Shown: piece after piece, positions 1-48,402 of the stretch | How the letters are laid out: every line of letters starts with the position of its first letter | Numbering within the stretch: position 1 is the stretch's first letter | DNA from: Candidatus Omnitrophota bacterium | GTDB taxonomy: Bacteria > Omnitrophota > Gorgyraeia > Aquiviventales > Aquiviventaceae | Reading direction: 5' to 3' | Length of the DNA: 48,402 nucleotides | NCBI GenBank assembly: GCA_016180575.1 | Contig: JACPAY010000007.1 | Coordinates: 77,642 to 126,043 of the forward strand | The notes under the pieces: model-generated | Database searches by the model: none | What the model was told of the DNA's origin: nothing | Seen by the model: only the letters and a program-made list of their open reading frames with translations | Position numbers and translations under genes: made by a program

Positions 1-99
1 GGCACGCTGGCCTACGGCGCGCATCTGGGCGGCCGCCTGGTGTATGAGTTCGGCGTCGGAGGGGCCTTCGGCGCACCGGGGGTTGTGCTCCGCCGGTGA
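1..99 (+). CDS. 3' end of a membrane protein, probably DUF2231 family (partial)
   Basis: Frame 1 reads GTLAYGAHLGGRLVYEFGVG...RR*; GxxGGxLVYxxGVG resembles the DUF2231 C-terminal motif. Confidence 0.55.
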   Translation, partial: GTLAYGAHLGGRLVYEFGVGGAFGAPGVVLRR

Positions 100-111
100 A
101 CCGTGTACACT
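83..111 (+). promoter_or_regulatory. Putative sigma70 promoter for the LOG gene
   Basis: TTGTGC(83-88)-17 nt-TACACT(106-111); ATG at 121 follows 9 nt later. Confidence 0.45.
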
Positions 112-120
112 TTTGAGGCC

Positions 121-1206
121 ATGGAAACCCGCCACGCCTACACGACCCACAACAGCGCCGTCGACGCGCAGATCGCGGCCCTCGTCAACTCCTTCGGCGA
201 CGACCTGGACCGCCGCCTGCTGGCCGAGATGATGGTCTCGGTCTACCGCCTGGGCGCCGACAGCTCCACCCATGGCGACCTCAAGCTCCTGAATTCCGCC
301 CTGAAGGAGCTGCGCTATGCCTTCAAGATCTTCCGCCCCTACCGCGCGATCCGCAAGGTCGCCATGTTCGGGTCCTCCCGGGTGTCCCGCCACCACCCGG
401 CCTACGCGATGGCGAGGGCGTTCGGCCGCCTGATGGCCCAGGCCGACTGGACGGTGATCACCGGCGCCGCCAGCGGCATCATGCGGGCGGGGCATGAAGG
501 CGCCGGGCGCGTGAAGAGCTTCGGGCTGAACATCCGGCTGCCGTTCGAGCAGGAGGCCAACCCGGTCATCGCCGGCGACACGAAGCTGATCAACTGCAAG
601 TACTTCTTCACCCGGAAGCTGCTGTTCATCAAGGAATCGCACGCCACCGCCCTCTTCCCGGGCGGGTTCGGGACGCTCGACGAGGGATTCGAGTCGCTCA
701 CCCTCGTCCAGACCGGGAAATCCGACCCGCGCCCCATCGTCTTCGTGGACCTGCCCCACGGCAGGTTCTGGGCGCCGCTCATCCGGTTCTTCGAAGAGCA
801 GCTCGTCGCGGGCGGCATGATCGCGCCCTCCGATCCCGCCGTCTACCGGGTCGTGCACTCCGCCGAGGAGGCCGCCGAGGCGATCCTGCGCTTCTACTCG
901 GTGTACCACTCGCTGCGGTACGTCGGCGACCGGCTGGTCCTGCGCCTGAACAGGCGCCTGCCGGATGAGGCGGTCGCGCGCCTTTCGCGCGAGTTCCGCG
1001 ACATCCTGCGCGCCGATGGGATCGAGCAGGGGCACGCCCTGCCGCAGGAAGCCGATGAGCCGCAGCTGTCGCACCTCGCCCGGCTCATCCTGCGGTTCAA
1101 CCGGAAGGACTTCGGCCGGCTCCTCCAGTTCATCCACCGGCTCAACGACCTCGGAACAACAAGCGAAGTCACAAGTCACACGTCACAAGTCACACGTCCG
1201 CGCTAG
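121..1206 (+). CDS. LOG family (Rossmann-fold) nucleotide phosphoribohydrolase, long form
   Basis: FGSSR, ITGAASGIM, YFFTRK, PGGFGTLDE motifs; start ATG121 (GTG103 alternative); last ~13 aa come from a heptamer repeat. Confidence 0.9.
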   Translation: METRHAYTTHNSAVDAQIAALVNSFGDDLDRRLLAEMMVSVYRLGADSSTHGDLKLLNSALKELRYAFKIFRPYRAIRKVAMFGSSRVSRHHPAYAMARAFGRLMAQADWTVITGAASGIMRAGHEGAGRVKSFGLNIRLPFEQEANPVIAGDTKLINCKYFFTRKLLFIKESHATALFPGGFGTLDEGFESLTLVQTGKSDPRPIVFVDLPHGRFWAPLIRFFEEQLVAGGMIAPSDPAVYRVVHSAEEAAEAILRFYSVYHSLRYVGDRLVLRLNRRLPDEAVARLSREFRDILRADGIEQGHALPQEADEPQLSHLARLILRFNRKDFGRLLQFIHRLNDLGTTSEVTSHTSQVTRPR

Positions 1207-1300
1207 AGCCCCGTAGAACAACTTCCCGCTTTCCAAGAACCGTTTAACCCTTTAGACTGGTACCCGTAACGTGTGACCTGTGACGTGTCACCTGTGACGC
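1166..1300. repeat. Inverted heptamer arrays (A[AC]GTCAC)x4.7 / (GTGACNT)x5 at the LOG-dnaE junction
   Basis: aagtcac aagtcac acgtcac aagtcac acgtc (1166-1198); gtaacgt gtgacct gtgacgt gtcacct gtgacgc (1266-1300). Confidence 0.9.
1230..1258 (+). promoter_or_regulatory. Putative sigma70 promoter for dnaE
   Basis: TTTCCA-17 nt-TAGACT in an AT-richer spacer between the two heptamer arms. Confidence 0.5.
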
Positions 1301-1309
1301 TCTTCGATC

Positions 1310-4300
1310 ATGCTCCACGCCGACTTCGTCCACCTGCACCTCCACACGAACTACTCCCTCCTGGATGGCGCCTGCCGCATCGGCCCGCTCGTGAAGCGCG
1401 CGGCCGAGCTGAAGTTCCCCGCGATGGCGATGACCGACCACGGCAACCTCTTCGGGGCGATCGAGTTCTACGAGACGTGCACGAAGGCGGGCATCAAGCC
1501 CATCATCGGCGTGGAGGGCTACATCGCCCCCAAGAGCCGCTTCGACAAGTCCGGGACCGGCATCCGGGACACCAACGCCCATCTGGTGCTGCTCGCCAAG
1601 GACGAGGCCGGCTACGCCAACCTCATGCGCCTGGTCACCGCCGGCTACCTCGAGGGGTTCTACTACAAGCCCCGGATCGACAAGGAGATCCTGGCGCAGC
1701 ACAAGGAGGGGCTGCTCCTCCTGACGAGCTGCCTCAAGGGCGTGCTGAACGTCCACCTCGCGCAGGACCAATGGGACCTCGCGCGCAGGGAGCTGGACGA
1801 CTTCATCCAGATCCTCGGCAAAGAGAACGTCTACGTCGAGCTGCAGCGCCACGGCCTGCCGCTCGAGGACAAGGTCCGCCCGCTGCTGCGCCGCCTGGCG
1901 CAGGACGCCGGGGTCCGGTGCGTCGCCACCAACGACGTCCACTACATCGAGCAATCACACGCCGAGGCGCACGACGCGCTCATGGCCATCCAGACGCAGA
2001 CGACGGTGGACGACCCGCACCGCCTGCGCTATGAGCAGCCGGCGTTCTTCCTGAAGTCCGCCGAGGAGATGAAAGCGCTCTTCAGCGAGGAGCCGGACGC
2101 CCTGGCGGCGACGCTGGAGATCGCGGAGCGGTGCAACCTGGAGCTGGAGTTCGGGAAGATCCACCTGCCGCACTACGAGCCGCCGGCGGGGAAGAGCCAG
2201 CACGCGTACCTGGAGGAGCTCTGCGCCAACGGCCTCAGGGGCCGCTACGGCGAGGCCACGCCGGCGCTCGCGGAGCGGCTCGAGCATGAGCTGGCGGTCA
2301 TCCAGCAGGCGGGCTACACCAGCTACTTCCTCATCGTCTGGGACTTCGTGCGGTTCGCCAAGGAGCGGGGGATCCCGGTGGGGCCCGGCCGGGGCTCCGC
2401 GGCGGGGAGCCTGGCGAGCTACTGCCTCGGGATCACCGACATCGACCCGCTGAAGTACGACCTCCTCTTCGAGCGGTTCCTGAACCCCCAGCGCGTCACG
2501 CAGCCCGACATCGACATCGACTTCTGCTACGAGCGCCGCAACGAGGTCATCGATTACGTCGTCCAGAAATACGGGAAGACCAACGTCGCCCAGATCATCA
2601 CCTTCGGGACGATGCAGGCGAAGGCGGTCGTGCGCGACGTCGCGCGCGTCATGAAGCTCTCCTACGCCGAGGCGGACCGGCTGGCCAAGCTGATCCCGAA
2701 CGAGCTGGACATCACCCTCTCGCGCGCCCTCGCCGAGGTGCCGGAGCTGGTCCACGCCTACCGCACGAGCGAGCAGGTGCAGCAGCTCATGGACACGGCG
2801 CTGGTCCTCGAAGGCCTCACGCGCCACGCCTCCACCCATGCGGCGGGGATCACCATCGCCGACAAGCCGCTCACCGAGTACGCGCCGCTCTTCAAGAGCC
2901 ACGACGGCCAGATCACGACCGGCTTCGACATGACGGCGCTGGAGCACATCGGGCTGCTGAAGATCGACATGCTCGGGCTGCGCACCCTCACGGTCATCGA
3001 CGAGGCGGTCAAGCTCATCGAGCGGCGGCACGGGACGCTCATCAACATCGACGCGCTGCCCCTCGATGACCCGGAGACCTTCCAGCTCCTGGCGCGCGCC
3101 GAGACGATGGGCGTGTTCCAGCTGGAAAGCTCCGGGATGCGGGACCTCCTCAAGAAGATCAAGCCCACCCAGTTCGAGGACATCATCTCGGTCATCGCGC
3201 TCTTCCGGCCGGGCCCCATCGGCTCCGGGATGCTCGATGAGTTCATGAAGCGCAAGCACGGCGAGATCGCGATCCGCTACGAGCACCCGCGCCTCGAACC
3301 AATCCTCAAGTCGACGTACGCCGTCATCGTGTTTCAGGAACAGGTCATGCGCATCGCGAGCGACCTCGCCGGCTTCTCGCTCGCCCAGGCCGACCTGCTG
3401 CGCCGCGCGATGGGGAAGAAGATCCCCGAGGTCATGGAGGCGCAGCGCAAGGCGTTCGTCGACGGGTGCAGGAAGAACGGCATCACCGAGCGCACCGCGA
3501 GCCGCATCTTCGACCTGATGGAGCACTTCGCGGGGTACGGCTTCAACAAGAGCCACAGCGCCGCCTACGCGCTCATCTCATACCGCACCGCGTACCTCAA
3601 GGCGCGCTATCCGGCCGAGTTCATGACCGCACTGCTCACGAGCGAGATGGGCAACACCGACAAGCTCGTCGTCTACCTGGACGAGGCCAAGCGCACGGGC
3701 CTGGCGGTGCTCCCGCCGGACGTGAACGAGAGCCAGGCGTTCTTCACGGTGGCGGACGCGCGCACGATCCGCTGCGGCCTGGGGGTCATCAAGAACGTGG
3801 GGTTGGCCGCCATCGACTCGCTCATCCAGGCGCGGGCGGCCCGCCTGTCTGCCGTCCCGTCCGGGACGGGACAGGCAGGCGGGCGGTTCCGGACGGTGCA
3901 GGAGCTCTGCCGCGACGTGGACCTGCGGCTCATGAACCGCAAGGTGTGCGAGAGCCTCATCAAGTCGGGCGCCTGCGACAGCATGGGGCTCTCGCGCGCG
4001 GCGCTCCTGGCGAGCCTCGACCAGGCGATGGAAGAGGCCACGAGCCTGCAGAAGGACCGGGTGCGCGGCCAGCTCACCTTCTTCGACTCGCTCGCCGAGA
4101 GCCCGCCCGTCACGCCGGCGGGCGGCGCCCCGGCCCATGGAAGCCTGCCAGCGGGGGTGAGCCGGCTGCGGGACTGGCCGGAGAGCCAGAAGCTCGCGTT
4201 TGAGAAGACGCTGCTCGGCTTCTACGTGTCCGGGCATCCGCTGGCCCGCTATGAGCGCACGTTGAAGCTGTTCGCCACCGCCACCTCCCGGCAGCTCCTC

Positions 4301-4870
4301 CAGCTGGAGGAGGGGGGCATGGCCACGGTCGGCGGCATGCTGACCAAGATCAAGCACACGACCACCAAGAAAACCAACGAGCAGATGGCGGTCTGCCTGC
4401 TGGAAGATCTGCAGGGCGATGTGGAGGTGCTGGTGTTCCCCAACAGCTTCGCGCAGCTGGCGCCGCAGCTGAAGCCCAACGCCATCGTGTTCGTGGAGGG
4501 CCGGGTGGCCATCCGGGAGGACCGGCCGCGGCTCATCGCCCAGCAGATCATCCCCATCGAGCAGGGCGGCAGCAAGCTCGCCCAGGGGATGGAGCTCATC
4601 CTGCGCCAGTACGAGCAGAAGGAGATGCTCGAGCAGCTGAAGGGGGTGCTCGCCCGCTTTCCGGGAACGGTGCCGATCACGCTCCGCCTCGAGGTCCCCA
4701 ACCAGGCCGCGGTGCGCCTGCGCCTGGCGGAGCAGTTCAAAGTGGAGCCGCGACAAGAGCTTCTCGACGCGCTCGACGAGCTGCTGGGCCAGGAGGCGGT
4801 GCTCATCAAGCGGCAGCCCCCCTCGATGGGGGTGCGCGGCGGCCGGGGGGCAGCCGTTTCCGCGGCTTGA
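1310..4870 (+). CDS. dnaE: DNA polymerase III alpha subunit
   Basis: PHP HLHLHT/TDHGN, GPGRGSAAGS, catalytic PDIDIDF, YGFNKSH, LLGFYVSGHPL, OB fold. Confidence 0.99.
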   Translation: MLHADFVHLHLHTNYSLLDGACRIGPLVKRAAELKFPAMAMTDHGNLFGAIEFYETCTKAGIKPIIGVEGYIAPKSRFDKSGTGIRDTNAHLVLLAKDEAGYANLMRLVTAGYLEGFYYKPRIDKEILAQHKEGLLLLTSCLKGVLNVHLAQDQWDLARRELDDFIQILGKENVYVELQRHGLPLEDKVRPLLRRLAQDAGVRCVATNDVHYIEQSHAEAHDALMAIQTQTTVDDPHRLRYEQPAFFLKSAEEMKALFSEEPDALAATLEIAERCNLELEFGKIHLPHYEPPAGKSQHAYLEELCANGLRGRYGEATPALAERLEHELAVIQQAGYTSYFLIVWDFVRFAKERGIPVGPGRGSAAGSLASYCLGITDIDPLKYDLLFERFLNPQRVTQPDIDIDFCYERRNEVIDYVVQKYGKTNVAQIITFGTMQAKAVVRDVARVMKLSYAEADRLAKLIPNELDITLSRALAEVPELVHAYRTSEQVQQLMDTALVLEGLTRHASTHAAGITIADKPLTEYAPLFKSHDGQITTGFDMTALEHIGLLKIDMLGLRTLTVIDEAVKLIERRHGTLINIDALPLDDPETFQLLARAETMGVFQLESSGMRDLLKKIKPTQFEDIISVIALFRPGPIGSGMLDEFMKRKHGEIAIRYEHPRLEPILKSTYAVIVFQEQVMRIASDLAGFSLAQADLLRRAMGKKIPEVMEAQRKAFVDGCRKNGITERTASRIFDLMEHFAGYGFNKSHSAAYALISYRTAYLKARYPAEFMTALLTSEMGNTDKLVVYLDEAKRTGLAVLPPDVNESQAFFTVADARTIRCGLGVIKNVGLAAIDSLIQARAARLSAVPSGTGQAGGRFRTVQELCRDVDLRLMNRKVCESLIKSGACDSMGLSRAALLASLDQAMEEATSLQKDRVRGQLTFFDSLAESPPVTPAGGAPAHGSLPAGVSRLRDWPESQKLAFEKTLLGFYVSGHPLARYERTLKLFATATSRQLLQLEEGGMATVGGMLTKIKHTTTKKTNEQMAVCLLEDLQGDVEVLVFPNSFAQLAPQLKPNAIVFVEGRVAIREDRPRLIAQQIIPIEQGGSKLAQGMELILRQYEQKEMLEQLKGVLARFPGTVPITLRLEVPNQAAVRLRLAEQFKVEPRQELLDALDELLGQEAVLIKRQPPSMGVRGGRGAAVSAA
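3839..3884. repeat. In-frame palindromic insertion in dnaE (LSAVPSGTGQAG)
   Basis: gcccgcctgtctg / caggcaggcgggc outer stem with inner gtcccgtc-cgg-gacgggac hairpin. Confidence 0.85.
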
Positions 4871-4895
4871 CAAACTCCGGGAAGCGTGTTAAGGT
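4867..4895 (+). promoter_or_regulatory. sigma70 promoter for the HU gene, overlapping the dnaE stop codon
   Basis: TTGACA-17 nt-TAAGGT with TGn extension; ATG 10 nt downstream. Confidence 0.7.
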
Positions 4896-4905
4896 AAGCC
4901 TTCCT

Positions 4906-5184
4906 ATGGCGCTGACTAAGAAGGACTTAGTGTTGGCGGTGGCGAAGGACACCGGGATCACCCAGGTGGACGTCAAGCGGGTGGTCCAGCGGACCCTGGA
5001 CCATCTCGTGGAGAGCCTGAAGGAAGGGAAGACCATCGAGTTGCGCAACTTCGGCGTCTTCAAGGTGCGGCAGCGCGCGCCCCGACGCGGCCGCAACCCG
5101 AAAACGGGCCAGGAAGTCCCCGTGCCGCCCAAGCGGGTCGTGGTCTTCAAGCCTGGCCTGCTCATGCGCCAGGACATCAAGTAA
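4906..5184 (+). CDS. HU/IHF family DNA-binding protein
   Basis: LTKKDLV, IELRNFGVF, GRNPKTG, VVFKPG. Confidence 0.97.
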   Translation: MALTKKDLVLAVAKDTGITQVDVKRVVQRTLDHLVESLKEGKTIELRNFGVFKVRQRAPRRGRNPKTGQEVPVPPKRVVVFKPGLLMRQDIK

Positions 5185-5225
5185 CGCTCCACACGAGTAG
5201 CTCCATCACCTTCCTGAAGTAGTTC

Positions 5226-6548
5226 ATGGGATTCCAGGCCGTCCGGGGCACAACCGATCTCCTGCCCGACGAGGTGGCGCGCTGGTCCGCGGTGGAGCAC
5301 ACCGCCAGGCGCCTGTCCCGCCTGTACGGCTACCGAGAGATCCGCACCCCCATCATCGAGGAGGCCGGCCTCTTCCTGCGCTCGGTCGGCGAGACCACCG
5401 ACATCATCCAGAAAGAGATGTTCCGCTTCGAGGACCGGGGCGGGCACGACCTCGTCCTGCGGCCCGAGGCGACCGCCTCCGTCGTCCGCGCCTACCTGGA
5501 GCACCACCTCCACAAGACCGAGGGGTTCGCGAAGCTGTTCTATCTTGGCCCCATGTTCCGGGCCGAGCGGCCGCAGGCCGGCCGGTTCCGGCAGTTCCAT
5601 CAGTTCGGGGTGGAGGCGATCGGCTCCGGCAGCGCCTGGGTGGACGTCGAGGCGATCCTGCTCTGCGCACAGATCCTGCGCGCCTGCGGCCTGCCTGCCG
5701 CGCTACCGTCGCAACCGACTGGCGCGGCGCAGGCAGGCGTCGCCGGCGCGACCGTCTGGCTCGCCAGCATGGGATGCCGCGCGGACCAGAAGCGCTCGGC
5801 CGAGGCGCTGCGCAAGCGGTTGAGCCCGCACCGCGCCAAGCTGTGCAAGGAGTGCCAGGCGCGGTTTGACAAGAACGTCTTCCGCGTCCTCGACTGCAAG
5901 AACCCCTCCTGCCGCGCGATCGCCTGGGAAACACCCGGCTCGCCCTTCCTGCTCTGCGACGCCTGCGCCGCGCACTTCGACGAGGTGCGCCGGGGTGTGC
6001 GCGAGGCCGGCGTGGCGTTCGACGACACCAAGGTCTTCGCGCGGGGGCTGGACTACTACACCCGCACCGTCTTCGAGGTCCGCGTCCAGGGCCTCGGCGC
6101 CCAGGACGCGGTCGCGGCGGGCGGGCGGTACGACCACCTCGTCGAGGAGCTGGGGGGGCCTCCGCTCGGCGCGGTGGGATTTGCCGCCGGCATCGAGCGG
6201 CTCCTGATGGCGCTCAAGCAGGGCGCCGCCGAGGCCCCGAGCCCCGCGCGGCGCGGCGTGTACCTTGCGGTCGCGCAGGCGGCGCTGCTGGGCGACGGCT
6301 TCCGCCTCGTGCACCGCCTGCGCGAGCGGGGGGTGGCGGCGCTCATGGACTACGACGGCAAGAGCCTCAAGGCGCAGCTGCGGGAGGCGGACAAGCTCGG
6401 CTGCCGGCTCGTTGCGATCCTCGGCGAAGCGGAGCGGACGCAGGGCGCGATGACGCTCAAGGACCTGGAGCAGGGCAGCCAGCAGACCGTCGCGCTCGAC
6501 GCCTTTGTGGAGGAAGCCGCGAAACAGGCCAAGGCTACATGCCATTGA
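5226..6548 (+). CDS. hisS: Histidine--tRNA ligase
   Basis: VRGTTD, LRPEATA, FRAERPQAGRFRQFHQ, RGLDYY, GGRYD, GFAAGIER. Confidence 0.99.
   Translation: MGFQAVRGTTDLLPDEVARWSAVEHTARRLSRLYGYREIRTPIIEEAGLFLRSVGETTDIIQKEMFRFEDRGGHDLVLRPEATASVVRAYLEHHLHKTEGFAKLFYLGPMFRAERPQAGRFRQFHQFGVEAIGSGSAWVDVEAILLCAQILRACGLPAALPSQPTGAAQAGVAGATVWLASMGCRADQKRSAEALRKRLSPHRAKLCKECQARFDKNVFRVLDCKNPSCRAIAWETPGSPFLLCDACAAHFDEVRRGVREAGVAFDDTKVFARGLDYYTRTVFEVRVQGLGAQDAVAAGGRYDHLVEELGGPPLGAVGFAAGIERLLMALKQGAAEAPSPARRGVYLAVAQAALLGDGFRLVHRLRERGVAALMDYDGKSLKAQLREADKLGCRLVAILGEAERTQGAMTLKDLEQGSQQTVALDAFVEEAAKQAKATCH
5689..5738. repeat. In-frame palindromic insertion in hisS (LPAALPSQPTGAAQAG)
   Basis: gcctgcctgc / gcaggcaggc perfect 10-bp stem enclosing cgcgcta..gtcg-caac-cgac..tggcgcg. 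Confidence 0.85.
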
Positions 6549-6582
6549 ACACGATTGGCTGCTCCGCCGAACACCTACGTGT

Positions 6583-6681
6583 GGCCGCGGGTGACGCGGA
6601 GCCGGGGACCCCGCCGCCTGCCCGCAGGCCGACGAGGCCGAGGACAGCCGGCGGGGTGGCGGCGCGGCAGGACCCGCGGCC
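6583..6681. repeat. ~100-nt rod-like palindromic element, copy 1 (hisS-aspS intergenic)
   Basis: 10-bp terminal IR ggccgcgggt/acccgcggcc; inner accccgccg/cggcggggt; near-identical to 8661-8769 except the apical hairpin. Confidence 0.9.
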
Positions 6682-6701
6682 TTTGGATTTTGGATTCCGT
6701 C

Positions 6702-8108
6702 ATGATGCGCACGCACGGCTGCGGCGAGCTGCGGGAGGCCGACATCGGGCGGGCGGTCACGCTCTGCGGCTGGCTCCACCGGCGGCGAGACCACGGCGGC
6801 GTGAGCTTCCTCGACCTGCGCGACCGCTCGGGCCTGGCCCAGGTCGTCTTCAACGCGAAGACTCAGCCCGCGCTCCACCAGCAGGCCAAGGGGTTCGGCC
6901 CCGAGTACGTCCTGCGCATCGAGGGCGCCGTGCGCGCCCGCCCGAAGGGGTCGGAGAACCCCAAGCTCCCCTCCGGCATGGTCGAGGTCGAGGCGACCGC
7001 GGTCACCGTGCTGAACCCCGCCGTGGCGCCGCCGTTTGAAATCGACGATCAGGGGGACCTCTCGGAGGACGTGCGCATGCAGTGGCGCTACCTCGACCTC
7101 CGGCGGCCCGCGAGCCAGCAGAAGCTCATCCTGCGCCACCGCGTCATCCACCGCATCCGAGACGTCCTGGACCGGCTGCAGTTCGTCGAGGTGGAAACGC
7201 CCATCCTCACGAAGTCCACGCCGGAGGGCGCGCGCGACTACCTCGTGCCCTCGCGCCTCAACCAGGGGCGGTTCTTCGCGCTGCCCCAATCGCCGCAGCT
7301 CTTCAAGCAGCTCCTCATGGTGGCGGGCCTGGAGCGCTACTTCCAGATCGCCCGCTGCTTCCGCGACGAAGACCTGCGGGCCGACCGCCAGCCGGAGTTC
7401 ACCCAGCTGGACCTGGAGATGTCCTTCATCGAGGAGGAGGACGTCTTCGCCGTCATCGAGGAAATACTCGGCGAGGTGTTCCAGGAGGCGCTCGGCGTGG
7501 CGCTGCCGCGGCCGTTCCCCCGCCTGACCCACCGGCAGGCGCTGGCGGCCCATCAGACCGAGAAGCCCGACCTGCACACCGAGCGTCTGCCGTGGGCCTT
7601 CTGCTGGGTGACCGAGTTCCCGCTCTTCCAGTGGGATGACCAGGGCAAGCGCTGGGAGGCCGCGCATCACCCGTTCACCTCCCCGCACCCCGAGGACCTT
7701 TCGCGGCTCGCCGGCGAGCCGGGCACGGTGCGCGCGCGGGCCTACGATCTCGTCCTCAACGGCGTCGAGCTCGGCTCAGGGAGCATCCGGATCCATGACG
7801 CGGCGCTGCAGCGCCGCGTGTTCGCGGTCCTGGGCCTTGAGGAGGCGATCGTGCAGGAACGGTTCGGGTTCCTCCTGCAGGCGTTCACGTACGGCGCCCC
7901 GCCGCATGGGGGGTTCGCCCTGGGCCTCGACCGGCTCGTGGCGCTCATGACGCGCACCCCCTCCATCCGAGATGTCATTGCGTTTCCGAAAACCCAAAAA
8001 GCCGTGGACCCGGTCACCGAGGCGCCATCGTCCGTCACCGAGACGCAGTTGAAGGAATTGGGGATCGCCGTGCTCACCGCAAAAGCCAAAGGAGGTCGTG
8101 ATGCCTAG
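6702..8108 (+). CDS. aspS: Aspartate--tRNA(Asp/Asn) ligase, bacterial type lacking the GAD insertion domain
   Basis: MRTHGCG, RRDHGG, PEGARDYLVPSR, ALPQSPQLFKQ, FRDEDLRADRQPEFTQLD, GAPPHGG, IRDVIAFPK; only ~468 aa. Confidence 0.97.
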   Translation: MMRTHGCGELREADIGRAVTLCGWLHRRRDHGGVSFLDLRDRSGLAQVVFNAKTQPALHQQAKGFGPEYVLRIEGAVRARPKGSENPKLPSGMVEVEATAVTVLNPAVAPPFEIDDQGDLSEDVRMQWRYLDLRRPASQQKLILRHRVIHRIRDVLDRLQFVEVETPILTKSTPEGARDYLVPSRLNQGRFFALPQSPQLFKQLLMVAGLERYFQIARCFRDEDLRADRQPEFTQLDLEMSFIEEEDVFAVIEEILGEVFQEALGVALPRPFPRLTHRQALAAHQTEKPDLHTERLPWAFCWVTEFPLFQWDDQGKRWEAAHHPFTSPHPEDLSRLAGEPGTVRARAYDLVLNGVELGSGSIRIHDAALQRRVFAVLGLEEAIVQERFGFLLQAFTYGAPPHGGFALGLDRLVALMTRTPSIRDVIAFPKTQKAVDPVTEAPSSVTETQLKELGIAVLTAKAKGGRDA

Positions 8109-8649
8109 AGCGAGTTGGACCGTGCTCGGCGCAGGATGCGCGCTGCTCCTCGCCGGGTGCCGCGCCGCTACCAAGGTGGTGGACGTCCCGCGCGTGGATC
8201 TGGAGCTGGCGGGCGGCAACCGCGGCTATCTCATCGGAAGCCCCCCTGAGGCGGGCGAGCTGAAGACGACGCGCCAGATGATGGAGGCCACCGTCGAGGT
8301 GCCGAGCTTCTATAAGCCCAAGCGGCTCGGCGCGCCGGTCGGCGGCGGCGTCCCGGTCGCGCCGGAGGGCCTGATGCCATCCGAGCCGGAGACGGCCGGC
8401 GAGCCACAGGCCCCTCCGCAGCGGTACGACAGCTACGTCGTCCAGAAGGGCGACAGCCTCTGGTCCATCGCGGCCAAGCCGGAGGTCTATGGCAAGGCGA
8501 CCTACTGGCGGCGGCTCTTTGACGCCAACCGCGACCTGCTCAAGAGCCCGGACCACCTGAAGGCCGGCATGACGCTCAAGATCCCGCGCGGCGGCGAGGG
8601 CGCCGGCGAGACGATGTACGATGACGAGGGCATCAGCTATAAAAAGTGA
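8101..8649 (+). CDS. LysM-domain lipoprotein
   Basis: AAGGAGG RBS; lipobox LLAG-C; LysM YVVQKGDSLWSIA...LKIP. Confidence 0.9.
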   Translation: MPRASWTVLGAGCALLLAGCRAATKVVDVPRVDLELAGGNRGYLIGSPPEAGELKTTRQMMEATVEVPSFYKPKRLGAPVGGGVPVAPEGLMPSEPETAGEPQAPPQRYDSYVVQKGDSLWSIAAKPEVYGKATYWRRLFDANRDLLKSPDHLKAGMTLKIPRGGEGAGETMYDDEGISYKK

Positions 8650-8660
8650 GCGCGGGGAGG

Positions 8661-8769
8661 GGCCGCGGGTGACGCGGAGCCGGGGCCCCCGCCGCCTGCC
8701 CGCAGTCCCGCCGATGGCGGGACGAGGACAGCCGGCGGGGTGGCGGCGCGGCAGGACCGTGGTCTCCCG
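8661..8769. repeat. ~100-nt rod-like palindromic element, copy 2 (5' end of phoH)
   Basis: Matches 6583-6674 apart from one substitution and the apical hairpin (gtcccgcc-gat-ggcgggac). Confidence 0.9.
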
Positions 8770-9613
8770 CGGCGATGAGATCAAGGTCAGCGGCGAGGAG
8801 GCGGCCGTGGGCCAGGCGATGCGGCTCTTCGATGACCTCCTGATCGTCATCCGCTCAGGCGCGCCCCTGCGCAAGGACGACGTCGACTACGCCCTGCGCG
8901 CGCTGCGGGATCCCCGCCTGATCCAGCTGCGCCAGGTCTACGAGGAGCGGATCGAGGTGCCCTCCAAGCGGCGGTTCGTCATCCCGCGCACGCCGGGGCA
9001 GAAGGCCTACGTGGACGCGATGCGCTCGCATGACATCGTCTTCGCCATCGGGCCTGCGGGGACAGGCAAGAGCTTCCTTGCGATGGCCATGGCGGTCGAG
9101 AATCTCACAAAGGGCGAGGTCTCGCGGATCATCCTCACGCGGCCCGCGGTGGAAGCGGGTGAGCGGCTCGGCTACCTGCCGGGCGCGCTGGAGGAGAAGG
9201 TCCACCCCTACCTGCGGCCGCTCTACGACGCGCTCTACGAGATGATGGAGATCGACATGGTCCAGCGCTACCTCGACCGCGGCATCATCGAGGTGGCCCC
9301 GCTCGCGTTCATGCGCGGCCGCACGCTCAACGACGCCTTCATCGTCCTGGATGAGGCGCAGAACACGACGAGCGAGCAGATGAAGATGTTCCTCACCCGC
9401 CTCGGGTTCGATTCCAAGGCGGTCATCACCGGGGACATCACCCAGATCGACCTGCCGGCGGAGAAGCCCTCCGGGCTCATCCAGGTGCAGAAGCTGCTCG
9501 CATCGGTCCCGGGCATCAAGTTCGCCCTCTTCAGCGGCCAGGACGTCGTGCGGCACGAGCTGGTCCAGGCGATCATCCGCGCGTACGAGCAGGGCAACCA
9601 TCAGCCGGGCTGA
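8669..9613 (+). CDS. phoH: PhoH-like ATPase (YbeZ), start uncertain
   Basis: [49 protein letters not shown]; GTG8669 has a GGGGAGG RBS 8 nt upstream. Confidence 0.93.
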
Positions 9614-10134
9614 TGGGGATCATGACGGTGCAGATCACCAACGCCCAGCGCGAGGCCCCGGTCAGCACCGCCCGCATGACGCGCCTGGCGCGCCGCGCGG
9701 TCCGGCGGCTGGGCATGCGCGAGCCGGGACGCCTCGCCATCACGTTCATCGGGCAACACCGCCTGCGCGCCCTCAACCGCCGCTTCCTGCGCCGGGACCT
9801 GCCCACGGACGTGCTGAGCTTTCGGTATGACGATGAGCCCATCGTCGGCGACATCCTGATCGCCCCCGCCCAGGCGCGCGCCTACGCCAGGCGCCACGGG
9901 ATTCCGTACGCGGAGGAGCTGGCCCGCTATCTTGTCCACGGCCTGCTCCACTGGCTCGGCCATCTCGACTCGACGCCGCAGCAACGGCGGAACATGCGAC
10001 AGCGGGAAGACGATCTCTTGGCCGCTTGCGGCGTCCTGACCTCTCGAGACAGGAGACAAGGGACGGGGGACAAGCGAACTCGAAAGAACCCCCTGTCTCC
10101 TGTCTCCCGTCTCCTGTCTCAAGAGTGCGACTAA
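9613..10134 (+). CDS. ybeY: rRNA maturation endoribonuclease YbeY
   Basis: LNRRFL, PTDVLSF, GDILI, HGLLHWLGH; repeat-derived C-terminal extension. Confidence 0.95.
   Translation: MGIMTVQITNAQREAPVSTARMTRLARRAVRRLGMREPGRLAITFIGQHRLRALNRRFLRRDLPTDVLSFRYDDEPIVGDILIAPAQARAYARRHGIPYAEELARYLVHGLLHWLGHLDSTPQQRRNMRQREDDLLAACGVLTSRDRRQGTGDKRTRKNPLSPVSRLLSQECD
10041..10125. repeat. Inverted heptamer arrays (RRGRGAC)n / (CYGTCTC)n at the ybeY-recO junction
   Basis: gagac aggagac aagggac gggggac ... ctgtctc ctgtctc ccgtctc ctgtctc aagag. Confidence 0.9.
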
Positions 10135-10868
10135 TGGGGCTCCATACGGCGGAGGCGATTGTGCTGCGGCGCTATCCCTTCCGGGAGACCAGCGTCACGC
10201 TGACGTGCCTGACGGACCGCTTCGGCAAGCTCAAGGGGCTCGTGAAGGGGCTGCGCGCGCAGCCCCCCCGCCATCGCAGCGCGATGGAGCCGATGACGGT
10301 CAACCGCATCGTCTTCTACGACACGCGCGCGAGCCAGCTCCACCTCATCAGCCAGTGCGAGCTGCTCGAGCCGCTCAGCGGGCTCCAGGGCGACCTCGAC
10401 GTGATGCGGCTGGCGGCGCTGTGCGTGGACCTGGTGGACACGGTCGTGCCGCTCGAGGAGCCCCAGCCGGCGCTCTACGCCCTGCTCAAGCAGACGCTGG
10501 CGCATCTGGCCCTCGGCGGGACGGACCGCGCCGCCCTGCGGCTCCATTTCATCATCCGGCTCCTGCGCCTGGCCGGGTTCCACCCCCAGCTCGATGAGTG
10601 CACCGGCTGCGGCCAGCGGGTCCATGCCGGCGCCCGCTGGAGCGCGCGGCAGGGCGGGATCCTGTGCCCGCGCTGCCTGCCGGAGGATCCGCACGCGGAC
10701 CATGCGCCGCCCGAGCTGCTGGAGGCGCTGGACGCGCTCGCGGACGCGGACACGCCGCCGGCGCTTGCGCCGGCGGCGATCCCGGCGCTCACCGAGCGGC
10801 TGGACGATTTCCTGCGCTGGCGCCTCGACCGCCCGCTCAAGACGCTGGCAGGAATGCCAGAACGCTAA
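10134..10868 (+). CDS. recO: DNA repair protein RecO
   Basis: EAIVLRRYPFRETS, GKLKGLVKG, Zn finger CTGC...CPRC; TAATG overlap with ybeY. Confidence 0.95.
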   Translation: MGLHTAEAIVLRRYPFRETSVTLTCLTDRFGKLKGLVKGLRAQPPRHRSAMEPMTVNRIVFYDTRASQLHLISQCELLEPLSGLQGDLDVMRLAALCVDLVDTVVPLEEPQPALYALLKQTLAHLALGGTDRAALRLHFIIRLLRLAGFHPQLDECTGCGQRVHAGARWSARQGGILCPRCLPEDPHADHAPPELLEALDALADADTPPALAPAAIPALTERLDDFLRWRLDRPLKTLAGMPER

Positions 10869-12124
10869 TGGTTCGGGTATGGTTCGTTGGGATCGCCGTG
10901 GTCGCCGTCCTTGCCGTGTTGATCGTGTTCGGCTTGTCGTCTCGTGTGAAGCCGACGGTCAAGCCCTTCGTCTCACCGCGCCAATTACTGCCCTACGTCT
11001 CTCACGCGCAGGCGCGGGAGGCCATTTGCGCCACCATCACCACACCCCCATTTGGGGAGATCTGCCGGTCGGAATTTGATCACGTGGCGAAAGATGACAC
11101 GGAACGCATCGACCGGCTGTTCCTGATGCTCACTGCGGCCAAAGCTGACAAGACCCTTTCGGACTATGAGCGGTGGCTGCTTGCTCAGTTGGTCGTGGCG
11201 ACATTGCCCGTCAGTGAGAGCGGTAACAGCCCCCAAGCGTTCCGTGCTCGTCGGCCTTCACTCTTAGCCGATATCGGCAACGTCTTCGGTACGCCTCTCT
11301 TTGCCCAGGAGATCAAAACGGGCATGAGTCGGGCAGAATATCACGACCACTTGCTGCGCGATTTGAAGGCCGTCAAGGAGCACTGCCCGCCAGCCGGCGA
11401 CGATGCGTGGGTCTTCACGGCCATGTGCTCCGAATACTCATGGGTGAATGGTCTGCGACAACCCCTCTACTCCAAAGCGTACGGCGAGCGGGGCGGTTGG
11501 TGCGTCGACACCGATGAGGGGGAATCGGCTGCGCGCAGACGGTATCATGTCCGGTCTGTGACCAACACAAAAATGAGAAGCGAGAACAATTTTTCAGATG
11601 CCGCCCCTGGCGTGTCCAATCACATCTTGTGCCACTTCTCCTGCGGTTCATTTGCATGCCCCGAGAGGGGAGACACGACGGCCGCCGACCGCGTGAGCCA
11701 GGACTACACCGAGCGCGGGTATCAAGGTCCCGATTTCCTTCAACAGCTTCTCACGGCGGCAAGCACGACGGCGAGAGCTGAGCATGAGACCCCCCGCATC
11801 GAAATGGGTTCCGGCGGTGCGGCTGACCGCCAACTAAGCGATTGTGAAGAAAAATTTGACCGTGCCAGAGATCGATGTTTTACCATTCCCCCGGTGGCCG
11901 GGGAACATACGTTCAACGCCTGCTCGCGACAGGCGAAGGCGGATTACCTGGCGTGTCTGGAACACGAGGACCCTGTCCAGCACGCCACCATCAAGTGCGA
12001 TGACGTCTATCACACCATCAGCGCCAAATGCATCCCGATTCCTAGTGAACGGTATGACACCTGCCTCAGCGATGCCAAAGCGCAACATCAGGCGTGTCTC
12101 CAGGCCTCAACACGAAGGCCATAA
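10868..12124 (+). CDS. Hypothetical membrane-anchored Cys-rich protein, lower GC
   Basis: TAATG coupling to recO; N-terminal TM helix; four CX10C motifs at the C-terminus; atypical codon usage. Confidence 0.75.
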
Positions 12125-12125
12125 G

Positions 12126-13010
12126 ATGCCTGGTTCTCGCACGTTCCAACACATCGTCCGCGCGCTCGACGCCTTCTGGGAGCAGGAGGGCTGCGTCATC
12201 GTCCAGCCCTACGACATCGAGATGGGCGCCGGGACGTTCCATCCGGCCACCTTCTTCGGGGCGCTGGGCCCGGCCCCGGTGCGCGCCGCCTACGTGCAGC
12301 CCTCGCGCCGGCCCACCGACGGCCGCTATGGCAAGAACCCGCTGCGGATGCAGCGCTACTACCAGTACCAGGTGCTCCTGAAGCCCTCACCGGAGGATGT
12401 CCAAAGCCGCTACCTCAAAAGCCTCCGGGCCGTGGGCCTGGCGCTCGATGACCACGACCTCCGGTTCGTCCAGGACGACTGGGAATCGCCCACCCTGGGC
12501 GCGTGGGGCCTGGGCTGGGAGGTGTGGCTGGACAGCCTCGAGGTGACCCAGTTCACCTACTTCCAGCAGGTGGGCGGCGTGGACCTGGACCCCATCTCCT
12601 GCGAGATCACCTACGGCCTTGAGCGCATCGCCATGTTCGTGCAGGGGGCCGCCGACGTCTACAAGCTCGCCTACGGACCGCGCACCACCTACGGCGACCT
12701 CCACCTCGCCAACGAGCGGGAAAGCTCCGCGTACAACTTCGAGCACGCGGACGTCGCGCTGCACCAGCAGCTCTTCGCCAGCTGCGAGCAGGACGCGACG
12801 CGGCTGCTGAACGCGAAGCTGCTCCTGCCGGCCTACGAGCAGCTCCTCAAGTGCAGCCACACCTTCAACCTGCTCGATGCGCGCGGGGCGGTCAGCCAGT
12901 CCGACCGCCCGCGGTTCATCCTCCGCATCCGGGGCATCGCCAAACGATGCGCGGAGCTGTATCTTGAGCGGCAAGCGCCCGAGACAAGAGACAGGGGACA
13001 GGGGACATGA
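12126..13010 (+). CDS. glyQ: Glycine--tRNA ligase alpha subunit
   Basis: [47 protein letters not shown]. Confidence 0.99.
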
Positions 13011-13055
13011 AACGGCGAACACCTGTCTCCCGTCTCCTGTCTCCTGTCTCAAGAG
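12981..13055. repeat. Inverted heptamer arrays spanning the glyQ stop / glyS start
   Basis: gagacaa gagacag gggacag gggacAT GA ... ctgtctc ccgtctc ctgtctc ctgtctc aagag. Confidence 0.9.
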
Positions 13056-15168
13056 CGACGGATCTGCTCCTCGAGATCGGGACCGAGGAGTTGCCGGCCG
13101 CCTACCTGCCGGGCCTGATCGAGCAGCTGGGCCGCGAGGCCGCAACACTCCTGCAGGCGCACCATCTGCCGTATGAGCGCGCGGAGAGCGCCGGCACCCC
13201 CCGGCGCCTCGTCCTCATCGTGCGCGGGCTCTCCGCGACGCAGCGCAAGCCGGCCGAAGAGGTCCGGGGCCCCTCGAAACAGGCCGCCTACGACAAGGAC
13301 GGCAAGCCGACCGCGGCGCTCCTCGGGTTCCTGCGCGCGCAAGGCGGCAGCCTCGCCCACACGAAGGTCGTCTCCTCCGAGCGGGGCGATTACGTCTATC
13401 TCGTGAAGGAGCCGAGGGCGACGCCCGCCTCGGCGGTCCTGCCGGAGCTCCTGCCGCAGCTCATCGGCCGGCTGCGAGCGCCGAAGACGATGCGCTGGGA
13501 CGCGTCCGGCGTGCGCTTCGCGCGGCCCATCCGGTGGCTGTTGGCGCTCTACGGGACGTCCGCCCTCCGGTGCTCGCTCGGGACGCTCCAAAGCGCCTCG
13601 GCGACGCGGGTCGGCGGGCCGCTGCGCCCCCGGGCCGTCCGGGTCCGGTCGCTCGAGGGGTACCTGCGGACGCTGAAGCAGGCTGGGGTCGCGCTCGACC
13701 AGGCGCAGCGCCGTGCCTGGATCGAGCAGGCGGTCGGGCGGATCGCCGGGCAGGCCCGCGGGGCCGCCGCCCCCGAGATGGTCAGCCACGGACTCCTGGA
13801 TGAGGTCACGCACCTCGTCGAGCGGCCGACACCGCTCGCGGGGCGGTTCGACCGCACCTACCTCTCGCTGCCGCGCGAAGTGCTCCTGGCGAGCATGGCG
13901 AAATACCAGCGGGTGTTCGCGGTCGAGGCCGGGGGAACCCTCCTGCCGCAGTTCATCGCGATCCTGGAAGGCCCGCCCCGCCGCCCGGCGGAGGTCCGCA
14001 AGGTGATGGAGCGCATCCTCAACGCGCGCCTGGCGGACAGCCTGCTCTTCTGGATCGAGGACCACCAGCGCCTCCCGCTCCAGCGGATGGCGGAAGCGCT
14101 CTCCGGCGTCACGTTCCATGAGCGGCTGGGCTCCATGGCCGAGAAGACGGTCCGGCTCCGGGCGCTGGCCGAGCCGCTCGCCGAGGCCTGGCAGCTCACC
14201 GAGGAGGAGCGCGCGCACCTGCGGCGGGCGTGCCAGCTGGCCAAAGCGGACCTCGTCAGCACGATGGTGAAGGAGTTCCCGACGCTCCAGGGGGTCATCG
14301 GGAAGCACTATGCCCGCGATTCCGAGGAGCCCGCGCCGGTGGCGGAGGCGATCGAGGAGCAGTACCTGCCGGCGGGGAACCAGCGCCCCCGGACGCTGCT
14401 CGGCGGCGCCCTGGCGCTCCTCGACAAGTACGACACGCTCAGCAGCTACTTCGGCCTCGGGATCATGCCGACCGGCGACCAGGACCCCTTCGGCCTCCGG
14501 CGGGCGGCGCAGGGGATCGTCGAGATCGCCTGGACCGTCCACCGGCCGCTCCCGCTCGGGGCGCTCTTCCGCACCCGGACCTCGATGGAGCCGTTCCGCA
14601 GCGTCCAGCCCCGGGCGGCCGCGACCGCCGGCAACCAGGTCCAACGGTATTTGCTGGACCGGCTGGACACGTTCGAGTGGCCAACGCCCGCGCCCGCGCC
14701 GGACACCATCGATGCGGTGCTCGCCGGGCCCTGCGATGACCTCGTGGACGTCATGGACCGCATCGTCACCCTCCAGGGGCTGCACAATCATCCGGCCCTG
14801 CGCAAGGCCGCCAAGGTTATCGAGCGCACGCGCAATATCCTGCGGGGCGCTGCGCTGCGGCAGCCCCAGGTCGACCCCGCCCGCCTGGCCGAAGCCCCGG
14901 AGCGGCAGCTCTGGGAGCTCTATCGCGCCCACGAGCCCCGCCTGGCCGGGCTCGCCCAGGACAAGGCGTACGCCGAGGCCACGACGCTGTTCGGCGAGGT
15001 GTTCTTCGAGCCGCTGCACCGGTTCTTCGACCAGGTGATGGTCAATGTCCCGGACGAAGCGCTCCAGCAGAACCGGCTCGCCTTGATGCAGGCGATTCAG
15101 GCGTTGTATACTGACCGCATCGCCGACCTCTCGAAACTCACGTTACTCCACCACGAGGAGCCAGCCGC

Positions 15169-15172
<4 letters not shown>
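13007..15172 (+). CDS. glyS: Glycine--tRNA ligase beta subunit
   Basis: [48 protein letters not shown]; ATGA overlap with glyQ. Confidence 0.98.
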
Positions 15173-17952
<2,780 letters not shown>

Positions 17953-17953
17953 T

Positions 17954-18026
17954 CCTGAGACATGGGACATGAGACAGGTGTGACGTTCACTTGTCCCCTG
18001 TCTCCCGTCCCCTGTCTCCTGTCTCC
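17954..18026. repeat. Inverted heptamer arrays at the ppdK-sigma junction
   Basis: tgagaca tgggaca tgagaca ... tgtcccc tgtctcc cgtcccc tgtctcc tgtctcc. Confidence 0.9.
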
Positions 18027-18029
18027 GGC

Positions 18030-19019
18030 ATGAGCGATCCCATCCGGTCCTACCTCCGGGACATCAAAGAGATCCCCCTGCTGACCGCCAGGCAGGAGAT
18101 CGAGCTCGCCACCAAGATCCGCCGGGGCGACACGAAGGCGAAGCGCCAGATGACGCTCTCCAACCTGCGCCTCGTCATCAACATCGCCAAGCGCTACGCG
18201 CACCTCGGCGTGCCGCTGCTCGACCTGATCGAGGAAGGGAACCTCGGCCTGATGAAGGCGGTCACCAAGTACAACCCGAAGAAGGGATTCCGGTTCTCGA
18301 CCTACGGCGCCTGGTGGATCCGCCAGTACATCACCCGGGCGATCGCCAACCAGGGAAAGACCGTCCGCATCCCGGTCTACATGACGGAGCTGCTCTCGAA
18401 GTTCAAGCGCATCACGGAGGAGCTCTCGCAGAAGCTCGCTCGCCGGCCCACCGCCTCGGAGCTGGCCCGGCGCATGCGCCTGCCGGTGGAGCGCATCGAG
18501 CGCTTGCAGGAGCTGGTCACCTCCTCGCAGGCCACGTCGCTTGAGACGCCGGTCGGGGAAGAGGGCGAGACGGAGATGATCGACCTGCTGCAGGACGAGA
18601 CGACCCCCTCGCCGCAGGAGGACATCGGCCGGTTCCTCCAGCACGAGCGCATCGGGGCGCTCCTCCAGCAGATGGGCGAGCGCGAGCGCCGGGTGCTCGT
18701 CCTCCGCTATGGCCTGGAGGACGGCATCAGCCGCACCCTCGGCGAGACGGCGAAGTTCTTCGACATCACGCGCGAGCGGGTGCGGCAGATCGAGGCGGTC
18801 GCCATGCGCAAGCTCCGCGCGCTCATCGCGGCGGAGGAGACCCCCGGGGCCCCCGCTGCAGCGGGCGTCCCCGCGTCCCCCCCGAAGCGCCCCGCACCCA
18901 GGACCCAGAAGCGGAAGCGCCGGACGCGCGCGGCCCGGCGCCACCGTGCGGCCCGAAGGCATGCCGCCGTAGCCCGCCCCCACACCAAACGGGTGGGTGT
19001 GGGGGCCCGCCGCCGCTGA
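18030..19019 (+). CDS. RNA polymerase sigma factor, RpoD/SigA family without region 1.1 (group 2-like)
   Basis: DPIRSYL, NLRLVINIAKRY, DLIEEGNLGL, FRFSTYGAWWIRQ, TRERVRQIE; basic C-terminal tail. Confidence 0.95.
   Translation: MSDPIRSYLRDIKEIPLLTARQEIELATKIRRGDTKAKRQMTLSNLRLVINIAKRYAHLGVPLLDLIEEGNLGLMKAVTKYNPKKGFRFSTYGAWWIRQYITRAIANQGKTVRIPVYMTELLSKFKRITEELSQKLARRPTASELARRMRLPVERIERLQELVTSSQATSLETPVGEEGETEMIDLLQDETTPSPQEDIGRFLQHERIGALLQQMGERERRVLVLRYGLEDGISRTLGETAKFFDITRERVRQIEAVAMRKLRALIAAEETPGAPAAAGVPASPPKRPAPRTQKRKRRTRAARRHRAARRHAAVARPHTKRVGVGARRR
18972..19011. repeat. Hairpin element with 7-nt direct repeats in the sigma tail
   Basis: gcccccacacc-aaacgggtg-ggtgtgggggc 11-bp stem; gcccgcc at 18972 and 19005. 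Confidence 0.7.
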
Positions 19020-19032
19020 CCCGGCCGAGCGT

Positions 19033-19106
19033 GCGCCTGTAGCTCAAATTGGAAGAGCGGGGGCGTCCTAAGCCCTGCGTTGCAGGTTCGACTCCTGCCA
19101 GGCGCA
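19033..19106 (+). tRNA. tRNA-Arg(CCT)
   Basis: Acceptor gcgcctg/caggcgc; D-arm gctc/gagc with A20; anticodon loop gtCCTaa; T-arm gcagg-ttcgact-cctgc; CCA not encoded. Confidence 0.95.
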
Positions 19107-19180
19107 CTCTTCATTCGTCTGCAGTCCAACAAACCCGCTTAAAATCGCATAGGGGTTGTTACCCCTGCATGAAAAAATGC

Positions 19181-19209
19181 TTGACAAGGGTGGCGTAAGT
19201 TCCTATAGT
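19181..19209 (+). promoter_or_regulatory. Strong sigma70 promoter for the outer-membrane protein gene
   Basis: TTGACA-17 nt-TATAGT, with an A-tract upstream (UP-like). Confidence 0.85.
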
Positions 19210-19343
19210 AAGCGCAACTTCTGAAAGGAGGTGACCTCATCAGGCGCAGCATCTTCCTGAGGGTCCTTCTTGAAGACATCACGAGCACACGAGGTCTGAT
19301 GCACCAGCTTGGGGAGTGGGGACGCACAACAAGGAGGGTGGGC

Positions 19344-20813
19344 ATGATGAAGGCTACGCTTCGCAGCGCAGTCCTTCTCGGCATCGCCGCGCTTGGAATG
19401 GGCGTGGCAAGCCTCCCGGCGTTTGCGGAGGTGCAGAACGTCAAGGTGAGCGGGGACGTGACCGTCCGCGCGTTCCACCGGGAGTGTCTCGACCTGAACT
19501 GCGGGGACGACAACCTCGGCAGCACGGGGGCCTTGGGCGCGGGCAAGCCGCTGGAAAGTGAAGATGATTTCTTCATGCACACGATCGGCGTCAATGTCGC
19601 AGCCGATCTCACCGAGAATGTCTCGGCGTTCATCCGCCTGGCGAACGAGCGGGACTGGGACAGCACCATCGGCGGCAACGCCGCATCCCAGGACGTCGAC
19701 CTCAGCCAGGGCTACATCACGCTCAAGGAGCTGTTCTACTCCCCGCTGACGCTCCGCGTGGGGACCCAGCCCATCGTGTGGGGCCGCGGCTTCGTCCTGG
19801 GCAGCAACCTCCTGCCGACCATCCTGGGACGGCCGAACGACGCCAACGCGTCCATCACGGCGAACGAGTTCACCGACTTCACCTCGTTCGATGCCCTCCG
19901 GGCAACGCTGGATCTCTCCGGCGTGACGGGCAACCTGCCGGTGACGCTCGATGCCGTCTACATTAAGCTGGATGAGAACACCACCACGGCGGCGGACGAC
20001 GTCAACCTCATGGGGGTGAACCTCGGCACCCGGTTCGACGACACCATGAACTCGGAGCTCGAGACGTACTACCTCAACAAGCGCGACAAGGTCGCCACGA
20101 GCGCTTTGGACCCGGACGGGCGCGACGGCTCGGTCAACACGATCGGGCTCCGGGGCAGCGCCAGGCCGGTCGAAGGGTCTTCGGTCTGGGGCGAGCTCGC
20201 CTACCAGTTCGGCAGGCGCGCGACCGACTTCGAAGCCATCCTGCCCAGCGGCGACTCGCAGCAGGCATGGGCGGCGAACTTCGGCGCCGACATGACCTTC
20301 ACCGACGTCGCGATGACGCCGAAGGTCGGGGCCGAATGGAAGTTCTTCTCCGGCAAGGACGTCGATACCGCCGTGATGGGATGGCATCCGATCGCGCCCG
20401 GCTACTTCACGACGGCGCTGCGCGAGTTCCAGACCCGCAGCACCATCGCCGCGACGCGGTTCTACCCCAACACGCAGGCCGGCGTCACCTCGGGGCAGAC
20501 CAACCAGCATGAGCTGGCGGTCTTCGGCAGCTTCAAGCCGATCGAAGACCTGACCGTCAACCAGCGGCTCTCCTGGTTCGTCCTGCCGGTCGGTGCGCGG
20601 TTGGTCGACACCACCTCGGGCCCTCACCGAGAGAGCTTCCTCGGCACCGAGTGGGACACCATGCTGACCTATGACTACACGGATGACGTGCAGTTCGGGC
20701 TCATCTACGGGTTGTTCCTTCCCGGCTCCGTCTACCGCGAGGATGCGGTGGGGGTGGCCGCAGGGGATGACACGGCGCAAGAGCTCATCACCTCGGTCAG
20801 CGTGAAGTTCTAG
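19344..20813 (+). CDS. Outer-membrane beta-barrel protein, alginate-export (AlgE-like) family
   Basis: AAGGAGG RBS; signal peptide ending PAFA; DLSQGYITL, LRVGTQPIVWGRG, GELAYQFG, LGTEWD; C-terminal SVSVKF. Confidence 0.8.
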   Translation: MMKATLRSAVLLGIAALGMGVASLPAFAEVQNVKVSGDVTVRAFHRECLDLNCGDDNLGSTGALGAGKPLESEDDFFMHTIGVNVAADLTENVSAFIRLANERDWDSTIGGNAASQDVDLSQGYITLKELFYSPLTLRVGTQPIVWGRGFVLGSNLLPTILGRPNDANASITANEFTDFTSFDALRATLDLSGVTGNLPVTLDAVYIKLDENTTTAADDVNLMGVNLGTRFDDTMNSELETYYLNKRDKVATSALDPDGRDGSVNTIGLRGSARPVEGSSVWGELAYQFGRRATDFEAILPSGDSQQAWAANFGADMTFTDVAMTPKVGAEWKFFSGKDVDTAVMGWHPIAPGYFTTALREFQTRSTIAATRFYPNTQAGVTSGQTNQHELAVFGSFKPIEDLTVNQRLSWFVLPVGARLVDTTSGPHRESFLGTEWDTMLTYDYTDDVQFGLIYGLFLPGSVYREDAVGVAAGDDTAQELITSVSVKF

Positions 20814-20834
20814 ACCGGTTTCGCGGGGTTCTCC

Positions 20835-20870
20835 AGCCCCCTGCTTCGCAAGAGGCAGGGGGCTTTTTTT
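20835..20870 (+). terminator. Rho-independent terminator
   Basis: agccccctgcttc-gcaa-gaggcagggggct stem-loop followed by a T-run. Confidence 0.93.
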
Positions 20871-20880
20871 AGGCTCAAGG

Positions 20881-23076
20881 ATGGCCCAGCCACTCTACGT
20901 TGCCTTCGTCTGGCACATGCACCAGCCCTACTACCGGGACCTGGCGACCGGCGGCTGCGCCCTGCCGTGGGTCCGGCTCCACGCCGTCAAAGACTACCTG
21001 GACATGGTCGAGCGCCTGTCGCGCTTTCCCGCCATCCACCAGACCTTCAACCTGGTCCCCTCGCTCCTGGACCAGCTGGAGGAGTACCTGCCGCCCGCCA
21101 GCCGCTCCGACGCGTTCCTGGACCTCTCGCGCAAGCCAGCCGCCAGCCTCTCGGGAGAGGAGCAACGGTTCCTCCTGCGGTGGTTCTTTCTCGCCCACAT
21201 CGAGCGGATGATCAGGCCGTCCCCGCGCTACCATGACCTGCTCGCCAAACGCGGCCTGGAGGTGCGGGGCGAGGATTGGCCGAGGATCCAGAAACGCTTC
21301 CACGCCCAGGACTATCTCGACCTCCAGGTCTGGTTCAACCTGTCCTGGATCGACCCCTGGCTGCGCCGCCAGGAGCCCGGGCTGGCGGCGTTGGAGCAGA
21401 AAGGCGCCCACTTCACCGAGGAAGAGAAGGGCCGCGTCCTGGACCATCAGCTGGCGCTGATGGCGCGGGTCATCCCCGCCTATCGGGAGGCGGCCCGGCG
21501 CGGGCAGGTGGAGCTGACGACCTCGCCCTACTACCACCCCATCCTGCCGCTCCTGTGCGACAGCCGCGCGGCCCTGTCCGCCCTGCCGCACCTGCCGCTG
21601 CCGGCACGGCTGTTCCGGCATCCCGACGACGCCCGGTGGCAGCTCGGCGAGGCGCTGCGCCGGCACCAGGCGGCATTCGGAGCGCCTGCCGCCGGCGTCT
21701 GGCCTTCGGAGGGCAGCGTCAGCGAGGAGACCATCCAGCTGGCGATCGAGGCGGGGGTGCGCTGGGTCGCCACGGACGAGGCGATCCTGTGGCGGACGCT
21801 CAAGAGCGCCCGCGCCCCCTCGCAGCTGTACCGGCCCCATCTCCTGCGCCGGAAGGGCGGGCAGACCGCAATCGTCTTCCGCGACCGGGAGCTCTCCGAC
21901 GTGATCGGCTTCGTCTACAGCCAGTGGGACCCCGCAACCGCCGTGGGCGATTTCCTCAACCGGCTCGGCGCCATCCACCAGCAGTTCCGGTCCGCCTCCC
22001 AGCCGGCGCTCGTCACCGTCATCCTGGACGGCGAGAACGCCTGGGAGTTCTATCCGAACGACGGCCATGAGTTCCTGGAGCGCCTCTACGGGGCGCTCGC
22101 CGCGGATGAGCGGTTCCGGTGCGTGACCGTCAGCGAGTTCCTCGCGAGCCATCCGGTCGAGCAGGCTGAGTCGCTGCCGGACCTCGCCAGCGGGTCATGG
22201 ATCGACGGCAACTTCGCCACCTGGATCGGCCATCCGGAGAAAAACGCGGCCTGGGCGCTGCTCGCCCAGGCGCGGGAAACACTCGCCCCGCTGCGCCGGG
22301 ACGATCCCGCCACCGTCCAGGCGTGGCGGTCGCTGGGTATCGCGGAAGGCAGCGACTGGATGTGGTGGTTCGGCGACACCCACTTCTCCGCCCAGGCCGA
22401 GGAGTTCGACCAGCTCTTCCGGACGCACCTGGCCAACGTCTACCGGCTCGCGGGCCTTGAGCCGCCGGCGGAGCTGCAGCAGCCGATCCGGCGCCGAGCG
22501 GCGGAAGCCCCCCATGGGCCGACCGGGATGCTGCACCCCACCATCGATGGGCGGGAGACGTCCTACTACGAGTGGCTCTACGCGGGCCGGATCGACCTGA
22601 CCCAGCAGTACGCCGCCATCCAACGCAGCGAGCAGTGCCTCCACCGGCTTGCCTACGGATTTGACGAGACGCACCACTATTTTCGCCTCGACCTGGACCG
22701 CGCGGTCCTCAGCCGCGTGACCGCCTGGGCCATTGAGCTGACCCTCGCTGAGGAGGTCGAGGTCCGCATCGCCCCGGCCCCTGGCGCGCCGCCCGGCGAA
22801 TGGAAGGGAACCTCCGGCGTGTTCCCGATTCATGCCGAGCTACGGCCTGCCGAGTCCGAAACGACCGCAGCATCTCGCGAGCTGCGGTGCGCCCTGGGAC
22901 GCCTCCTGGAACTGGCCGTTCCCCGGCACAGCCTTCCGCTCAAGCCTGGTGAGAAGCTCCGGCTGATCGTGACGCTCAGGGCAGGGAAGGACGTCCTCGA
23001 GCGCTACCCCGCCGAAGGCGCCTTTGAGCTCAGCGCCTCTCCGGCAGACCTGGAGGCCCAGGCCTGGCCTGTCTAA
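20881..23076 (+). CDS. Glycoside hydrolase family 57 (amylopullulanase-like)
   Basis: WHMHQP, PWVRLH, YYHPILPL, GVWPSEG (nucleophile), ILDGENAWE (acid/base), AEGSDWMWW. Confidence 0.93.
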   Translation: MAQPLYVAFVWHMHQPYYRDLATGGCALPWVRLHAVKDYLDMVERLSRFPAIHQTFNLVPSLLDQLEEYLPPASRSDAFLDLSRKPAASLSGEEQRFLLRWFFLAHIERMIRPSPRYHDLLAKRGLEVRGEDWPRIQKRFHAQDYLDLQVWFNLSWIDPWLRRQEPGLAALEQKGAHFTEEEKGRVLDHQLALMARVIPAYREAARRGQVELTTSPYYHPILPLLCDSRAALSALPHLPLPARLFRHPDDARWQLGEALRRHQAAFGAPAAGVWPSEGSVSEETIQLAIEAGVRWVATDEAILWRTLKSARAPSQLYRPHLLRRKGGQTAIVFRDRELSDVIGFVYSQWDPATAVGDFLNRLGAIHQQFRSASQPALVTVILDGENAWEFYPNDGHEFLERLYGALAADERFRCVTVSEFLASHPVEQAESLPDLASGSWIDGNFATWIGHPEKNAAWALLAQARETLAPLRRDDPATVQAWRSLGIAEGSDWMWWFGDTHFSAQAEEFDQLFRTHLANVYRLAGLEPPAELQQPIRRRAAEAPHGPTGMLHPTIDGRETSYYEWLYAGRIDLTQQYAAIQRSEQCLHRLAYGFDETHHYFRLDLDRAVLSRVTAWAIELTLAEEVEVRIAPAPGAPPGEWKGTSGVFPIHAELRPAESETTAASRELRCALGRLLELAVPRHSLPLKPGEKLRLIVTLRAGKDVLERYPAEGAFELSASPADLEAQAWPV

Positions 23077-23090
23077 CCCCGAATCGCGCC

Positions 23091-23119
23091 TTGATTTACC
23101 GACGGCGGTGGTCTATAAT
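23091..23119 (+). promoter_or_regulatory. sigma70 promoter for ino1
   Basis: TTGATT-17 nt-TATAAT. Confidence 0.75.
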
Positions 23120-23139
23120 GAGGTTTTCCTCTGACCCAA

Positions 23140-24243
23140 ATGAAGCCGATCCGAATTGCCATCGCCGGCGTGGGGAACTGCGCGAGCTCGCTCCTGCAGG
23201 GGCTGCGCTACTACGCAACCCCCCACGTCAACAACGGCCGGTCCGTGCGGGGCCTGTTGCATCCCCGCATCGGCTCCTACACCCCCTCCGACATCCAGGT
23301 CGTCGCCGCGTTCGACATTGACGCGCGCAAGGTCGGCAAGCCGCTTGAGGCTGCCTGCACTGCCCCCCCGAACTGCACCGCTCAGTTCATCCGGCGCTTC
23401 CCCCGCTACGGCGTCCGCGTCCAGATGGGGCCGGTGCTGGACGGGGTCGCCTCGCACATGCGCCGGTACCCCAGCGCCCAGACCTTCGTCGTCTCGAAGG
23501 CGCGCCCCGTCGATGTCGCCCGCGTCCTGAAGGAGTCCGGCGCCGAGATCCTTCTGAACTACCTGCCGGTCGGGTCCCAGCGCGCGACGGAGGCCTACGC
23601 GAACGCCTGCCTGTCGGCCGGGGTGAGCCTGCTCAACTGCATCCCGGTCTTCATCGCGTCCGACCGGCGGTGGGCGGCCCGCTTCGCCGCGCGCGGCATC
23701 CCGCTCATCGGCGATGACGTCAAGAGCCAGGTCGGCGCCACCATCCTGCATCGGGCGCTCGCCAGGCTCTTCCTGGAGCGCGGGGCGGCCATCGACCGGA
23801 CCTACCAGCTGAACGTCGGCGGCAACACCGACTTCCTGAACATGCTCAATCAGGACCGCCTGAAGATGAAGAAGGTGTCCAAAACCGAGGCGGTCCAGTC
23901 CGTCCTCCTCAAGCGCCTCGACAGCACCGATATCCACATCGGCCCGAGCGACTACGTCCCCTGGCAACGTGACCGGAAGGTCTGCTTCCTGCGGATCGAG
24001 GGCCGGGGGTTCGGCGATTGCCCGATCGAGCTCGAGGCGCGGCTCTCGGTGGAGGACTCGCCGAACAGCGCCGGCATGACGATTGACGCCATCCGGTGCC
24101 TGCGCCTCGCCCGCGACCGGCACCTGAGCGGGCCCTTGCTGTCCATCTCCGCATGGACCATGAAGCACCCGCCCCAGCCCATGCCGGATGAGCAGGCCAG
24201 CCAGCTGGTCGAGGCCTTCATCCGTGGCAGCAGCAACCGCTAG
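23140..24243 (+). CDS. ino1: myo-inositol-1-phosphate synthase
   Basis: GVGNCASS, NYLPVGS, GDDVKSQVGAT, YQLNVGGNTDFLNM, HIGPSDYVPW, EDSPNSAG. Confidence 0.97.
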   Translation: MKPIRIAIAGVGNCASSLLQGLRYYATPHVNNGRSVRGLLHPRIGSYTPSDIQVVAAFDIDARKVGKPLEAACTAPPNCTAQFIRRFPRYGVRVQMGPVLDGVASHMRRYPSAQTFVVSKARPVDVARVLKESGAEILLNYLPVGSQRATEAYANACLSAGVSLLNCIPVFIASDRRWAARFAARGIPLIGDDVKSQVGATILHRALARLFLERGAAIDRTYQLNVGGNTDFLNMLNQDRLKMKKVSKTEAVQSVLLKRLDSTDIHIGPSDYVPWQRDRKVCFLRIEGRGFGDCPIELEARLSVEDSPNSAGMTIDAIRCLRLARDRHLSGPLLSISAWTMKHPPQPMPDEQASQLVEAFIRGSSNR

Positions 24244-25108
24244 CCCTCCCGAGTCGTCTCTCCACTCCGCGCCCCCTGAGACCTGCCGCACCGCCTGGTG
24301 GGCCGTGGGACGATTCGTCCTCTCGCTCCTGCTCATCAGCGCGATCCTGACCCTGCTCGCCGCGCCCTGGACATCCCTCTCCTGGTGGAAGGTCTTCCGG
24401 CGCTGCGTGTCCATCGCGGCGGCGCTCAGCCTTTGGCTCTGCATCCGGAGGTGGGAGGGACGGTCGCTCCGCGCCTACGGGCTGGGCGCCTGGGCGGGAT
24501 CCGGGGGAGGGAAGCGCCAGCTCCGCTTCGGCCTCGGGCTTGGCCTGGCGGCACTGGGGATGATGCTGGGGATCGGCGTGGCGAGCGGGGCGGTGCGCTT
24601 TGAGCTCACCCCGGACCGCGTGCGGCTCTGGCGCACCGTGCTGGGGTTCGTGCCGGTCGCGGCGCTGGTCAGCGTCTTGGAAGAGCTCGTCTTCCGCGGG
24701 CTCCTGCTCCAGCGCCTGATGGCCTGCTCCACGCCGCTGGCGGTGGGGCTGAGCAGCGCCTGCTATGCGCTCGTCCACCTGAAGGAGTCCACGTTCACGG
24801 CGCAGGCTTCGCGCGAGCTGGGCGGGCTCTTTCTCCTGGGGGTCGTCCTGTCGCTCAGCTACCTGCGCACACGGCAGCTGTATCTCGCGATCGGCCTGCA
24901 CGCCGTCCTGGCGTACGGCGCGAGGGTGAACAAGCTGGTGATCGCGTTCGCCGACCCGTCAAATGCGTGGCTCGTCGGGACAAGCCGGCTCGTGGACGGC
25001 GTGCTGGCGTGGGCGGCGCTGGCTGGGGCCGGCGGCTGCGTGCTGTGGTGGACCCGGCGGATGGGCGTCACGAATCCGGGAAGAGCTCTTTCTTCTGCGC
25101 GTCGGTGA
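24224..25108 (+). CDS. CPBP/Abi (CAAX-like) intramembrane glutamic protease
   Basis: EELVFRG, YALVH, AIGLH motifs and multiple TM helices; start uncertain. Confidence 0.88.
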   Translation: MAAATASPPESSLHSAPPETCRTAWWAVGRFVLSLLLISAILTLLAAPWTSLSWWKVFRRCVSIAAALSLWLCIRRWEGRSLRAYGLGAWAGSGGGKRQLRFGLGLGLAALGMMLGIGVASGAVRFELTPDRVRLWRTVLGFVPVAALVSVLEELVFRGLLLQRLMACSTPLAVGLSSACYALVHLKESTFTAQASRELGGLFLLGVVLSLSYLRTRQLYLAIGLHAVLAYGARVNKLVIAFADPSNAWLVGTSRLVDGVLAWAALAGAGGCVLWWTRRMGVTNPGRALSSARR

Positions 25109-25352
25109 GCGTGCGCTTGACCGCGTTCACGACGCGCGTGAGCTCAAGGTCGAGCGCGGTGATGAAGGAGAGCAGCCGCTGGGTGAGCCAAAACACGCCG
25201 CAGAGGGCGACGCCGAGCACCGAGGTCGCCATCTGGAGTTCGGGGGCGGGGACGAGGAGGAGGTAGAGGAAAACCCCCACCGCCATGAGGATGAGGTAGA
25301 TCTTCAGCCGATCCACCGTCTGCAGAAAGCGGCGGTCTCTCGGATTCAGCAT
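25068..25352 (-). CDS. Small hypothetical membrane protein (2 TM)
   Basis: Two hydrophobic helices, host-like codon usage; start ATG 25352 or 25358. Confidence 0.7.
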   Translation of the reverse strand: MLNPRDRRFLQTVDRLKIYLILMAVGVFLYLLLVPAPELQMATSVLGVALCGVFWLTQRLLSFITALDLELTRVVNAVKRTLTDAQKKELFPDS

Positions 25353-25358
25353 AGCCAT

Positions 25359-25366
25359 AGTATAAC
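25359..25366. promoter_or_regulatory. Overlapping bidirectional -10 elements
   Basis: TATAAC (+, 25361-66) and TATACT (-, 25364-59), each 6 nt from an ATG. Confidence 0.6.
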
Positions 25367-25372
25367 CAGCCG

Positions 25373-26083
25373 ATGCCTTCCGTGCAAGACCCCCTGACGA
25401 CGGCCTGCTTCGATTTCGACGGCGTCCTCATCGATACGATGCCGCTGCACGCCCGCGCGTGGCAGGAGGCGGCGAAGCCGCTCGGCCTCGGCGTCTCGCG
25501 GCGGGCCATCTACGAGTGGGAAGGGGAGTCCGGCATCGTCACGGCGCGCAAGCTCCTCTCCCGGCGCCGCCTCTCCCAGGCCTCGGCGGCGGCGCTGCTC
25601 CGGGACAAAGAGCGCCGCTTCCAGCAGCTGGCGCGCCGCGTCCGCATCAAGCCGGCGCTGGCCGCCCTGCTGGGGCGGCTCTCGCGGCGGGGCATCCGTC
25701 TTGGCCTGGTGACGGGGACGTCGGCCGGGGAGCTGCGCCGCGTGATGCCGCCTGCGCTCTTGGCGAGATTCCATGCCGTCATCACGGGGGATGAGGTGCG
25801 CCGCGGGAAGCCACACCCGGAGCCCTATCTCAAGGCCCTGCGGCGATTGCGGGCCAGCCCCCGCCGAACCATTGTGATCGAGAACGCCCCGTATGGCATC
25901 CGGTCGGCGCGCCGGGCCAGGGTCGGCGTCGTCATCGCCCTGGCCAGCTCGTTGCCGCCCCAGTTCCTCCGGGAAGCGCACGGCGTCGTCCGATCCGTGC
26001 GGGAGTTGTGCGCCGTCGTCGAGCGATTGACAATGCCGCAACACTCCCGATACAATAGCCGGGCCAAAGACAAGGAGACATGA
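25373..26083 (+). CDS. HAD family phosphatase (beta-PGM-like)
   Basis: FDFDGVLIDT, LVTGT, GKPHPEPY, VIENAPYG. Confidence 0.93.
   Translation: MPSVQDPLTTACFDFDGVLIDTMPLHARAWQEAAKPLGLGVSRRAIYEWEGESGIVTARKLLSRRRLSQASAAALLRDKERRFQQLARRVRIKPALAALLGRLSRRGIRLGLVTGTSAGELRRVMPPALLARFHAVITGDEVRRGKPHPEPYLKALRRLRASPRRTIVIENAPYGIRSARRARVGVVIALASSLPPQFLREAHGVVRSVRELCAVVERLTMPQHSRYNSRAKDKET
26027..26056 (+). promoter_or_regulatory. Internal sigma70 promoter in the HAD 3' end
   Basis: TTGACA-18 nt-TACAAT, followed by an AAGGAG RBS. Confidence 0.65.
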
Positions 26084-26421
26084 TGGCCATGAGACGGCTC
26101 GCGCATCGGGCGGCGCTCGCGATCAGCCTGGTGGGGCTCGCGGGGTCGCCAGCCTGGGCTCAAGACCCGATCCACAAAATGGGGCGTGGGGTCGCGAACG
26201 TCCTGACAGGCTGGATTGAGCTCCCAAAACAGATCCACCTCGGCAAGCAGGAAGACAACCCGGTCGCGGGGATCGGCTGGGGGCTCCTGAAGGGCGCCGG
26301 ACTCACGGTGCTGCGCGCCGGCGTGGGGGTCTACGAGGCGGTGACGTTTCCGCTGCCGTATCCGAAAGGCTTCGCGTCGCCCTATGAACAGATGGAACTG
26401 ACCGATTACGCCTGGGAATAG
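26080..26421 (+). CDS. Putative exosortase-system-associated protein (TIGR04073-like)
   Basis: Signal peptide AWA; KMGRGVANVLTGWIELP; GVYEAVTFPLP. Confidence 0.75.
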   Translation: MMAMRRLAHRAALAISLVGLAGSPAWAQDPIHKMGRGVANVLTGWIELPKQIHLGKQEDNPVAGIGWGLLKGAGLTVLRAGVGVYEAVTFPLPYPKGFASPYEQMELTDYAWE

Positions 26422-27232
26422 CTGCCTCGCGGCCCTGGCAACCGCTGGCCTGCTGGCCTTGCCGGGCCAAGCCTTGAGCGGCGAAGCGCCGGGAAGCCGC
26501 CTGCACCCGCGCGTCGGCGAGCGGCTGAGCTTCCATGGCCGGTGGATGGGGGTGCCGGTCGGCCACGGCTGGATCGAGGTCAAGGAGATCGTCGAGCTTG
26601 AGGGGCGGCGGGCCTACCATATCGAAGCCCAGGGCCACTCCAACGAGCTCTTGTCCGCCTTCTATCCCATCCACGACGTCATCCATTCCTACCTGGACGC
26701 GGAGACGCTCCAGCCGCTCCGCTTCGAGAAAAGCCAGCGCGAAGGGCACTACCGGGCGGATGAGGTGGTGGTGTTCGACCAGGGCTCGCGCCGCGCGACC
26801 TACCGGTCGCTCCTCAACCAGTCCGTGAAGGACATCGAGCTGCCAGGGGAGGTCCAGGACCTCATCAGCGCCCTCTACTGGTTCCGCAACCAGCCGCTCC
26901 GCTTCGACGAGACGCTCACCCTGGACCTCTACACGGATGAGAAGATTTACCGGACGGACGTCGCGGTCGGGGCGCCCTTCCTGCTGGAGCTGTTAAAGCG
27001 CGGGACGTTCCGGTGCTTCGCAGTGGAACCGCAGGCCTCCTTCAAAGGGCTCCTGGTGAAGCGGGGGCGGCTCTGGGCCTACGTGACGGCTGATGAGCAT
27101 CGGTTGCCGCTCCTCGTGAAAGCCACCACCCCCTGGGGGCAGATGACCGCCGTCCTCGATGAGACATCCATCCCGACGGCCCTGCCGGCCCGGATCCCAG
27201 CAGATGCGCGCCGTGGTGCAGCGGGTCCGTAG
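26408..27232 (+). CDS. DUF3108 family exported protein; true start uncertain
   Basis: GERLSF..WMGVPVG, DLISALYWFR, WAYVTADEHRLP; signal-peptide-like segment upstream of TTG26459. Confidence 0.75.
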   Translation, partial: TPGNSCLAALATAGLLALPGQALSGEAPGSRLHPRVGERLSFHGRWMGVPVGHGWIEVKEIVELEGRRAYHIEAQGHSNELLSAFYPIHDVIHSYLDAETLQPLRFEKSQREGHYRADEVVVFDQGSRRATYRSLLNQSVKDIELPGEVQDLISALYWFRNQPLRFDETLTLDLYTDEKIYRTDVAVGAPFLLELLKRGTFRCFAVEPQASFKGLLVKRGRLWAYVTADEHRLPLLVKATTPWGQMTAVLDETSIPTALPARIPADARRGAAGP

Positions 27233-27338
27233 CGACGCCCTCCGCCAGCCTATTCCTTGAGCTCCATAAAACGTCTTATAATAGATATTCTGTAAAATAA
27301 TAGCTACCTTTGGCGCTCCAGTGGGTAACCATGAGGAG

Positions 27339-28226
27339 CTACGGCAGATTGGCCTGAAAAAAGCTGGCAAGACGCATGTGATACGCGTCGGGGTCGAGCG
27401 AAAACCCCTCGAGATGGCCGGCGTGGTCGATCACCCAGAGCTCCTTCGGCTCGCCCGCCCGGTCAGCGATGCGGTGGCTCCCCTCGAGCGGCATCCGGGG
27501 GTCCGTCGCGCCGTGGATGAGCAGCAACGGCCGTGGAGCGAGCCGGGCGGCGCTCTCCTCCGGTGAAACCTGCCTCGGCCAGACCCCGAAGCGCAGGCGG
27601 TAGGTCGCCAGCACGAACCATCGGAACGGCAGCCGCGGCAACAAGGGGTACATGAGGCTCATGTGCCGGCCGATCGACTCCTCCAGGTTCGGATAGGGGC
27701 TGTCGGCGGCCACCGCCCCGATGCGCTCGTCCCTCGCGGCCACCATCAGGGCCACGGCGCCCCCCATCGAGATCCCATAGACCCCATAGGGGGCCGCGGG
27801 GATGTCCGGCTGCTGTCCGAGGAAGCTCAGCGCCCCCTCCAGATCGCGCTGCTCGCGCCATCCGAATGAGGTCACCCGCCCATGACTGCCGCCATGGCCC
27901 CGGAAGTCGAACAAGAACAGGTTGAACCCCGCCTCGTGCAGCCCTGCGGCGATGTCCAGGAGGTCGGCGCGGTTGGCTCCCAGCCCATGGCACAGCAGGA
28001 TCCAGGGGCGGGACGGCTCACCGGGGATCTTCCAGCCTTCCAGCCTGGTCCCATCGGTGGCCTGGAACTCGACGGTTTCCGAGCCGAGGTGGAGGAGCTC
28101 CGGCGCCTGGGCGATCGGCATCCGCGGCAGGACGGTGTTGCGCAGGAAGAGGGCCGCGGAGAGACACCACGTCCAGAAGACCGCCAGGAAGAGGATTTCA
28201 AGGACGAGCACGAGCGGACGGCTCAC
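27339..28226 (-). CDS. Membrane-anchored alpha/beta hydrolase
   Basis: CHG, FDFRGHG, GISMGG, IHGATD, AGH. Confidence 0.92.
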   Translation of the reverse strand: MSRPLVLVLEILFLAVFWTWCLSAALFLRNTVLPRMPIAQAPELLHLGSETVEFQATDGTRLEGWKIPGEPSRPWILLCHGLGANRADLLDIAAGLHEAGFNLFLFDFRGHGGSHGRVTSFGWREQRDLEGALSFLGQQPDIPAAPYGVYGISMGGAVALMVAARDERIGAVAADSPYPNLEESIGRHMSLMYPLLPRLPFRWFVLATYRLRFGVWPRQVSPEESAARLAPRPLLLIHGATDPRMPLEGSHRIADRAGEPKELWVIDHAGHLEGFSLDPDAYHMRLASFFQANLP

Positions 28227-28621
28227 TTGACGGTGCTGCCGGCCCGGATGGGCCGCTCGGGCGCGACCAGCACGATGGCGCCGCTGTCGGATGCCGCCAG
28301 GACCATCCCCTGGCTCTCCACGCCCCGCAGCGTCGCCGGCTTCATGTTGGCGACCACCACGACGTGCTTGCCGATGAGGTCTGCGGCCTGATAGGAGCCC
28401 TTGATCCCGGCCACGAGCCGCCGCGGGGCTCCCTCACCGATATCCACGGTCAAGACGAGCAGCCGGTCGGCGTTGGGGTGGTCCTCGGCGGCCGTCACCA
28501 CGCCGATGCGAAGCGCGAGGCGCTGGAACTCCTCAATGGAGATCGCAGCGGGCTGCGGCGCGGGGGCGGGCTTCCCTGCCCCCTCACCAATGGGATGGAC
28601 GGGGGGGCCTGCCTCGCTCAT
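28223..28621 (-). CDS. tRNA-binding OB-fold protein (MetRS C-terminal/Trbp111/CsaA-like)
   Basis: ISIEEF, HPNADRL, VANMKPATLRGVESQGMVLAA. Confidence 0.9.
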   Translation of the reverse strand: MSEAGPPVHPIGEGAGKPAPAPQPAAISIEEFQRLALRIGVVTAAEDHPNADRLLVLTVDIGEGAPRRLVAGIKGSYQAADLIGKHVVVVANMKPATLRGVESQGMVLAASDSGAIVLVAPERPIRAGSTVK

Positions 28622-28896
28622 GTGGCGGCCGGGCCCGACGCCAGGACCGGGGCTTCCTGTGGGGGGACCATGGAGATGGCGTCCCAGGGGCAGATCTTCT
28701 CGCAGAGCCAGCAGCCGATGCACTTCGGCTGGTCGACGATGCACGTGCTGTTGAGACCGGCGTATTCCGGCCCCGGCAGCTTGTCGATGCAATCGACCGG
28801 GCAGACCGCCACGCACACCTCGCAGCCGGTGCAGCTGTCGGGGTTGATGAGCGCCTTCGGCCGTCCCTTCCTCGGCTGCAGGGTCGCGACCGCCAT
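28618..28896 (-). CDS. 2x[4Fe-4S] ferredoxin
   Basis: CTGCEVCVAVCP and CIGCWLCEKICP. Confidence 0.93.
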   Translation of the reverse strand: MAVATLQPRKGRPKALINPDSCTGCEVCVAVCPVDCIDKLPGPEYAGLNSTCIVDQPKCIGCWLCEKICPWDAISMVPPQEAPVLASGPAAT

Positions 28897-28898
28897 GG

Positions 28899-29345
28899 TC
28901 AGGTCTTGGGTTTCAGCCGCTCGGCCACAAGCCCGCTGACCATCTTGCCCTCGGCCGCTCCGGCCGCCTTGCCCATCACGTACTTCATGACCGGGCCCTG
29001 GGCCGGCCCCACGGCGGCGATCGCTTCCTCGATGAGCCGCTTCAGCGCCTCGGGCGGAAGCGGCTGCGGCAGATAGCCGTTCAGCAAGGCCAGTTCCTCC
29101 GTCGCTGGCGCCAGCACGTCGTCGCGGCGGCCCTGCTTGGCGGATTCGATCGTCTCGCGGCACTGCTTCGCCTGCTGGGCGATGACCTGGAGGACCTCCT
29201 GGTCGTCCAGGGCCGGCTTGCGCTTCTCAATGGCCGCGCGCTGCATGGCCGCCTTGATGAGGCGCAGGGTGTCCACCCGCCGGCGCTCGCCGGCCTTCAG
29301 GGCGGTCTTATAGTCGGCTTCAATCCGTTCCGTGAGCGTGGCCAT
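28899..29345 (-). CDS. GatB/YqeY domain protein
   Basis: KTALKAG, LRLIKAA, YLPQPL, GPVMKYVM. Confidence 0.93.
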   Translation of the reverse strand: MATLTERIEADYKTALKAGERRRVDTLRLIKAAMQRAAIEKRKPALDDQEVLQVIAQQAKQCRETIESAKQGRRDDVLAPATEELALLNGYLPQPLPPEALKRLIEEAIAAVGPAQGPVMKYVMGKAAGAAEGKMVSGLVAERLKPKT

Positions 29346-29350
29346 AGCCT

Positions 29351-29379
29351 ATTGTCGCATCAAAGGGAGAGAGCGTCAA
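29351..29379 (-). promoter_or_regulatory. Promoter for leaderless yqeY, overlapping the NUDIX stop codon
   Basis: TTGACG-17 nt-GACAAT with TGn extension, 5 nt from ATG. Confidence 0.6.
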
Positions 29380-29900
29380 ATCAGATGCCGGGCAAACAGC
29401 ACGCCGATGATGGACTTGGCGTCACAGATGGCGCCGGAGCGGATCTTCGCCAGCGCCGCCCGGACCGACAGGACGACCGGCCGGACCGACTCATCCGGGT
29501 CCGGCCGCGACCGGACAGGGGTCAGCCCCTCCGCAAGAAAGATCGTGATCTGCTCCGTGGTGAACCCCGGGGCGGTGTAGAACGCCCCGAGACGGCGCAG
29601 CCGTCGGGCGCGCCACCCGGTCTCCTCTTGCAGCTCGCGCGCGGCGCACGCGCGCCTGGGCTCCCCAGGCTCCAGGGTGCCGGCCGGCAGCTCGAGCAGC
29701 TCCCGCCTGACGGCGCGGCGGTACTGGCGCACGAACACGATGTGGGAGCGGTCGAGCATGGGCACAATCACGGCGGCGCCCGGATGGCGCACCGTCTCGC
29801 GGACGATGCGCCGGCCGCGGACCTCCAGGACCTCCTGGACGAGCTGGATGATGCGTCCCCGGTAGCGGGTGGCGCGCCGGATGAGCCTGACGCGCGCCAT
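29376..29900 (-). CDS. NUDIX hydrolase, ADP-ribose pyrophosphatase-like
   Basis: HPGAA, RQYR, ELPAG, Nudix box GTLEPGE...ARELQEETG, PG, DAKS. Confidence 0.93.
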   Translation of the reverse strand: MARVRLIRRATRYRGRIIQLVQEVLEVRGRRIVRETVRHPGAAVIVPMLDRSHIVFVRQYRRAVRRELLELPAGTLEPGEPRRACAARELQEETGWRARRLRRLGAFYTAPGFTTEQITIFLAEGLTPVRSRPDPDESVRPVVLSVRAALAKIRSGAICDAKSIIGVLFARHLI

Positions 29901-30823
29901 CAGCGGCCTCCCTCGCCCGTGTAGCCGAGCTCGCGCAGGATGCGCTCGTCCCGCCGCCAGTCCTCGGCCACCTTCACCCACAGCGCCAGGTGGACCTTGC
30001 GCCCCAGGAGCCGTTCCAGCTGCCGCCGCGCCTCCTGGCCGATCCGCTTCAGCATCGCCCCGCCCCGCCCGATGACGATCGCCTTCTGGCCCGGCCGCTC
30101 GACGAGGATGGTGGCGTGGATCGCCGTCACGCGCTCCCCCGCCTCCACCTGATCGAGCCGCACCGCCACCGCGTGCGGTACCTCCTGGCGCGTGGCGAGG
30201 AGGAGTTGCTCCCGGATGAGCTCGCCGATGCGCTGGTCGGTGGTCTGGTCCGTCCGCTGCTGCGGTTCGTACCAGCGCGGGCCCTCCGGCAGATGGGCGA
30301 TGATCCGCCCGAGCAGCACGTCCAGCTGGTCGCCGGTCAGCGCTGAGATCGGGATGCACTCCGCGAACGTCTGCGCCTTCGCGCACGCCTCGAGGAGCGG
30401 CAAGAGGCGCGGCTTCTTGACGGTATCCACTTTATTGATGGCGAGGAGGGCCGCGCGCGGCGCGCCGCCTCCGCCGGGCTGCCGGATCGCCTGCCGGACC
30501 CTCGCGAAGAGCCGCTCATCCGCCTCGGTGAGGCCGGCCCGCGCGTCGATCATCGCGACGAGCACGTCCGCTTCGTCCATGACCGCCTTCGCGACCTCCA
30601 TCATGTAGCGGCCGAGGACATGCTCAGGCTCGTGGAATCCCGGGCTGTCGAGGAAGGCGACCTGGGCGTCCTCCCGCGTGAGCACGCCGAGGACGCGGTG
30701 CCGGGTCGTCTGGGGGCGCGGCGAGACGATGGCGAGCTTCTCGCCCAGGTAGGCGTTGAGCAGCGTCGATTTGCCGACGTTGGGCCGGCCGACGATCCCG
30801 ACGAACCCGGAGCGATGGCTCAT
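29900..30823 (-). CDS. era: GTPase Era
   Basis: GRPNVGKST, QTTR, DSPG, NKVD, KH domain VIGRGG. Confidence 0.98.
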   Translation of the reverse strand: MSHRSGFVGIVGRPNVGKSTLLNAYLGEKLAIVSPRPQTTRHRVLGVLTREDAQVAFLDSPGFHEPEHVLGRYMMEVAKAVMDEADVLVAMIDARAGLTEADERLFARVRQAIRQPGGGGAPRAALLAINKVDTVKKPRLLPLLEACAKAQTFAECIPISALTGDQLDVLLGRIIAHLPEGPRWYEPQQRTDQTTDQRIGELIREQLLLATRQEVPHAVAVRLDQVEAGERVTAIHATILVERPGQKAIVIGRGGAMLKRIGQEARRQLERLLGRKVHLALWVKVAEDWRRDERILRELGYTGEGGR

Positions 30824-32547
30824 TTGTGGCGCTTCCGTCCGACCCATGCCAGCAGCTGGTTGAGGGTGAAACAGTTGAGGAGGTGGCGGGGCTCAAGCCA
30901 CGCGCGACGCGCCACCGCCAGCCCAAACGCGATCTGCTCCAATTGATCGACGCTGTGCGTATCCGTCGAGAGCGCCAGCATCACCCCCGCTTCCCTGGCC
31001 CGCCGGGCCGACGCATCGTTCAGATCCAGCCGGCGCGGATGGGCATTGAGCTCTAATGCGGTCCCGGTCGTCTTCGCCGCCCTGAAGACCGCCTCCAGAT
31101 CCACCGGGTACGGCTCGCGCTGGCCCATCAGCCGGCCGGTGGGATGCGCGATCAGCGTGACGTACGGGTTGCGCATGGCCGCGATGAGGCGGCGCGTGAG
31201 CGCAGCCTCGCCCTGCCCGAACCCCGAATGGATGGACCCGACGACGAAGTCGAGGTCCGCCAGCACCGCGTCCGGATAGTCCATCGAGCCGTCGCCAAGG
31301 ATATCCACCTCCGCCCCCATCAAGAGGCGCAAGGGCCCGCCGCGGGCGTTGAGCGCGCGGATCTCCCGCATCTGCTCGCGCAGCCGCCTGACCGGCATGC
31401 CGTGCGCCACCTTGAGCGACGGCGAATGGTCGCAGATCGCCAGATACTGATAGCCGCGGGCGGTACCCGCCTTCGCCACGCGGCTGAGCGAGTCGCTCCC
31501 GTCCGACCACCTCGTGTGGATGTGGAAGTCGCCCCGGATGTCCTCCGCCTCGACCAGCGACGGCAATCGGCCGGCTTTCGCCGCGTCGATCTCGCCGCAG
31601 TCCTCGCGCAGCTCGGGCGGGATCCACGCGAGGCCCAGCGCCTTGTAGACGTCCGCCTCTTCCCTGCCCGCAAGGCGCTTCCCGGTCTTCAATCGGAACA
31701 CGCCGTACTCGTTGACCTTGAGGCCCTGCCGCCCCGCCAGTTCGCGCAGGCGGACATTGTGCTCCTTCGAACCGGTGAAGTACTGCAGGGCGGCGCCGAA
31801 GCTCTCCGGCGGAACGACCCGCAGGTCGATCTGCAGCCCGTCCGGGGTCAGGATGGAGGACTTGGTCCTGCCGGAGGCCAGCACCCGGGCGCAGAAGGAG
31901 GACTTCCGCAGCGCCTCCATCGCCTTCAGCGGCCGGGTGGACGCCGCCAGCAGATCCAGGTCGCCGATCGTCTCCCGCATCCGCCGCAGGCTGCCGGCCG
32001 TCGAGACGCGGCTGACGCCGGGCGCCCGCCGCAAGAGCGCGAGCAGCTCGTTGGCCAGCGGCACGGCGATCCCCAGATGCATCCGTTCGCGGCCACGAGC
32101 CAACACGCCGATGCCCTTGAGGAGGTTCTCCTCTTTCTTCGCCCCGAACCCCGGCAGCCCCCGAATCCGGTGCGCCTTCGCCGCCTCCTCAAGCTCCCCG
32201 ACGGTGGAAACGCGCAGCCGTTTCGTCAGCAGCTTGGCCGTCTTGGGACCGAGGCCGGGGACCTCCAGCAGCTCCAGGATGCCGGGCGGGACCCGCCGCT
32301 TGAGCGATTCGACCGCGCGCATCTTGCCCGTCTGGAGATACTCCTCGATCTTCTCGGCCAGATCCGCCCCGATGCCGGAGAGCTCCCGCAGCCGCCGTTC
32401 CGCGGCCAGCCGCTCGAGGTCGCCGCTGAAGCTTTCCAGGTTCTGCGCGGCCCGCCGGTAGGCCCGGATGCGAAAGGGGTTCTCGTCGCGGTACTCCAGC
32501 AGATCGGCCATCTGGGTGAAGAGCGCGGCGATCTCGTGTTGTTTCAT
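30820..32547 (-). CDS. polX: DNA polymerase/3'-5' exonuclease PolX
   Basis: FRIRAY, PGLGPK, GSLRR, GDLD, YFTGSKEHN, PHP DFHIHT..SDG, TDTH. Confidence 0.96.
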   Translation of the reverse strand: MKQHEIAALFTQMADLLEYRDENPFRIRAYRRAAQNLESFSGDLERLAAERRLRELSGIGADLAEKIEEYLQTGKMRAVESLKRRVPPGILELLEVPGLGPKTAKLLTKRLRVSTVGELEEAAKAHRIRGLPGFGAKKEENLLKGIGVLARGRERMHLGIAVPLANELLALLRRAPGVSRVSTAGSLRRMRETIGDLDLLAASTRPLKAMEALRKSSFCARVLASGRTKSSILTPDGLQIDLRVVPPESFGAALQYFTGSKEHNVRLRELAGRQGLKVNEYGVFRLKTGKRLAGREEADVYKALGLAWIPPELREDCGEIDAAKAGRLPSLVEAEDIRGDFHIHTRWSDGSDSLSRVAKAGTARGYQYLAICDHSPSLKVAHGMPVRRLREQMREIRALNARGGPLRLLMGAEVDILGDGSMDYPDAVLADLDFVVGSIHSGFGQGEAALTRRLIAAMRNPYVTLIAHPTGRLMGQREPYPVDLEAVFRAAKTTGTALELNAHPRRLDLNDASARRAREAGVMLALSTDTHSVDQLEQIAFGLAVARRAWLEPRHLLNCFTLNQLLAWVGRKRHK

Positions 32548-33743
32548 CCGACCGCCTCCTCGCGCGACGCGGGGACGCCCCGGAGGAGCCAGAGCCCGAC
32601 CGCCAGCTGCCCGACGAGCATCAGGACGGCGGGACGGTACCGCGCCGGGTCCCACACCACCACACCCCAGAGCAGCGGCCCGACGATGGCCGCCGCCCTC
32701 CCGAAGAGCCCGGCCAGGCCGAACATCTCCGCAAGCTGGTCCTTGGGCGACAGCTCCACGACCAGCACGCGGGCGGTGGCCCACGTGGAGCCCAGGCAGA
32801 ATCCGATGACCGGCCCGGCAAACCAATACCACCCCCCGGAGGGGGCCGCCGCCACGAGCGCCAAGGCCGCCATCCACCCCGCCCAGATGCCGGCCAGCGT
32901 CCGTTTCGCCCCCCACCGAGCGATCAGCCGGCCGAAGGAGAGCGACCCGGCCACGGCGAACAGCTGGCTGAAGACGAAGAACGCGATCAGCCGTCCCACC
33001 GTGAAGCCCATGACCGTCCGCGCGTAGACCCCCATGAAGACGAGCACGGTGTTGATCGCGGTCAGGCTGAAGAAGGCGGCCCAGAAGTACCGCCACAGGC
33101 CGGCCAAGGCCCGCGCGGAGCGCACGGTGCGGCTCATCCGCTGCGCGGCATTCCGCGCGAGCCGGCGCCAGTTCGTCTTCCCGCCGAGCGCCGGGGTCTC
33201 ACGGATCACCAGGAAGCTCGGCAGCGCGAAGAGCAGGAAGCAGAGGGCGGCCGGCGCGAACGCGGCCTGGTAGCCCCCGACGTGGACGAACGGCCAGAGC
33301 AGCACCAGGCCCAGCGTGCTGCCCAGGTAGCCGAAGGCCGCCCCGATGCCGGAGGCCTGCCCCAGCCGCCCGGGGGCCGCCACCGTCCAGAGCAGCGCGT
33401 CGTAGAACACCGTGCCGAGCTGGTAGCAGATGTTGGCGATCCCGAAGAGCACGAGCGCGACCCCCAGGTGCGTCGTCATGCCGACGAGCACGGTGGCGGC
33501 GGTGCAGCCGTAGGTGGTCCATCGGAGGAAGCGCATCCGCTCGCCGGCCGCGTCGGAGAGCGCGCCGCTGAGCGGCATGATGAGCGCCACGACGGCCATC
33601 GAGATCCCCAGCGCGAGGCTGAACCACAGCTCCTTGCCGCCGCGGGTCTCCACCACCCACAGGGGGAAGTAGAACGAGAGCATCGCCACGGCGAAGAACG
33701 TGTTGGCGAGATCGAAGAGCGCCCACGCCAGGAACTGCCGCAT
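32544..33743 (-). CDS. MFS transporter (UMF1/ATG22-like)
   Basis: WALFDLAN, GALSD, FYDALL, ~12 TM segments. Confidence 0.88.
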   Translation of the reverse strand: MRQFLAWALFDLANTFFAVAMLSFYFPLWVVETRGGKELWFSLALGISMAVVALIMPLSGALSDAAGERMRFLRWTTYGCTAATVLVGMTTHLGVALVLFGIANICYQLGTVFYDALLWTVAAPGRLGQASGIGAAFGYLGSTLGLVLLWPFVHVGGYQAAFAPAALCFLLFALPSFLVIRETPALGGKTNWRRLARNAAQRMSRTVRSARALAGLWRYFWAAFFSLTAINTVLVFMGVYARTVMGFTVGRLIAFFVFSQLFAVAGSLSFGRLIARWGAKRTLAGIWAGWMAALALVAAAPSGGWYWFAGPVIGFCLGSTWATARVLVVELSPKDQLAEMFGLAGLFGRAAAIVGPLLWGVVVWDPARYRPAVLMLVGQLAVGLWLLRGVPASREEAVG

Positions 33744-33753
33744 CCGCTCGCCG

Positions 33754-35049
33754 CTACCGCGCAGACTGCAGGAACGCCGGCAGGCTGTCTTTCCAGTCGG
33801 CTTCGAGCCGCGGGAGCTTCCGGCGGAAGCCCTCCGCCAGGGCCTCCTCCCACGCCTGCCCGCCCGCAATCGCCTGGAGGAGCTTCCGGATCCGCCAGAA
33901 TCCGTACCGGTTCACGAGGTAGGCCGCGATCGTGTAGGACTCCTCATACGCCAGGCCCACCTCCTCGGCGGCGAGGGCCGGCGAGATGTGGTCGGAGAGC
34001 TCCGTCCATGGGATGAGCTGCTGCGCCTCGTAGGCCTGGGCCAGCCGATGGAGCGGCCGTGACGCCTGGGTCCGGCCCTCGTACTCCGCCAACCCCTCGT
34101 TCAGCCAGGTCGGGCACCGGCCCTTCGTCAGGTCGTGGATGAGCGCATGGGTGTATTCATGGAACAGGATGTTCCGGACCGTCGCCTGGTCGAACTGCTC
34201 GCTCGGCAGCGGCACGCGGATCTTCCCGTCGAACTGGCCGCCCAGCCACTCCGGCGTCTCCTCCCGCAGCTGGCGGAACTTCTCCGGGCTGTAGATGAGG
34301 ACGACGAGCTTGTACTTGGGCCAGTAGGCGAAGTCCGACCCGACCTGCCGCCGGGCGGTGATGAGGGCATCGCGGATGTCGAAGCCGACCGGCCGCTCCA
34401 GATGTTCTTCATAGCGCAAATCGAAATAGGATTGGGACAGCCGCTCAAACTGCGACTCGACCGGCAGCTCCTCGGTGACCTGGCTGAGCTGCTCCGCGAC
34501 CTCCGCCTGGCTGGGATCGAGGGCCAGCACCCGCTCCCAGGCCGCTTTGGCCTCCTTGAGCCGCTGCCGATCGTACTCGATCTTCCCGAGGAGGTGGTAG
34601 GCTTCCACCAGCTCCGGGTTGAGCGCGATCGCCCGCTGGAGCGCATCAACCGCGCCGGCGATGTCGCGCCGCTCATAGGCCTCATGCCCCTGCATGAGCC
34701 ATACCCGGCTGAAGTTCTTCTGCACCTGCTGGTCCTTAGCGTCGAGCCGCAGCGCCTCCTGGAACTGCTGCGCCGCCAGCGCCCACTGTCCCTGACCGCT
34801 CAATTCCACTCCATAGTTGTTGTAGGCGACCGCGAGCTGTTGGCGCGTCTGGGCGTGTCCCGGACGGTCGTAGGCCTGCTGCCTGAGATGGGTGATCACC
34901 GCCGGCCAGTCGACGGCCTCCTGGCCGTCCCCCGTTTCAGCATGCAGCGTGGAGCCGGCGGCGATCGAGAGCAGCGCAAGAGCCAAAAGCGCGGCGGGGC
35001 CGGCGGCGCGGTGCGGCGAACGCCTCCCTTGCCACCCGCCGCTAACCAT
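33754..35049 (-). CDS. Exported TPR-repeat protein with a peptidase MA (gluzincin) domain
   Basis: Signal peptide, TPRs, HEYTH ... WLNEGLAEY. Confidence 0.85.
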   Translation of the reverse strand: MVSGGWQGRRSPHRAAGPAALLALALLSIAAGSTLHAETGDGQEAVDWPAVITHLRQQAYDRPGHAQTRQQLAVAYNNYGVELSGQGQWALAAQQFQEALRLDAKDQQVQKNFSRVWLMQGHEAYERRDIAGAVDALQRAIALNPELVEAYHLLGKIEYDRQRLKEAKAAWERVLALDPSQAEVAEQLSQVTEELPVESQFERLSQSYFDLRYEEHLERPVGFDIRDALITARRQVGSDFAYWPKYKLVVLIYSPEKFRQLREETPEWLGGQFDGKIRVPLPSEQFDQATVRNILFHEYTHALIHDLTKGRCPTWLNEGLAEYEGRTQASRPLHRLAQAYEAQQLIPWTELSDHISPALAAEEVGLAYEESYTIAAYLVNRYGFWRIRKLLQAIAGGQAWEEALAEGFRRKLPRLEADWKDSLPAFLQSAR

Positions 35050-35887
35050 TCGTCAGCGCCCAGTCGCGGACCCGTTGCAGCACGTCAGCCCGGACCGCCT
35101 CATGATGCAGCTCATGGTAGCTGTCCGGGAAGACCTCGCAGTGCTTCTCGCACGTCAGCCGGTCGAACCAGCGGCGGGCCCACTCGATGGAGACGACCCG
35201 GTCCGCGCCGGCGAGGAGGAGCAGGACCGGCGCCCTGATCGACGCGGCGCGGGCCATCGCCTCATCCCGCGCGCGCAGCAGCGAGCGATAGGTCCTCGCG
35301 GTCATGATATGGTGGACGAGGGGGTCGTCGCGGTACGCTTGAACCACGCCCGCATCATGGCTGAGCCGCTCGACATCGAAGCGCAAGGAGAAGGGGCAGG
35401 TCGGCCAGCACGCCGCCAGGAGCGAGGCGGCAGCCGTCTCCCAGCGCGGGAGCGGAAATCCGACCTCCAATAACGGCGATTGGAGGATGACGCGCCGAAG
35501 CTCCGCAGGCTGCTCCAGCGCCCACAAGATGGCCAGGAGCCCCCCGAAGCTGTGTCCGAAGAGCGCATAGGATGAGAGGCCTGACTGCGGCAGGAAGACG
35601 TCGCGGGTCACGCCCTGGAGCTGCCGCACGTAGTCGGCCACCTGCTCCACGTCCCCCCGCCGCCCGTCGGAGCGTCCGTGACCCCAGAGGTCAGGCACCC
35701 CGACCCAGATGCCCTGCCCTGCCAGCGCCTCGGCAAACGCCCGGTGCCGGCCGCCGTGCTCGCCAAAGCCATGGACGATGATCAGGAGGGCTCGCGGGGC
35801 CGCCGCGGGCCGCCAGCAGCGGTAGGCCAGCCGCCGCCGCGACGCCGGCTCGACCCACTCGCCGTCGAGCGAGGAGACGCCGTTCAT
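35042..35887 (-). CDS. Lysophospholipase/monoacylglycerol lipase (Hydrolase_4)
   Basis: VHGFGEH, DLWGHGRSDG, GHSFGG, YRDDPLV, ADRVV, YHELHHE. Confidence 0.9.
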   Translation of the reverse strand: MNGVSSLDGEWVEPASRRRLAYRCWRPAAAPRALLIIVHGFGEHGGRHRAFAEALAGQGIWVGVPDLWGHGRSDGRRGDVEQVADYVRQLQGVTRDVFLPQSGLSSYALFGHSFGGLLAILWALEQPAELRRVILQSPLLEVGFPLPRWETAAASLLAACWPTCPFSLRFDVERLSHDAGVVQAYRDDPLVHHIMTARTYRSLLRARDEAMARAASIRAPVLLLLAGADRVVSIEWARRWFDRLTCEKHCEVFPDSYHELHHEAVRADVLQRVRDWALTNG

Positions 35888-37704
35888 GGAGCCGACTGGT
35901 AGAGGGCGTCCAGCGCCGCGGCGTACCGCTGGGCGATGACGGTGCGTTTCGCCTTCAGCGTGGGGGTCAGCTCGCCGGCCGCCTGGGAGAACTCCTGCTC
36001 GAGCAGCGCGATGCGCTTGACCTGCTCGAAGCTCGGGAGCCCCTGCTGCCTGGCTTGGACGAGGCCCCAGTAGAACGCCGCGACCCGCGGGTCGCGGACC
36101 AGCTCCGCCGCCGACGCCGCGGGAATCTCCTCCTGCTGGGCGTAGCGCCGCAGCTGGTCCATGTTCGGCACGATGAGCGCCACGCAGTACGGCCGCCGGT
36201 CCCCGTAGACGAACGCCTGGCTGATGTGCGGGTCCGCCACGAAGAGGCCCTCGAGCTTCTGCGGCGCGACGAACTTCCCTCCCGCGGTCTTGATGAGGTC
36301 CTTCTTCCGGTCCGTGATGACGAGGCACCCCTCCGCATCCAGATGGCCGATATCCCCGGTGTGGAGCCAGCCGCCGGCGAGCACCTCGGCGGTCGCCTCC
36401 GGCTTCCGGTAGTAGCCCTGCATGACATGCGGGCCGCGGGTCAGGATCTCCCCGTCCTCGGCGATCCGGACCTCGACGCCGGGCAGCAACGGCCCGACGC
36501 TGCCAAACCGCGGCACGGGCGGGCGGTTGACGGCGATGACCGGCGAGGTTTCCGTCAGGCCGTAGCCTTCCAGGATCGTGACGCCCACGCTGTAGAAGAA
36601 CTCCCCGATCTCTTTCGAGAGCGGGGCGCTGCCGGAGACGAAGAACCGCAGCCGCCCGCCGAGATGAGAGCGAAGCGTTCGGAACACCAAGGCATCGGCG
36701 ATCGCCCGACGGAGCCGGAGCGGCCAGGGGATGGGCCGCCCCGCCAGCTCGCATGCGGCGGCCGCCCGTCCCACGCGGAGCGCCCATTCGGCCACGCGCC
36801 GCTTCGCCGGCGGGGCCTGCCGGATCCCTCCCTGGATGCTGAAGTAGAGTTTCTCGAAGAACCGCGGCACCCCCAGCATGATCGTCGGCCGGACCGCCAG
36901 CATGTCGCGCGGGATGGTGTCCATGCTCTCCGCATACGCGATGCGCGCCCCCACCGCCATCATGAGGTACCAGCCGGCCATCCGCTCGAACACGTGGCAG
37001 AGCGGCAGGAACGAGAGGTGGGTGTCCTGCCCGCGGATGGAAACCACCTGCAGGCAGGCCTCGACGTTGGAGAGGAAGTTGCGGTGCGACAGCATGACGC
37101 CCTTTGGCTCGCCCGTCGTGCCCGACGTGTAGATGAGCGTGGCGGTCTGCTCCGGGCGCAGGTCGCCCAGCCGCCGGCCGAGCTGCTCACGCAGCTCCTG
37201 ACCCGCTGCCCTGCCCTGCGCGAGCGCCGCTTCCCAGGGCACGACCGGCGGTTGGCCGGCCTGCGCCGCCCCCTCCATTGCGACCAGCGCGCGGAAGCAG
37301 CCCATGTCCCGATTGACCGCGAGGAGCTTCGCGGCCTGCTCCGGCGTCGAGGCGATGCCGATGACGGCGCCGCAGTCCTGGCCGATGGCCCGGATCCCCT
37401 CCCCGGTCAGGCTGGGGTAGATCGGCACGGTCCACGCCCCGACGGACTGGATGGCCAGGTCCGCCAGGGCCCACTCCGGACGGTTCTCGGACAGGAGGAG
37501 CACCCGGTCGCCAGGCTCGACGCCTTGCTGGAGCAGGTAGAGGCTGAAGGCGCGCAGGTCCTCGGCCGCCTGCGCCCAGGTGATGGGGCGGTAGGCGCCG
37601 TCCCGCCTGGCGAGGAAGAGGGGGGCCGCCTGGAGCGCCTCGGCCTGACGGGCGAAGAGCGCGGGGATCGCCTCCCCGGTCACAGGATGCCCTCTTCCAG
37701 CCAT
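35884..37704 (-). CDS. fadD: Long-chain fatty acid--CoA ligase
   Basis: YTSGTTGEPKG, SFLPLCHVFER, EGYGLTE, TGDIG, ELTPTLK. Confidence 0.93.
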   Translation of the reverse strand: MAGRGHPVTGEAIPALFARQAEALQAAPLFLARRDGAYRPITWAQAAEDLRAFSLYLLQQGVEPGDRVLLLSENRPEWALADLAIQSVGAWTVPIYPSLTGEGIRAIGQDCGAVIGIASTPEQAAKLLAVNRDMGCFRALVAMEGAAQAGQPPVVPWEAALAQGRAAGQELREQLGRRLGDLRPEQTATLIYTSGTTGEPKGVMLSHRNFLSNVEACLQVVSIRGQDTHLSFLPLCHVFERMAGWYLMMAVGARIAYAESMDTIPRDMLAVRPTIMLGVPRFFEKLYFSIQGGIRQAPPAKRRVAEWALRVGRAAAACELAGRPIPWPLRLRRAIADALVFRTLRSHLGGRLRFFVSGSAPLSKEIGEFFYSVGVTILEGYGLTETSPVIAVNRPPVPRFGSVGPLLPGVEVRIAEDGEILTRGPHVMQGYYRKPEATAEVLAGGWLHTGDIGHLDAEGCLVITDRKKDLIKTAGGKFVAPQKLEGLFVADPHISQAFVYGDRRPYCVALIVPNMDQLRRYAQQEEIPAASAAELVRDPRVAAFYWGLVQARQQGLPSFEQVKRIALLEQEFSQAAGELTPTLKAKRTVIAQRYAAALDALYQSAP

Positions 37705-39551
37705 GCGAACCGTCCGCTCATGACGTCCTGCGCCGTCCGGTAGATCTCGCGGTCGTCATTGGCGCCGAGCTCCCGGAAGGCCTGCGCGATCCGCCGGCGG
37801 CTCATGCGGCAGAAGAGATCCGCGAGCTCCACCGGGCTCTGCTCGGCGGGCTGCAGGCGGACCATCGCCTGGGCCCTGGAACAGGCGGCGGCCATGGCGA
37901 AGAGGTCGGCCCCGATGTCCACCAAGCGGCCGAGCAGCTGCTGGCGGTACGCGAGGCGCGCCTGATGCCGGACCGCGCTGTGGAACAGGGCGCGGGCGAG
38001 CCGATGGCTCGTGCATTCGACGAAGCGCAGGTGGCCGGCAAGCCGGCGCTCGAATGCCGCAGGGCGCATCCATCCGCTCCACGCCAGCCATTGGCGGGGA
38101 TACCAGAGCGCGTAGTAGCCGAAGGCCCTGAGGGCCGAGCCGACCTTTCGGCGCGGCGATTGGCGCGGGTCGAGGAGCTGGCTGACGAGCCGCATGTGGG
38201 CGTCGAGCACCTCGCGGGCGATGAAGAGCCGCATGATCTGGCTCGTCCCTTCGATGATGAGGTTGATGCGGCCGTCCCGCATCATCCGCTCGACCGGGAG
38301 GCCCGGCTCCCCGCGGGCGCGCAAGGACTGCGCGGTCTCGTAGCCCCGCCCGCCGCGGACCTGCAGCGTGTCGTCGATGAGGCGCCAGCAGGCCTCGGAG
38401 CAGAACAGCTTGGCGATGGCCGCCTCCAGCCGGACATCGGTCGCCTTGCGGTCCACCAGCGCCGAGGCGAGCCAGACCATGGCGTCCATGGCGAAGGTCG
38501 TGGCCGCCATCGCGCCCACCTTCGCCGCCACCGCCTCATGCTTGCCGATCGGCCCGCCCCACTGCTTCCGCTCCTTGATCCACGCCCGGGTGATCTGGAG
38601 GCATCGCTTCGCGGTCCCGACGCACGCCGCCGGGATGGCGATGCGGCCGGCGTTGAGCGTCACGAGCGCCAGCTTGAGCCCGAGTCCCATCCCCCAGACG
38701 ATGTTCTCCTTCGGCACCCGGACATTGGTGAACCGCAGCACGCCGTTCTGGATGCCCTTCAGCCCCATGAAGTCGCAGCGATGGACGACCTCGAAGCCGG
38801 GCATGGCGCGCTCGACGATGAACGCCGTGATCTGCTTGCGCTCCCTCCCGCCGACGGTGATCGACGGCGTCCGGGCCATGACGACCACCAGCTCCGCCAC
38901 CGGGCCGTTGGTGCACCACAGCTTCTCGCCGTTGAGGACGTACGCGGCTCCCCCGTCCACGGGCGTGGCCGTCGTCACCATGTTGGCGGGATCCGAGCCG
39001 ACCCCGGGCTCGGTCAGGGCGAAGGCCGACACGGCGCCGCGGGCGAGCCGGGGGAGGTAGCGGCGTTTCTGCTCCTCCGTCCCGAAGAGGAGCAGGGGCT
39101 GCGGGGCGCCGATGCTCTGGTGGGCGCTCAGCCACACCGTGGTGGAGCCGCAGTAGCTGCCGATCAGGGCGATAACCCGGTTGTAGTTCGTCTGGGAGAG
39201 GCCGAGGCCCCCATACGCCTTCGGGATCTTCATGCCGAAGCAGCCCAGGCGGCTCAACCCCTCGAGGACGGCGGCCGGCATCTCGCCGGTCCGGTCGATC
39301 TCATCGGGGTCCACGTGCTCCTTGAGGAACGGCTCAAGCTGCGCGAGGAACGCGTCCCCGACCCGGCGGTCCGCCTCGTCCTGCTCCGGGTACGGGATGA
39401 TGAGATCGGTCCGCAGCCGCCCCATGAAGAGCTCGGCGACGAAGCTGGGATACCGCCACTCGGTCTCGCGGGCGGCCTCAGTGACCTCGAGCGCCTCCGG
39501 GGCGCCGGATCCCATGAGCGGGTCCGGTCCGGCCATCGGGGAGAGGGTCAT
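37680..39551 (-). CDS. Acyl-CoA dehydrogenase (long, ACAD9/VLCAD-like)
   Basis: AFALTEPGVGSD, NGEKLWCTNG, GGRGYE, INLIIEGTSQI. Confidence 0.93.
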   Translation of the reverse strand: MTLSPMAGPDPLMGSGAPEALEVTEAARETEWRYPSFVAELFMGRLRTDLIIPYPEQDEADRRVGDAFLAQLEPFLKEHVDPDEIDRTGEMPAAVLEGLSRLGCFGMKIPKAYGGLGLSQTNYNRVIALIGSYCGSTTVWLSAHQSIGAPQPLLLFGTEEQKRRYLPRLARGAVSAFALTEPGVGSDPANMVTTATPVDGGAAYVLNGEKLWCTNGPVAELVVVMARTPSITVGGRERKQITAFIVERAMPGFEVVHRCDFMGLKGIQNGVLRFTNVRVPKENIVWGMGLGLKLALVTLNAGRIAIPAACVGTAKRCLQITRAWIKERKQWGGPIGKHEAVAAKVGAMAATTFAMDAMVWLASALVDRKATDVRLEAAIAKLFCSEACWRLIDDTLQVRGGRGYETAQSLRARGEPGLPVERMMRDGRINLIIEGTSQIMRLFIAREVLDAHMRLVSQLLDPRQSPRRKVGSALRAFGYYALWYPRQWLAWSGWMRPAAFERRLAGHLRFVECTSHRLARALFHSAVRHQARLAYRQQLLGRLVDIGADLFAMAAACSRAQAMVRLQPAEQSPVELADLFCRMSRRRIAQAFRELGANDDREIYRTAQDVMSGRFAWLEEGIL

Positions 39552-39555
39552 CGGC

Positions 39556-40578
39556 TCACGCCCTCCGGCCGGCACCGGCCACCAGGTTCACGGGGGCGTT
39601 GCTCAAGAAGCCGGTGATGTTCTGCACGGTGGTCTCCAGGATCCGCTGGAGCGCCTCCCGGCTGTCAAAGGCGATGTGGGGCGTGATGACGACATTTTCC
39701 CGATGGAGCAGGATGTGGTTGCGCAGCGCCGTGGCGAGCTTCTCCTTCGGGAAATCCTTGGAGAGCAGCTGGCGCTCCTCCTTCACCAGCTCCTCGCCCT
39801 CCAGCACATCCAGCCCGGCGCCGCCCACGATGCCCTCGTCCAAGGCCCACACGAGCGCGTCAGTGTCGATGAGCCCGCCCCGCGCCGTGTTGATGAGCAG
39901 CGCCCCCCGCTTCATCAGGCGGAAGGCGGCGCGGTCCATCAGATGGTGGGTCGAGGGCAGGTGGGGCAGGTGGAGGCTGATGATGTCGGAGCGGCGCAGC
40001 AGCGCCTCCAGCGGCACGTACCGGAAATCCAGCACCTCGCTGAGGAAGACGTTCCGGCGCACGTCATGGACCAGGACCTCCATGCCGAACCCTTTGGCCA
40101 TCTTGATGACGTGCAGGCCGATGTGCCCGCCCCCGACCACGCCGAGCGTCTTCCCCTTGAGGTCAAAGCCCTGGAGCCCCTCGAGGGAGAAATCGCCCTT
40201 GATCGTCTTCACGTACGCCTTGTGGATGTTCCGGGAGAGGGCGAGGATCAGCGCGAAGGTGTGCTCGGCGACGGTGTTCTCCCCGTAGGAGGGGATGTTG
40301 GAAACCGCAATCCGGCGCTTCCGGCAGGCCGCGAGGTCAATGTGGTCGAATCCCGTGGAGCGGGTCGCGATGAAGCGCGCGCGGGGCAGGCGGCGCAGGA
40401 GCGAGGCCGTGAGCGTGGAGTAGATGAACACCGAGAGGATCTCGGCGTGAGCCGCGAGGCGCCGCGTCTCCTCCGTCAGCGGCTCGGCGACGAAGCGGAC
40501 GCTCAGGCGATGCGGCGACAGCGCCCGCGTGAGGTAGCGGCGCTCCCAGGGCGCCGTCTCAAAGAAGACCGCCCTCAT
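39556..40578 (-). CDS. D-2-hydroxyacid dehydrogenase (D-lactate dehydrogenase-like)
   Basis: RSTGFDHID, VAEH, GVVGGGHIG, INTARG, GLDVLEGE, TPHIAF. Confidence 0.92.
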   Translation of the reverse strand: MRAVFFETAPWERRYLTRALSPHRLSVRFVAEPLTEETRRLAAHAEILSVFIYSTLTASLLRRLPRARFIATRSTGFDHIDLAACRKRRIAVSNIPSYGENTVAEHTFALILALSRNIHKAYVKTIKGDFSLEGLQGFDLKGKTLGVVGGGHIGLHVIKMAKGFGMEVLVHDVRRNVFLSEVLDFRYVPLEALLRRSDIISLHLPHLPSTHHLMDRAAFRLMKRGALLINTARGGLIDTDALVWALDEGIVGGAGLDVLEGEELVKEERQLLSKDFPKEKLATALRNHILLHRENVVITPHIAFDSREALQRILETTVQNITGFLSNAPVNLVAGAGRRA

Positions 40579-41366
40579 CGATCCCGGAACTGCGGCTGGC
40601 GCTTTTCCAGGAACGCGGTGACCCCTTCCCGGCTGTCTTCCGATGCCGCGACCGCCCCGAAGGCCTCCGCCTCCCTGGCCAGCCCCTCCTCGAGCGGCGC
40701 CTCGAGGCCTTGCTCAATGGCCCGGAGCGCCTGCGTGAGGGCAACGGCCCCTTTCGACGCGAGCTTCCTCGCCAGGTCCTTGGCGGCCTTGAGGACCTGG
40801 TCCTGGGGGACGACCTGGTTCACCAACCCCAACCGCAGCGCCTCCTGCGCGGTGACTATGTCGCCGGTCAGGATCCATTCAGTGGCCTTGGCTCGCCCGA
40901 TGAGCCGGGGCAGCCGCTGGGTCCCGCCCCAGCCGGGGATGATGCCGAGGTTGATCTCCGGCTGCCCGAACCGCGCCCGGTCGCCGCTGATGCGCAGATG
41001 AGCCGCCATCGCCAGCTCAAGGCCCCCGCCCAGGCAGACCCCGTTGATGGCCGCGATGACCGGCTTCGACAGGCGCTGCACCTTCAGGAACACCGACTGG
41101 CCGAGGGCCGCCATCGCCTTGGCCGCCTCCGCCGAACCGAGCTGGGACACCTCCTTGATGTCCGCCCCGGCCACGAACGCCAGCGACCCCCCGCCGGTCA
41201 GGACGACCACCTTCACCGTCGGCTCCGCCTGCAGCGCATCGGCCGCCTGTCCCAGCTCCTCAAGCGTCTTCCGATCGAGCGCATTGACCGGCCGGTGGTC
41301 GATGGTGACCACCGCGATGCGGTCCTCCACGGCGATCTTCACATGCTCTCCCGACGTCAATGCCAT
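40575..41366 (-). CDS. Enoyl-CoA hydratase
   Basis: FVAGADI, GGGLEL, GQPEINLGIIPGWGG; GAGGAG RBS. Confidence 0.95.
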   Translation of the reverse strand: MALTSGEHVKIAVEDRIAVVTIDHRPVNALDRKTLEELGQAADALQAEPTVKVVVLTGGGSLAFVAGADIKEVSQLGSAEAAKAMAALGQSVFLKVQRLSKPVIAAINGVCLGGGLELAMAAHLRISGDRARFGQPEINLGIIPGWGGTQRLPRLIGRAKATEWILTGDIVTAQEALRLGLVNQVVPQDQVLKAAKDLARKLASKGAVALTQALRAIEQGLEAPLEEGLAREAEAFGAVAASEDSREGVTAFLEKRQPQFRDR

Positions 41367-41376
41367 GGGGGCTCCT

Positions 41377-42603
41377 CTAGGATGCGGGGTGCTCAAAAAA
41401 TCCTTTCTTCGCTTTCCGTCCGAGATGGCCGGCCGCGACCTTCCGCTTCAGGAGGGGCGAGGGCCAGAAGCGCTCGCCGTGCGCCTTCGTGAACCGCTCC
41501 AATTCCGCGAGGACCGTGTCCAGCCCCACCTCATCCGCGTAGTGGAGGATCCCGCCTTTCGACTGGGGGAACCCGAGGCCCGCGATCACCGCGAGGTCCA
41601 CGTCGGCAGCGGTGCAGACATGCTCCTCGAGGCACCGGATCGCCTCGTTGACCATCGGCAGCACCAGGCGGTTCGCGGAGAACTCGCTCGGGGCCTTGCG
41701 CTGCCCGCGCAGCTCCTGCAGCACCGCCTCGAGCTCCGGATCCGGCTGCCCGGCCCGCTCCCCGTACAGGTAGAACCCCGCCCCCGATTTGACGCCGTAA
41801 CGTTTCAGCGCATAGAGGCGATCCCAGATGGGGGCGGGGTGCATCCGCGCGCCGTAGGCATCCAGCAGCACGTTGACCACCTCCCGGCAGACGTCAAAAC
41901 CGAGGCTGTCGACGAGCGTGAACGGCCCCATCGGAAACCCGAACTCCACCATCGCCTCGTCGATCTGCCGGGGGGCCGCCGCGCCTTCCTGCGCGCAGAA
42001 CGCCGCCTCGTTCAGGTAGGGCATCAGGATGCGGTTCACGAGGAAGCCGGGGCACTCGTTGACCCGCACCGGCAGCTTCCGGAGGCTCTCGGCGAAGGCG
42101 ATGATGTCCCCCGCGGTCTCCTCGGAGGTCTCCAGCCCTGGGATGACCTCGACGAGCTTCATGATGTGCGCCGGGTAGAAGAAGTGCATGCCGACGACTT
42201 TGTGCGGCCGCTTCGTCACGCCCCCCAGCGCGGAGATCGAGAGCGAGGAGGTGTTCGACGCCAGGACGGCCGACTCAGGCGTCGCGCCGTCCAGGTCCTG
42301 AAAGATCTGCCGCTTGAGATCCAGCCGCTCCGGGACCGCCTCGATCACGAGGTCCACGTCCTTGAACTCGTTGTAATCCGTCACGCCGGTGACCAGGGCC
42401 ATCTTCTTTTCCAGCTCGTCCTGCGTCATCTTGCCCCGGTCCACCCGCCGCTGGTAGATCTTCCGGATCACCGCGAGGCCCTGCTCGACCCTGGGCCGAT
42501 CCACGTCCTTGAGCAGGACCGGCACCCCGCTGAAGGTGATCGCCTGCGCGATCTCAGCGCCCATGGCCCCGGCCCCCACCACGGCGGTCTTGTAGATGTA
42601 CAT
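41377..42603 (-). CDS. 3-hydroxyacyl-CoA dehydrogenase with tandem C-terminal domains (FadB C-half-like)
   Basis: GAGAMG, IEAVPE, SNTSS, GMHFF, PGFLVNR, two PMGP/GG-type dimerisation domains. Confidence 0.93.
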   Translation of the reverse strand: MYIYKTAVVGAGAMGAEIAQAITFSGVPVLLKDVDRPRVEQGLAVIRKIYQRRVDRGKMTQDELEKKMALVTGVTDYNEFKDVDLVIEAVPERLDLKRQIFQDLDGATPESAVLASNTSSLSISALGGVTKRPHKVVGMHFFYPAHIMKLVEVIPGLETSEETAGDIIAFAESLRKLPVRVNECPGFLVNRILMPYLNEAAFCAQEGAAAPRQIDEAMVEFGFPMGPFTLVDSLGFDVCREVVNVLLDAYGARMHPAPIWDRLYALKRYGVKSGAGFYLYGERAGQPDPELEAVLQELRGQRKAPSEFSANRLVLPMVNEAIRCLEEHVCTAADVDLAVIAGLGFPQSKGGILHYADEVGLDTVLAELERFTKAHGERFWPSPLLKRKVAAGHLGRKAKKGFFEHPAS

Positions 42604-43796
42604 CAGACGCGCTCGAAGACCATGGCGGCGCCCTGCCCCCCGCCGACGCAGGCGGTCGCCACCCCCAGCGAGACCTGGCGGCGCTTCATCTCATGGAGCA
42701 GGGTGATGACGATCCGCGCGCCGCTCGCCCCCACCGGATGGCCGAGCGCGATCGCGCCGCCGTTGACGTTCGTGATGTCGCGGGAAAACCCCATCACCTT
42801 CTCGCACGCGAGGAAGGTCGCCGCGAACGCCTCGTTGAGCTCGAGGAGCTGGATGTCCTTGAGCGTGCAGCCGGCCTTCTTGAGCGCCGCCGGCACCGCC
42901 AGCGTCGGGCCCAGGCCCATGCGCTCCGGCTCCAACCCGGCGAACGCGTAGGCCCGCACCTTGGCGAGCGGCGTGTAGCCGAGCGCCTTGGCCTTCTCCG
43001 CGGACATCACGAGCACGACGGCCGCCCCATCCGCGTTGAAGCAGCTGTTCCCCGACGTGACCGAGCCCCCCTCCTTGAACACGGGCGGGTACTGGCTCAG
43101 GAGCTGCTCAGTCAATCCGGGGTTGATTCCCTCATCCTGGGTGAACGGCTCCGGCGGCAGGTCGCGGCCCATGGCCCGCTTCGGGACCATCACCGCCGCC
43201 AGCTCATCCTTGAACCGCTGCTCGCGGGTGGCGCGGAACGCGCGCTGATGCGAGAGGAGCGCGAACCGGTCTTGCTCCGCGCGGCTGATCGCAAACTCCG
43301 CCACGAGGTTCTCGGCAGTCTGACCCATGATCTGGCCGCACACCGGGTCGGTGAGCCCCTCCCAGATGGAGTCGATCATCTCGGCATGGCGCAACCGCTT
43401 GCCCCACCGGAGGTCCCGGCTGACATAGGGGGCGGCGCTCATGCACTCCGCCCCCCCGGCGAGCTGCACGTCGCGGTCGCCGCAGCGGATGTTCTGGCAC
43501 GCGCTGGCGATCGCCTGCAGGCCGGAGGCGCAGTTGCGCTGGACGGTGAACGCGGGCACCGGATTCGGGATCCCGGCCCGGAGCGCGATGACCCGGGCGA
43601 TGTTCGGCGCGTCGGATGCCTGCCCGACGCACCCGAAGATGACCTCCTCGACGTCCGCCGGCTTGAGGTTCGTGCGCGACAGGAGCGCGCGGACCACCGT
43701 CTCACCCAACGTTTGGGCGGTCAAGGACTTGAGGGCGCCGCCGAAGACCCCTTGGGGAGTGCGGACCCCGTCGACGATCACAATGTCATGCGCCAT
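42603..43796 (-). CDS. Acetyl-CoA C-acyltransferase (thiolase)
   Basis: RNCASG, NEAFA, GHPVGASG, CVGGGQG. Confidence 0.96.
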   Translation of the reverse strand: MAHDIVIVDGVRTPQGVFGGALKSLTAQTLGETVVRALLSRTNLKPADVEEVIFGCVGQASDAPNIARVIALRAGIPNPVPAFTVQRNCASGLQAIASACQNIRCGDRDVQLAGGAECMSAAPYVSRDLRWGKRLRHAEMIDSIWEGLTDPVCGQIMGQTAENLVAEFAISRAEQDRFALLSHQRAFRATREQRFKDELAAVMVPKRAMGRDLPPEPFTQDEGINPGLTEQLLSQYPPVFKEGGSVTSGNSCFNADGAAVVLVMSAEKAKALGYTPLAKVRAYAFAGLEPERMGLGPTLAVPAALKKAGCTLKDIQLLELNEAFAATFLACEKVMGFSRDITNVNGGAIALGHPVGASGARIVITLLHEMKRRQVSLGVATACVGGGQGAAMVFERV

Positions 43797-43832
43797 GCGC
43801 TCTCCTCGTGCTCTTGATCGTCATCTCCCACC

Positions 43833-43861
43833 ATCGTACTGGCCGTGTCAGGGGTTGTCAA
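43833..43861 (-). promoter_or_regulatory. Internal promoter for the beta-oxidation genes
   Basis: TTGACA-17 nt-TACGAT with the -35 in the last patatin codons; GAGGAG RBS before the thiolase. Confidence 0.75.
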
Positions 43862-46022
43862 CGTCCCGCATCCCCGCAATTCGCTTCAGCTCAGCGAGAT
43901 AGCGCAACGCCTCTTCCTCGCCGCGCCGGATGAACGGCTCAGGGTTGAAGAACTCCAGCCAATGGGAGCCGGGCACGGTCGGCCGGAGGGTCAGGTCCGC
44001 CTCGCGGCACGCCACGTCCGCGATCTGATGCTCCATGGACTGCATCGAGCGCATGATGACGTCGAAGACCAGCGGCGACACCGACCGCACCAGCTCCTGG
44101 CGAATCCGGTAGAGGAGCCGGACGGGCAGGGGCCGCGACGCCAGCTGGGCATCCCGCTCCAGGCGCCGGCGCTGGACGATCTGCCGGTGCGCGGCCAGCT
44201 CCTGCGTGGTCGGGAAGACGTTGACCGCGATGACGTGGTGCGCCCCGGCCTGTTTGAGGACGCTCACCGGGATGGGGTTCACCACCCCGCCATCCAGGCA
44301 GATCTTGCCCTTCAGGCGCACCGGCTTGAAGATGCCCGGGATCGAGACCGATGCCCGCACCGCTTCCGCCAGCGGCCCGGACTCGAAGATGACCTCCTCG
44401 CGCGCCATCGGATTGGCGGCCACAATCTTGAGCGGCAGCCACGTGTCCTCGAACGTCTTGCCCGCAAAATCCTGCGTCAGCTTCGCCATCAGCCGCGCCC
44501 CCTGGATCGGGCCCCCGGAGAGCGGCCCCAGGAGGACGCCGAACGCGACGCTGACCATGAACCCGAAGAGCAGCCCGGTCCAGAACCCGCCAAGCCACCC
44601 GACGCCGAGGCCCGCCAGCGCCCCGAGCACCACGCTGAAGAGGGGAATCCCCAGGTCCAGGATGAAGAGCCGCCGGATGCTCCAGGGGCTTTTGAACTCC
44701 AGCGCCAAGCGCTCCAGATCCGCCGCGGAGCGGCCCGACGCCCACAGGCCGGCGATCAAGGCGCCGATGCTGGTGCCGGCTACCATGTCCACGGGAATCC
44801 GCTCCCGCTCGATAACCTTCAGGACGCCGATGTGCGCCAGGCCCAGCGCCGCCCCGGACCCGAGCGCCAGGCCCACGAGCGACCCGGCCAGCTCCCGGGC
44901 GATGCGCCGGATCGTCAGCGCGTACGGGGAGCTGCGGCTGCTCAGCAGATGCGCCAGCTCCGCCGGGGTGAACGACTTCTTGGCGGCGCTGACGTGGGGC
45001 AGCGTGAAGGCGAGCGGCTCCTCGAGCTGCTGCACGATGTCCTCCAGGCTGAGCCGCCATTCCCCCGGCCCGGCCAGCATGGTGAGCACCACCTTCAGCC
45101 GCTGCTCGGCCGAGCCGACCGCCGCCCGGACCTGCTTGATGAGGGCGTTGGTGCGGACCACGTGCTCCCGCTGCGGCCCCAGGAGCAGGTAGATGAGGTC
45201 GGACTGCGTCAAGGCCTTGAGGACCGCAGGATCGAGCCGCACGGGGAGGTCGATCAGCACGTACTGAAACCGATTGGTCAGGAAGCTGAGCAGCGGAGCG
45301 ATGGCCTGCTCCCCGCTGGGCGTCGTGAGGAGCTCGCCCGCCGAGACGACGCGGAACCCCAGCGGATGCGTGATGACCGCGGTCTCGAACGCCTCTTCGA
45401 TGGGAACCGTGAGCAGCAGGTCGGGCGTGAGGGAGGGCGTCGTCCCGCTGCAATCCACCACCACCACATCGCGCCCCGTCTCCCGGCCCAGGGTGGCGGC
45501 CAAGGCGGTCGTGAACGCAGTGCGGCCCACCCCCCGCTCGGCGCTGCAGACCGCCGCGATCATCGCCTCCGTGAACTCCCGTCCCCGGTTCCTCGCCCGC
45601 AGCCGCTTCGAGAGCAGCCGGCTGAGATAGAGCACGAGCGACGGGACGCGGTTGATGACGGTGTCGAACTCCCGCTTCTCCAGCTGGAGGACGAGCGTGT
45701 CGTTGATCGCCTGCACGTGCGCCGAATGGGACTCGCCGGTCAGCAGCGAGATCTCCCCGAAGGAGTCCCCGTTATGGAACACCGCTAGCGTCTTCTCCGG
45801 CCCATCGGCCTGCGTGAAGACGCGGAGCCTTCCTGAGCTGATGATGTAGAAGGCCTCCGCCGCCTCGCCCTCGCGGTAGACGAACTCCCCCTTCTTGTAC
45901 TCGACCAGCCGGGTGCGGTCGGCGATGAAGTGCAGCTGCTCCTCGGTGCAGGACGCGAAGACCGGCACCCGCTTGAGGATGAGGACCTTGTCCTGCGGGC
46001 GGGGCGATTCGAACGCGGTCAT
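43848..46022 (-). CDS. Cyclic-nucleotide-binding / ParA-like / patatin phospholipase fusion
   Basis: cNMP GDSFGEISLL; degenerate Walker A SAERGVGRT and VLID; patatin GSGAALG, GTSIG, DGG. Confidence 0.88.
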   Translation of the reverse strand: MTAFESPRPQDKVLILKRVPVFASCTEEQLHFIADRTRLVEYKKGEFVYREGEAAEAFYIISSGRLRVFTQADGPEKTLAVFHNGDSFGEISLLTGESHSAHVQAINDTLVLQLEKREFDTVINRVPSLVLYLSRLLSKRLRARNRGREFTEAMIAAVCSAERGVGRTAFTTALAATLGRETGRDVVVVDCSGTTPSLTPDLLLTVPIEEAFETAVITHPLGFRVVSAGELLTTPSGEQAIAPLLSFLTNRFQYVLIDLPVRLDPAVLKALTQSDLIYLLLGPQREHVVRTNALIKQVRAAVGSAEQRLKVVLTMLAGPGEWRLSLEDIVQQLEEPLAFTLPHVSAAKKSFTPAELAHLLSSRSSPYALTIRRIARELAGSLVGLALGSGAALGLAHIGVLKVIERERIPVDMVAGTSIGALIAGLWASGRSAADLERLALEFKSPWSIRRLFILDLGIPLFSVVLGALAGLGVGWLGGFWTGLLFGFMVSVAFGVLLGPLSGGPIQGARLMAKLTQDFAGKTFEDTWLPLKIVAANPMAREEVIFESGPLAEAVRASVSIPGIFKPVRLKGKICLDGGVVNPIPVSVLKQAGAHHVIAVNVFPTTQELAAHRQIVQRRRLERDAQLASRPLPVRLLYRIRQELVRSVSPLVFDVIMRSMQSMEHQIADVACREADLTLRPTVPGSHWLEFFNPEPFIRRGEEEALRYLAELKRIAGMRDVDNP

Positions 46023-46747
46023 CCCCTGCCTCCGAGCCCGCGGCGGATCCGCCGGGGGTCGTTGGTGAAGAGCCCGTCAACGCCCCGGCGGGCGAGGCGC
46101 CGCGCCCGCGCGGGCTCATCGACGGTCCAGGCGTGGACCCGCAGACCGGCCGCATGCGCCCGGGTGATCCGCGCCGCGGTGGCCAGCGTGTGCAGCGGAT
46201 GCCAGGCGGCGCAGCGCAATTGGATGGCTTGGCGAAGCGACCGGTCCGGCTCCTCGCGGCAGAGCAAGGCGAGCGCGACGCGCTGCGAGCGCAGCGGGCG
46301 CAGAAGCGCGGGATCGAAGGAGGAGCAGAGGACCCGGCGGCCGGCGCGCGCGCGGCGGATGACGCGCACCAGGCGGCGCAGGAGCGCGGCTCGGCGAGTG
46401 GTGCGTTTCAACTCGAGGTTGATACGCAGACGAGCCGGCGCCAGGCGCAGCGCCTGGGACACCAGCAGGATGCGCTCGCCCGCGAACCGCGGATGGAACC
46501 ACGAGCCGGCGTCCAGCCGCGCCAGCGCCCGGAAGCGGGCCTCACGCACGCGGCCCGCGCCGTTGGTCGTGCGCTCGAGGCGCTCGTCGTGAAACACCAC
46601 CAGGCGGCCGTCCCGCGTCATCTGGACATCCAGCTCCACCATGCGCGCCCCGGCCCGCGCAGCCTCGCGGATGGCGGCGCGCGTGCCTTCCGGGGCGACA
46701 GCCGAGGCGCCGCGATGGGCGATGATGAGGATCCGGCGCCGGCTCAT
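46019..46747 (-). CDS. Glycerophosphodiester phosphodiesterase
   Basis: IAHRGAS, VELDV, VVFHD, NLELK, WTVD, GLFTN. Confidence 0.95.
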   Translation of the reverse strand: MSRRRILIIAHRGASAVAPEGTRAAIREAARAGARMVELDVQMTRDGRLVVFHDERLERTTNGAGRVREARFRALARLDAGSWFHPRFAGERILLVSQALRLAPARLRINLELKRTTRRAALLRRLVRVIRRARAGRRVLCSSFDPALLRPLRSQRVALALLCREEPDRSLRQAIQLRCAAWHPLHTLATAARITRAHAAGLRVHAWTVDEPARARRLARRGVDGLFTNDPRRIRRGLGGRG

Positions 46748-47544
46748 GAGCTCGTCCGCCGCAGCGTCACCGCATCGCCCCGCCTGGCGCCCAGCAGGCG
46801 CGCGGCCGAGCCGTTGCGCACCGCCAGTTCCATCAGCCCCAGCGCCCCGGCCACCGCCACCAATTGGCGCGGGCCGCCCTCGGCATACGATGATACCACA
46901 GGCGCGGTTCGATGACGGCACGCAAGCCGCGCGGACCGGGCCGCCGAGCCGGCCGGCAGCCACCGCTGGGCCTTGAGATTGGTGATCAGGTTGCCGAAGG
47001 CGTCGATGTGGATGACCCGGCCCGCCACGATCCGTCCCCGCTGCACGACAGGCGGCAAGGCCAGCGGTGTGGCGCGGTGCGGGGGGCCGAGGCGGCGCAG
47101 CGCGCCGCCCCGCGCGAGATACGCGGCGACCGGCGCCATGATGTCCCGTCCATGGAACGTCCGTCCGATCTCCGGCAGCCAGTAGCGGGGCTTCGTCAAC
47201 CGGACGACGCGGCGGCGGTTCGCCCGCGCGAGGGCGAGCCCCAACAGGCCGTTATCCGGACCCACGAGGAAGCGGCCGTCCGCCTGCGCGGCGAGCACGG
47301 CGCGGCCGGTCCCCACCCCGGGGTCCACCACCGCCACGACGACCGTGCCCGGGGGAAGCCACGGGAGCGCCGCCGCCAGGGTGAACGCGCCGGCCACCAC
47401 GTCCTGCGGCGGAATCTCGTGCGTGATGTCCACGAACCGGACGCGGGGCGCCCGGGAGGCGATCACCCCCTTGACGGCGGCGACGTACCAGTCCCGCGTC
47501 CCGAAATCGGTGAGCAGCGCGACGAGTCCCGGGCCCGCGGTCAT
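46744..47544 (-). CDS. SAM hydroxide adenosyltransferase (DUF62)
   Basis: LLTDFG, VVDPGVGTGR, TFHGRD (Asp-Arg-His triad), IDAFGNLITN. Confidence 0.9.
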   Translation of the reverse strand: MTAGPGLVALLTDFGTRDWYVAAVKGVIASRAPRVRFVDITHEIPPQDVVAGAFTLAAALPWLPPGTVVVAVVDPGVGTGRAVLAAQADGRFLVGPDNGLLGLALARANRRRVVRLTKPRYWLPEIGRTFHGRDIMAPVAAYLARGGALRRLGPPHRATPLALPPVVQRGRIVAGRVIHIDAFGNLITNLKAQRWLPAGSAARSARLACRHRTAPVVSSYAEGGPRQLVAVAGALGLMELAVRNGSAARLLGARRGDAVTLRRTSS

Positions 47545-48395
47545 CGCAGCGTCCGATCGAAGAACTCGGCGACCCGCCGGCCGTATTCCTCCGGGTGGCG
47601 GGCGAACATGCCGACGTGCACGACGTGGGGCTCGAACCAGCGCTCTTTCGGTCCGGCCCACCGCTGGAAGAACTCGCGTCCCAACAGGGGCACCACCCGC
47701 CGGTCTTCCCCGCCCTGGATCGCCAGGAGCGGCTGGCCAAGCCGCGGGGCGAGGGCCGCCGGATCCCGGGGAGCCAATCGGGCGCGGAGGACGGTCTGCG
47801 CGCCCCACCAGGTCAGCCAGGCCCACGGGACAGCGGGCAGGCGGTACTGGCGCCGGATCGACCGCTGCACGACGGGAAACAGCCGGGAGTAGACGGAGTC
47901 CACCACGACGGCCCGGACGTCAGGATCGCGGGCGGCCACCTGGCAGGCGACCGCGCCCCCCATCGAGAACCCGAGCACCCCGACGGGGAGCGGGGTCCCC
48001 TCGCGCCCGCGCGCCCACGCCAGCGCCTGCAGCGCATCGTCCGTTTCCCGCACGCCGAGCGTGCAGGGGCCCGGCCGCTCGCCGTGGCCCCGCAGCTCAA
48101 CGAGGAGCACTTCGTAGCCCCGAGCGCGCAGGGCCTCGGCGACGTCCAGCACTTGGTTTCGGTTCGCGTAAAACCCGTGGCAGAGGAGCAGCCGGGCGCG
48201 CGGCGCGGGGCTGTCCAGCTGCCAGACCGTGAAGGGGACCCCGTCCCGAGCCGTGAGGGTGTGCGTCTTGAGGAGGGGCGGGCGGGCCGGCGGGGGGATG
48301 GCGCGCCGCTCAGGGTGCAGGAGCCGGCGAACCGAACCCGCGGTCCAGCTCACCAGCGTCAGCCCGACGGCGACGACAACGAGGAGGAGCCACAC
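47541..48395 (-). CDS. Membrane-anchored alpha/beta hydrolase
   Basis: CHG, LRGHG, GFSMGG, IQGGED, VVH; in-frame TAA just upstream, so the ORF is complete. Confidence 0.9.
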   Translation of the reverse strand: MWLLLVVVAVGLTLVSWTAGSVRRLLHPERRAIPPPARPPLLKTHTLTARDGVPFTVWQLDSPAPRARLLLCHGFYANRNQVLDVAEALRARGYEVLLVELRGHGERPGPCTLGVRETDDALQALAWARGREGTPLPVGVLGFSMGGAVACQVAARDPDVRAVVVDSVYSRLFPVVQRSIRRQYRLPAVPWAWLTWWGAQTVLRARLAPRDPAALAPRLGQPLLAIQGGEDRRVVPLLGREFFQRWAGPKERWFEPHVVHVGMFARHPEEYGRRVAEFFDRTLR

Positions 48396-48402
48396 GGGTT
48401 AA

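Follow-up and report, generated by a model that had tools for sequence, protein, structure and literature searches.

The 48-nt palindrome lying within the histidyl-tRNA synthetase gene of this Omnitrophota genome is probably a miniature, gene-less and non-autonomous member of a hairpin-bounded mobile family, the full-length form of which carries a GIY-YIG nuclease domain between the same arms. More tentatively, the family may represent a type of mobile element not described before, namely a single-stranded DNA (ssDNA) GIY-YIG cassette that is start-, stop- and promoter-less, is bounded by an invariant split hairpin and exists solely as an in-frame internal domain, crossing phyla mainly in restriction-modification genes and spawning 30–57-nt miniature forms by which essential enzymes, HisRS and DnaE among them, gain a loop. 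A literature search by topic words found no description of such an element, and a search with the arm sequence matched a single, unrelated paper, on OAT1, a kidney transporter.

A precise 48-nt addition to hisS

The gene and its insert occupy the following positions in the window, that is, the whole 48,402-nt stretch that was analysed.

5226 to 6548, + strand: hisS, the host gene containing the insert, encoding histidyl-tRNA synthetase (HisRS) of 440 aa
5690 to 5737, + strand: hairpin element of 48 nt with termini CCTG...CAGG; the codon reading is 5691 to 5738, as placement of the GGC is ambiguous by up to 3 nt
5690 to 5704, + strand: short arm of 15 nt, CCTGCCTGCCGCGCT; in the family consensus the last base is C
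5705 to 5720, + strand: variable core of 16 nt, ACCGTCGCAACCGACT, partly self-pairing
5721 to 5737, + strand: long arm of 17 nt, GGCGCGGCGCAGGCAGG, the extra GC of which forms a 2-nt bulge and so gives the element an orientation

Perfect 10-nt inverted arms, GCCTGCCTGC and GCAGGCAGGC, are found at 5689–5738, and the stem extends inward (CGCGC/GCGCG) beyond the 2-nt GC bulge. The 71-nt region around the insert folds with a predicted energy of −53.3 kcal/mol (z = −4.35), a value equalled by 0 of 200 dinucleotide shuffles. Read by codons, the insert comprises 16 of them, LPAALPSQPTGAAQAG, in frame within the open reading frame and with GGC at both junctions. It corresponds to HisRS residues 156–171, between motif 2 and the strand that precedes the HisRS insertion domain. 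Its predicted product is a 16-residue loop rich in Ala, Pro, Gly and Gln, which the alignment gaps suggest is placed at the protein surface.

A 16-residue gap falls exactly at the insertion point (ILRxC-GV...) in the HisRS of all 24 relatives examined (23 loci out of the 31 genomes searched, together with the same-genus fragment L025), and E. coli HisRS (1kmm) aligns with a 15-residue gap at the same point. The same-genus empty site reads TGCGGC directly followed by GTCGCC, to which the source genome adds exactly 48 bases, with a 3-nt ambiguity in the placement of GGC. The 48 nt in hisS are a precise addition lacking any target-site duplication, acquired after the split from the same-genus genome. 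The sequence-only reading had described a palindromic insert of 48 nt and 16 codons with GGC junctions, which sequence, fold and the same-genus empty site all bear out; it had also held that deletion restores ILRACG-VAGATVWL, and the relatives indeed lack exactly these 16 residues in 24 of 24 cases.

Copies of the miniature element across the source genome

The source genome (1.31 Mb) contains 38 non-redundant copies, each with a variable core between arms of 15 and 17 nt; the closest sibling of the hisS core is the copy at C10:18231. Two further copies lie in the window.

3844 to 3879, + strand: sibling copy of 36 nt, read as LSAVPSGTGQAG in the frame of dnaE and bearing T-variant arms (CCTGTCTGCCGTCCC...); the same-genus genome has an empty site here
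15267 to 15323, + strand: sibling copy of 57 nt near the N-terminus of a ppdK-like ORF, a compound hairpin read as LSAPRARQ...GQAG, in the same register as the hisS copy

Exact matches to the 15-mer arm number 23 in the genome, compared with 0 for a reversed control, and the arm is therefore repeated beyond chance. All 38 lengths are multiples of three (three copies of 30 nt, eight of 33, four of 36, nineteen of 48, and one each of 45, 51, 54 and 57), the only matches of other lengths being +4-shifted re-readings of copies already counted. By a codon-usage test 36 copies are coding and 2 intergenic, and all 38 can be read in frame without a stop. The host genes are mutually unrelated, and include dnaE, hisS, ppdK and a GatA-like gene; the conserved part of the encoded peptide is confined to the ends specified by the arms (LPA.../...QAG). 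Three solo matches to the arm were set aside as elements: those at C10:287 and C24:44217 are ordinary coding sequence, and that at C25:114667 is conserved coding sequence. The cores do not appear to be captured genomic sequence, as their 13-mer matches elsewhere in the genome are few and at chance level.

The 36 coding copies fall overwhelmingly into a single register, with 33 reading L-P/S-A...Q-A-G, 3 reading P-A-C...A-G-R and none reading C-L-P-R. The claims that the dnaE and ppdK inserts share the termini and register of the hisS copy, and that lengths are multiples of three with one preferred register, thus hold for the window and extend to the genome; when location, length modulo three and frame were tabulated genome-wide, the copies proved neither few nor random. 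Two causes had been offered for the register, and they fared differently. The motifs G^C, GG^CG and SG^CG lie in the required codon phase only 24–32% of the time in this genome's genes, so that a plain sequence preference fails to explain 33 of 36; a simple target motif or a fixed target duplication is ruled out as the cause by these phase values and by the empty sites. Selection on the encoded peptide is favoured instead, as Cys and additional Arg would appear in either of the other registers. The preferred register is also the one needed to translate the nuclease-bearing form. It is not universal, given the three exceptions in this genome and its use by 21 of 31 unambiguous coding copies in other phyla.

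Comparison with same-genus genomes provides clean empty sites for 10 copies, including that in hisS, the gap matching the element length in each case (33, 36, 45 or 48 nt). No constant or fixed-length target-site duplication is present at these 10 sites, which show only 0–3 nt of ambiguous microhomology. Across all 25 comparable sites, of which these 10 are cleanly empty, none has the same element in the same-genus genome. One copy in the relative G001 has a matching site that is empty in the source genome, and at C24:19077 the same-genus genome has another hairpin, the stem of which has co-varied. This last site, together with the strong nucleotide-level conservation of the arms and the very stable predicted mRNA hairpin, is what might be expected if the hairpins were not selfish and were kept for a host function, either as a structural signal in mRNA or DNA or as a useful flexible linker. 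We regard this as very unlikely, as presence differs at 25 of 25 comparable sites, the copies sit in unrelated genes, relatives fare well without the insert, and an Rfam search found no family matching the hairpin at E ≤ 1.

The same observations bear on whether the copies could be REP-type elements moved by a RAYT (REP-associated tyrosine transposase, of the IS200/IS605 Y1 family). REPs are extragenic and consist of short imperfect palindromes rich in GC, recognised in their ssDNA hairpin form; they insert without target duplication and flank the Y1 transposase that moves them. Our element is likewise a short, GC-rich imperfect palindrome with a bulge, multiplied in the genome and inserted without duplication in a manner reminiscent of ssDNA 'peel and paste', and the source genome encodes one Y1_Tnp protein (C24:16879–17208, E = 3e-14). 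However, that gene, the only PF01797 gene present (C24:16738–17538), is bordered by a different hairpin (GTACCGGGTAC...) without the family arms. Moreover, 36 of the 38 copies are intragenic and only 2 intergenic, and the autonomous partner that does share the arms encodes a GIY-YIG domain and not a Y1 transposase, which together make a RAYT origin highly improbable.

The nuclease-bearing form and its distribution

The arms of the family recur in metagenome-assembled genomes (MAGs) under at least approximately 17 phylum-level labels, with at least 113 loci listed in a genome scan, and among the matches listed short forms are far commoner and wider-ranging than full-length ones. Many copies outside the source genome lie outside long ORFs. 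In one genome (G240, C9:6538–6822) the same arms enclose a GIY-YIG domain (PF01541, E = 1.6e-17), in frame within an ORF of more than 801 aa. A metagenome scan returned at least 120 further loci in which the arms bound elements of 279–300 nt with a GIY-YIG nuclease domain as their interior. The suggestion that the ends of the element are conserved while its cargo varies therefore holds more broadly than was envisaged, the cargo between the same arms elsewhere being an entire GIY-YIG domain. Viral contigs contained 0 full-length and only 3 short copies.

The full-length form (approximately 282 nt, 94 codons) has neither a start nor a stop codon of its own. Its LPAPR...ARQA register is open in 115 of 120 metagenome loci; in 110 of 120 this frame, the one used by most of the miniature copies, continues on both sides for 30 codons or more, or as far as the locus extends. 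The hosts are mostly restriction-modification genes, in which Pfam domains are split cleanly by the insert (for example HSDR_N at 91/98 and PDDEXK_1 at 131/136), and a protein database search found 221 longer proteins with the embedded domain (E ≤ 1e-10), including synthetases of the ArgRS, AlaRS and LeuRS types. Against Pfam the 94-aa insert matches nuclease models alone, namely GIY-YIG and, weakly, T5orf172 and MUG113, and NCBIfam gave nothing above cut-off for the domain. Same-site copies in diverged hosts have identical arms and GIY domains that are only 57–86% identical, a difference that is partly due to ascertainment; this pattern suggests that the arms are, at least in part, constrained at the DNA level.

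These data also speak to the fate of the insert at translation. The GGC take-off and landing codons around a strong hairpin resemble those of T4 gene 60 and the mitochondrial 'byp' elements, and the insert could in principle escape translation through ribosomal bypassing between the matched codons or through removal from the mRNA. Matched GGC codons are, however, a trivial outcome of palindromic ends inserted at GG^C. Length and frame should vary freely under either process, yet all 38 source-genome copies are multiples of three and open in frame; so, by length, are 118 of the 120 full-length loci, whose nuclease is readable solely by translating through. We therefore consider an untranslated insert extremely improbable.

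It is less clear-cut whether the nuclease or the hairpin came first. If the hairpin were the primary mobile unit, propagating itself through host replication, repair or another enzyme, the GIY-YIG domain would be a passenger that landed in the loop of one lineage. Full-length forms are far fewer and narrower in range than short ones among the matches listed (at least 113 loci under approximately 17 or more phylum labels), and the source genome has 38 copies with no nuclease found. In addition, the cores are not remnants of the nuclease ORF, and any loop cargo is tolerated in a comparable system (Chenal et al., PMC11893778). On the other hand, at least 120 nuclease-bearing copies are laid out alike with respect to the arms, in architecture, length class, orientation and reading register, which points to a co-adapted unit and not a chance passenger, and the arms stay unchanged while the nuclease diverges to approximately 60% identity. 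On balance we judge the hairpin-first alternative unlikely, and favour a family in which arms and nuclease belong together.

A cognate nuclease was sought in the source genome assembly (completeness 84.6%) without success, the best tblastn match having an E value of 0.37 and the A1 profile giving no match at E ≤ 1; the only PF01541 match lies inside a 952-aa frame. As no cognate nuclease is present in the assembled 85%, the copies here may now be orphans. Small GIY-YIG genes occur in 25 of the 31 relatives' genomes, and none of the 9 best examined carries the arms. Two small GIY-YIG genes were also rejected as neighbours or relatives of the family, that of G031 (a Latescibacterota record) being flanked by another repeat of approximately 200 nt and that of G001 adjoining a tRNA duplication. 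Some 24 of approximately 32 in-register copies in the source genome have the opposite orientation to the full-length form. Nor is in-place deletion supported as the origin of the cores: in a position weight matrix comparison with the 8 nt at either end of the nuclease interiors, the 16-nt cores of the nineteen 48-mers scored −6.6 against a shuffle mean of −5.9. Given the opposite orientation of most copies and cores unlike the edges of the nuclease ORF, the miniature copies are not simple in-place deletion remnants.

Proposed mode of spread and relation to known systems

We propose a model in which the nuclease could be produced only as an internal domain, translated in frame with the surrounding host protein. 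In single-stranded DNA the arms would pair into a stem that the family nuclease would recognise and cut, as Ssn nucleases do, and short copies retaining the arms could then be moved by it in trans. Inside genes, the survivors would be those copies that are multiples of three and give a harmless peptide, a filter that would explain both the length rule and the near-single register. Mobility driven by the nuclease is thus suggested by analogy. GIY-YIG enzymes cut DNA by hydrolysis and are not known to join strands, so the model leaves the pasting step unexplained. If it is correct, in-frame palindromic repeats of the Rickettsia palindromic element (RPE) kind, familiar in essential genes since the RPEs were described and long without an explanation, gain a concrete, testable mobilising enzyme, and a nested nuclease cassette without expression signals would be an unusual expression route for selfish DNA. 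The exact ends shared by the miniature and nuclease-bearing forms turn the puzzle of how coding palindromes spread and remain in frame into a question for the bench.

The family works like both RPEs and the Ssn/SRM system, and fits the definition of neither. RPEs (Ogata et al. 2000/2002) are repeated palindromes of approximately 150 bp that encode no gene and are inserted, with the reading frame kept, in numerous unrelated genes, essential ones often among them, where their translation lengthens the protein by a peptide segment; the RPE account in a review of MITEs names no mobilising enzyme (PMC10969869). Compared with RPEs by description only, our element is similarly an in-frame palindromic repeat in many unrelated protein genes (36 of 38 coding, all multiples of three). 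It differs in being 30–57 nt long with invariant 15- and 17-nt arms, instead of approximately 100–150 bp with a conserved peptide, in occurring in MAGs of at least approximately 17 phylum labels, the RPE families being defined in Rickettsia, and in having a nuclease-bearing counterpart with the same arms.

The Ssn enzymes are GIY-YIG nucleases of 94 aa with a single domain, encoded between hairpin repeats; they cut ssDNA beside the hairpin whatever the sequence of its loop and however the loop is extended (Chenal et al. 2025, PMC11893778). Their repeats (NTS/SRM) also occur as many solo copies in genomes, and the authors remark on the IS-like architecture; the terms 'in-frame', 'intragenic' and 'RPE' do not appear in the main text of that paper (PMC11893778). 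Our family likewise has an inverted-repeat hairpin of 20–50 nt in many copies, and its repeats bracket a single GIY-YIG domain of approximately 94 aa in the metagenome loci and G240, though not in the source genome. The closest solved structures to the family nuclease are the UPF0213 proteins 1zg2 and 1ywl (PDB, E = 5e-15), neither of which bears the name of Ssn, the clade of CDD entry cd10448, and the published degenerate SRM motif, which has 13 matches genome-wide, matches 0 of the 38 copies on either strand. Unlike Ssn genes, described in that main text as ordinary repeat-flanked genes, the nuclease here is start- and stop-less and nested in host ORFs, its arms forming one split hairpin. 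An ssDNA nuclease that is small, sequence-specific and directed to a defined hairpin site of 32 nt could serve as a useful reagent, as has been argued for Ssn.

In sharing terminal inverted repeats with an autonomous form of 279–300 nt, the miniature copies resemble MITEs, although the enzyme is a GIY-YIG nuclease and not a DDE transposase, and the fixed-length target-site duplication of a classical MITE is absent at the 10 clean empty sites. The full-length form is intein-like in placing a nuclease in frame in conserved host genes, without expression signals of its own and at recurrent sites in diverged hosts. Unlike an intein, its ends are set by a DNA hairpin instead of protein splice junctions, and the 94-codon insert contains no Hint splicing domain, so it should stay in the host protein. 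The domain is embedded in many database proteins annotated as HsdS, HsdR or HsdM subunits or as synthetases, the annotation and domain analysis of which are affected accordingly.

The hisS insert and its family in the source genome

The 48-nt insert at window positions 5691-5738 supplies 16 codons of hisS (peptide LPAALPSQPTGAAQAG), and perfect inverted 10-mers, GCCTGCCTGC and GCAGGCAGGC, lie inside positions 5689-5738. An RNA fold of the insert region (-53.3 kcal/mol, z = -4.35) is equalled by 0 of 200 shuffles and contains a second helix, CGCGC/GCGCG, that prolongs the stem beyond a 2-nt GC bulge. Searching the HisRS protein in 31 related genomes returned 23 loci, and with a same-genus fragment all 24 relatives compared are shorter by exactly 16 residues at the insert point, where E. 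coli HisRS (1kmm) is likewise gapped in the alignment. In the same-genus genome G001 the site is empty, reading ...TGCGGC/GTCGCC..., the slash marking where the source genome (G000) has 48 further bases. The sequence-only reading had described an in-frame hairpin insert at this point, and the comparison bears that description out. Placement slides by 3 nt (GGC), so that 5691-5738 and the palindrome-based 5690-5737 are one insert.

Features of the window
3844-3879: 36-nt copy in dnaE, with the T-variant arms described below
5226-6548: hisS ORF, host of the 48-nt insert
5820-5980: hisS residues ~200-250, HisRS insertion domain

The last of these carries four cysteines (C207, C210, C224 and C229) that are invariant across 22 relatives and, judged from sequence, looks like a zinc-ribbon-like module; E. 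coli HisRS has no such cysteine module in the 1kmm alignment.

The window corresponds to C25:77642-126043 of the source assembly (1.31 Mb, 28 contigs, 69% GC, 84.6% complete). This assembly gave 29 matches to the pattern proposed in the sequence-only reading, and 38 non-redundant copies when mismatches were allowed and the terminal stem was required. In each, arms of 15 nt, CCTGCCTGCCGCGCC, and 17 nt, GGCGCGGCGCAGGCAGG, enclose a core, and the difference of 2 nt between them gives every copy an orientation. Copies are neither few nor random in length: they measure 30 (3 copies), 33 (8), 36 (4), 45, 48 (19), 51, 54 or 57 nt, multiples of 3 in 38/38 cases, and all other lengths matched in the mismatch-tolerant searches were known copies re-read with a 4-nt shift. 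One candidate, C25:114667 (contig and position), was dropped as conserved ordinary coding sequence. The exact 15-mer arm occurs 23 times against 0 for a reversed control; among the 31 relatives, exact arms number 23 in the source genome, 8 in G005 and 0-2 in the others. Because favoured codons can by chance spell out one arm alone, solo-arm counts overstate the family; an exact 17-mer match to the long arm at C10:287-303 belongs to plain coding sequence of aldehyde-dehydrogenase-like type (..TACLRRAAAL..).

Among the 48-mers, the 16-nt cores have almost nothing in common from copy to copy, with a mean of 5.2/16 matches (4.2 in shuffles), three pairs sharing at least 10 matches (0.47 expected) and a weak consensus, NNCG...CGAYN. 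The hisS core is closest to that of the sibling copy C10:18231. No convincing core matches were found elsewhere in the source genome, and a comparison with the two ends of the nuclease ORF joined together (see below) showed no resemblance.

Six copies carry T at arm position 5 (CCTGTCTG...CAGGCAGG): the dnaE insert, C14:3131, C9:99, C28:41015, C20:2063 and C20:11313. The substitution gives a T-G wobble on one strand and a C-A mismatch on the other, a pattern that hints that folding may be needed on one strand only. The two intergenic 33-nt copies with T-variant arms, outside the window, are each immediately preceded by a different repeat of ~90 nt (C20:1900-2062 and C20:11150-11312) with matches at more than 10 places in G001; at these sites the 33-nt hairpin may form the terminus of a bigger composite repeat.

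Empty sites and reading register

Some 935 kb of G001 was fetched and each copy aligned with 250-nt flanks. A spanning alignment was available for 24 real copies, 25 sites with hisS, and at 10/25 G001 has a clean empty site, the alignment gap matching the element in length.

Clean empty sites in G001, by element length
33 nt: C9:99; C13:36784; C13:73356
36 nt: dnaE
45 nt: C13:64101
48 nt: C13:27116; C13:33315; C17:39002; C20:6711; hisS

About nine further sites lack the element in ragged alignments, four have unrelated extra sequence in G001, and at none of the 25 comparable sites is the same element present in both genomes. The one copy found in the fetched G001 sequence (L096:1269-1316) corresponds to an empty site in the source genome. 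Microhomology at the junctions amounts to 0-3 nt, a constant duplication is absent, and the events are most simply described as CCTG...CAGG inserted mostly at G^C. These comparisons show insertion to be precise, recent, in frame and duplication-free. At C24:19077-19106, G001 (piece L051) carries a different 30-nt hairpin at the same site, GCCTGCCCCACCACC...GGTGGGGGGG, its stem co-varied on both sides; it is either an old copy whose drift was compensatory or a member of a second hairpin family that uses the spot.

A codon-usage log-odds score, trained on 161 long ORFs and applied to 150 nt either side of each copy, assigned 24 copies, in frame with both flanks, to the register nnC/CTG CCT GC. 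(L-P/S-A...Q-A-G), three to CCT GCC TGC (P-A-C...A-G-R) and none of the coding copies to the third. Nine further copies lie near a gene end with the coding side again in the first register, and two are intergenic (C20:2063 and C20:11313). The L-[PS]-A...Q-A-G register that the sequence-only reading saw in three inserts therefore holds genome-wide, for 33/36 coding copies, hisS included. The sense strand carries both orientations, ~24 copies reading LPAAP...GAAQAG and ~8 reading LPAPR...ARQAG. A simple target motif could in principle fix the register; in genes of the source genome, only 24-32% of G^C, GG^CG and SG^CG sites are in the codon phase of the hisS insert, which rules this out. Selection on the encoded peptide is therefore the better explanation of the near-single register, in keeping with the earlier suggestion of selection against cysteine: Cys occurs in each of the two alternative registers, which are also richer in Arg.

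The nuclease-bearing full-length form

Scanning 401 genomes of the phylum for arms 150-450 nt apart yielded one case, in G240.

First full-length example
G240:C9:6538-6822: 285 nt (95 codons), GIY-YIG domain (PF01541, E 1.6e-17) on the strand reading LPAPR...ARQAG

This nuclease has neither start nor stop codon and lies in frame within an ORF of >801 aa. A metagenome scan for arms 243-273 nt apart gave at least 120 loci, and among those listed the lengths were 282 nt (76), 285 (16), 297 (8), 300 (8), 279 (5), 294 (3), 291 (2), 286 (1) and 287 (1), multiples of 3 in 118/120. In 115/120 of the listed loci the same register is open through the element, and in 110/120 both flanks are free of stops in that register for 30 codons or more, or as far as the locus extends. 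The arms of hisS-type minis (copies of 30-57 nt) are thus shown to be shared with an in-frame, signal-less GIY-YIG cassette.

Hosts were called by Pfam on 58 flank pieces from ~35 metagenome loci, ~20 pieces being without a match; they are mainly restriction-modification and defence genes, entered at recurrent positions.

Host positions of the full-length form
N6_Mtase: C-terminal end
HsdR: between T1R_D3-like and T1RH-like_C
HSDR_N: split 91/98 (profile)
PDDEXK_1: split 131/136
Further: Methylase_S; Eco57I/MmeI; SNF2; HPPK

A protein database holds 221 longer proteins with this GIY-YIG domain (E<=1e-10). Among the best 120 of these, a list whose top is biased by a query taken from an HsdS host, HsdS domains account for 36, HsdR 22, HsdM 19 and MsrB 9, and among the single cases are ArgRS, AlaRS, a LeuRS-type synthetase, trigger factor, DHFR and a Mur ligase.

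Where copies occupy the same site in diverged hosts (flanks 29-95% identical; two further pairs have 100%-identical flanks and look like one sequence sampled twice), nuclease domains are 57-86% identical and arms identical, the latter partly by ascertainment since the search used exact arms. Ascertainment notwithstanding, the comparison shows nucleotide-level constraint on the arms beyond the needs of the peptide.

Spread, known systems and other small nucleases

Searching one genome per species for the exact arms gave at least 113 loci with at least 114 copies. All the listed loci lie in MAGs, with ~17 phylum-level labels taken from depositors' titles.

Labels among the listed loci
Omnitrophota, Latescibacterota, Planctomycetota, Verrucomicrobiota, Methylomirabilota, Desulfobacterota
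Beta- and Gammaproteobacteria, Chloroflexota, Bipolaricaulota, WOR-3, Tectomicrobia, Nitrospira
Gemmatimonas, Bacillota, Saccharibacteria and Kaiserbacteria, Schekmanbacteria, Eisenbacteria

A short-read assembly artefact is ruled out by one closed 4.08-Mb chromosome with at least 20 copies. Lengths are multiples of 3 in 109/114 of the copies listed, making this habit a property of the family itself. The five exceptions (38 nt in three, 32 nt and 44 nt) include none unambiguously inside a long ORF; the 38-nt copies (L155, L174 and L191) all come from one MAG, two having no ORF through them and the third being ambiguous, which fits a relaxed rule outside genes. Judged from 300-nt flanks only, 31/114 listed copies lie unambiguously in a long ORF, 28 have no long ORF through them and 55 are ambiguous. 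Register 2 accounts for 21 of the 31, register 0 for eight and register 1 for two; the bias is thus general, and weaker outside the source genome.

A plausible account has the nuclease of the family made within its host protein, recognising the arm stem when the DNA is single-stranded and starting excision or copying; minis with intact arms would be carried along in trans, and selection would purge insertions that disrupt a reading frame or specify a damaging peptide. The main text of the paper on Ssn enzymes (PMC11893778) describes them as GIY-YIG nucleases of 94 aa and a single domain, encoded by genes with hairpin repeats on either side, that cleave ssDNA beside the hairpin irrespective of loop content, and remarks on their IS-like layout; it makes no mention of in-frame or intragenic copies. 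Judged by part of the published accounts of each, the hisS insert behaves like RPE, yet differs in size and family, and like the Ssn/SRM pair, yet 0/38 copies fit the SRM motif; it departs from both on one defining test each. On the features tested it is not a REP, classical MITE, intein or bypass element, and literature searches by wording and by arm sequence found no description of it. The best solved relatives of the nuclease domain are UPF0213 proteins.

In the 84.6% complete source assembly no homologue of this domain was found (tblastn best E 0.37, no profile match at E<=1), the only PF01541 match lying within a 952-aa frame. Its single Y1 transposase gene (IS200/RAYT-type, C24:16738-17538) terminates in a different hairpin, strong and AT-richer, AAAGTACCGGGTACTT...AAGTACCCGGTACTTT, that is unrelated to the hisS-type family. 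Small GIY-YIG genes occur in 25/31 related genomes searched, with arms at 0/9 of the best ones examined. In G031, a Latescibacterota record, a free-standing small GIY-YIG gene (L217:1300-2100) lies between two ~200-nt direct repeats that bear no relation to the arms, and may represent another kind of small nuclease cassette. In G001 a small GIY-YIG gene (L076:480-1020) has a copy of a tRNA-like sequence on either side, with CCA at the end of the downstream copy, and has the look of having been inserted into a tRNA gene or next to one.

Follow-up and report, generated by a model that had tools for sequence, protein, structure and literature searches.

A high-copy family of probable miniature transposable elements with a strand-specifically constrained hairpin core in Candidatus Omnitrophota

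Introduction

The genome of an uncultured groundwater member of the Omnitrophota (1.308 Mb in 28 contigs, 68.9% GC, 84.6% complete; G000 below) carries two rod-shaped palindromes of about 100 nucleotides (nt), which stand 2 kb apart, one upstream of aspS and the other upstream of phoH. Both lie in the 48,402-nt stretch of one contig analyzed here, referred to as the window. A first-pass annotation, made from the letters alone, described them as a duplicated element with an exchangeable apical hairpin and proposed an undescribed MITE-like or structured cis-RNA family. The locus raises the question of what this element is, how it reached the two sites, and why so elaborate a fold has been kept.

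We compared the two copies with each other, with the remaining copies in the host genome, and with genomes of the same genus, family, order, class, and phylum. The element probably belongs to the miniature, non-autonomous transposable elements (MITEs) and forms a high-copy family within Candidatus Omnitrophota, with a core whose conservation exceeds that of the transposon ends surrounding it.

Results

Two near-identical copies in the window

The features of the window that bear on the two copies are listed below; G001 is the sister genome (same genus, 92% nucleotide identity), and R1 is a covariance model of the element built from 36 seed sequences.

5226..6548, plus strand: ORF with a presumed hisS-like identity, ending in TGA at 6546-6548; upstream neighbor of copy 1
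6560..6582, plus strand: type-A shell arm at the left end of copy 1, TGCTCCGCCGAACACCTACGTGT, with no right-hand counterpart; the arm family occurs at 21 genome copies
6583..6681, plus strand: copy 1, complete 99-nt core with outer stem 6583-6592/6672-6681; R1 86.3 bits, E = 2e-14
6627..6639, plus strand: tip hairpin of copy 1, GGCC-GACGA-GGCC, 13 nt; one of about 20 tip variants
6682..6701, plus strand: spacer from copy 1 to the aspS start, TTTGGATTTTGGATTCCGTC, TTTGGAT-TTTGGAT; absent in G001
6702..8108, plus strand: aspS, 468 aa; native start ATGATG, which overlaps the hisS stop in G001
8098..8649, plus strand: upstream ORF, LysM-like by eye, ending in TGA at 8647-8649; 85% identical in G001
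8661..8758, plus strand: copy 2, core without its last 7 nt, fused in frame to phoH; R1 75.8 bits
8669..8671, plus strand: candidate new phoH start, GTG in frame inside copy 2, with GGAGG 8 nt upstream
8705..8723, plus strand: tip hairpin of copy 2, GTCCCGCC-GAT-GGCGGGAC, 19 nt
8759..9613, plus strand: phoH remainder, whose first codon aligns with residue 36 of relatives

The reported near-identity of the two copies was confirmed: positions 6583-6630 match 8661-8708 at 96% and positions 6636-6674 match 8720-8758 at 97%, the differences being one bulge base (A6608 versus C) and the tip (13 versus 19 nt). The stacked stems listed in the first-pass annotation hold for copy 1, in which the outer stem is complete and the rod fold reaches -73.7 kcal/mol (z = -4.9), a stability equaled by none of 200 shuffles; its reverse strand folds equally well (-75.7). 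They hold only in part for copy 2, which folds more weakly (-71.6, z = -3.0) and ends at C8758 (GGCAGGACC), directly followed by phoH GTGGTCTCC, so that its last 7 bases are absent and the outer stem has no 3' half. Most of the sequence that had been seen as another hairpin (6549-6582) belongs to the element itself, as its left terminal arm. Both copies are open and in frame with the downstream gene, as had been noted, but five of the six frames of each are open, and openness is therefore weak evidence by itself. A scan for promoters and terminators around both copies gave nothing above shuffles.

The possibility that the second copy is an assembly artefact, raised at the outset, was set against contigs from four public DNA runs of one study, which may include the source sample. 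These contigs enter both copies from unique flanks and break inside them, none spans copy 1, and read depth rises about 100-fold from the flanks into the element. Because the contigs of all four runs read in from unique flanks, the window copies are not an invention of the assembly. One contig of run X2 bridges the interval from the LysM-like gene to phoH, where 102 different letters replace the 107 found in the window (8649-8757); this suggests a variant of copy 2, probably with another tip, in the same population.

The hisS-aspS and phoH junctions

In the sister genome, the hisS stop and the aspS start overlap (...CCATCGATGATGCGC; CGATGATG) with nothing between them, and the DNA is 92% identical to the hisS-like ORF up to its stop. 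The host genome has 153 extra bases at this junction, consisting of the left arm, the core, and the TTTGGAT-TTTGGAT spacer. Judging by BLAST coordinates, hisS and aspS also adjoin each other, directly or almost directly, in G023, G019, and G011, and the element is absent from the copy 1 site in these three genomes and in G001. Across 11 orthologous loci of relatives for the two window sites, model R1 returned no match, so no copy is held at a fixed place.

The PhoH N-terminus comprises a conserved stretch of 35 residues in all five relatives compared (MAEQSL..LRN.QEA.ALFG.HD.HLRK.E.ALGVS), followed by VV/IV.RG. In the host genome, this stretch and the intergenic DNA are gone and the truncated core abuts the remaining gene. 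Since the conserved N-terminal stretch is lost, phoH would be either disabled or restarted. The GTG at 8669 may serve as the new start; ATG 8714 and GTG 8759 are further in-frame candidates read from the sequence.

Between the LysM-like gene and phoH, the sister genome (L191/L196) carries a different palindrome composed of AATGCGG-like heptamers, followed by an intact phoH start, and at other intergenic sites, too, the two genomes differ in the hairpin families present. As regards the neighboring aspS, the closest named AspRS locus belongs to a Candidatus Omnitrophota metagenome-assembled genome (77% identity). After this one Omnitrophota match, the best matches of the 468-aa protein come from Patescibacteria/CPR genomes and are equally short (44-53%), and the longer AspRS forms of Chloroflexota and Bacillota match in pieces only; the short form is possibly shared with CPR.

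Copy number and anatomy of the family

The element, first described from two copies, is present in the host genome in 78 copies according to nhmmer (79 non-overlapping copies according to blastn), about one per 17 kb. Most of them stand exactly at gene boundaries and many are truncated; six of the 78 lie inside long ORFs, as called by our own GC3-periodicity heuristic, which looks for a same-frame coding signal on both sides of a copy. The element measures 99-145 nt, occurs in either orientation, and has no coding capacity of its own. Each copy is built of three layers, namely an outer shell of terminal inverted repeats, an imperfect hairpin core of about 90 nt, and a hypervariable tip hairpin.

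The common core reads GGGTGACGCGGAGCC..GGGG.CCCC...CGCAG [tip] GAGGAC...GGGGTGGCG..GCGGCAGGACCC. In the 75 of 78 copies that could be parsed, the tip takes 24 distinct forms, three of which are parsing artefacts. The commonest tip, GGCGAAGGCC, is found in 18 copies, that of copy 1 in 11, and that of copy 2 in four copies exactly and in six as an ATC variant. Six bases outside GGG/CCC vary between copies yet stay complementary.

The same core is surrounded by different shells. Shell A consists of TGCTCTGTCGAATACCTCGCTG followed by GGCCGC, with the inverse on the opposite side, and its TGCTCTGTCGAA... sequence was counted at 21 left ends and 10 right ends; copy 1 belongs to this type but has the left arm only, and type-A arms are present in other genera too. 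Shell B reads GGTGCTGTCTCAATTTGGC..., again with the inverse on the opposite side, and its inverted repeat (GGTGCTGTCTCAATTTGG and the complement) is found at both ends of 13 copies. At least two rarer terminal contexts, of the CTAGAA...ATCCCAAAACC type and of the TGGTTCAATGG type, occur in the host genome as well. A core-less shell-B element of 53 nt lies at C8:22828-22880, and no empty shell-A element was found in this genome.

Other repeats are associated with some copies. A second hairpin repeat family (TCCTTCGACTCGGCCTTCGGCC...GAGCGACCCACGGGAGTCGAGGGA) is nested in the copies at C10:11346-11490, C5:10838, C14:3411, and C21:263-384 of the host genome, and a third insert directly follows GGGTGACGCG in two copies (C21:58337 and C25:26680). 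At C25:32159, a 19-nt hairpin one base off the tips GTCCCGCCATCGGCGGGAC/GTCCCGCCGATGGCGGGAC tops an unrelated hairpin repeat, which hints that tips may be exchanged between hairpin families. With regard to tips as possible independent mobile units, a search for the 19-nt tip with at most one mismatch gave one site outside the element and a search for the 13-nt tip of copy 1 gave two exact ones, a number too small for any inference. Two left-truncated copies (C17:25589 and C7:20906) directly adjoin a start codon, and the codons after it are identical in both (ATG GCT CGC C), either by coincidence or because a gene start is repeated.

Target duplications and a candidate IS1-family partner

Complete copies bear direct repeats of the kind left by transposition. 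Among 13 complete shell-B copies, ten are flanked by a perfect 8-bp direct repeat, two by a near-perfect one (6/8 and 7/8), and one by none. The five complete shell-A copies include one with a perfect 9-bp repeat, two with 8/9, one with 7/9, and one with none. In other genera, a perfect 9-bp repeat was found in G041, and perfect 8-bp repeats are also present in G001 and G020. A clean target duplication was seen at neither window copy, copy 2 having no arms and copy 1 only the left one, so the assignment of these two copies to MITEs rests on the family.

A candidate partner element of 2,299 bp lies at C24:52763-55061 of the host genome. It has about 45% GC within a 69% GC genome, and its mutually inverted ends read GGTAGTGTCCTAATTTGG and GGTACTGTCCTAATTTGC, the first of which agrees with GGTGGTGTCTCAATTTGG, a variant of the shell-B end, in 15 of 18 positions. 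Read on its minus strand, C24 has the order CCCCGGCC, shell-B MITE, CCCCGGCC, GGTAGTGTCCTAATTTGG...IS...CAAATTAGGACAGTACC, CCCCGGCC, with the same 8-mer three times; judging from this arrangement, the simplest reading would be that one machinery inserted twice in succession at a single target. The 275-aa ORF of the partner matches the Pfam DDE_Tnp_IS1 domain with 40.9 bits (cut-off 24.1), although over profile positions 82-115 of 131 only. With the NCBIfam transpos_IS1 model, it scores 74.6 bits, which is the best of five families and lies under the curated cut-off of 100; annotated IS1 family transposases share 38-42% identity with it across 96% of the ORF. Matches to the IS6 Pfam model stayed below threshold. 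IS1 elements generate target duplications of 8-9 bp. GGnnnTG ends are common to the IS1 and IS6 families, according to PMC6807381.

The partner IS does not contain the core sequence, so its transposase needs no core in cis. Moreover, because only about 18 nt of the ends are shared, the element is not a simple deletion derivative of this IS. The partner carries two or three further ORFs and looks recently acquired; further low-GC islands (42-48% GC) are present at C8:25251-27750 and C24:78251-81250. IS1-like genes were found in three of the 35 genomes of the family, and the element in 25 of the 34 others, all counts being drawn from incomplete metagenome assemblies. In G023, G007, and other genomes, the IS1-like ORFs are found in comparable low-GC patches, which also contain comparable end-like sequences. 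No clear inverted repeats could be recognized at the ends of an annotated IS1 family element from a Hoeflea plasmid, so that these ends allowed no comparison.

ISL3, considered as the shell-A partner, is present in three of 35 genomes, but its loci have no shell-A-like ends. A long parent element was sought through half-length BLAST matches in relatives, most of which proved to be whole diverged copies; the few others are one-sided fragments, and their second half was not found within about 3 kb. Empty sites of shell-B copies were sought in the sister genome for three copies: two of the intergenic regions were not alignable, of which one contains a different hairpin family and the second a fragment that bears the GGGTGACGCGG motif, and the third had no counterpart.

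Distribution across the phylum

By blastn, the element is present in 19 of the 24 other genera that belong to the family and, within the order, in one additional family; 15 other families of the class gave no match. The covariance-model scan of related genomes that the first-pass annotation had recommended reached further. Of 37 genomes of the order, 28 gave R1 matches. In the class sample (151 genomes), at least 18 were positive, the highest number of scored copies being at least 23, in a genome of another family; in the phylum sample (also 151 genomes), at least 12 were positive, including three that lie outside the class. The class and phylum counts are lower bounds, because these samples were screened with stricter filters and at most 25 candidates were scored per genome. 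Copies in other genomes number in the hundreds. As expected for a mobile element, the distribution is patchy.

Structural constraint on the core

To describe the core, 64 distinct sequences from about 37 genomes were aligned over 23 modeled pairs; standard pairs occupy 98.3% of the cells, a figure to be read with the fact that the alignment was fitted to the model, which favors pairing. Double-sided changes are present in 15 of the 23 pairs (207 cells), none of 500 shuffles reaches any of five covariation measures, and the covariation score of 0.408 falls to 0.074 or less when the partner is slid by one to three columns. The five outermost pairs of the outer stem show no one-sided change in any of the 64 sequences.

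The exceptions to standard pairing are strongly asymmetric, with 74 G-T/T-G cells versus two A-C/C-A cells, or 29 versus two when the one pair that is usually G-T is left out. In the host genome alone, where copies were found by sequence only, one stem comprises 13 G-T, one T-G, and three C-A pairs and 26 compensated T-A pairs, and some stems follow the path G-C to G-U to A-U. Because G-T cells far outnumber A-C cells, one particular strand must pair.

The unpaired bases are nearly invariant, GGGTGAC being present in 58, CG[CG]AG in 63, GAGGAC in 54, and GGCAGGNCC in 60 of the 64 sequences. They persist in copies of other families with 64-68% GC, in which the stems compensate (CGC/GCG to CAC/GUG). 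The internal loop GGA/GCA is replaced by plain pairing in some genera, and is thus not essential. When 21 left and 10 right shell-A arms are compared between copies, they are 69-70% identical, versus 92% over the 45 nt of core next to them. Judged from these alignments, the core interior is better kept than the transposon ends, independently of them and phylum-wide.

Private inverted flanks around the core

A different kind of end was found in G114 (about 55% GC), in which 19 of the 20 copies examined, out of at least 23, have the core bracketed by a private inverted repeat of 8-16 nt (median 13). The distal parts of these flanks are unrelated between copies (33% identity), and neither a common end nor a direct repeat was seen in the 20 copies. 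Template-switch correction of quasi-palindromes could create such private inverted flanks after insertion. The flanks fit with insertion into existing hairpins, with inverted duplication at insertion, or with later growth of a palindrome by template switching, and they also fit with the absence of one-sided change in the five outermost pairs.

For the in-ORF copy of G114, the limits of the insertion could not be delimited, as it lies in a linker of a giant repeat protein whose homologs carry unrelated inserts. In a repeated module of giant Omnitrophota proteins (open frames of 1,700-6,300 aa) of G114 and its relatives (L227, L238-L242), one linker carries translated hairpin inserts that differ from genome to genome, with peptides of the VIARSPKD...-type among others, and looks like a recurrent landing site.

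Relation to known RNA and repeat families

Relative to flanking genes that run in the same direction as each other, the orientation of the element is random in two genomes (about 30 same and 27 opposite in G000; 10:7 in G114), so the core is not a cis-acting signal for neighboring genes. The structured cis-RNA proposal is accordingly to be divided: random orientation and the lack of any match in 11 orthologous loci speak against cis-regulation, while the part that concerns structure stands, the fold being under strong strand-specific constraint.

At gathering scores, Rfam 15 yields only tRNA in the window, and E-value scans of copy 1 and of one G019 copy returned microRNA-type chance matches of 10-18 bits versus gathering scores of 45-90; the absence from Rfam that had been expected is borne out at both kinds of threshold. 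Plasmid and phage collections gave no match to the element. Among the papers listed, judged by titles and the beginnings of abstracts, none joins Omnitrophota with MITEs or describes such palindromic repeats, and the main text of a MITE census (PMC11602168) does not contain 'Omnitroph', while its supplements may list such elements. The term undescribed is consistent with these collections and, for the literature, extends as far as titles and the beginnings of abstracts. A reading of the basal loop as a k-turn, made by eye, was dropped; two sheared pairs are expected in that motif, and one of them is impossible here. An integron attC site was also considered; the copies stand between housekeeping genes with no cassette array.

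Discussion

The description of the element as MITE-like is borne out at the level of the family by its inverted repeats, 8- and 9-bp duplications, IS1-family partner ends, and lack of an insertion at the hisS-aspS site of the sister genome. A match to an IS end, which the first-pass annotation had regarded as speaking against its proposal, was found for the outer shell of one subtype and not for the core. The shells bear the hallmarks of a DDE transposase acting by cut-and-paste or copy-and-paste, with target duplications of 8 bp around shell B and 9 bp around shell A. We consider it probable that the family consists of MITEs, and an IS1-family transposase may move the shell-B copies in trans. 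Copy 1 is a lineage-specific insertion that separated the hisS stop from the aspS start, which had overlapped, and its right arm has been lost since; copy 2 is a truncated copy that replaced the first 35 phoH codons. Both would now be immobile relics, with phoH either disabled or restarted from a codon inside the element. The core may be kept because one strand must fold in single-stranded form, as DNA or RNA, during the life cycle of the element, and probably not for any service to neighboring genes. The family is a new one, with an IS1-family transposase as the probable mover at least in part, and is ordinary selfish DNA except for the core. The MITE model alone leaves the conservation of the core unexplained, as the transposase needs no core in cis, and a DDE mechanism does not predict the private inverted flanks of G114.

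It is conceivable, though we hold it only tentatively, that the core of about 90 nt is a self-standing, strand-specific folded module, mobile or functional in its own right, which would spread by colonizing hairpins and MITE shells or by inverting flanks and would be read by a protein as single-stranded DNA or RNA. In its mobile form, which we regard as doubtful, the core would be a folded single-stranded DNA hairpin handled by another enzyme, with the IS1-type shells as colonized vehicles, and would land in the loops of existing hairpins, including mini-MITEs made of terminal inverted repeats only, or invert a copy of the flank. Such mobility would account for the same core in at least four terminal contexts in the host genome, the private flanks in 19 of 20 G114 copies, outer-stem pairs 1-5 without one-sided change, a core more conserved than the arms, the existence of the core-less 53-nt shell-B element, the tolerance of G-T and not of A-C, and the nesting of other hairpin families inside copies. 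However, no enzyme was found among the candidates looked for: Y1/RAYT genes are present in 25 of 35 genomes of the family, but they are missing in seven carriers and present in four non-carriers; the G000 gene (C24:16879-17208) is not flanked by copies; and the sole GIY-YIG match of that genome lies in a 952-aa frame (C21:8210) far from any copy. Furthermore, no shell-A element without a core was found in G000, the one in-ORF case tried sits in a linker that is variable in all homologs, and private flanks could arise after insertion by template switching. A functional structured RNA riding on, or spread by, the transposon, either an sRNA or an element that processes or stabilizes mRNA, is an unlikely explanation. 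It would agree with the near-invariant unpaired bases, with covariation of the intervening stems that extends to the 64-68% GC copies of other families, with the 74:2 wobble asymmetry, and with the G-C to G-U to A-U path; against it stand the nearly even orientation in both genomes, the empty orthologous loci, the many truncated copies and the six of 78 inside long ORFs, the internal loop swapped for plain pairing in some genera, and the lack of a promoter-like site around the window copies.

We consider it very improbable that the element is the target of an Ssn-type nuclease or a REP/REPIN-type repeat mobilized by a RAYT (Y1 transposase), even though it is a palindromic, oriented, high-copy, mostly intergenic repeat and a Y1_Tnp gene is present in G000. 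Target duplications and inverted ends matching an IS1-family element argue against it, as do RAYT presence that does not track the element, a G000 gene without flanking copies, and the fact that no small GIY-YIG gene was found in G000 (genome 84.6% complete); in addition, the element is two to four times longer than the 20-50-nt Ssn motifs described in PMC11893778. An assembly artefact or a chance hairpin in GC-rich DNA deserves practically no credence: short-read contigs do break inside copies, but those of four runs enter both window copies and one bridges the second site, the family comprises 78 copies in G000 and hundreds elsewhere, and none of 200 shuffles folds as well.

The probable MITE family and its IS1-family partner offer a testable transposon system for a phylum that has no cultured model. 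The element helps to explain small genomes littered with hairpins, in which essential genes are truncated or extended (phoH by the loss of 35 codons, hisS/aspS by splitting), and model R1 can be used in annotation to flag errors of start codons and N-termini at dozens of genes per genome. A MITE whose interior is under greater constraint than its ends is rare, and whatever reads it could reveal a new mode of protein-hairpin recognition or of movement. Should the core prove to be self-standing, it would represent a new layer of mobile DNA that parasitizes transposons.

Among known systems, the family resembles bacterial MITEs such as Correia, ERIC, and MITEAba12, which, as reviewed in PMC10969869, are small, non-coding, high-copy elements with inverted repeats and target duplications, mostly intergenic and sometimes inside genes, able to fold into hairpins, and served by a transposase in trans. 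It differs from them in that its most conserved part is an asymmetric internal hairpin with covarying stems rather than the termini, that this core is common to at least two shell types and to distant families of the phylum, that the tip is a swappable module, and that the partner IS shares only about 18 nt of the ends. The partner itself is similar to the IS1 family in its GGnnnTG ends (PMC6807381), 8-bp duplication, DDE_Tnp_IS1 domain, and single-ORF transposase, and unlike it in its length of 2.3 kb, extra ORFs, GC content of about 45%, and score below the NCBIfam IS1 cut-off.

The palindromic elements of Rickettsia (RPE), as summarized in PMC10969869, are likewise palindromic repeats of 100-150 bp in a small genome that can be translated in frame, as in the phoH fusion described here. 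In contrast to RPE, compared here by description, only six of the 78 copies lie in long ORFs and most stand at gene boundaries, and the present element has clear inverted ends, target duplications, and a candidate transposase. The hairpins of the REP/BIME-RAYT and NTS/SRM-Ssn systems share with it the character of oriented hairpin repeats and a plausible reading as folded single strands; according to PMC11893778, however, they measure 20-50 nt and flank the gene of their own enzyme, whereas the Omnitrophota element measures about 100-145 nt and is associated with neither a RAYT nor a small GIY-YIG gene.

What the first reader, a model, noticed from the sequence alone, without database searches (positions are those of the whole stretch)
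10041..18026. GAGAC/GTCTC inverted heptamer element at three gene junctions, with orientation-specific signatures
Seen: copies lie at ybeY/recO (10041-10125), glyQ/glyS (12981-13055) and ppdK/sigma (17954-18026). Each has 3-5 purine-rich heptamers, a 15-20 nt loop and 4-5 complementary heptamers. Copies 1 and 2 both end CTGTCTCAAGAG and have GCGAAC in the loop. Copy 3 starts CCTGAGACA and has GTTCAC in its loop, so it looks like the same element flipped. The arms are translated as YbeY and GlyQ tails and the GlyS head (RRQGTGD, LSPVSRLLS). Inference: this is a discrete element targeted to stop/start junctions within operons, not a simple microsatellite. It may be the empty form of a cassette, since I recall heptamer arrays flanking four-helix-bundle genes in other bacteria (unverified here).
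Basis: partly seen in the sequence, partly recalled or inferred. Interest (0 to 1): 0.75.

Follow-up and report, generated by a model that had tools for sequence, protein, structure and literature searches.

The report
Empty heptamer-hairpin cassettes, some translated
Three short mirror-image runs of a 7-base repeat at gene junctions are copies of a fast-turning-over selfish DNA element, the cargo-less form of a cassette that elsewhere carries a small four-helix-bundle gene; in this small groundwater bacterium other copies sit in frame inside essential genes.

Summary
All three copies are (GRGACAN)3-4, a 13-19 nt loop, then (NYGTCYC)4-5 (13 pattern hits against 0.03 expected). They belong to 26 such loci in this 1.3 Mb Omnitrophota-type genome. 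That genome holds at least four other heptamer families, a REPIN/RAYT system and a 72-copy 100-nt repeat.

The elements are not confined to junctions. Whole copies lie in frame inside ValRS (three), PurL and YbeY, with single arms in NadC and KdsB; one copy breaks RluD's frame.

Turnover is fast. Of 16 sites comparable with a same-genus genome (flanks about 90% identical), 8 are empty, 6 hold something else and 2 share the element. The ybeY/recO copy is a clean 75-nt insertion.

The same ValRS loops and the glyQ/glyS junction carry arrays of different units in other genera (13 of 17 close relatives, 0 of 60 others).

The "empty cassette" idea is supported. In metagenomes, arms of this unit enclose a PF05635 gene in 6 of 13 cassette-sized cases, and 8 of 14 PF05635 genes in sister genera are bracketed by arrays.

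The movement mechanism is unknown: no target duplication, no transposase link. Translation is inferred, not shown. This scan has noted such heptamer-armed cassettes before on other DNA.

The parts
10046..10120 (.). Copy 1, family A element. R arm 10046-10073 (GAGACAG GAGACAA GGGACGG GGGACAA), loop 10074-10092, Y arm 10093-10120 (4 x CYGTCTC). It lies in frame in the 3' end of ybeY, 14 nt before the TAATG stop/start overlap with recO.
   Evidence: Boundaries come from the empty site in same-genus G001 (CCTCTC|AAGCGC against CCTCTC|75 nt|AAGAGT). The YbeY profile ends at residue 137 of 173. Hairpin z is -5.3 on the plus strand and -5.9 on the minus strand.
12981..13050 (.). Copy 2, family A element. 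R arm 12981-13008, loop 13009-13022, Y arm 13023-13050. The overlapping ATGA (glyS start, glyQ stop) straddles the R-arm/loop boundary. The R arm is read as the GlyQ tail and the Y arm as the GlyS head.
   Evidence: GlyQ profile ends at 377 of 388; GlyS profile starts at residue 20. Hairpin z is about -5.6. G001 has a GCGGAAT-type array at the same junction.
17957..18025 (.). Copy 3, family A element. R arm 17957-17977 (3 units), loop 17978-17990, Y arm 17991-18025 (5 units). It is intergenic, 4 nt after the ppdK stop and 4 nt before the ATG of the sigma-factor gene.
   Evidence: Hairpin z is -5.2 and -4.7. At this junction G001 has a copy of the 100-nt GC-rich repeat, and G015 and G020 have arrays of other units.
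9613..10134 (+). ybeY ORF (173 aa). It reads through the whole of copy 1.
13007..15172 (+). glyS ORF (721 aa). Its first 19 residues come from the loop and Y arm of copy 2.
1166..1298 (.). A member of a second inverted heptamer family (family C). It has (AAGTCAC/ACGTCAC)x4, a loop of about 73 nt, then (GTGTGAC/CTGTGAC)x4, and lies between two co-oriented genes.
   Evidence: TRF, clustering and context (C25:78807-78939).

Best explanation
The three copies are cargo-less members of a family of small selfish DNA cassettes. Their two arms are inverted runs of 3-5 GRGACAN heptamers. In the full form the arms enclose a gene of about 120 aa for a four-helix-bundle protein (PF05635, the '23S rRNA intervening-sequence protein' family). 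Here only the arms and a 13-19 nt loop are present. Copies are gained, lost and replaced quickly, and they persist where they do little harm. One such place is a junction between genes of an operon. There the element itself can supply a stop codon (its ends read TGAGAC...GTCTCA, and loops carry TGA or TAA) and a start codon (ATG in ATGTCTC units or in the loop). The other place is a variable loop of a protein. GRGACAN and NYGTCYC have no stop codon in any frame on either strand, so a whole hairpin can be read through as an 18-25 residue low-complexity insert. Shown: the anatomy, copy number, fixed polarity, clean insertion, rapid turnover, in-frame residence, restriction of stop-containing families to intergenic DNA, and the link to PF05635 cassettes. 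Inferred: that the copies are translated; that movement acts on DNA (a hairpin or cruciform) rather than through an RNA function; and that a PF05635 protein supplied in trans is the specificity factor. The insertion chemistry is unknown.
For: (1) Family size and form. G000 has 26 family-A loci: 21 with both arms, always the R arm before the Y arm, and 5 single arms. The pattern occurs in 14 of 24 other genomes of the same taxonomic family and in 0 of 16 outside it. (2) Insertion and turnover. 16 family-A sites are comparable with same-genus G001, whose flanks are about 80-97% identical. 8 are empty (ybeY, ValRS x3, PurL, rplN/rplX, C13:88299, C17:42438). 3 hold a GCGGAAT-type heptamer array. 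3 hold unrelated sequence. 2 share family A. At the yggS tail G001 has a complete 73-nt element where G000 keeps only the Y arm, so single arms are deletion remnants. (3) In-frame residence. Pfam domains run across whole family-A elements in ValRS (three of 69, 69 and 53 nt) and PurL (54 nt), and across single arms in NadC (two) and KdsB. Other heptamer families lie likewise in PyrD (63 nt) and aspartate-semialdehyde dehydrogenase. ValRS inserts 1 and 3 are gaps against the solved ValRS 1GAX. (4) Stop-codon logic. Family B (GCGTAAT, which contains TAA) has 13 copies, each of which any ORF entering it must end in, 4-25 nt from neighbouring genes. (5) Site reuse across genera. At ValRS site 1 and at site 2, 8 of 19 relatives each show stems of 20 nt or more built from other units. 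The glyQ/glyS junction has period-7 arrays of at least 8 units in 13 of 17 close relatives and in 0 of 60 other loci. (6) Recent copying. In G013, ValRS sites 1 and 2 carry nearly identical 75-nt elements including the loop. (7) Filled form. PF05635 lies between GRGACRN...NYGTCYC arms in 6 of 13 metagenome loci (112-143 bits against a cut-off of 33.8). Arrays lie on both sides of 8 of 14 PF05635 genes in relatives, on one side of 2, and none were detected at 4. (8) No sign of selection on RNA. Arm mismatches give 54 sense G.U against 83 A.C. The sense strand folds better in only 10 of 21 elements, and ORF-internal copies fold no worse than the others (p = 0.28).
Against: No PF05635 gene was found in G000 (84.6% complete), G001, G010, G016 (96%), G018 (90%) or G023, although arrays are present there. 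A trans-acting 4HB protein therefore cannot explain persistence, and present-day mobility in this genome is unproven. I found no orthologous site that is filled in one genome and empty in another, and the short loops were not shown to derive from a PF05635 gene. 6 of the 13 gap-containing metagenome loci have no Pfam hit between the arms, and 1 holds a CPXCG gene instead. No target-site duplication or consistent target motif was seen. Reuse of the same sites may reflect selection and not targeting: a REPIN, a 100-nt repeat and a toxin-antitoxin pair occupy such sites too. At two family-B sites G000 has GCGTAAT arrays where G001 has GCGGAAT arrays, which fits conversion or rewriting in place better than simple insertion. 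At bamA/skp the 'loop' encodes the Skp signal peptide, and in NadC the two arms flank 160 nt of native coding sequence. Neither case is easy to derive from insertion of one hairpin unit. Translation is inferred from open frames only. The RluD copy (47 nt) breaks the frame.
Confidence: 0.62

Rival explanations
1. The arms are rewritten or homogenised in place. Sites are long-lived. The heptamer arrays at them are periodically re-templated or converted from other copies, by ectopic gene conversion between 28-bp arms or by templated repeat addition at a break in the palindrome. Units would then change in concert across loci while the site, and sometimes the loop, stays put.
For: At two orthologous family-B sites G000 has GCGTAAT units and G001 has GCGGAAT units in both arms. 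G000 arrays keep a minority of the other unit (53 CGTAAT against 9 CGGAAT/TGGAAT). Neither genome has tandems of the other's unit. The glyQ/glyS junction is occupied in 13 of 17 close relatives but with at least 8 units. The G000 and G001 glyQ/glyS loops share AACGGYG..CAC although the arms differ. Arms flank native coding segments at skp and in nadC. Loop-less copies join at the self-complementary ACATGT.
Against: Only 2 sites show the one-base unit switch. Of 8 comparable family-B sites, 2 are empty and 4 hold unrelated sequence. The ybeY copy is a whole-element insertion into a site with no trace of an earlier array. No reverse transcriptase was found in G000. The loop similarity is short and was not tested statistically.
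Confidence: 0.15
2. These are host-selected RNA hairpins. The arrays are kept because their transcripts form stems that process, stabilise or translationally couple operon mRNAs, as REP/BIME elements and RNase III sites do.
For: The stems are strong. Many copies sit exactly at stop/start junctions and supply stop or start codons. IVS stems built from heptamers are cut by RNase III in Coxiella (PMC4990558, passages read). Rehm et al. found such repeats within 50 bp of ORFs and mostly transcribed (PMC4692102, passages read).
Against: There is no sense-strand G.U preference (54 against 83). The sense fold is better in only 10 of 21 elements. 8 of 16 sites are simply empty in a congener with intact operons. 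Copies inside essential ORFs, where cleavage would be harmful, fold as well as the others. The same sites accept unrelated repeats.
Confidence: 0.12
3. These are locally born microsatellites. Polymerase slippage on heptamers, followed by local inversion or duplication, created each array where it lies, and there is no element.
For: Heptamer repeats are over-represented among bacterial SSRs, and slippage has been proposed as the cause (PMC4692102 and PMC4679880, passages read). The RluD copy differs by one unit from the 54-nt in-frame form.
Against: 21 of 26 loci are paired in one polarity with about 4 units per arm. The same unit recurs at 26 unrelated loci and in 14 of 24 related genomes. The ybeY site shows a clean 75-nt indel. 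Copies at two ValRS sites in G013 are nearly identical. The same arms enclose PF05635 genes elsewhere.
Confidence: 0.04
4. These are G-quadruplex motifs or an assembly or adapter artefact.
For: GGGACAG runs carry G-tracts, and the preference for four units matches the G4 argument of Rehm et al.. GAGACAG equals the last bases of a common library adapter, a resemblance I recalled rather than took from a tool.
Against: Copies 1-3 have at most two runs of three or more G in an arm. Families B and C have none. The adapter motif has 0 hits, and every element is at least 2593 nt from a contig end. The elements recur in independent genomes, and a per-run contig bridges one of them unchanged.
Confidence: 0.02

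Closest known systems
ORF-bearing intervening sequences (IVS) of 23S rRNA with an S23p/PF05635 gene (Coxiella burnetii; PMC4990558, passages read)
   Same: Both have a stem of about 28 bp formed by terminal inverted repeats. The Coxiella IVS has tandem heptamers (GACAGAT x2-3) in the arm next to the gene, with the copy number varying between strains. The cargo is a PF05635 four-helix-bundle gene, and that family lies between GRGACAN arms in 6 of 13 metagenome loci here.
   Different: The copies here are not in rRNA and carry no gene. They lie at protein-gene junctions and inside ORFs. RNase III excision could not be tested.
Dispersed heptameric repeats of Xanthomonas (GGGAATC) and Nostoc (GGGGAYT), Rehm et al. 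2015 (PMC4692102, passages read); TAACTGA repeats of Beggiatoaceae (PMC4679880, passages read); cyanobacterial STRR (recalled)
   Same: The units are 7 nt with a preference for four units. There are 70-75 convergent inverted pairs per Xanthomonas genome. The repeats lie between co-oriented ORFs within 50 bp and overlap stop codons. The argument that stop codons limit residence in ORFs is already made for TAACTGA.
   Different: Those papers read the repeats as G-quadruplex or translational signals, and 83% are shared between Xcc and Xac. Here several unrelated units coexist, most cannot form G4, turnover between congeners is high, whole inverted pairs are read through inside essential enzymes, and the arms are tied to PF05635 cassettes.
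Rickettsia palindromic elements (RPE; Ogata et al. 2000, as summarised in PMC10969869, passages read)
   Same: Both are palindromic selfish repeats inserted in frame into unrelated housekeeping genes and apparently tolerated as extra peptide segments.
   Different: RPEs are about 150 bp with a conserved peptide and are not built of tandem heptamers. No cargo-bearing form is known for them, and the lineage is different.
MITEs and REP/REPIN-RAYT systems
   Same: Both are short, non-coding, inverted-repeat, multi-copy elements with presence/absence polymorphism. G000 also has a true REPIN family (18 doublets) flanking its single RAYT-like gene.
   Different: No target-site duplication was found. 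No cognate transposase was found. The RAYT-like gene is flanked by a different repeat and is missing from array-rich G015, G020 and G018.

Membership tests
Heptamer-armed PF05635 (IVS-type four-helix-bundle) cassette, cargo-less form | Two inverted arrays of 3-5 tandem 7-nt units in a fixed polarity around a centre | tested here: met
   All 21 paired family-A loci have the R arm before the Y arm.
Heptamer-armed PF05635 (IVS-type four-helix-bundle) cassette, cargo-less form | The same unit and polarity enclose a PF05635 gene elsewhere | tested here: met
   6 of 13 metagenome loci with a 372-402 nt gap hold a PF05635 gene (112-143 bits). 1 holds a CPXCG gene and 6 have no Pfam hit.
Heptamer-armed PF05635 (IVS-type four-helix-bundle) cassette, cargo-less form | A PF05635 gene between the arms, or at least in the genome | tested here: not met
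   The loops are 13-19 nt. There is no PF05635 match in G000, which is 84.6% complete, and none in G001. The copies are therefore filed as the empty form only.
Heptamer-armed PF05635 (IVS-type four-helix-bundle) cassette, cargo-less form | Filled and empty states at one orthologous site | tested here: inconclusive
   The junction surveys found empty sites, short arrays and other repeats, but no PF05635-filled state at the three window junctions.
Heptamer-armed PF05635 (IVS-type four-helix-bundle) cassette, cargo-less form | The stem is cut by RNase III in the transcript | not testable with these tools
   No RNA run holding this genome is listed.
MITE | Target-site duplication and a related autonomous element with a transposase | tested here: not met
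   No duplication is present at the clean ybeY site or at the other empty sites. G000 has no RVT_1 or OrfB_IS605 match, and its one Y1_Tnp gene is tied to another repeat.
MITE | Multi-copy with terminal inverted repeats and presence/absence polymorphism | tested here: met
   There are 26 loci, and 8 of 16 comparable sites are empty in the congener.
REP/REPIN-RAYT | The repeats flank, and co-occur with, a RAYT gene | tested here: not met
   The RAYT-like gene at C24:16879-17208 is flanked by AAGTACCSGGTACTT doublets and not by heptamer arrays. Y1_Tnp was not found in array-rich G015, G020 and G018.
Rickettsia palindromic elements | In-frame palindromic inserts in conserved ORFs | tested here: met
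   ValRS x3, PurL, PyrD, Asd and YbeY carry whole elements; NadC x2 and KdsB carry single arms.
Rickettsia palindromic elements | Sequence relationship to RPE families and a unit of about 150 bp with a conserved peptide | not tested
   No RPE sequence was compared. The sizes (47-113 nt) and the heptamer build differ by inspection.
G-quadruplex-forming heptamer repeats (Rehm et al.) | Four or more G-tracts of three or more G in an array | tested here: not met
   Read directly, the R arms of copies 1-3 have at most two such tracts. Families B (GCGTAAT) and C (GTCACAN) have none. Some other family-A arms, (GGGACAG)x4, would qualify.
Simple microsatellite | Unpaired tandem arrays that arise locally | tested here: not met
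   21 of 26 loci are paired. The ybeY site shows a clean whole-element indel, and copies at distinct sites are nearly identical.

The most novel reading that the evidence does not exclude
Heptamer-armed cassettes are a widespread and undescribed kind of mobile element that moves or is rewritten without a transposase. Sites at gene junctions and protein loops would be long-lived docking points. The 28-bp arms at them would be exchanged or re-templated so that all copies in a genome track a trans-acting reader of the heptamer, namely the pentameric PF05635/Avd-like protein. This would give genus-specific unit 'dialects' (GCGTAAT against GCGGAAT in congeners) and would continually write new, translated, disordered loops into essential proteins of small-genome bacteria.
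Probability: 0.2. Interest if true: 0.9.

Novelty: new variant of a known kind. Interest (0 to 1): 0.68.

Why it matters
Three things that are treated separately in print would be tied together: rRNA intervening sequences with their unexplained PF05635 gene, the unexplained excess of dispersed heptamer repeats in bacteria, and palindromic repeats that land in frame in genes. In this lineage the elements are dense enough to matter. There are about 50 heptamer hairpins, 18 REPINs and 72 copies of a 100-nt repeat in 1.3 Mb, and four separate palindromic inserts in one essential synthetase. Turnover is fast enough that congeners differ at most sites. That makes the lineage a natural system for asking how such cassettes move, what PF05635 proteins do, and how readily essential enzymes accept new surface loops. 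For annotation, these elements extend or truncate ORFs, supply start and stop codons, and can break frames by a single 7-nt unit.

Tried and rejected
- Structure prediction of ValRS, to show the inserts as surface loops. It was not run, and only the 1GAX sequence alignment bears on this point.
- RNA evidence. No RNA holder is listed for this genome, so RNase III ends and expression could not be examined.
- RluD copy number. Read laying used per-run contigs only. One contig of run X4 bridges the 47-nt form unchanged, contigs of X1-X3 break inside the element, and no 7-nt indel is listed. Minority variants cannot be seen this way.
- Sense-strand G.U preference: none found.
- Weaker stems inside ORFs: none found.
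- Stop avoidance as the cause of imperfect arms. Restoring complementarity creates an in-frame stop in 10 of 42 stems. There was no control, and some short stems in that set are probably spurious. I give this little weight.
- Mobilising enzymes. RVT_1 and OrfB_IS605 were not found in G000. The Y1_Tnp gene belongs to the REPIN system.
- Rfam. Only sub-threshold miRNA-precursor look-alikes were found at copies 1 and 2 (22-30 bits against gathering scores of 60-100).
- Adapter artefact: rejected.
- 'Copy 3 flipped': not significant.
- A GRGACAN-flanked PF05635 gene in relatives G015, G017, G020 and G022. None was found from the coordinates. G022 contig C78 has a single GAGACAN arm beside a cassette with other arms.
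- Family-B sites C21:31534, C12:36775, C23:72738 and C10:41572 had no comparable G001 sequence. The G001 stretch at the C17:43576 site is masked.
- Literature. Searches found no paper on PF05635 genes in heptamer arms outside rRNA, nor on whole inverted heptamer arrays translated inside housekeeping genes. Subscription-only papers are not covered, and I opened no supplements.
Full report
WHAT IS THERE. Each has 3-4 purine-rich heptamers (GRGACAN), a loop of 13-19 nt, and 4-5 complementary heptamers (NYGTCYC). The motif is far beyond chance: 13 matches to (CYGTCYC)x3 with up to 2 mismatches, against a mean of 0.03 in shuffles. Each copy folds into a long hairpin on either strand (z -4.7 to -5.9, 0 of 200 shuffles as good). 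Rfam offers only sub-threshold generic hairpin matches. Pfam envelopes confirm that the arms are read as protein. The YbeY profile ends at residue 137 of 173, the GlyQ profile at 377 of 388, and the GlyS profile starts at residue 20.

THE GENOME-WIDE PICTURE. The window is C25:77642-126043 of a 1.31 Mb, 68.9% GC assembly that is 84.6% complete with 0.27% contamination. Titles of close relatives' records place it in Candidatus Omnitrophota. A scan finds 26 loci of this unit, which I call family A. 21 have both arms, always the R arm first, and 5 are single arms. TRF and clustering show other inverted heptamer families:
- Family B, GCGTAAT/ATTACGC, 13 elements.
- Family C, GTCACAN/NTGTGAC, one of them at window 1166-1298.
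- TCAGCCN and GCTCAGG types.
The family-A pattern occurs in 14 of 24 other genomes of the same taxonomic family and in 0 of 16 genomes from the rest of the order and class. An adapter or assembly artefact is excluded. The adapter motif has 0 hits, all elements are at least 2593 nt from contig ends, and the elements recur in independent assemblies.

NOT ONLY JUNCTIONS.
- Valyl-tRNA synthetase carries three (69, 69 and 53 nt), with the tRNA-synt_1 and anticodon-domain profiles running across them.
- PurL carries a 54-nt copy, plus a single arm of another family.
- NadC carries an R arm and a Y arm 160 nt apart, inside the QRPTase_C domain.
- A KdsB-type cytidylyltransferase carries a single arm.
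- PyrD has a 63-nt element of another family that splits DHO_dh into two stretches.
- Aspartate-semialdehyde dehydrogenase has an element inside its dimerisation domain.
Against the solved ValRS 1GAX, inserts 1 and 3 are pure gaps and insert 2 lies in a variable stretch.
There is one exception. In RluD a 47-nt copy (3+4 units) shifts the frame: the S4 domain is in one frame and PseudoU_synth_2 in another. Loop-less in-frame copies elsewhere are 54 nt (4+4 units). A per-run contig of run X4 bridges the 47-nt form unchanged, while contigs of three other runs break inside it.
Family A has no stop codon in any frame on either strand, whereas family B contains TAA. Accordingly all 13 B copies sit in short spacers 4-25 nt from genes, sometimes providing the stop. 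The same logic was put forward for TAACTGA repeats in Beggiatoaceae (PMC4679880, passages read).

TURNOVER. G001, the only other genome of the genus that I could search, is syntenic with flanks about 80-97% identical. Sixteen family-A sites are comparable, 15 by flank anchors and ValRS site 3 by protein alignment.
- 8 are empty in G001.
- 3 hold a GCGGAAT-type heptamer array (glyQ/glyS and two pilin-gene sites).
- 3 hold unrelated sequence.
- 2 share family A.
Copy 1 is a clean case: G001 reads CCTCTC|AAGCGC where G000 reads CCTCTC|75 nt|AAGAGT. That is exactly 25 codons in the ybeY tail, with no target duplication that I can separate from the element's own end. At the yggS tail G001 has a complete 73-nt element where G000 has only the Y arm, so single arms are remnants.
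For family B, 8 sites are comparable: 2 hold arrays, 2 are empty and 4 hold other sequence, often another GC-rich palindrome.

THE SAME SITES, DIFFERENT UNITS. In ValRS orthologues of 19 relatives, the loops that carry family A in G000 carry inverted heptamer arrays of other units. Examples are GAGTTCG, GGGGCTC, GGGGCAG/CACGCCC, GGCTCGA, AGTGGTC and GTTCAAG. At site 1 and at site 2, 8 relatives each show stems of 20 nt or more, while G001 is empty at all three family-A sites. In G013 sites 1 and 2 hold nearly identical 75-nt elements including the loop, which indicates recent copying between sites.
- ybeY/recO junction: G001, G015 and G020 are empty; G017 and G024 have other units.
- ppdK/sigma junction: G015 and G020 have other units, and G001 has a copy of a 100-nt GC-rich repeat.
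- glyQ/glyS junction: period-7 arrays in 13 of 17 loci whose GlyS is at least 54% identical, with at least 8 units, and in 0 of 60 more distant loci.
Other selfish sequences use these sites too. A REPIN site of G000 holds a heptamer array in G001. A family-D site holds a ParE/Phd toxin-antitoxin pair.

LINK TO FOUR-HELIX-BUNDLE CASSETTES. Notes from earlier stages of this scan, which I treated as leads, say that PF05635 genes are often wrapped in inverted heptamer arrays. I tested this here.
- PF05635 is not found in G000 but is found in 15 of 25 relatives.
- Of 14 such genes in 12 loci, my detector finds arrays on both sides of 8, on one side of 2, and at none of 4.
- In G022 two such cassettes sit at consecutive junctions of a kinase/regulator operon, and the kinase tail is read from a GAGACAN arm.
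- For this exact unit, I scanned metagenomes for GRGACRN x3, a 372-402 nt gap, then NYGTCYC x3. The scan returned 13 loci. 6 hold a PF05635 gene between the arms (112-143 bits against a cut-off of 33.8; three also give weak bAvd-like hits). 1 holds a CPXCG gene, and 6 have no Pfam hit.
So the filled form exists with the same arms and polarity. What I did not find is one site filled in one genome and empty in another.

HOW IT MAY WORK. No transposase explains the arrays. G000 has no RVT_1 or OrfB_IS605 match. Its single Y1/RAYT-like gene is flanked by a different palindrome, present as 18 doublets of AAGTACCSGGTACTT spaced 28 nt apart, one of them in frame at a fourth ValRS loop. Y1_Tnp is missing from array-rich G015, G020 and G018.
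Tests for selection on an RNA hairpin were negative. Arm mismatches give 54 sense G.U against 83 A.C. The sense strand is the more stable one in 10 of 21 elements, and ORF-internal copies fold no worse than the others (p = 0.28).
I therefore favour a DNA-level selfish element whose survivors are filtered by harm. I regard the role of PF05635 as specificity factor as inference only, the more so because several array-bearing genomes lack the gene.

WHAT DOES NOT FIT A SIMPLE INSERTION MODEL.
(a) At two orthologous family-B sites G000 has GCGTAAT units and G001 has GCGGAAT units in both arms. G000 keeps a minority of the other unit, and neither genome has tandems of the other's unit.
(b) The glyQ/glyS loops of G000 and G001 share a short motif although their arms differ.
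(c) At bamA/skp the arms flank a 56-nt 'loop' that encodes the Skp start codon and a lipoprotein-type signal peptide. This arrangement is conserved in G001, with identical arms.
These observations keep open a model in which arms are converted or re-templated in place.

COMPARISON WITH PRINT. Dispersed heptamer repeats have been described in Xanthomonas and Nostoc, read as G-quadruplex motifs (PMC4692102, passages read). Their features include a preference for four units, convergent inverted pairs, positions within 50 bp of ORFs and overlap with stop codons. The Coxiella IVS has tandem GACAGAT heptamers in a 28-bp stem next to its S23p gene, with RNase III cutting there (PMC4990558, passages read). 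In-frame palindromic inserts are known from Rickettsia (PMC10969869, passages read).
What I did not find in my searches is the following combination: several heptamer families in one genome, whole inverted arrays read through inside essential enzymes, fixed sites that switch unit between genera and even congeners, and arms of the same unit around PF05635 genes outside rRNA. I opened no supplements, and subscription-only papers are outside the library.

VERDICT. It is a new variant of a known kind, of solid interest. The mechanism and the translation remain to be shown.

Noticed in passing
window 6583-6681 and 8661-8758: A GC-rich repeat of about 100 nt with terminal inverted repeats (GCCGCGGGT...ACCCGCGGC). 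G000 has 72 copies, 67 of them at least 80 nt long. There is no Rfam match. G001 carries a copy of this family at the ppdK/sigma junction, where G000 has heptamer copy 3.
   Followed up: partly
G000 C24:16879-17208 (L151) and 36 sites genome-wide; ValRS site 4 = C25:53770-53812: A classical REPIN-like system. It consists of 18 doublets of AAGTACCSGGTACTT spaced exactly 28 nt apart. They flank the genome's single Y1/RAYT-like gene on both sides, and one doublet lies in frame in ValRS.
   Followed up: partly
G000 C24:9786-9832 (L003 587-633): RluD is split between two frames by a 47-nt (3+4 unit) family-A element, one 7-nt unit short of the 54-nt in-frame form. A second in-frame single arm (GACATGT x4.4) lies further along the same gene at C24:9474-9504. 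This could be a pseudogene or a unit-number switch.
   Followed up: partly
G000 C13:68778-68889 (L164 16779-16890): At the bamA/skp junction the two arms flank a 56-nt loop that encodes the Skp (OmpH) start codon and a lipoprotein-type signal peptide. The arms are identical in G001, and the loop has diverged but still encodes a signal peptide.
   Followed up: partly
G000 C25:55196-55413: In NadC an R arm and a Y arm lie 160 nt apart, with native QRPTase_C coding sequence between them. This could be two remnants or a pair of arms around a native segment.
   Followed up: no
G001 locus L183 887-1434: A 738-nt insert encoding a ParE-like toxin and a Phd/YefM-like antitoxin sits at the gene junction where G000 has a family-D heptamer array (C17:31638).
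   Followed up: yes
G000 C25:6919 and C28:42372 against G001: At orthologous sites the unit is GCGTAAT in G000 and GCGGAAT in G001, in both arms. GCGGAAT is stop-free, and in G001 it also occupies ORF-adjacent sites where G000 has family A.
   Followed up: partly
metagenome locus L262: GGGACAA-type arms enclose a small Cys-rich CPXCG (PF14255) gene instead of a PF05635 gene.
   Followed up: no
G001 locus L188, the site orthologous to G000 C17:43576: The stretch reads as N (withheld or masked), so this family-B site could not be compared.
   Followed up: no
G001 site orthologous to G000 C10:4024 (L252): A perfect 32-nt palindrome, GTGTCAGGCCCCATGGTACCATGGGGCCTGACAC, stands where G000 has a family-B element. 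This is one more kind of hairpin at a reused spacer.
   Followed up: no
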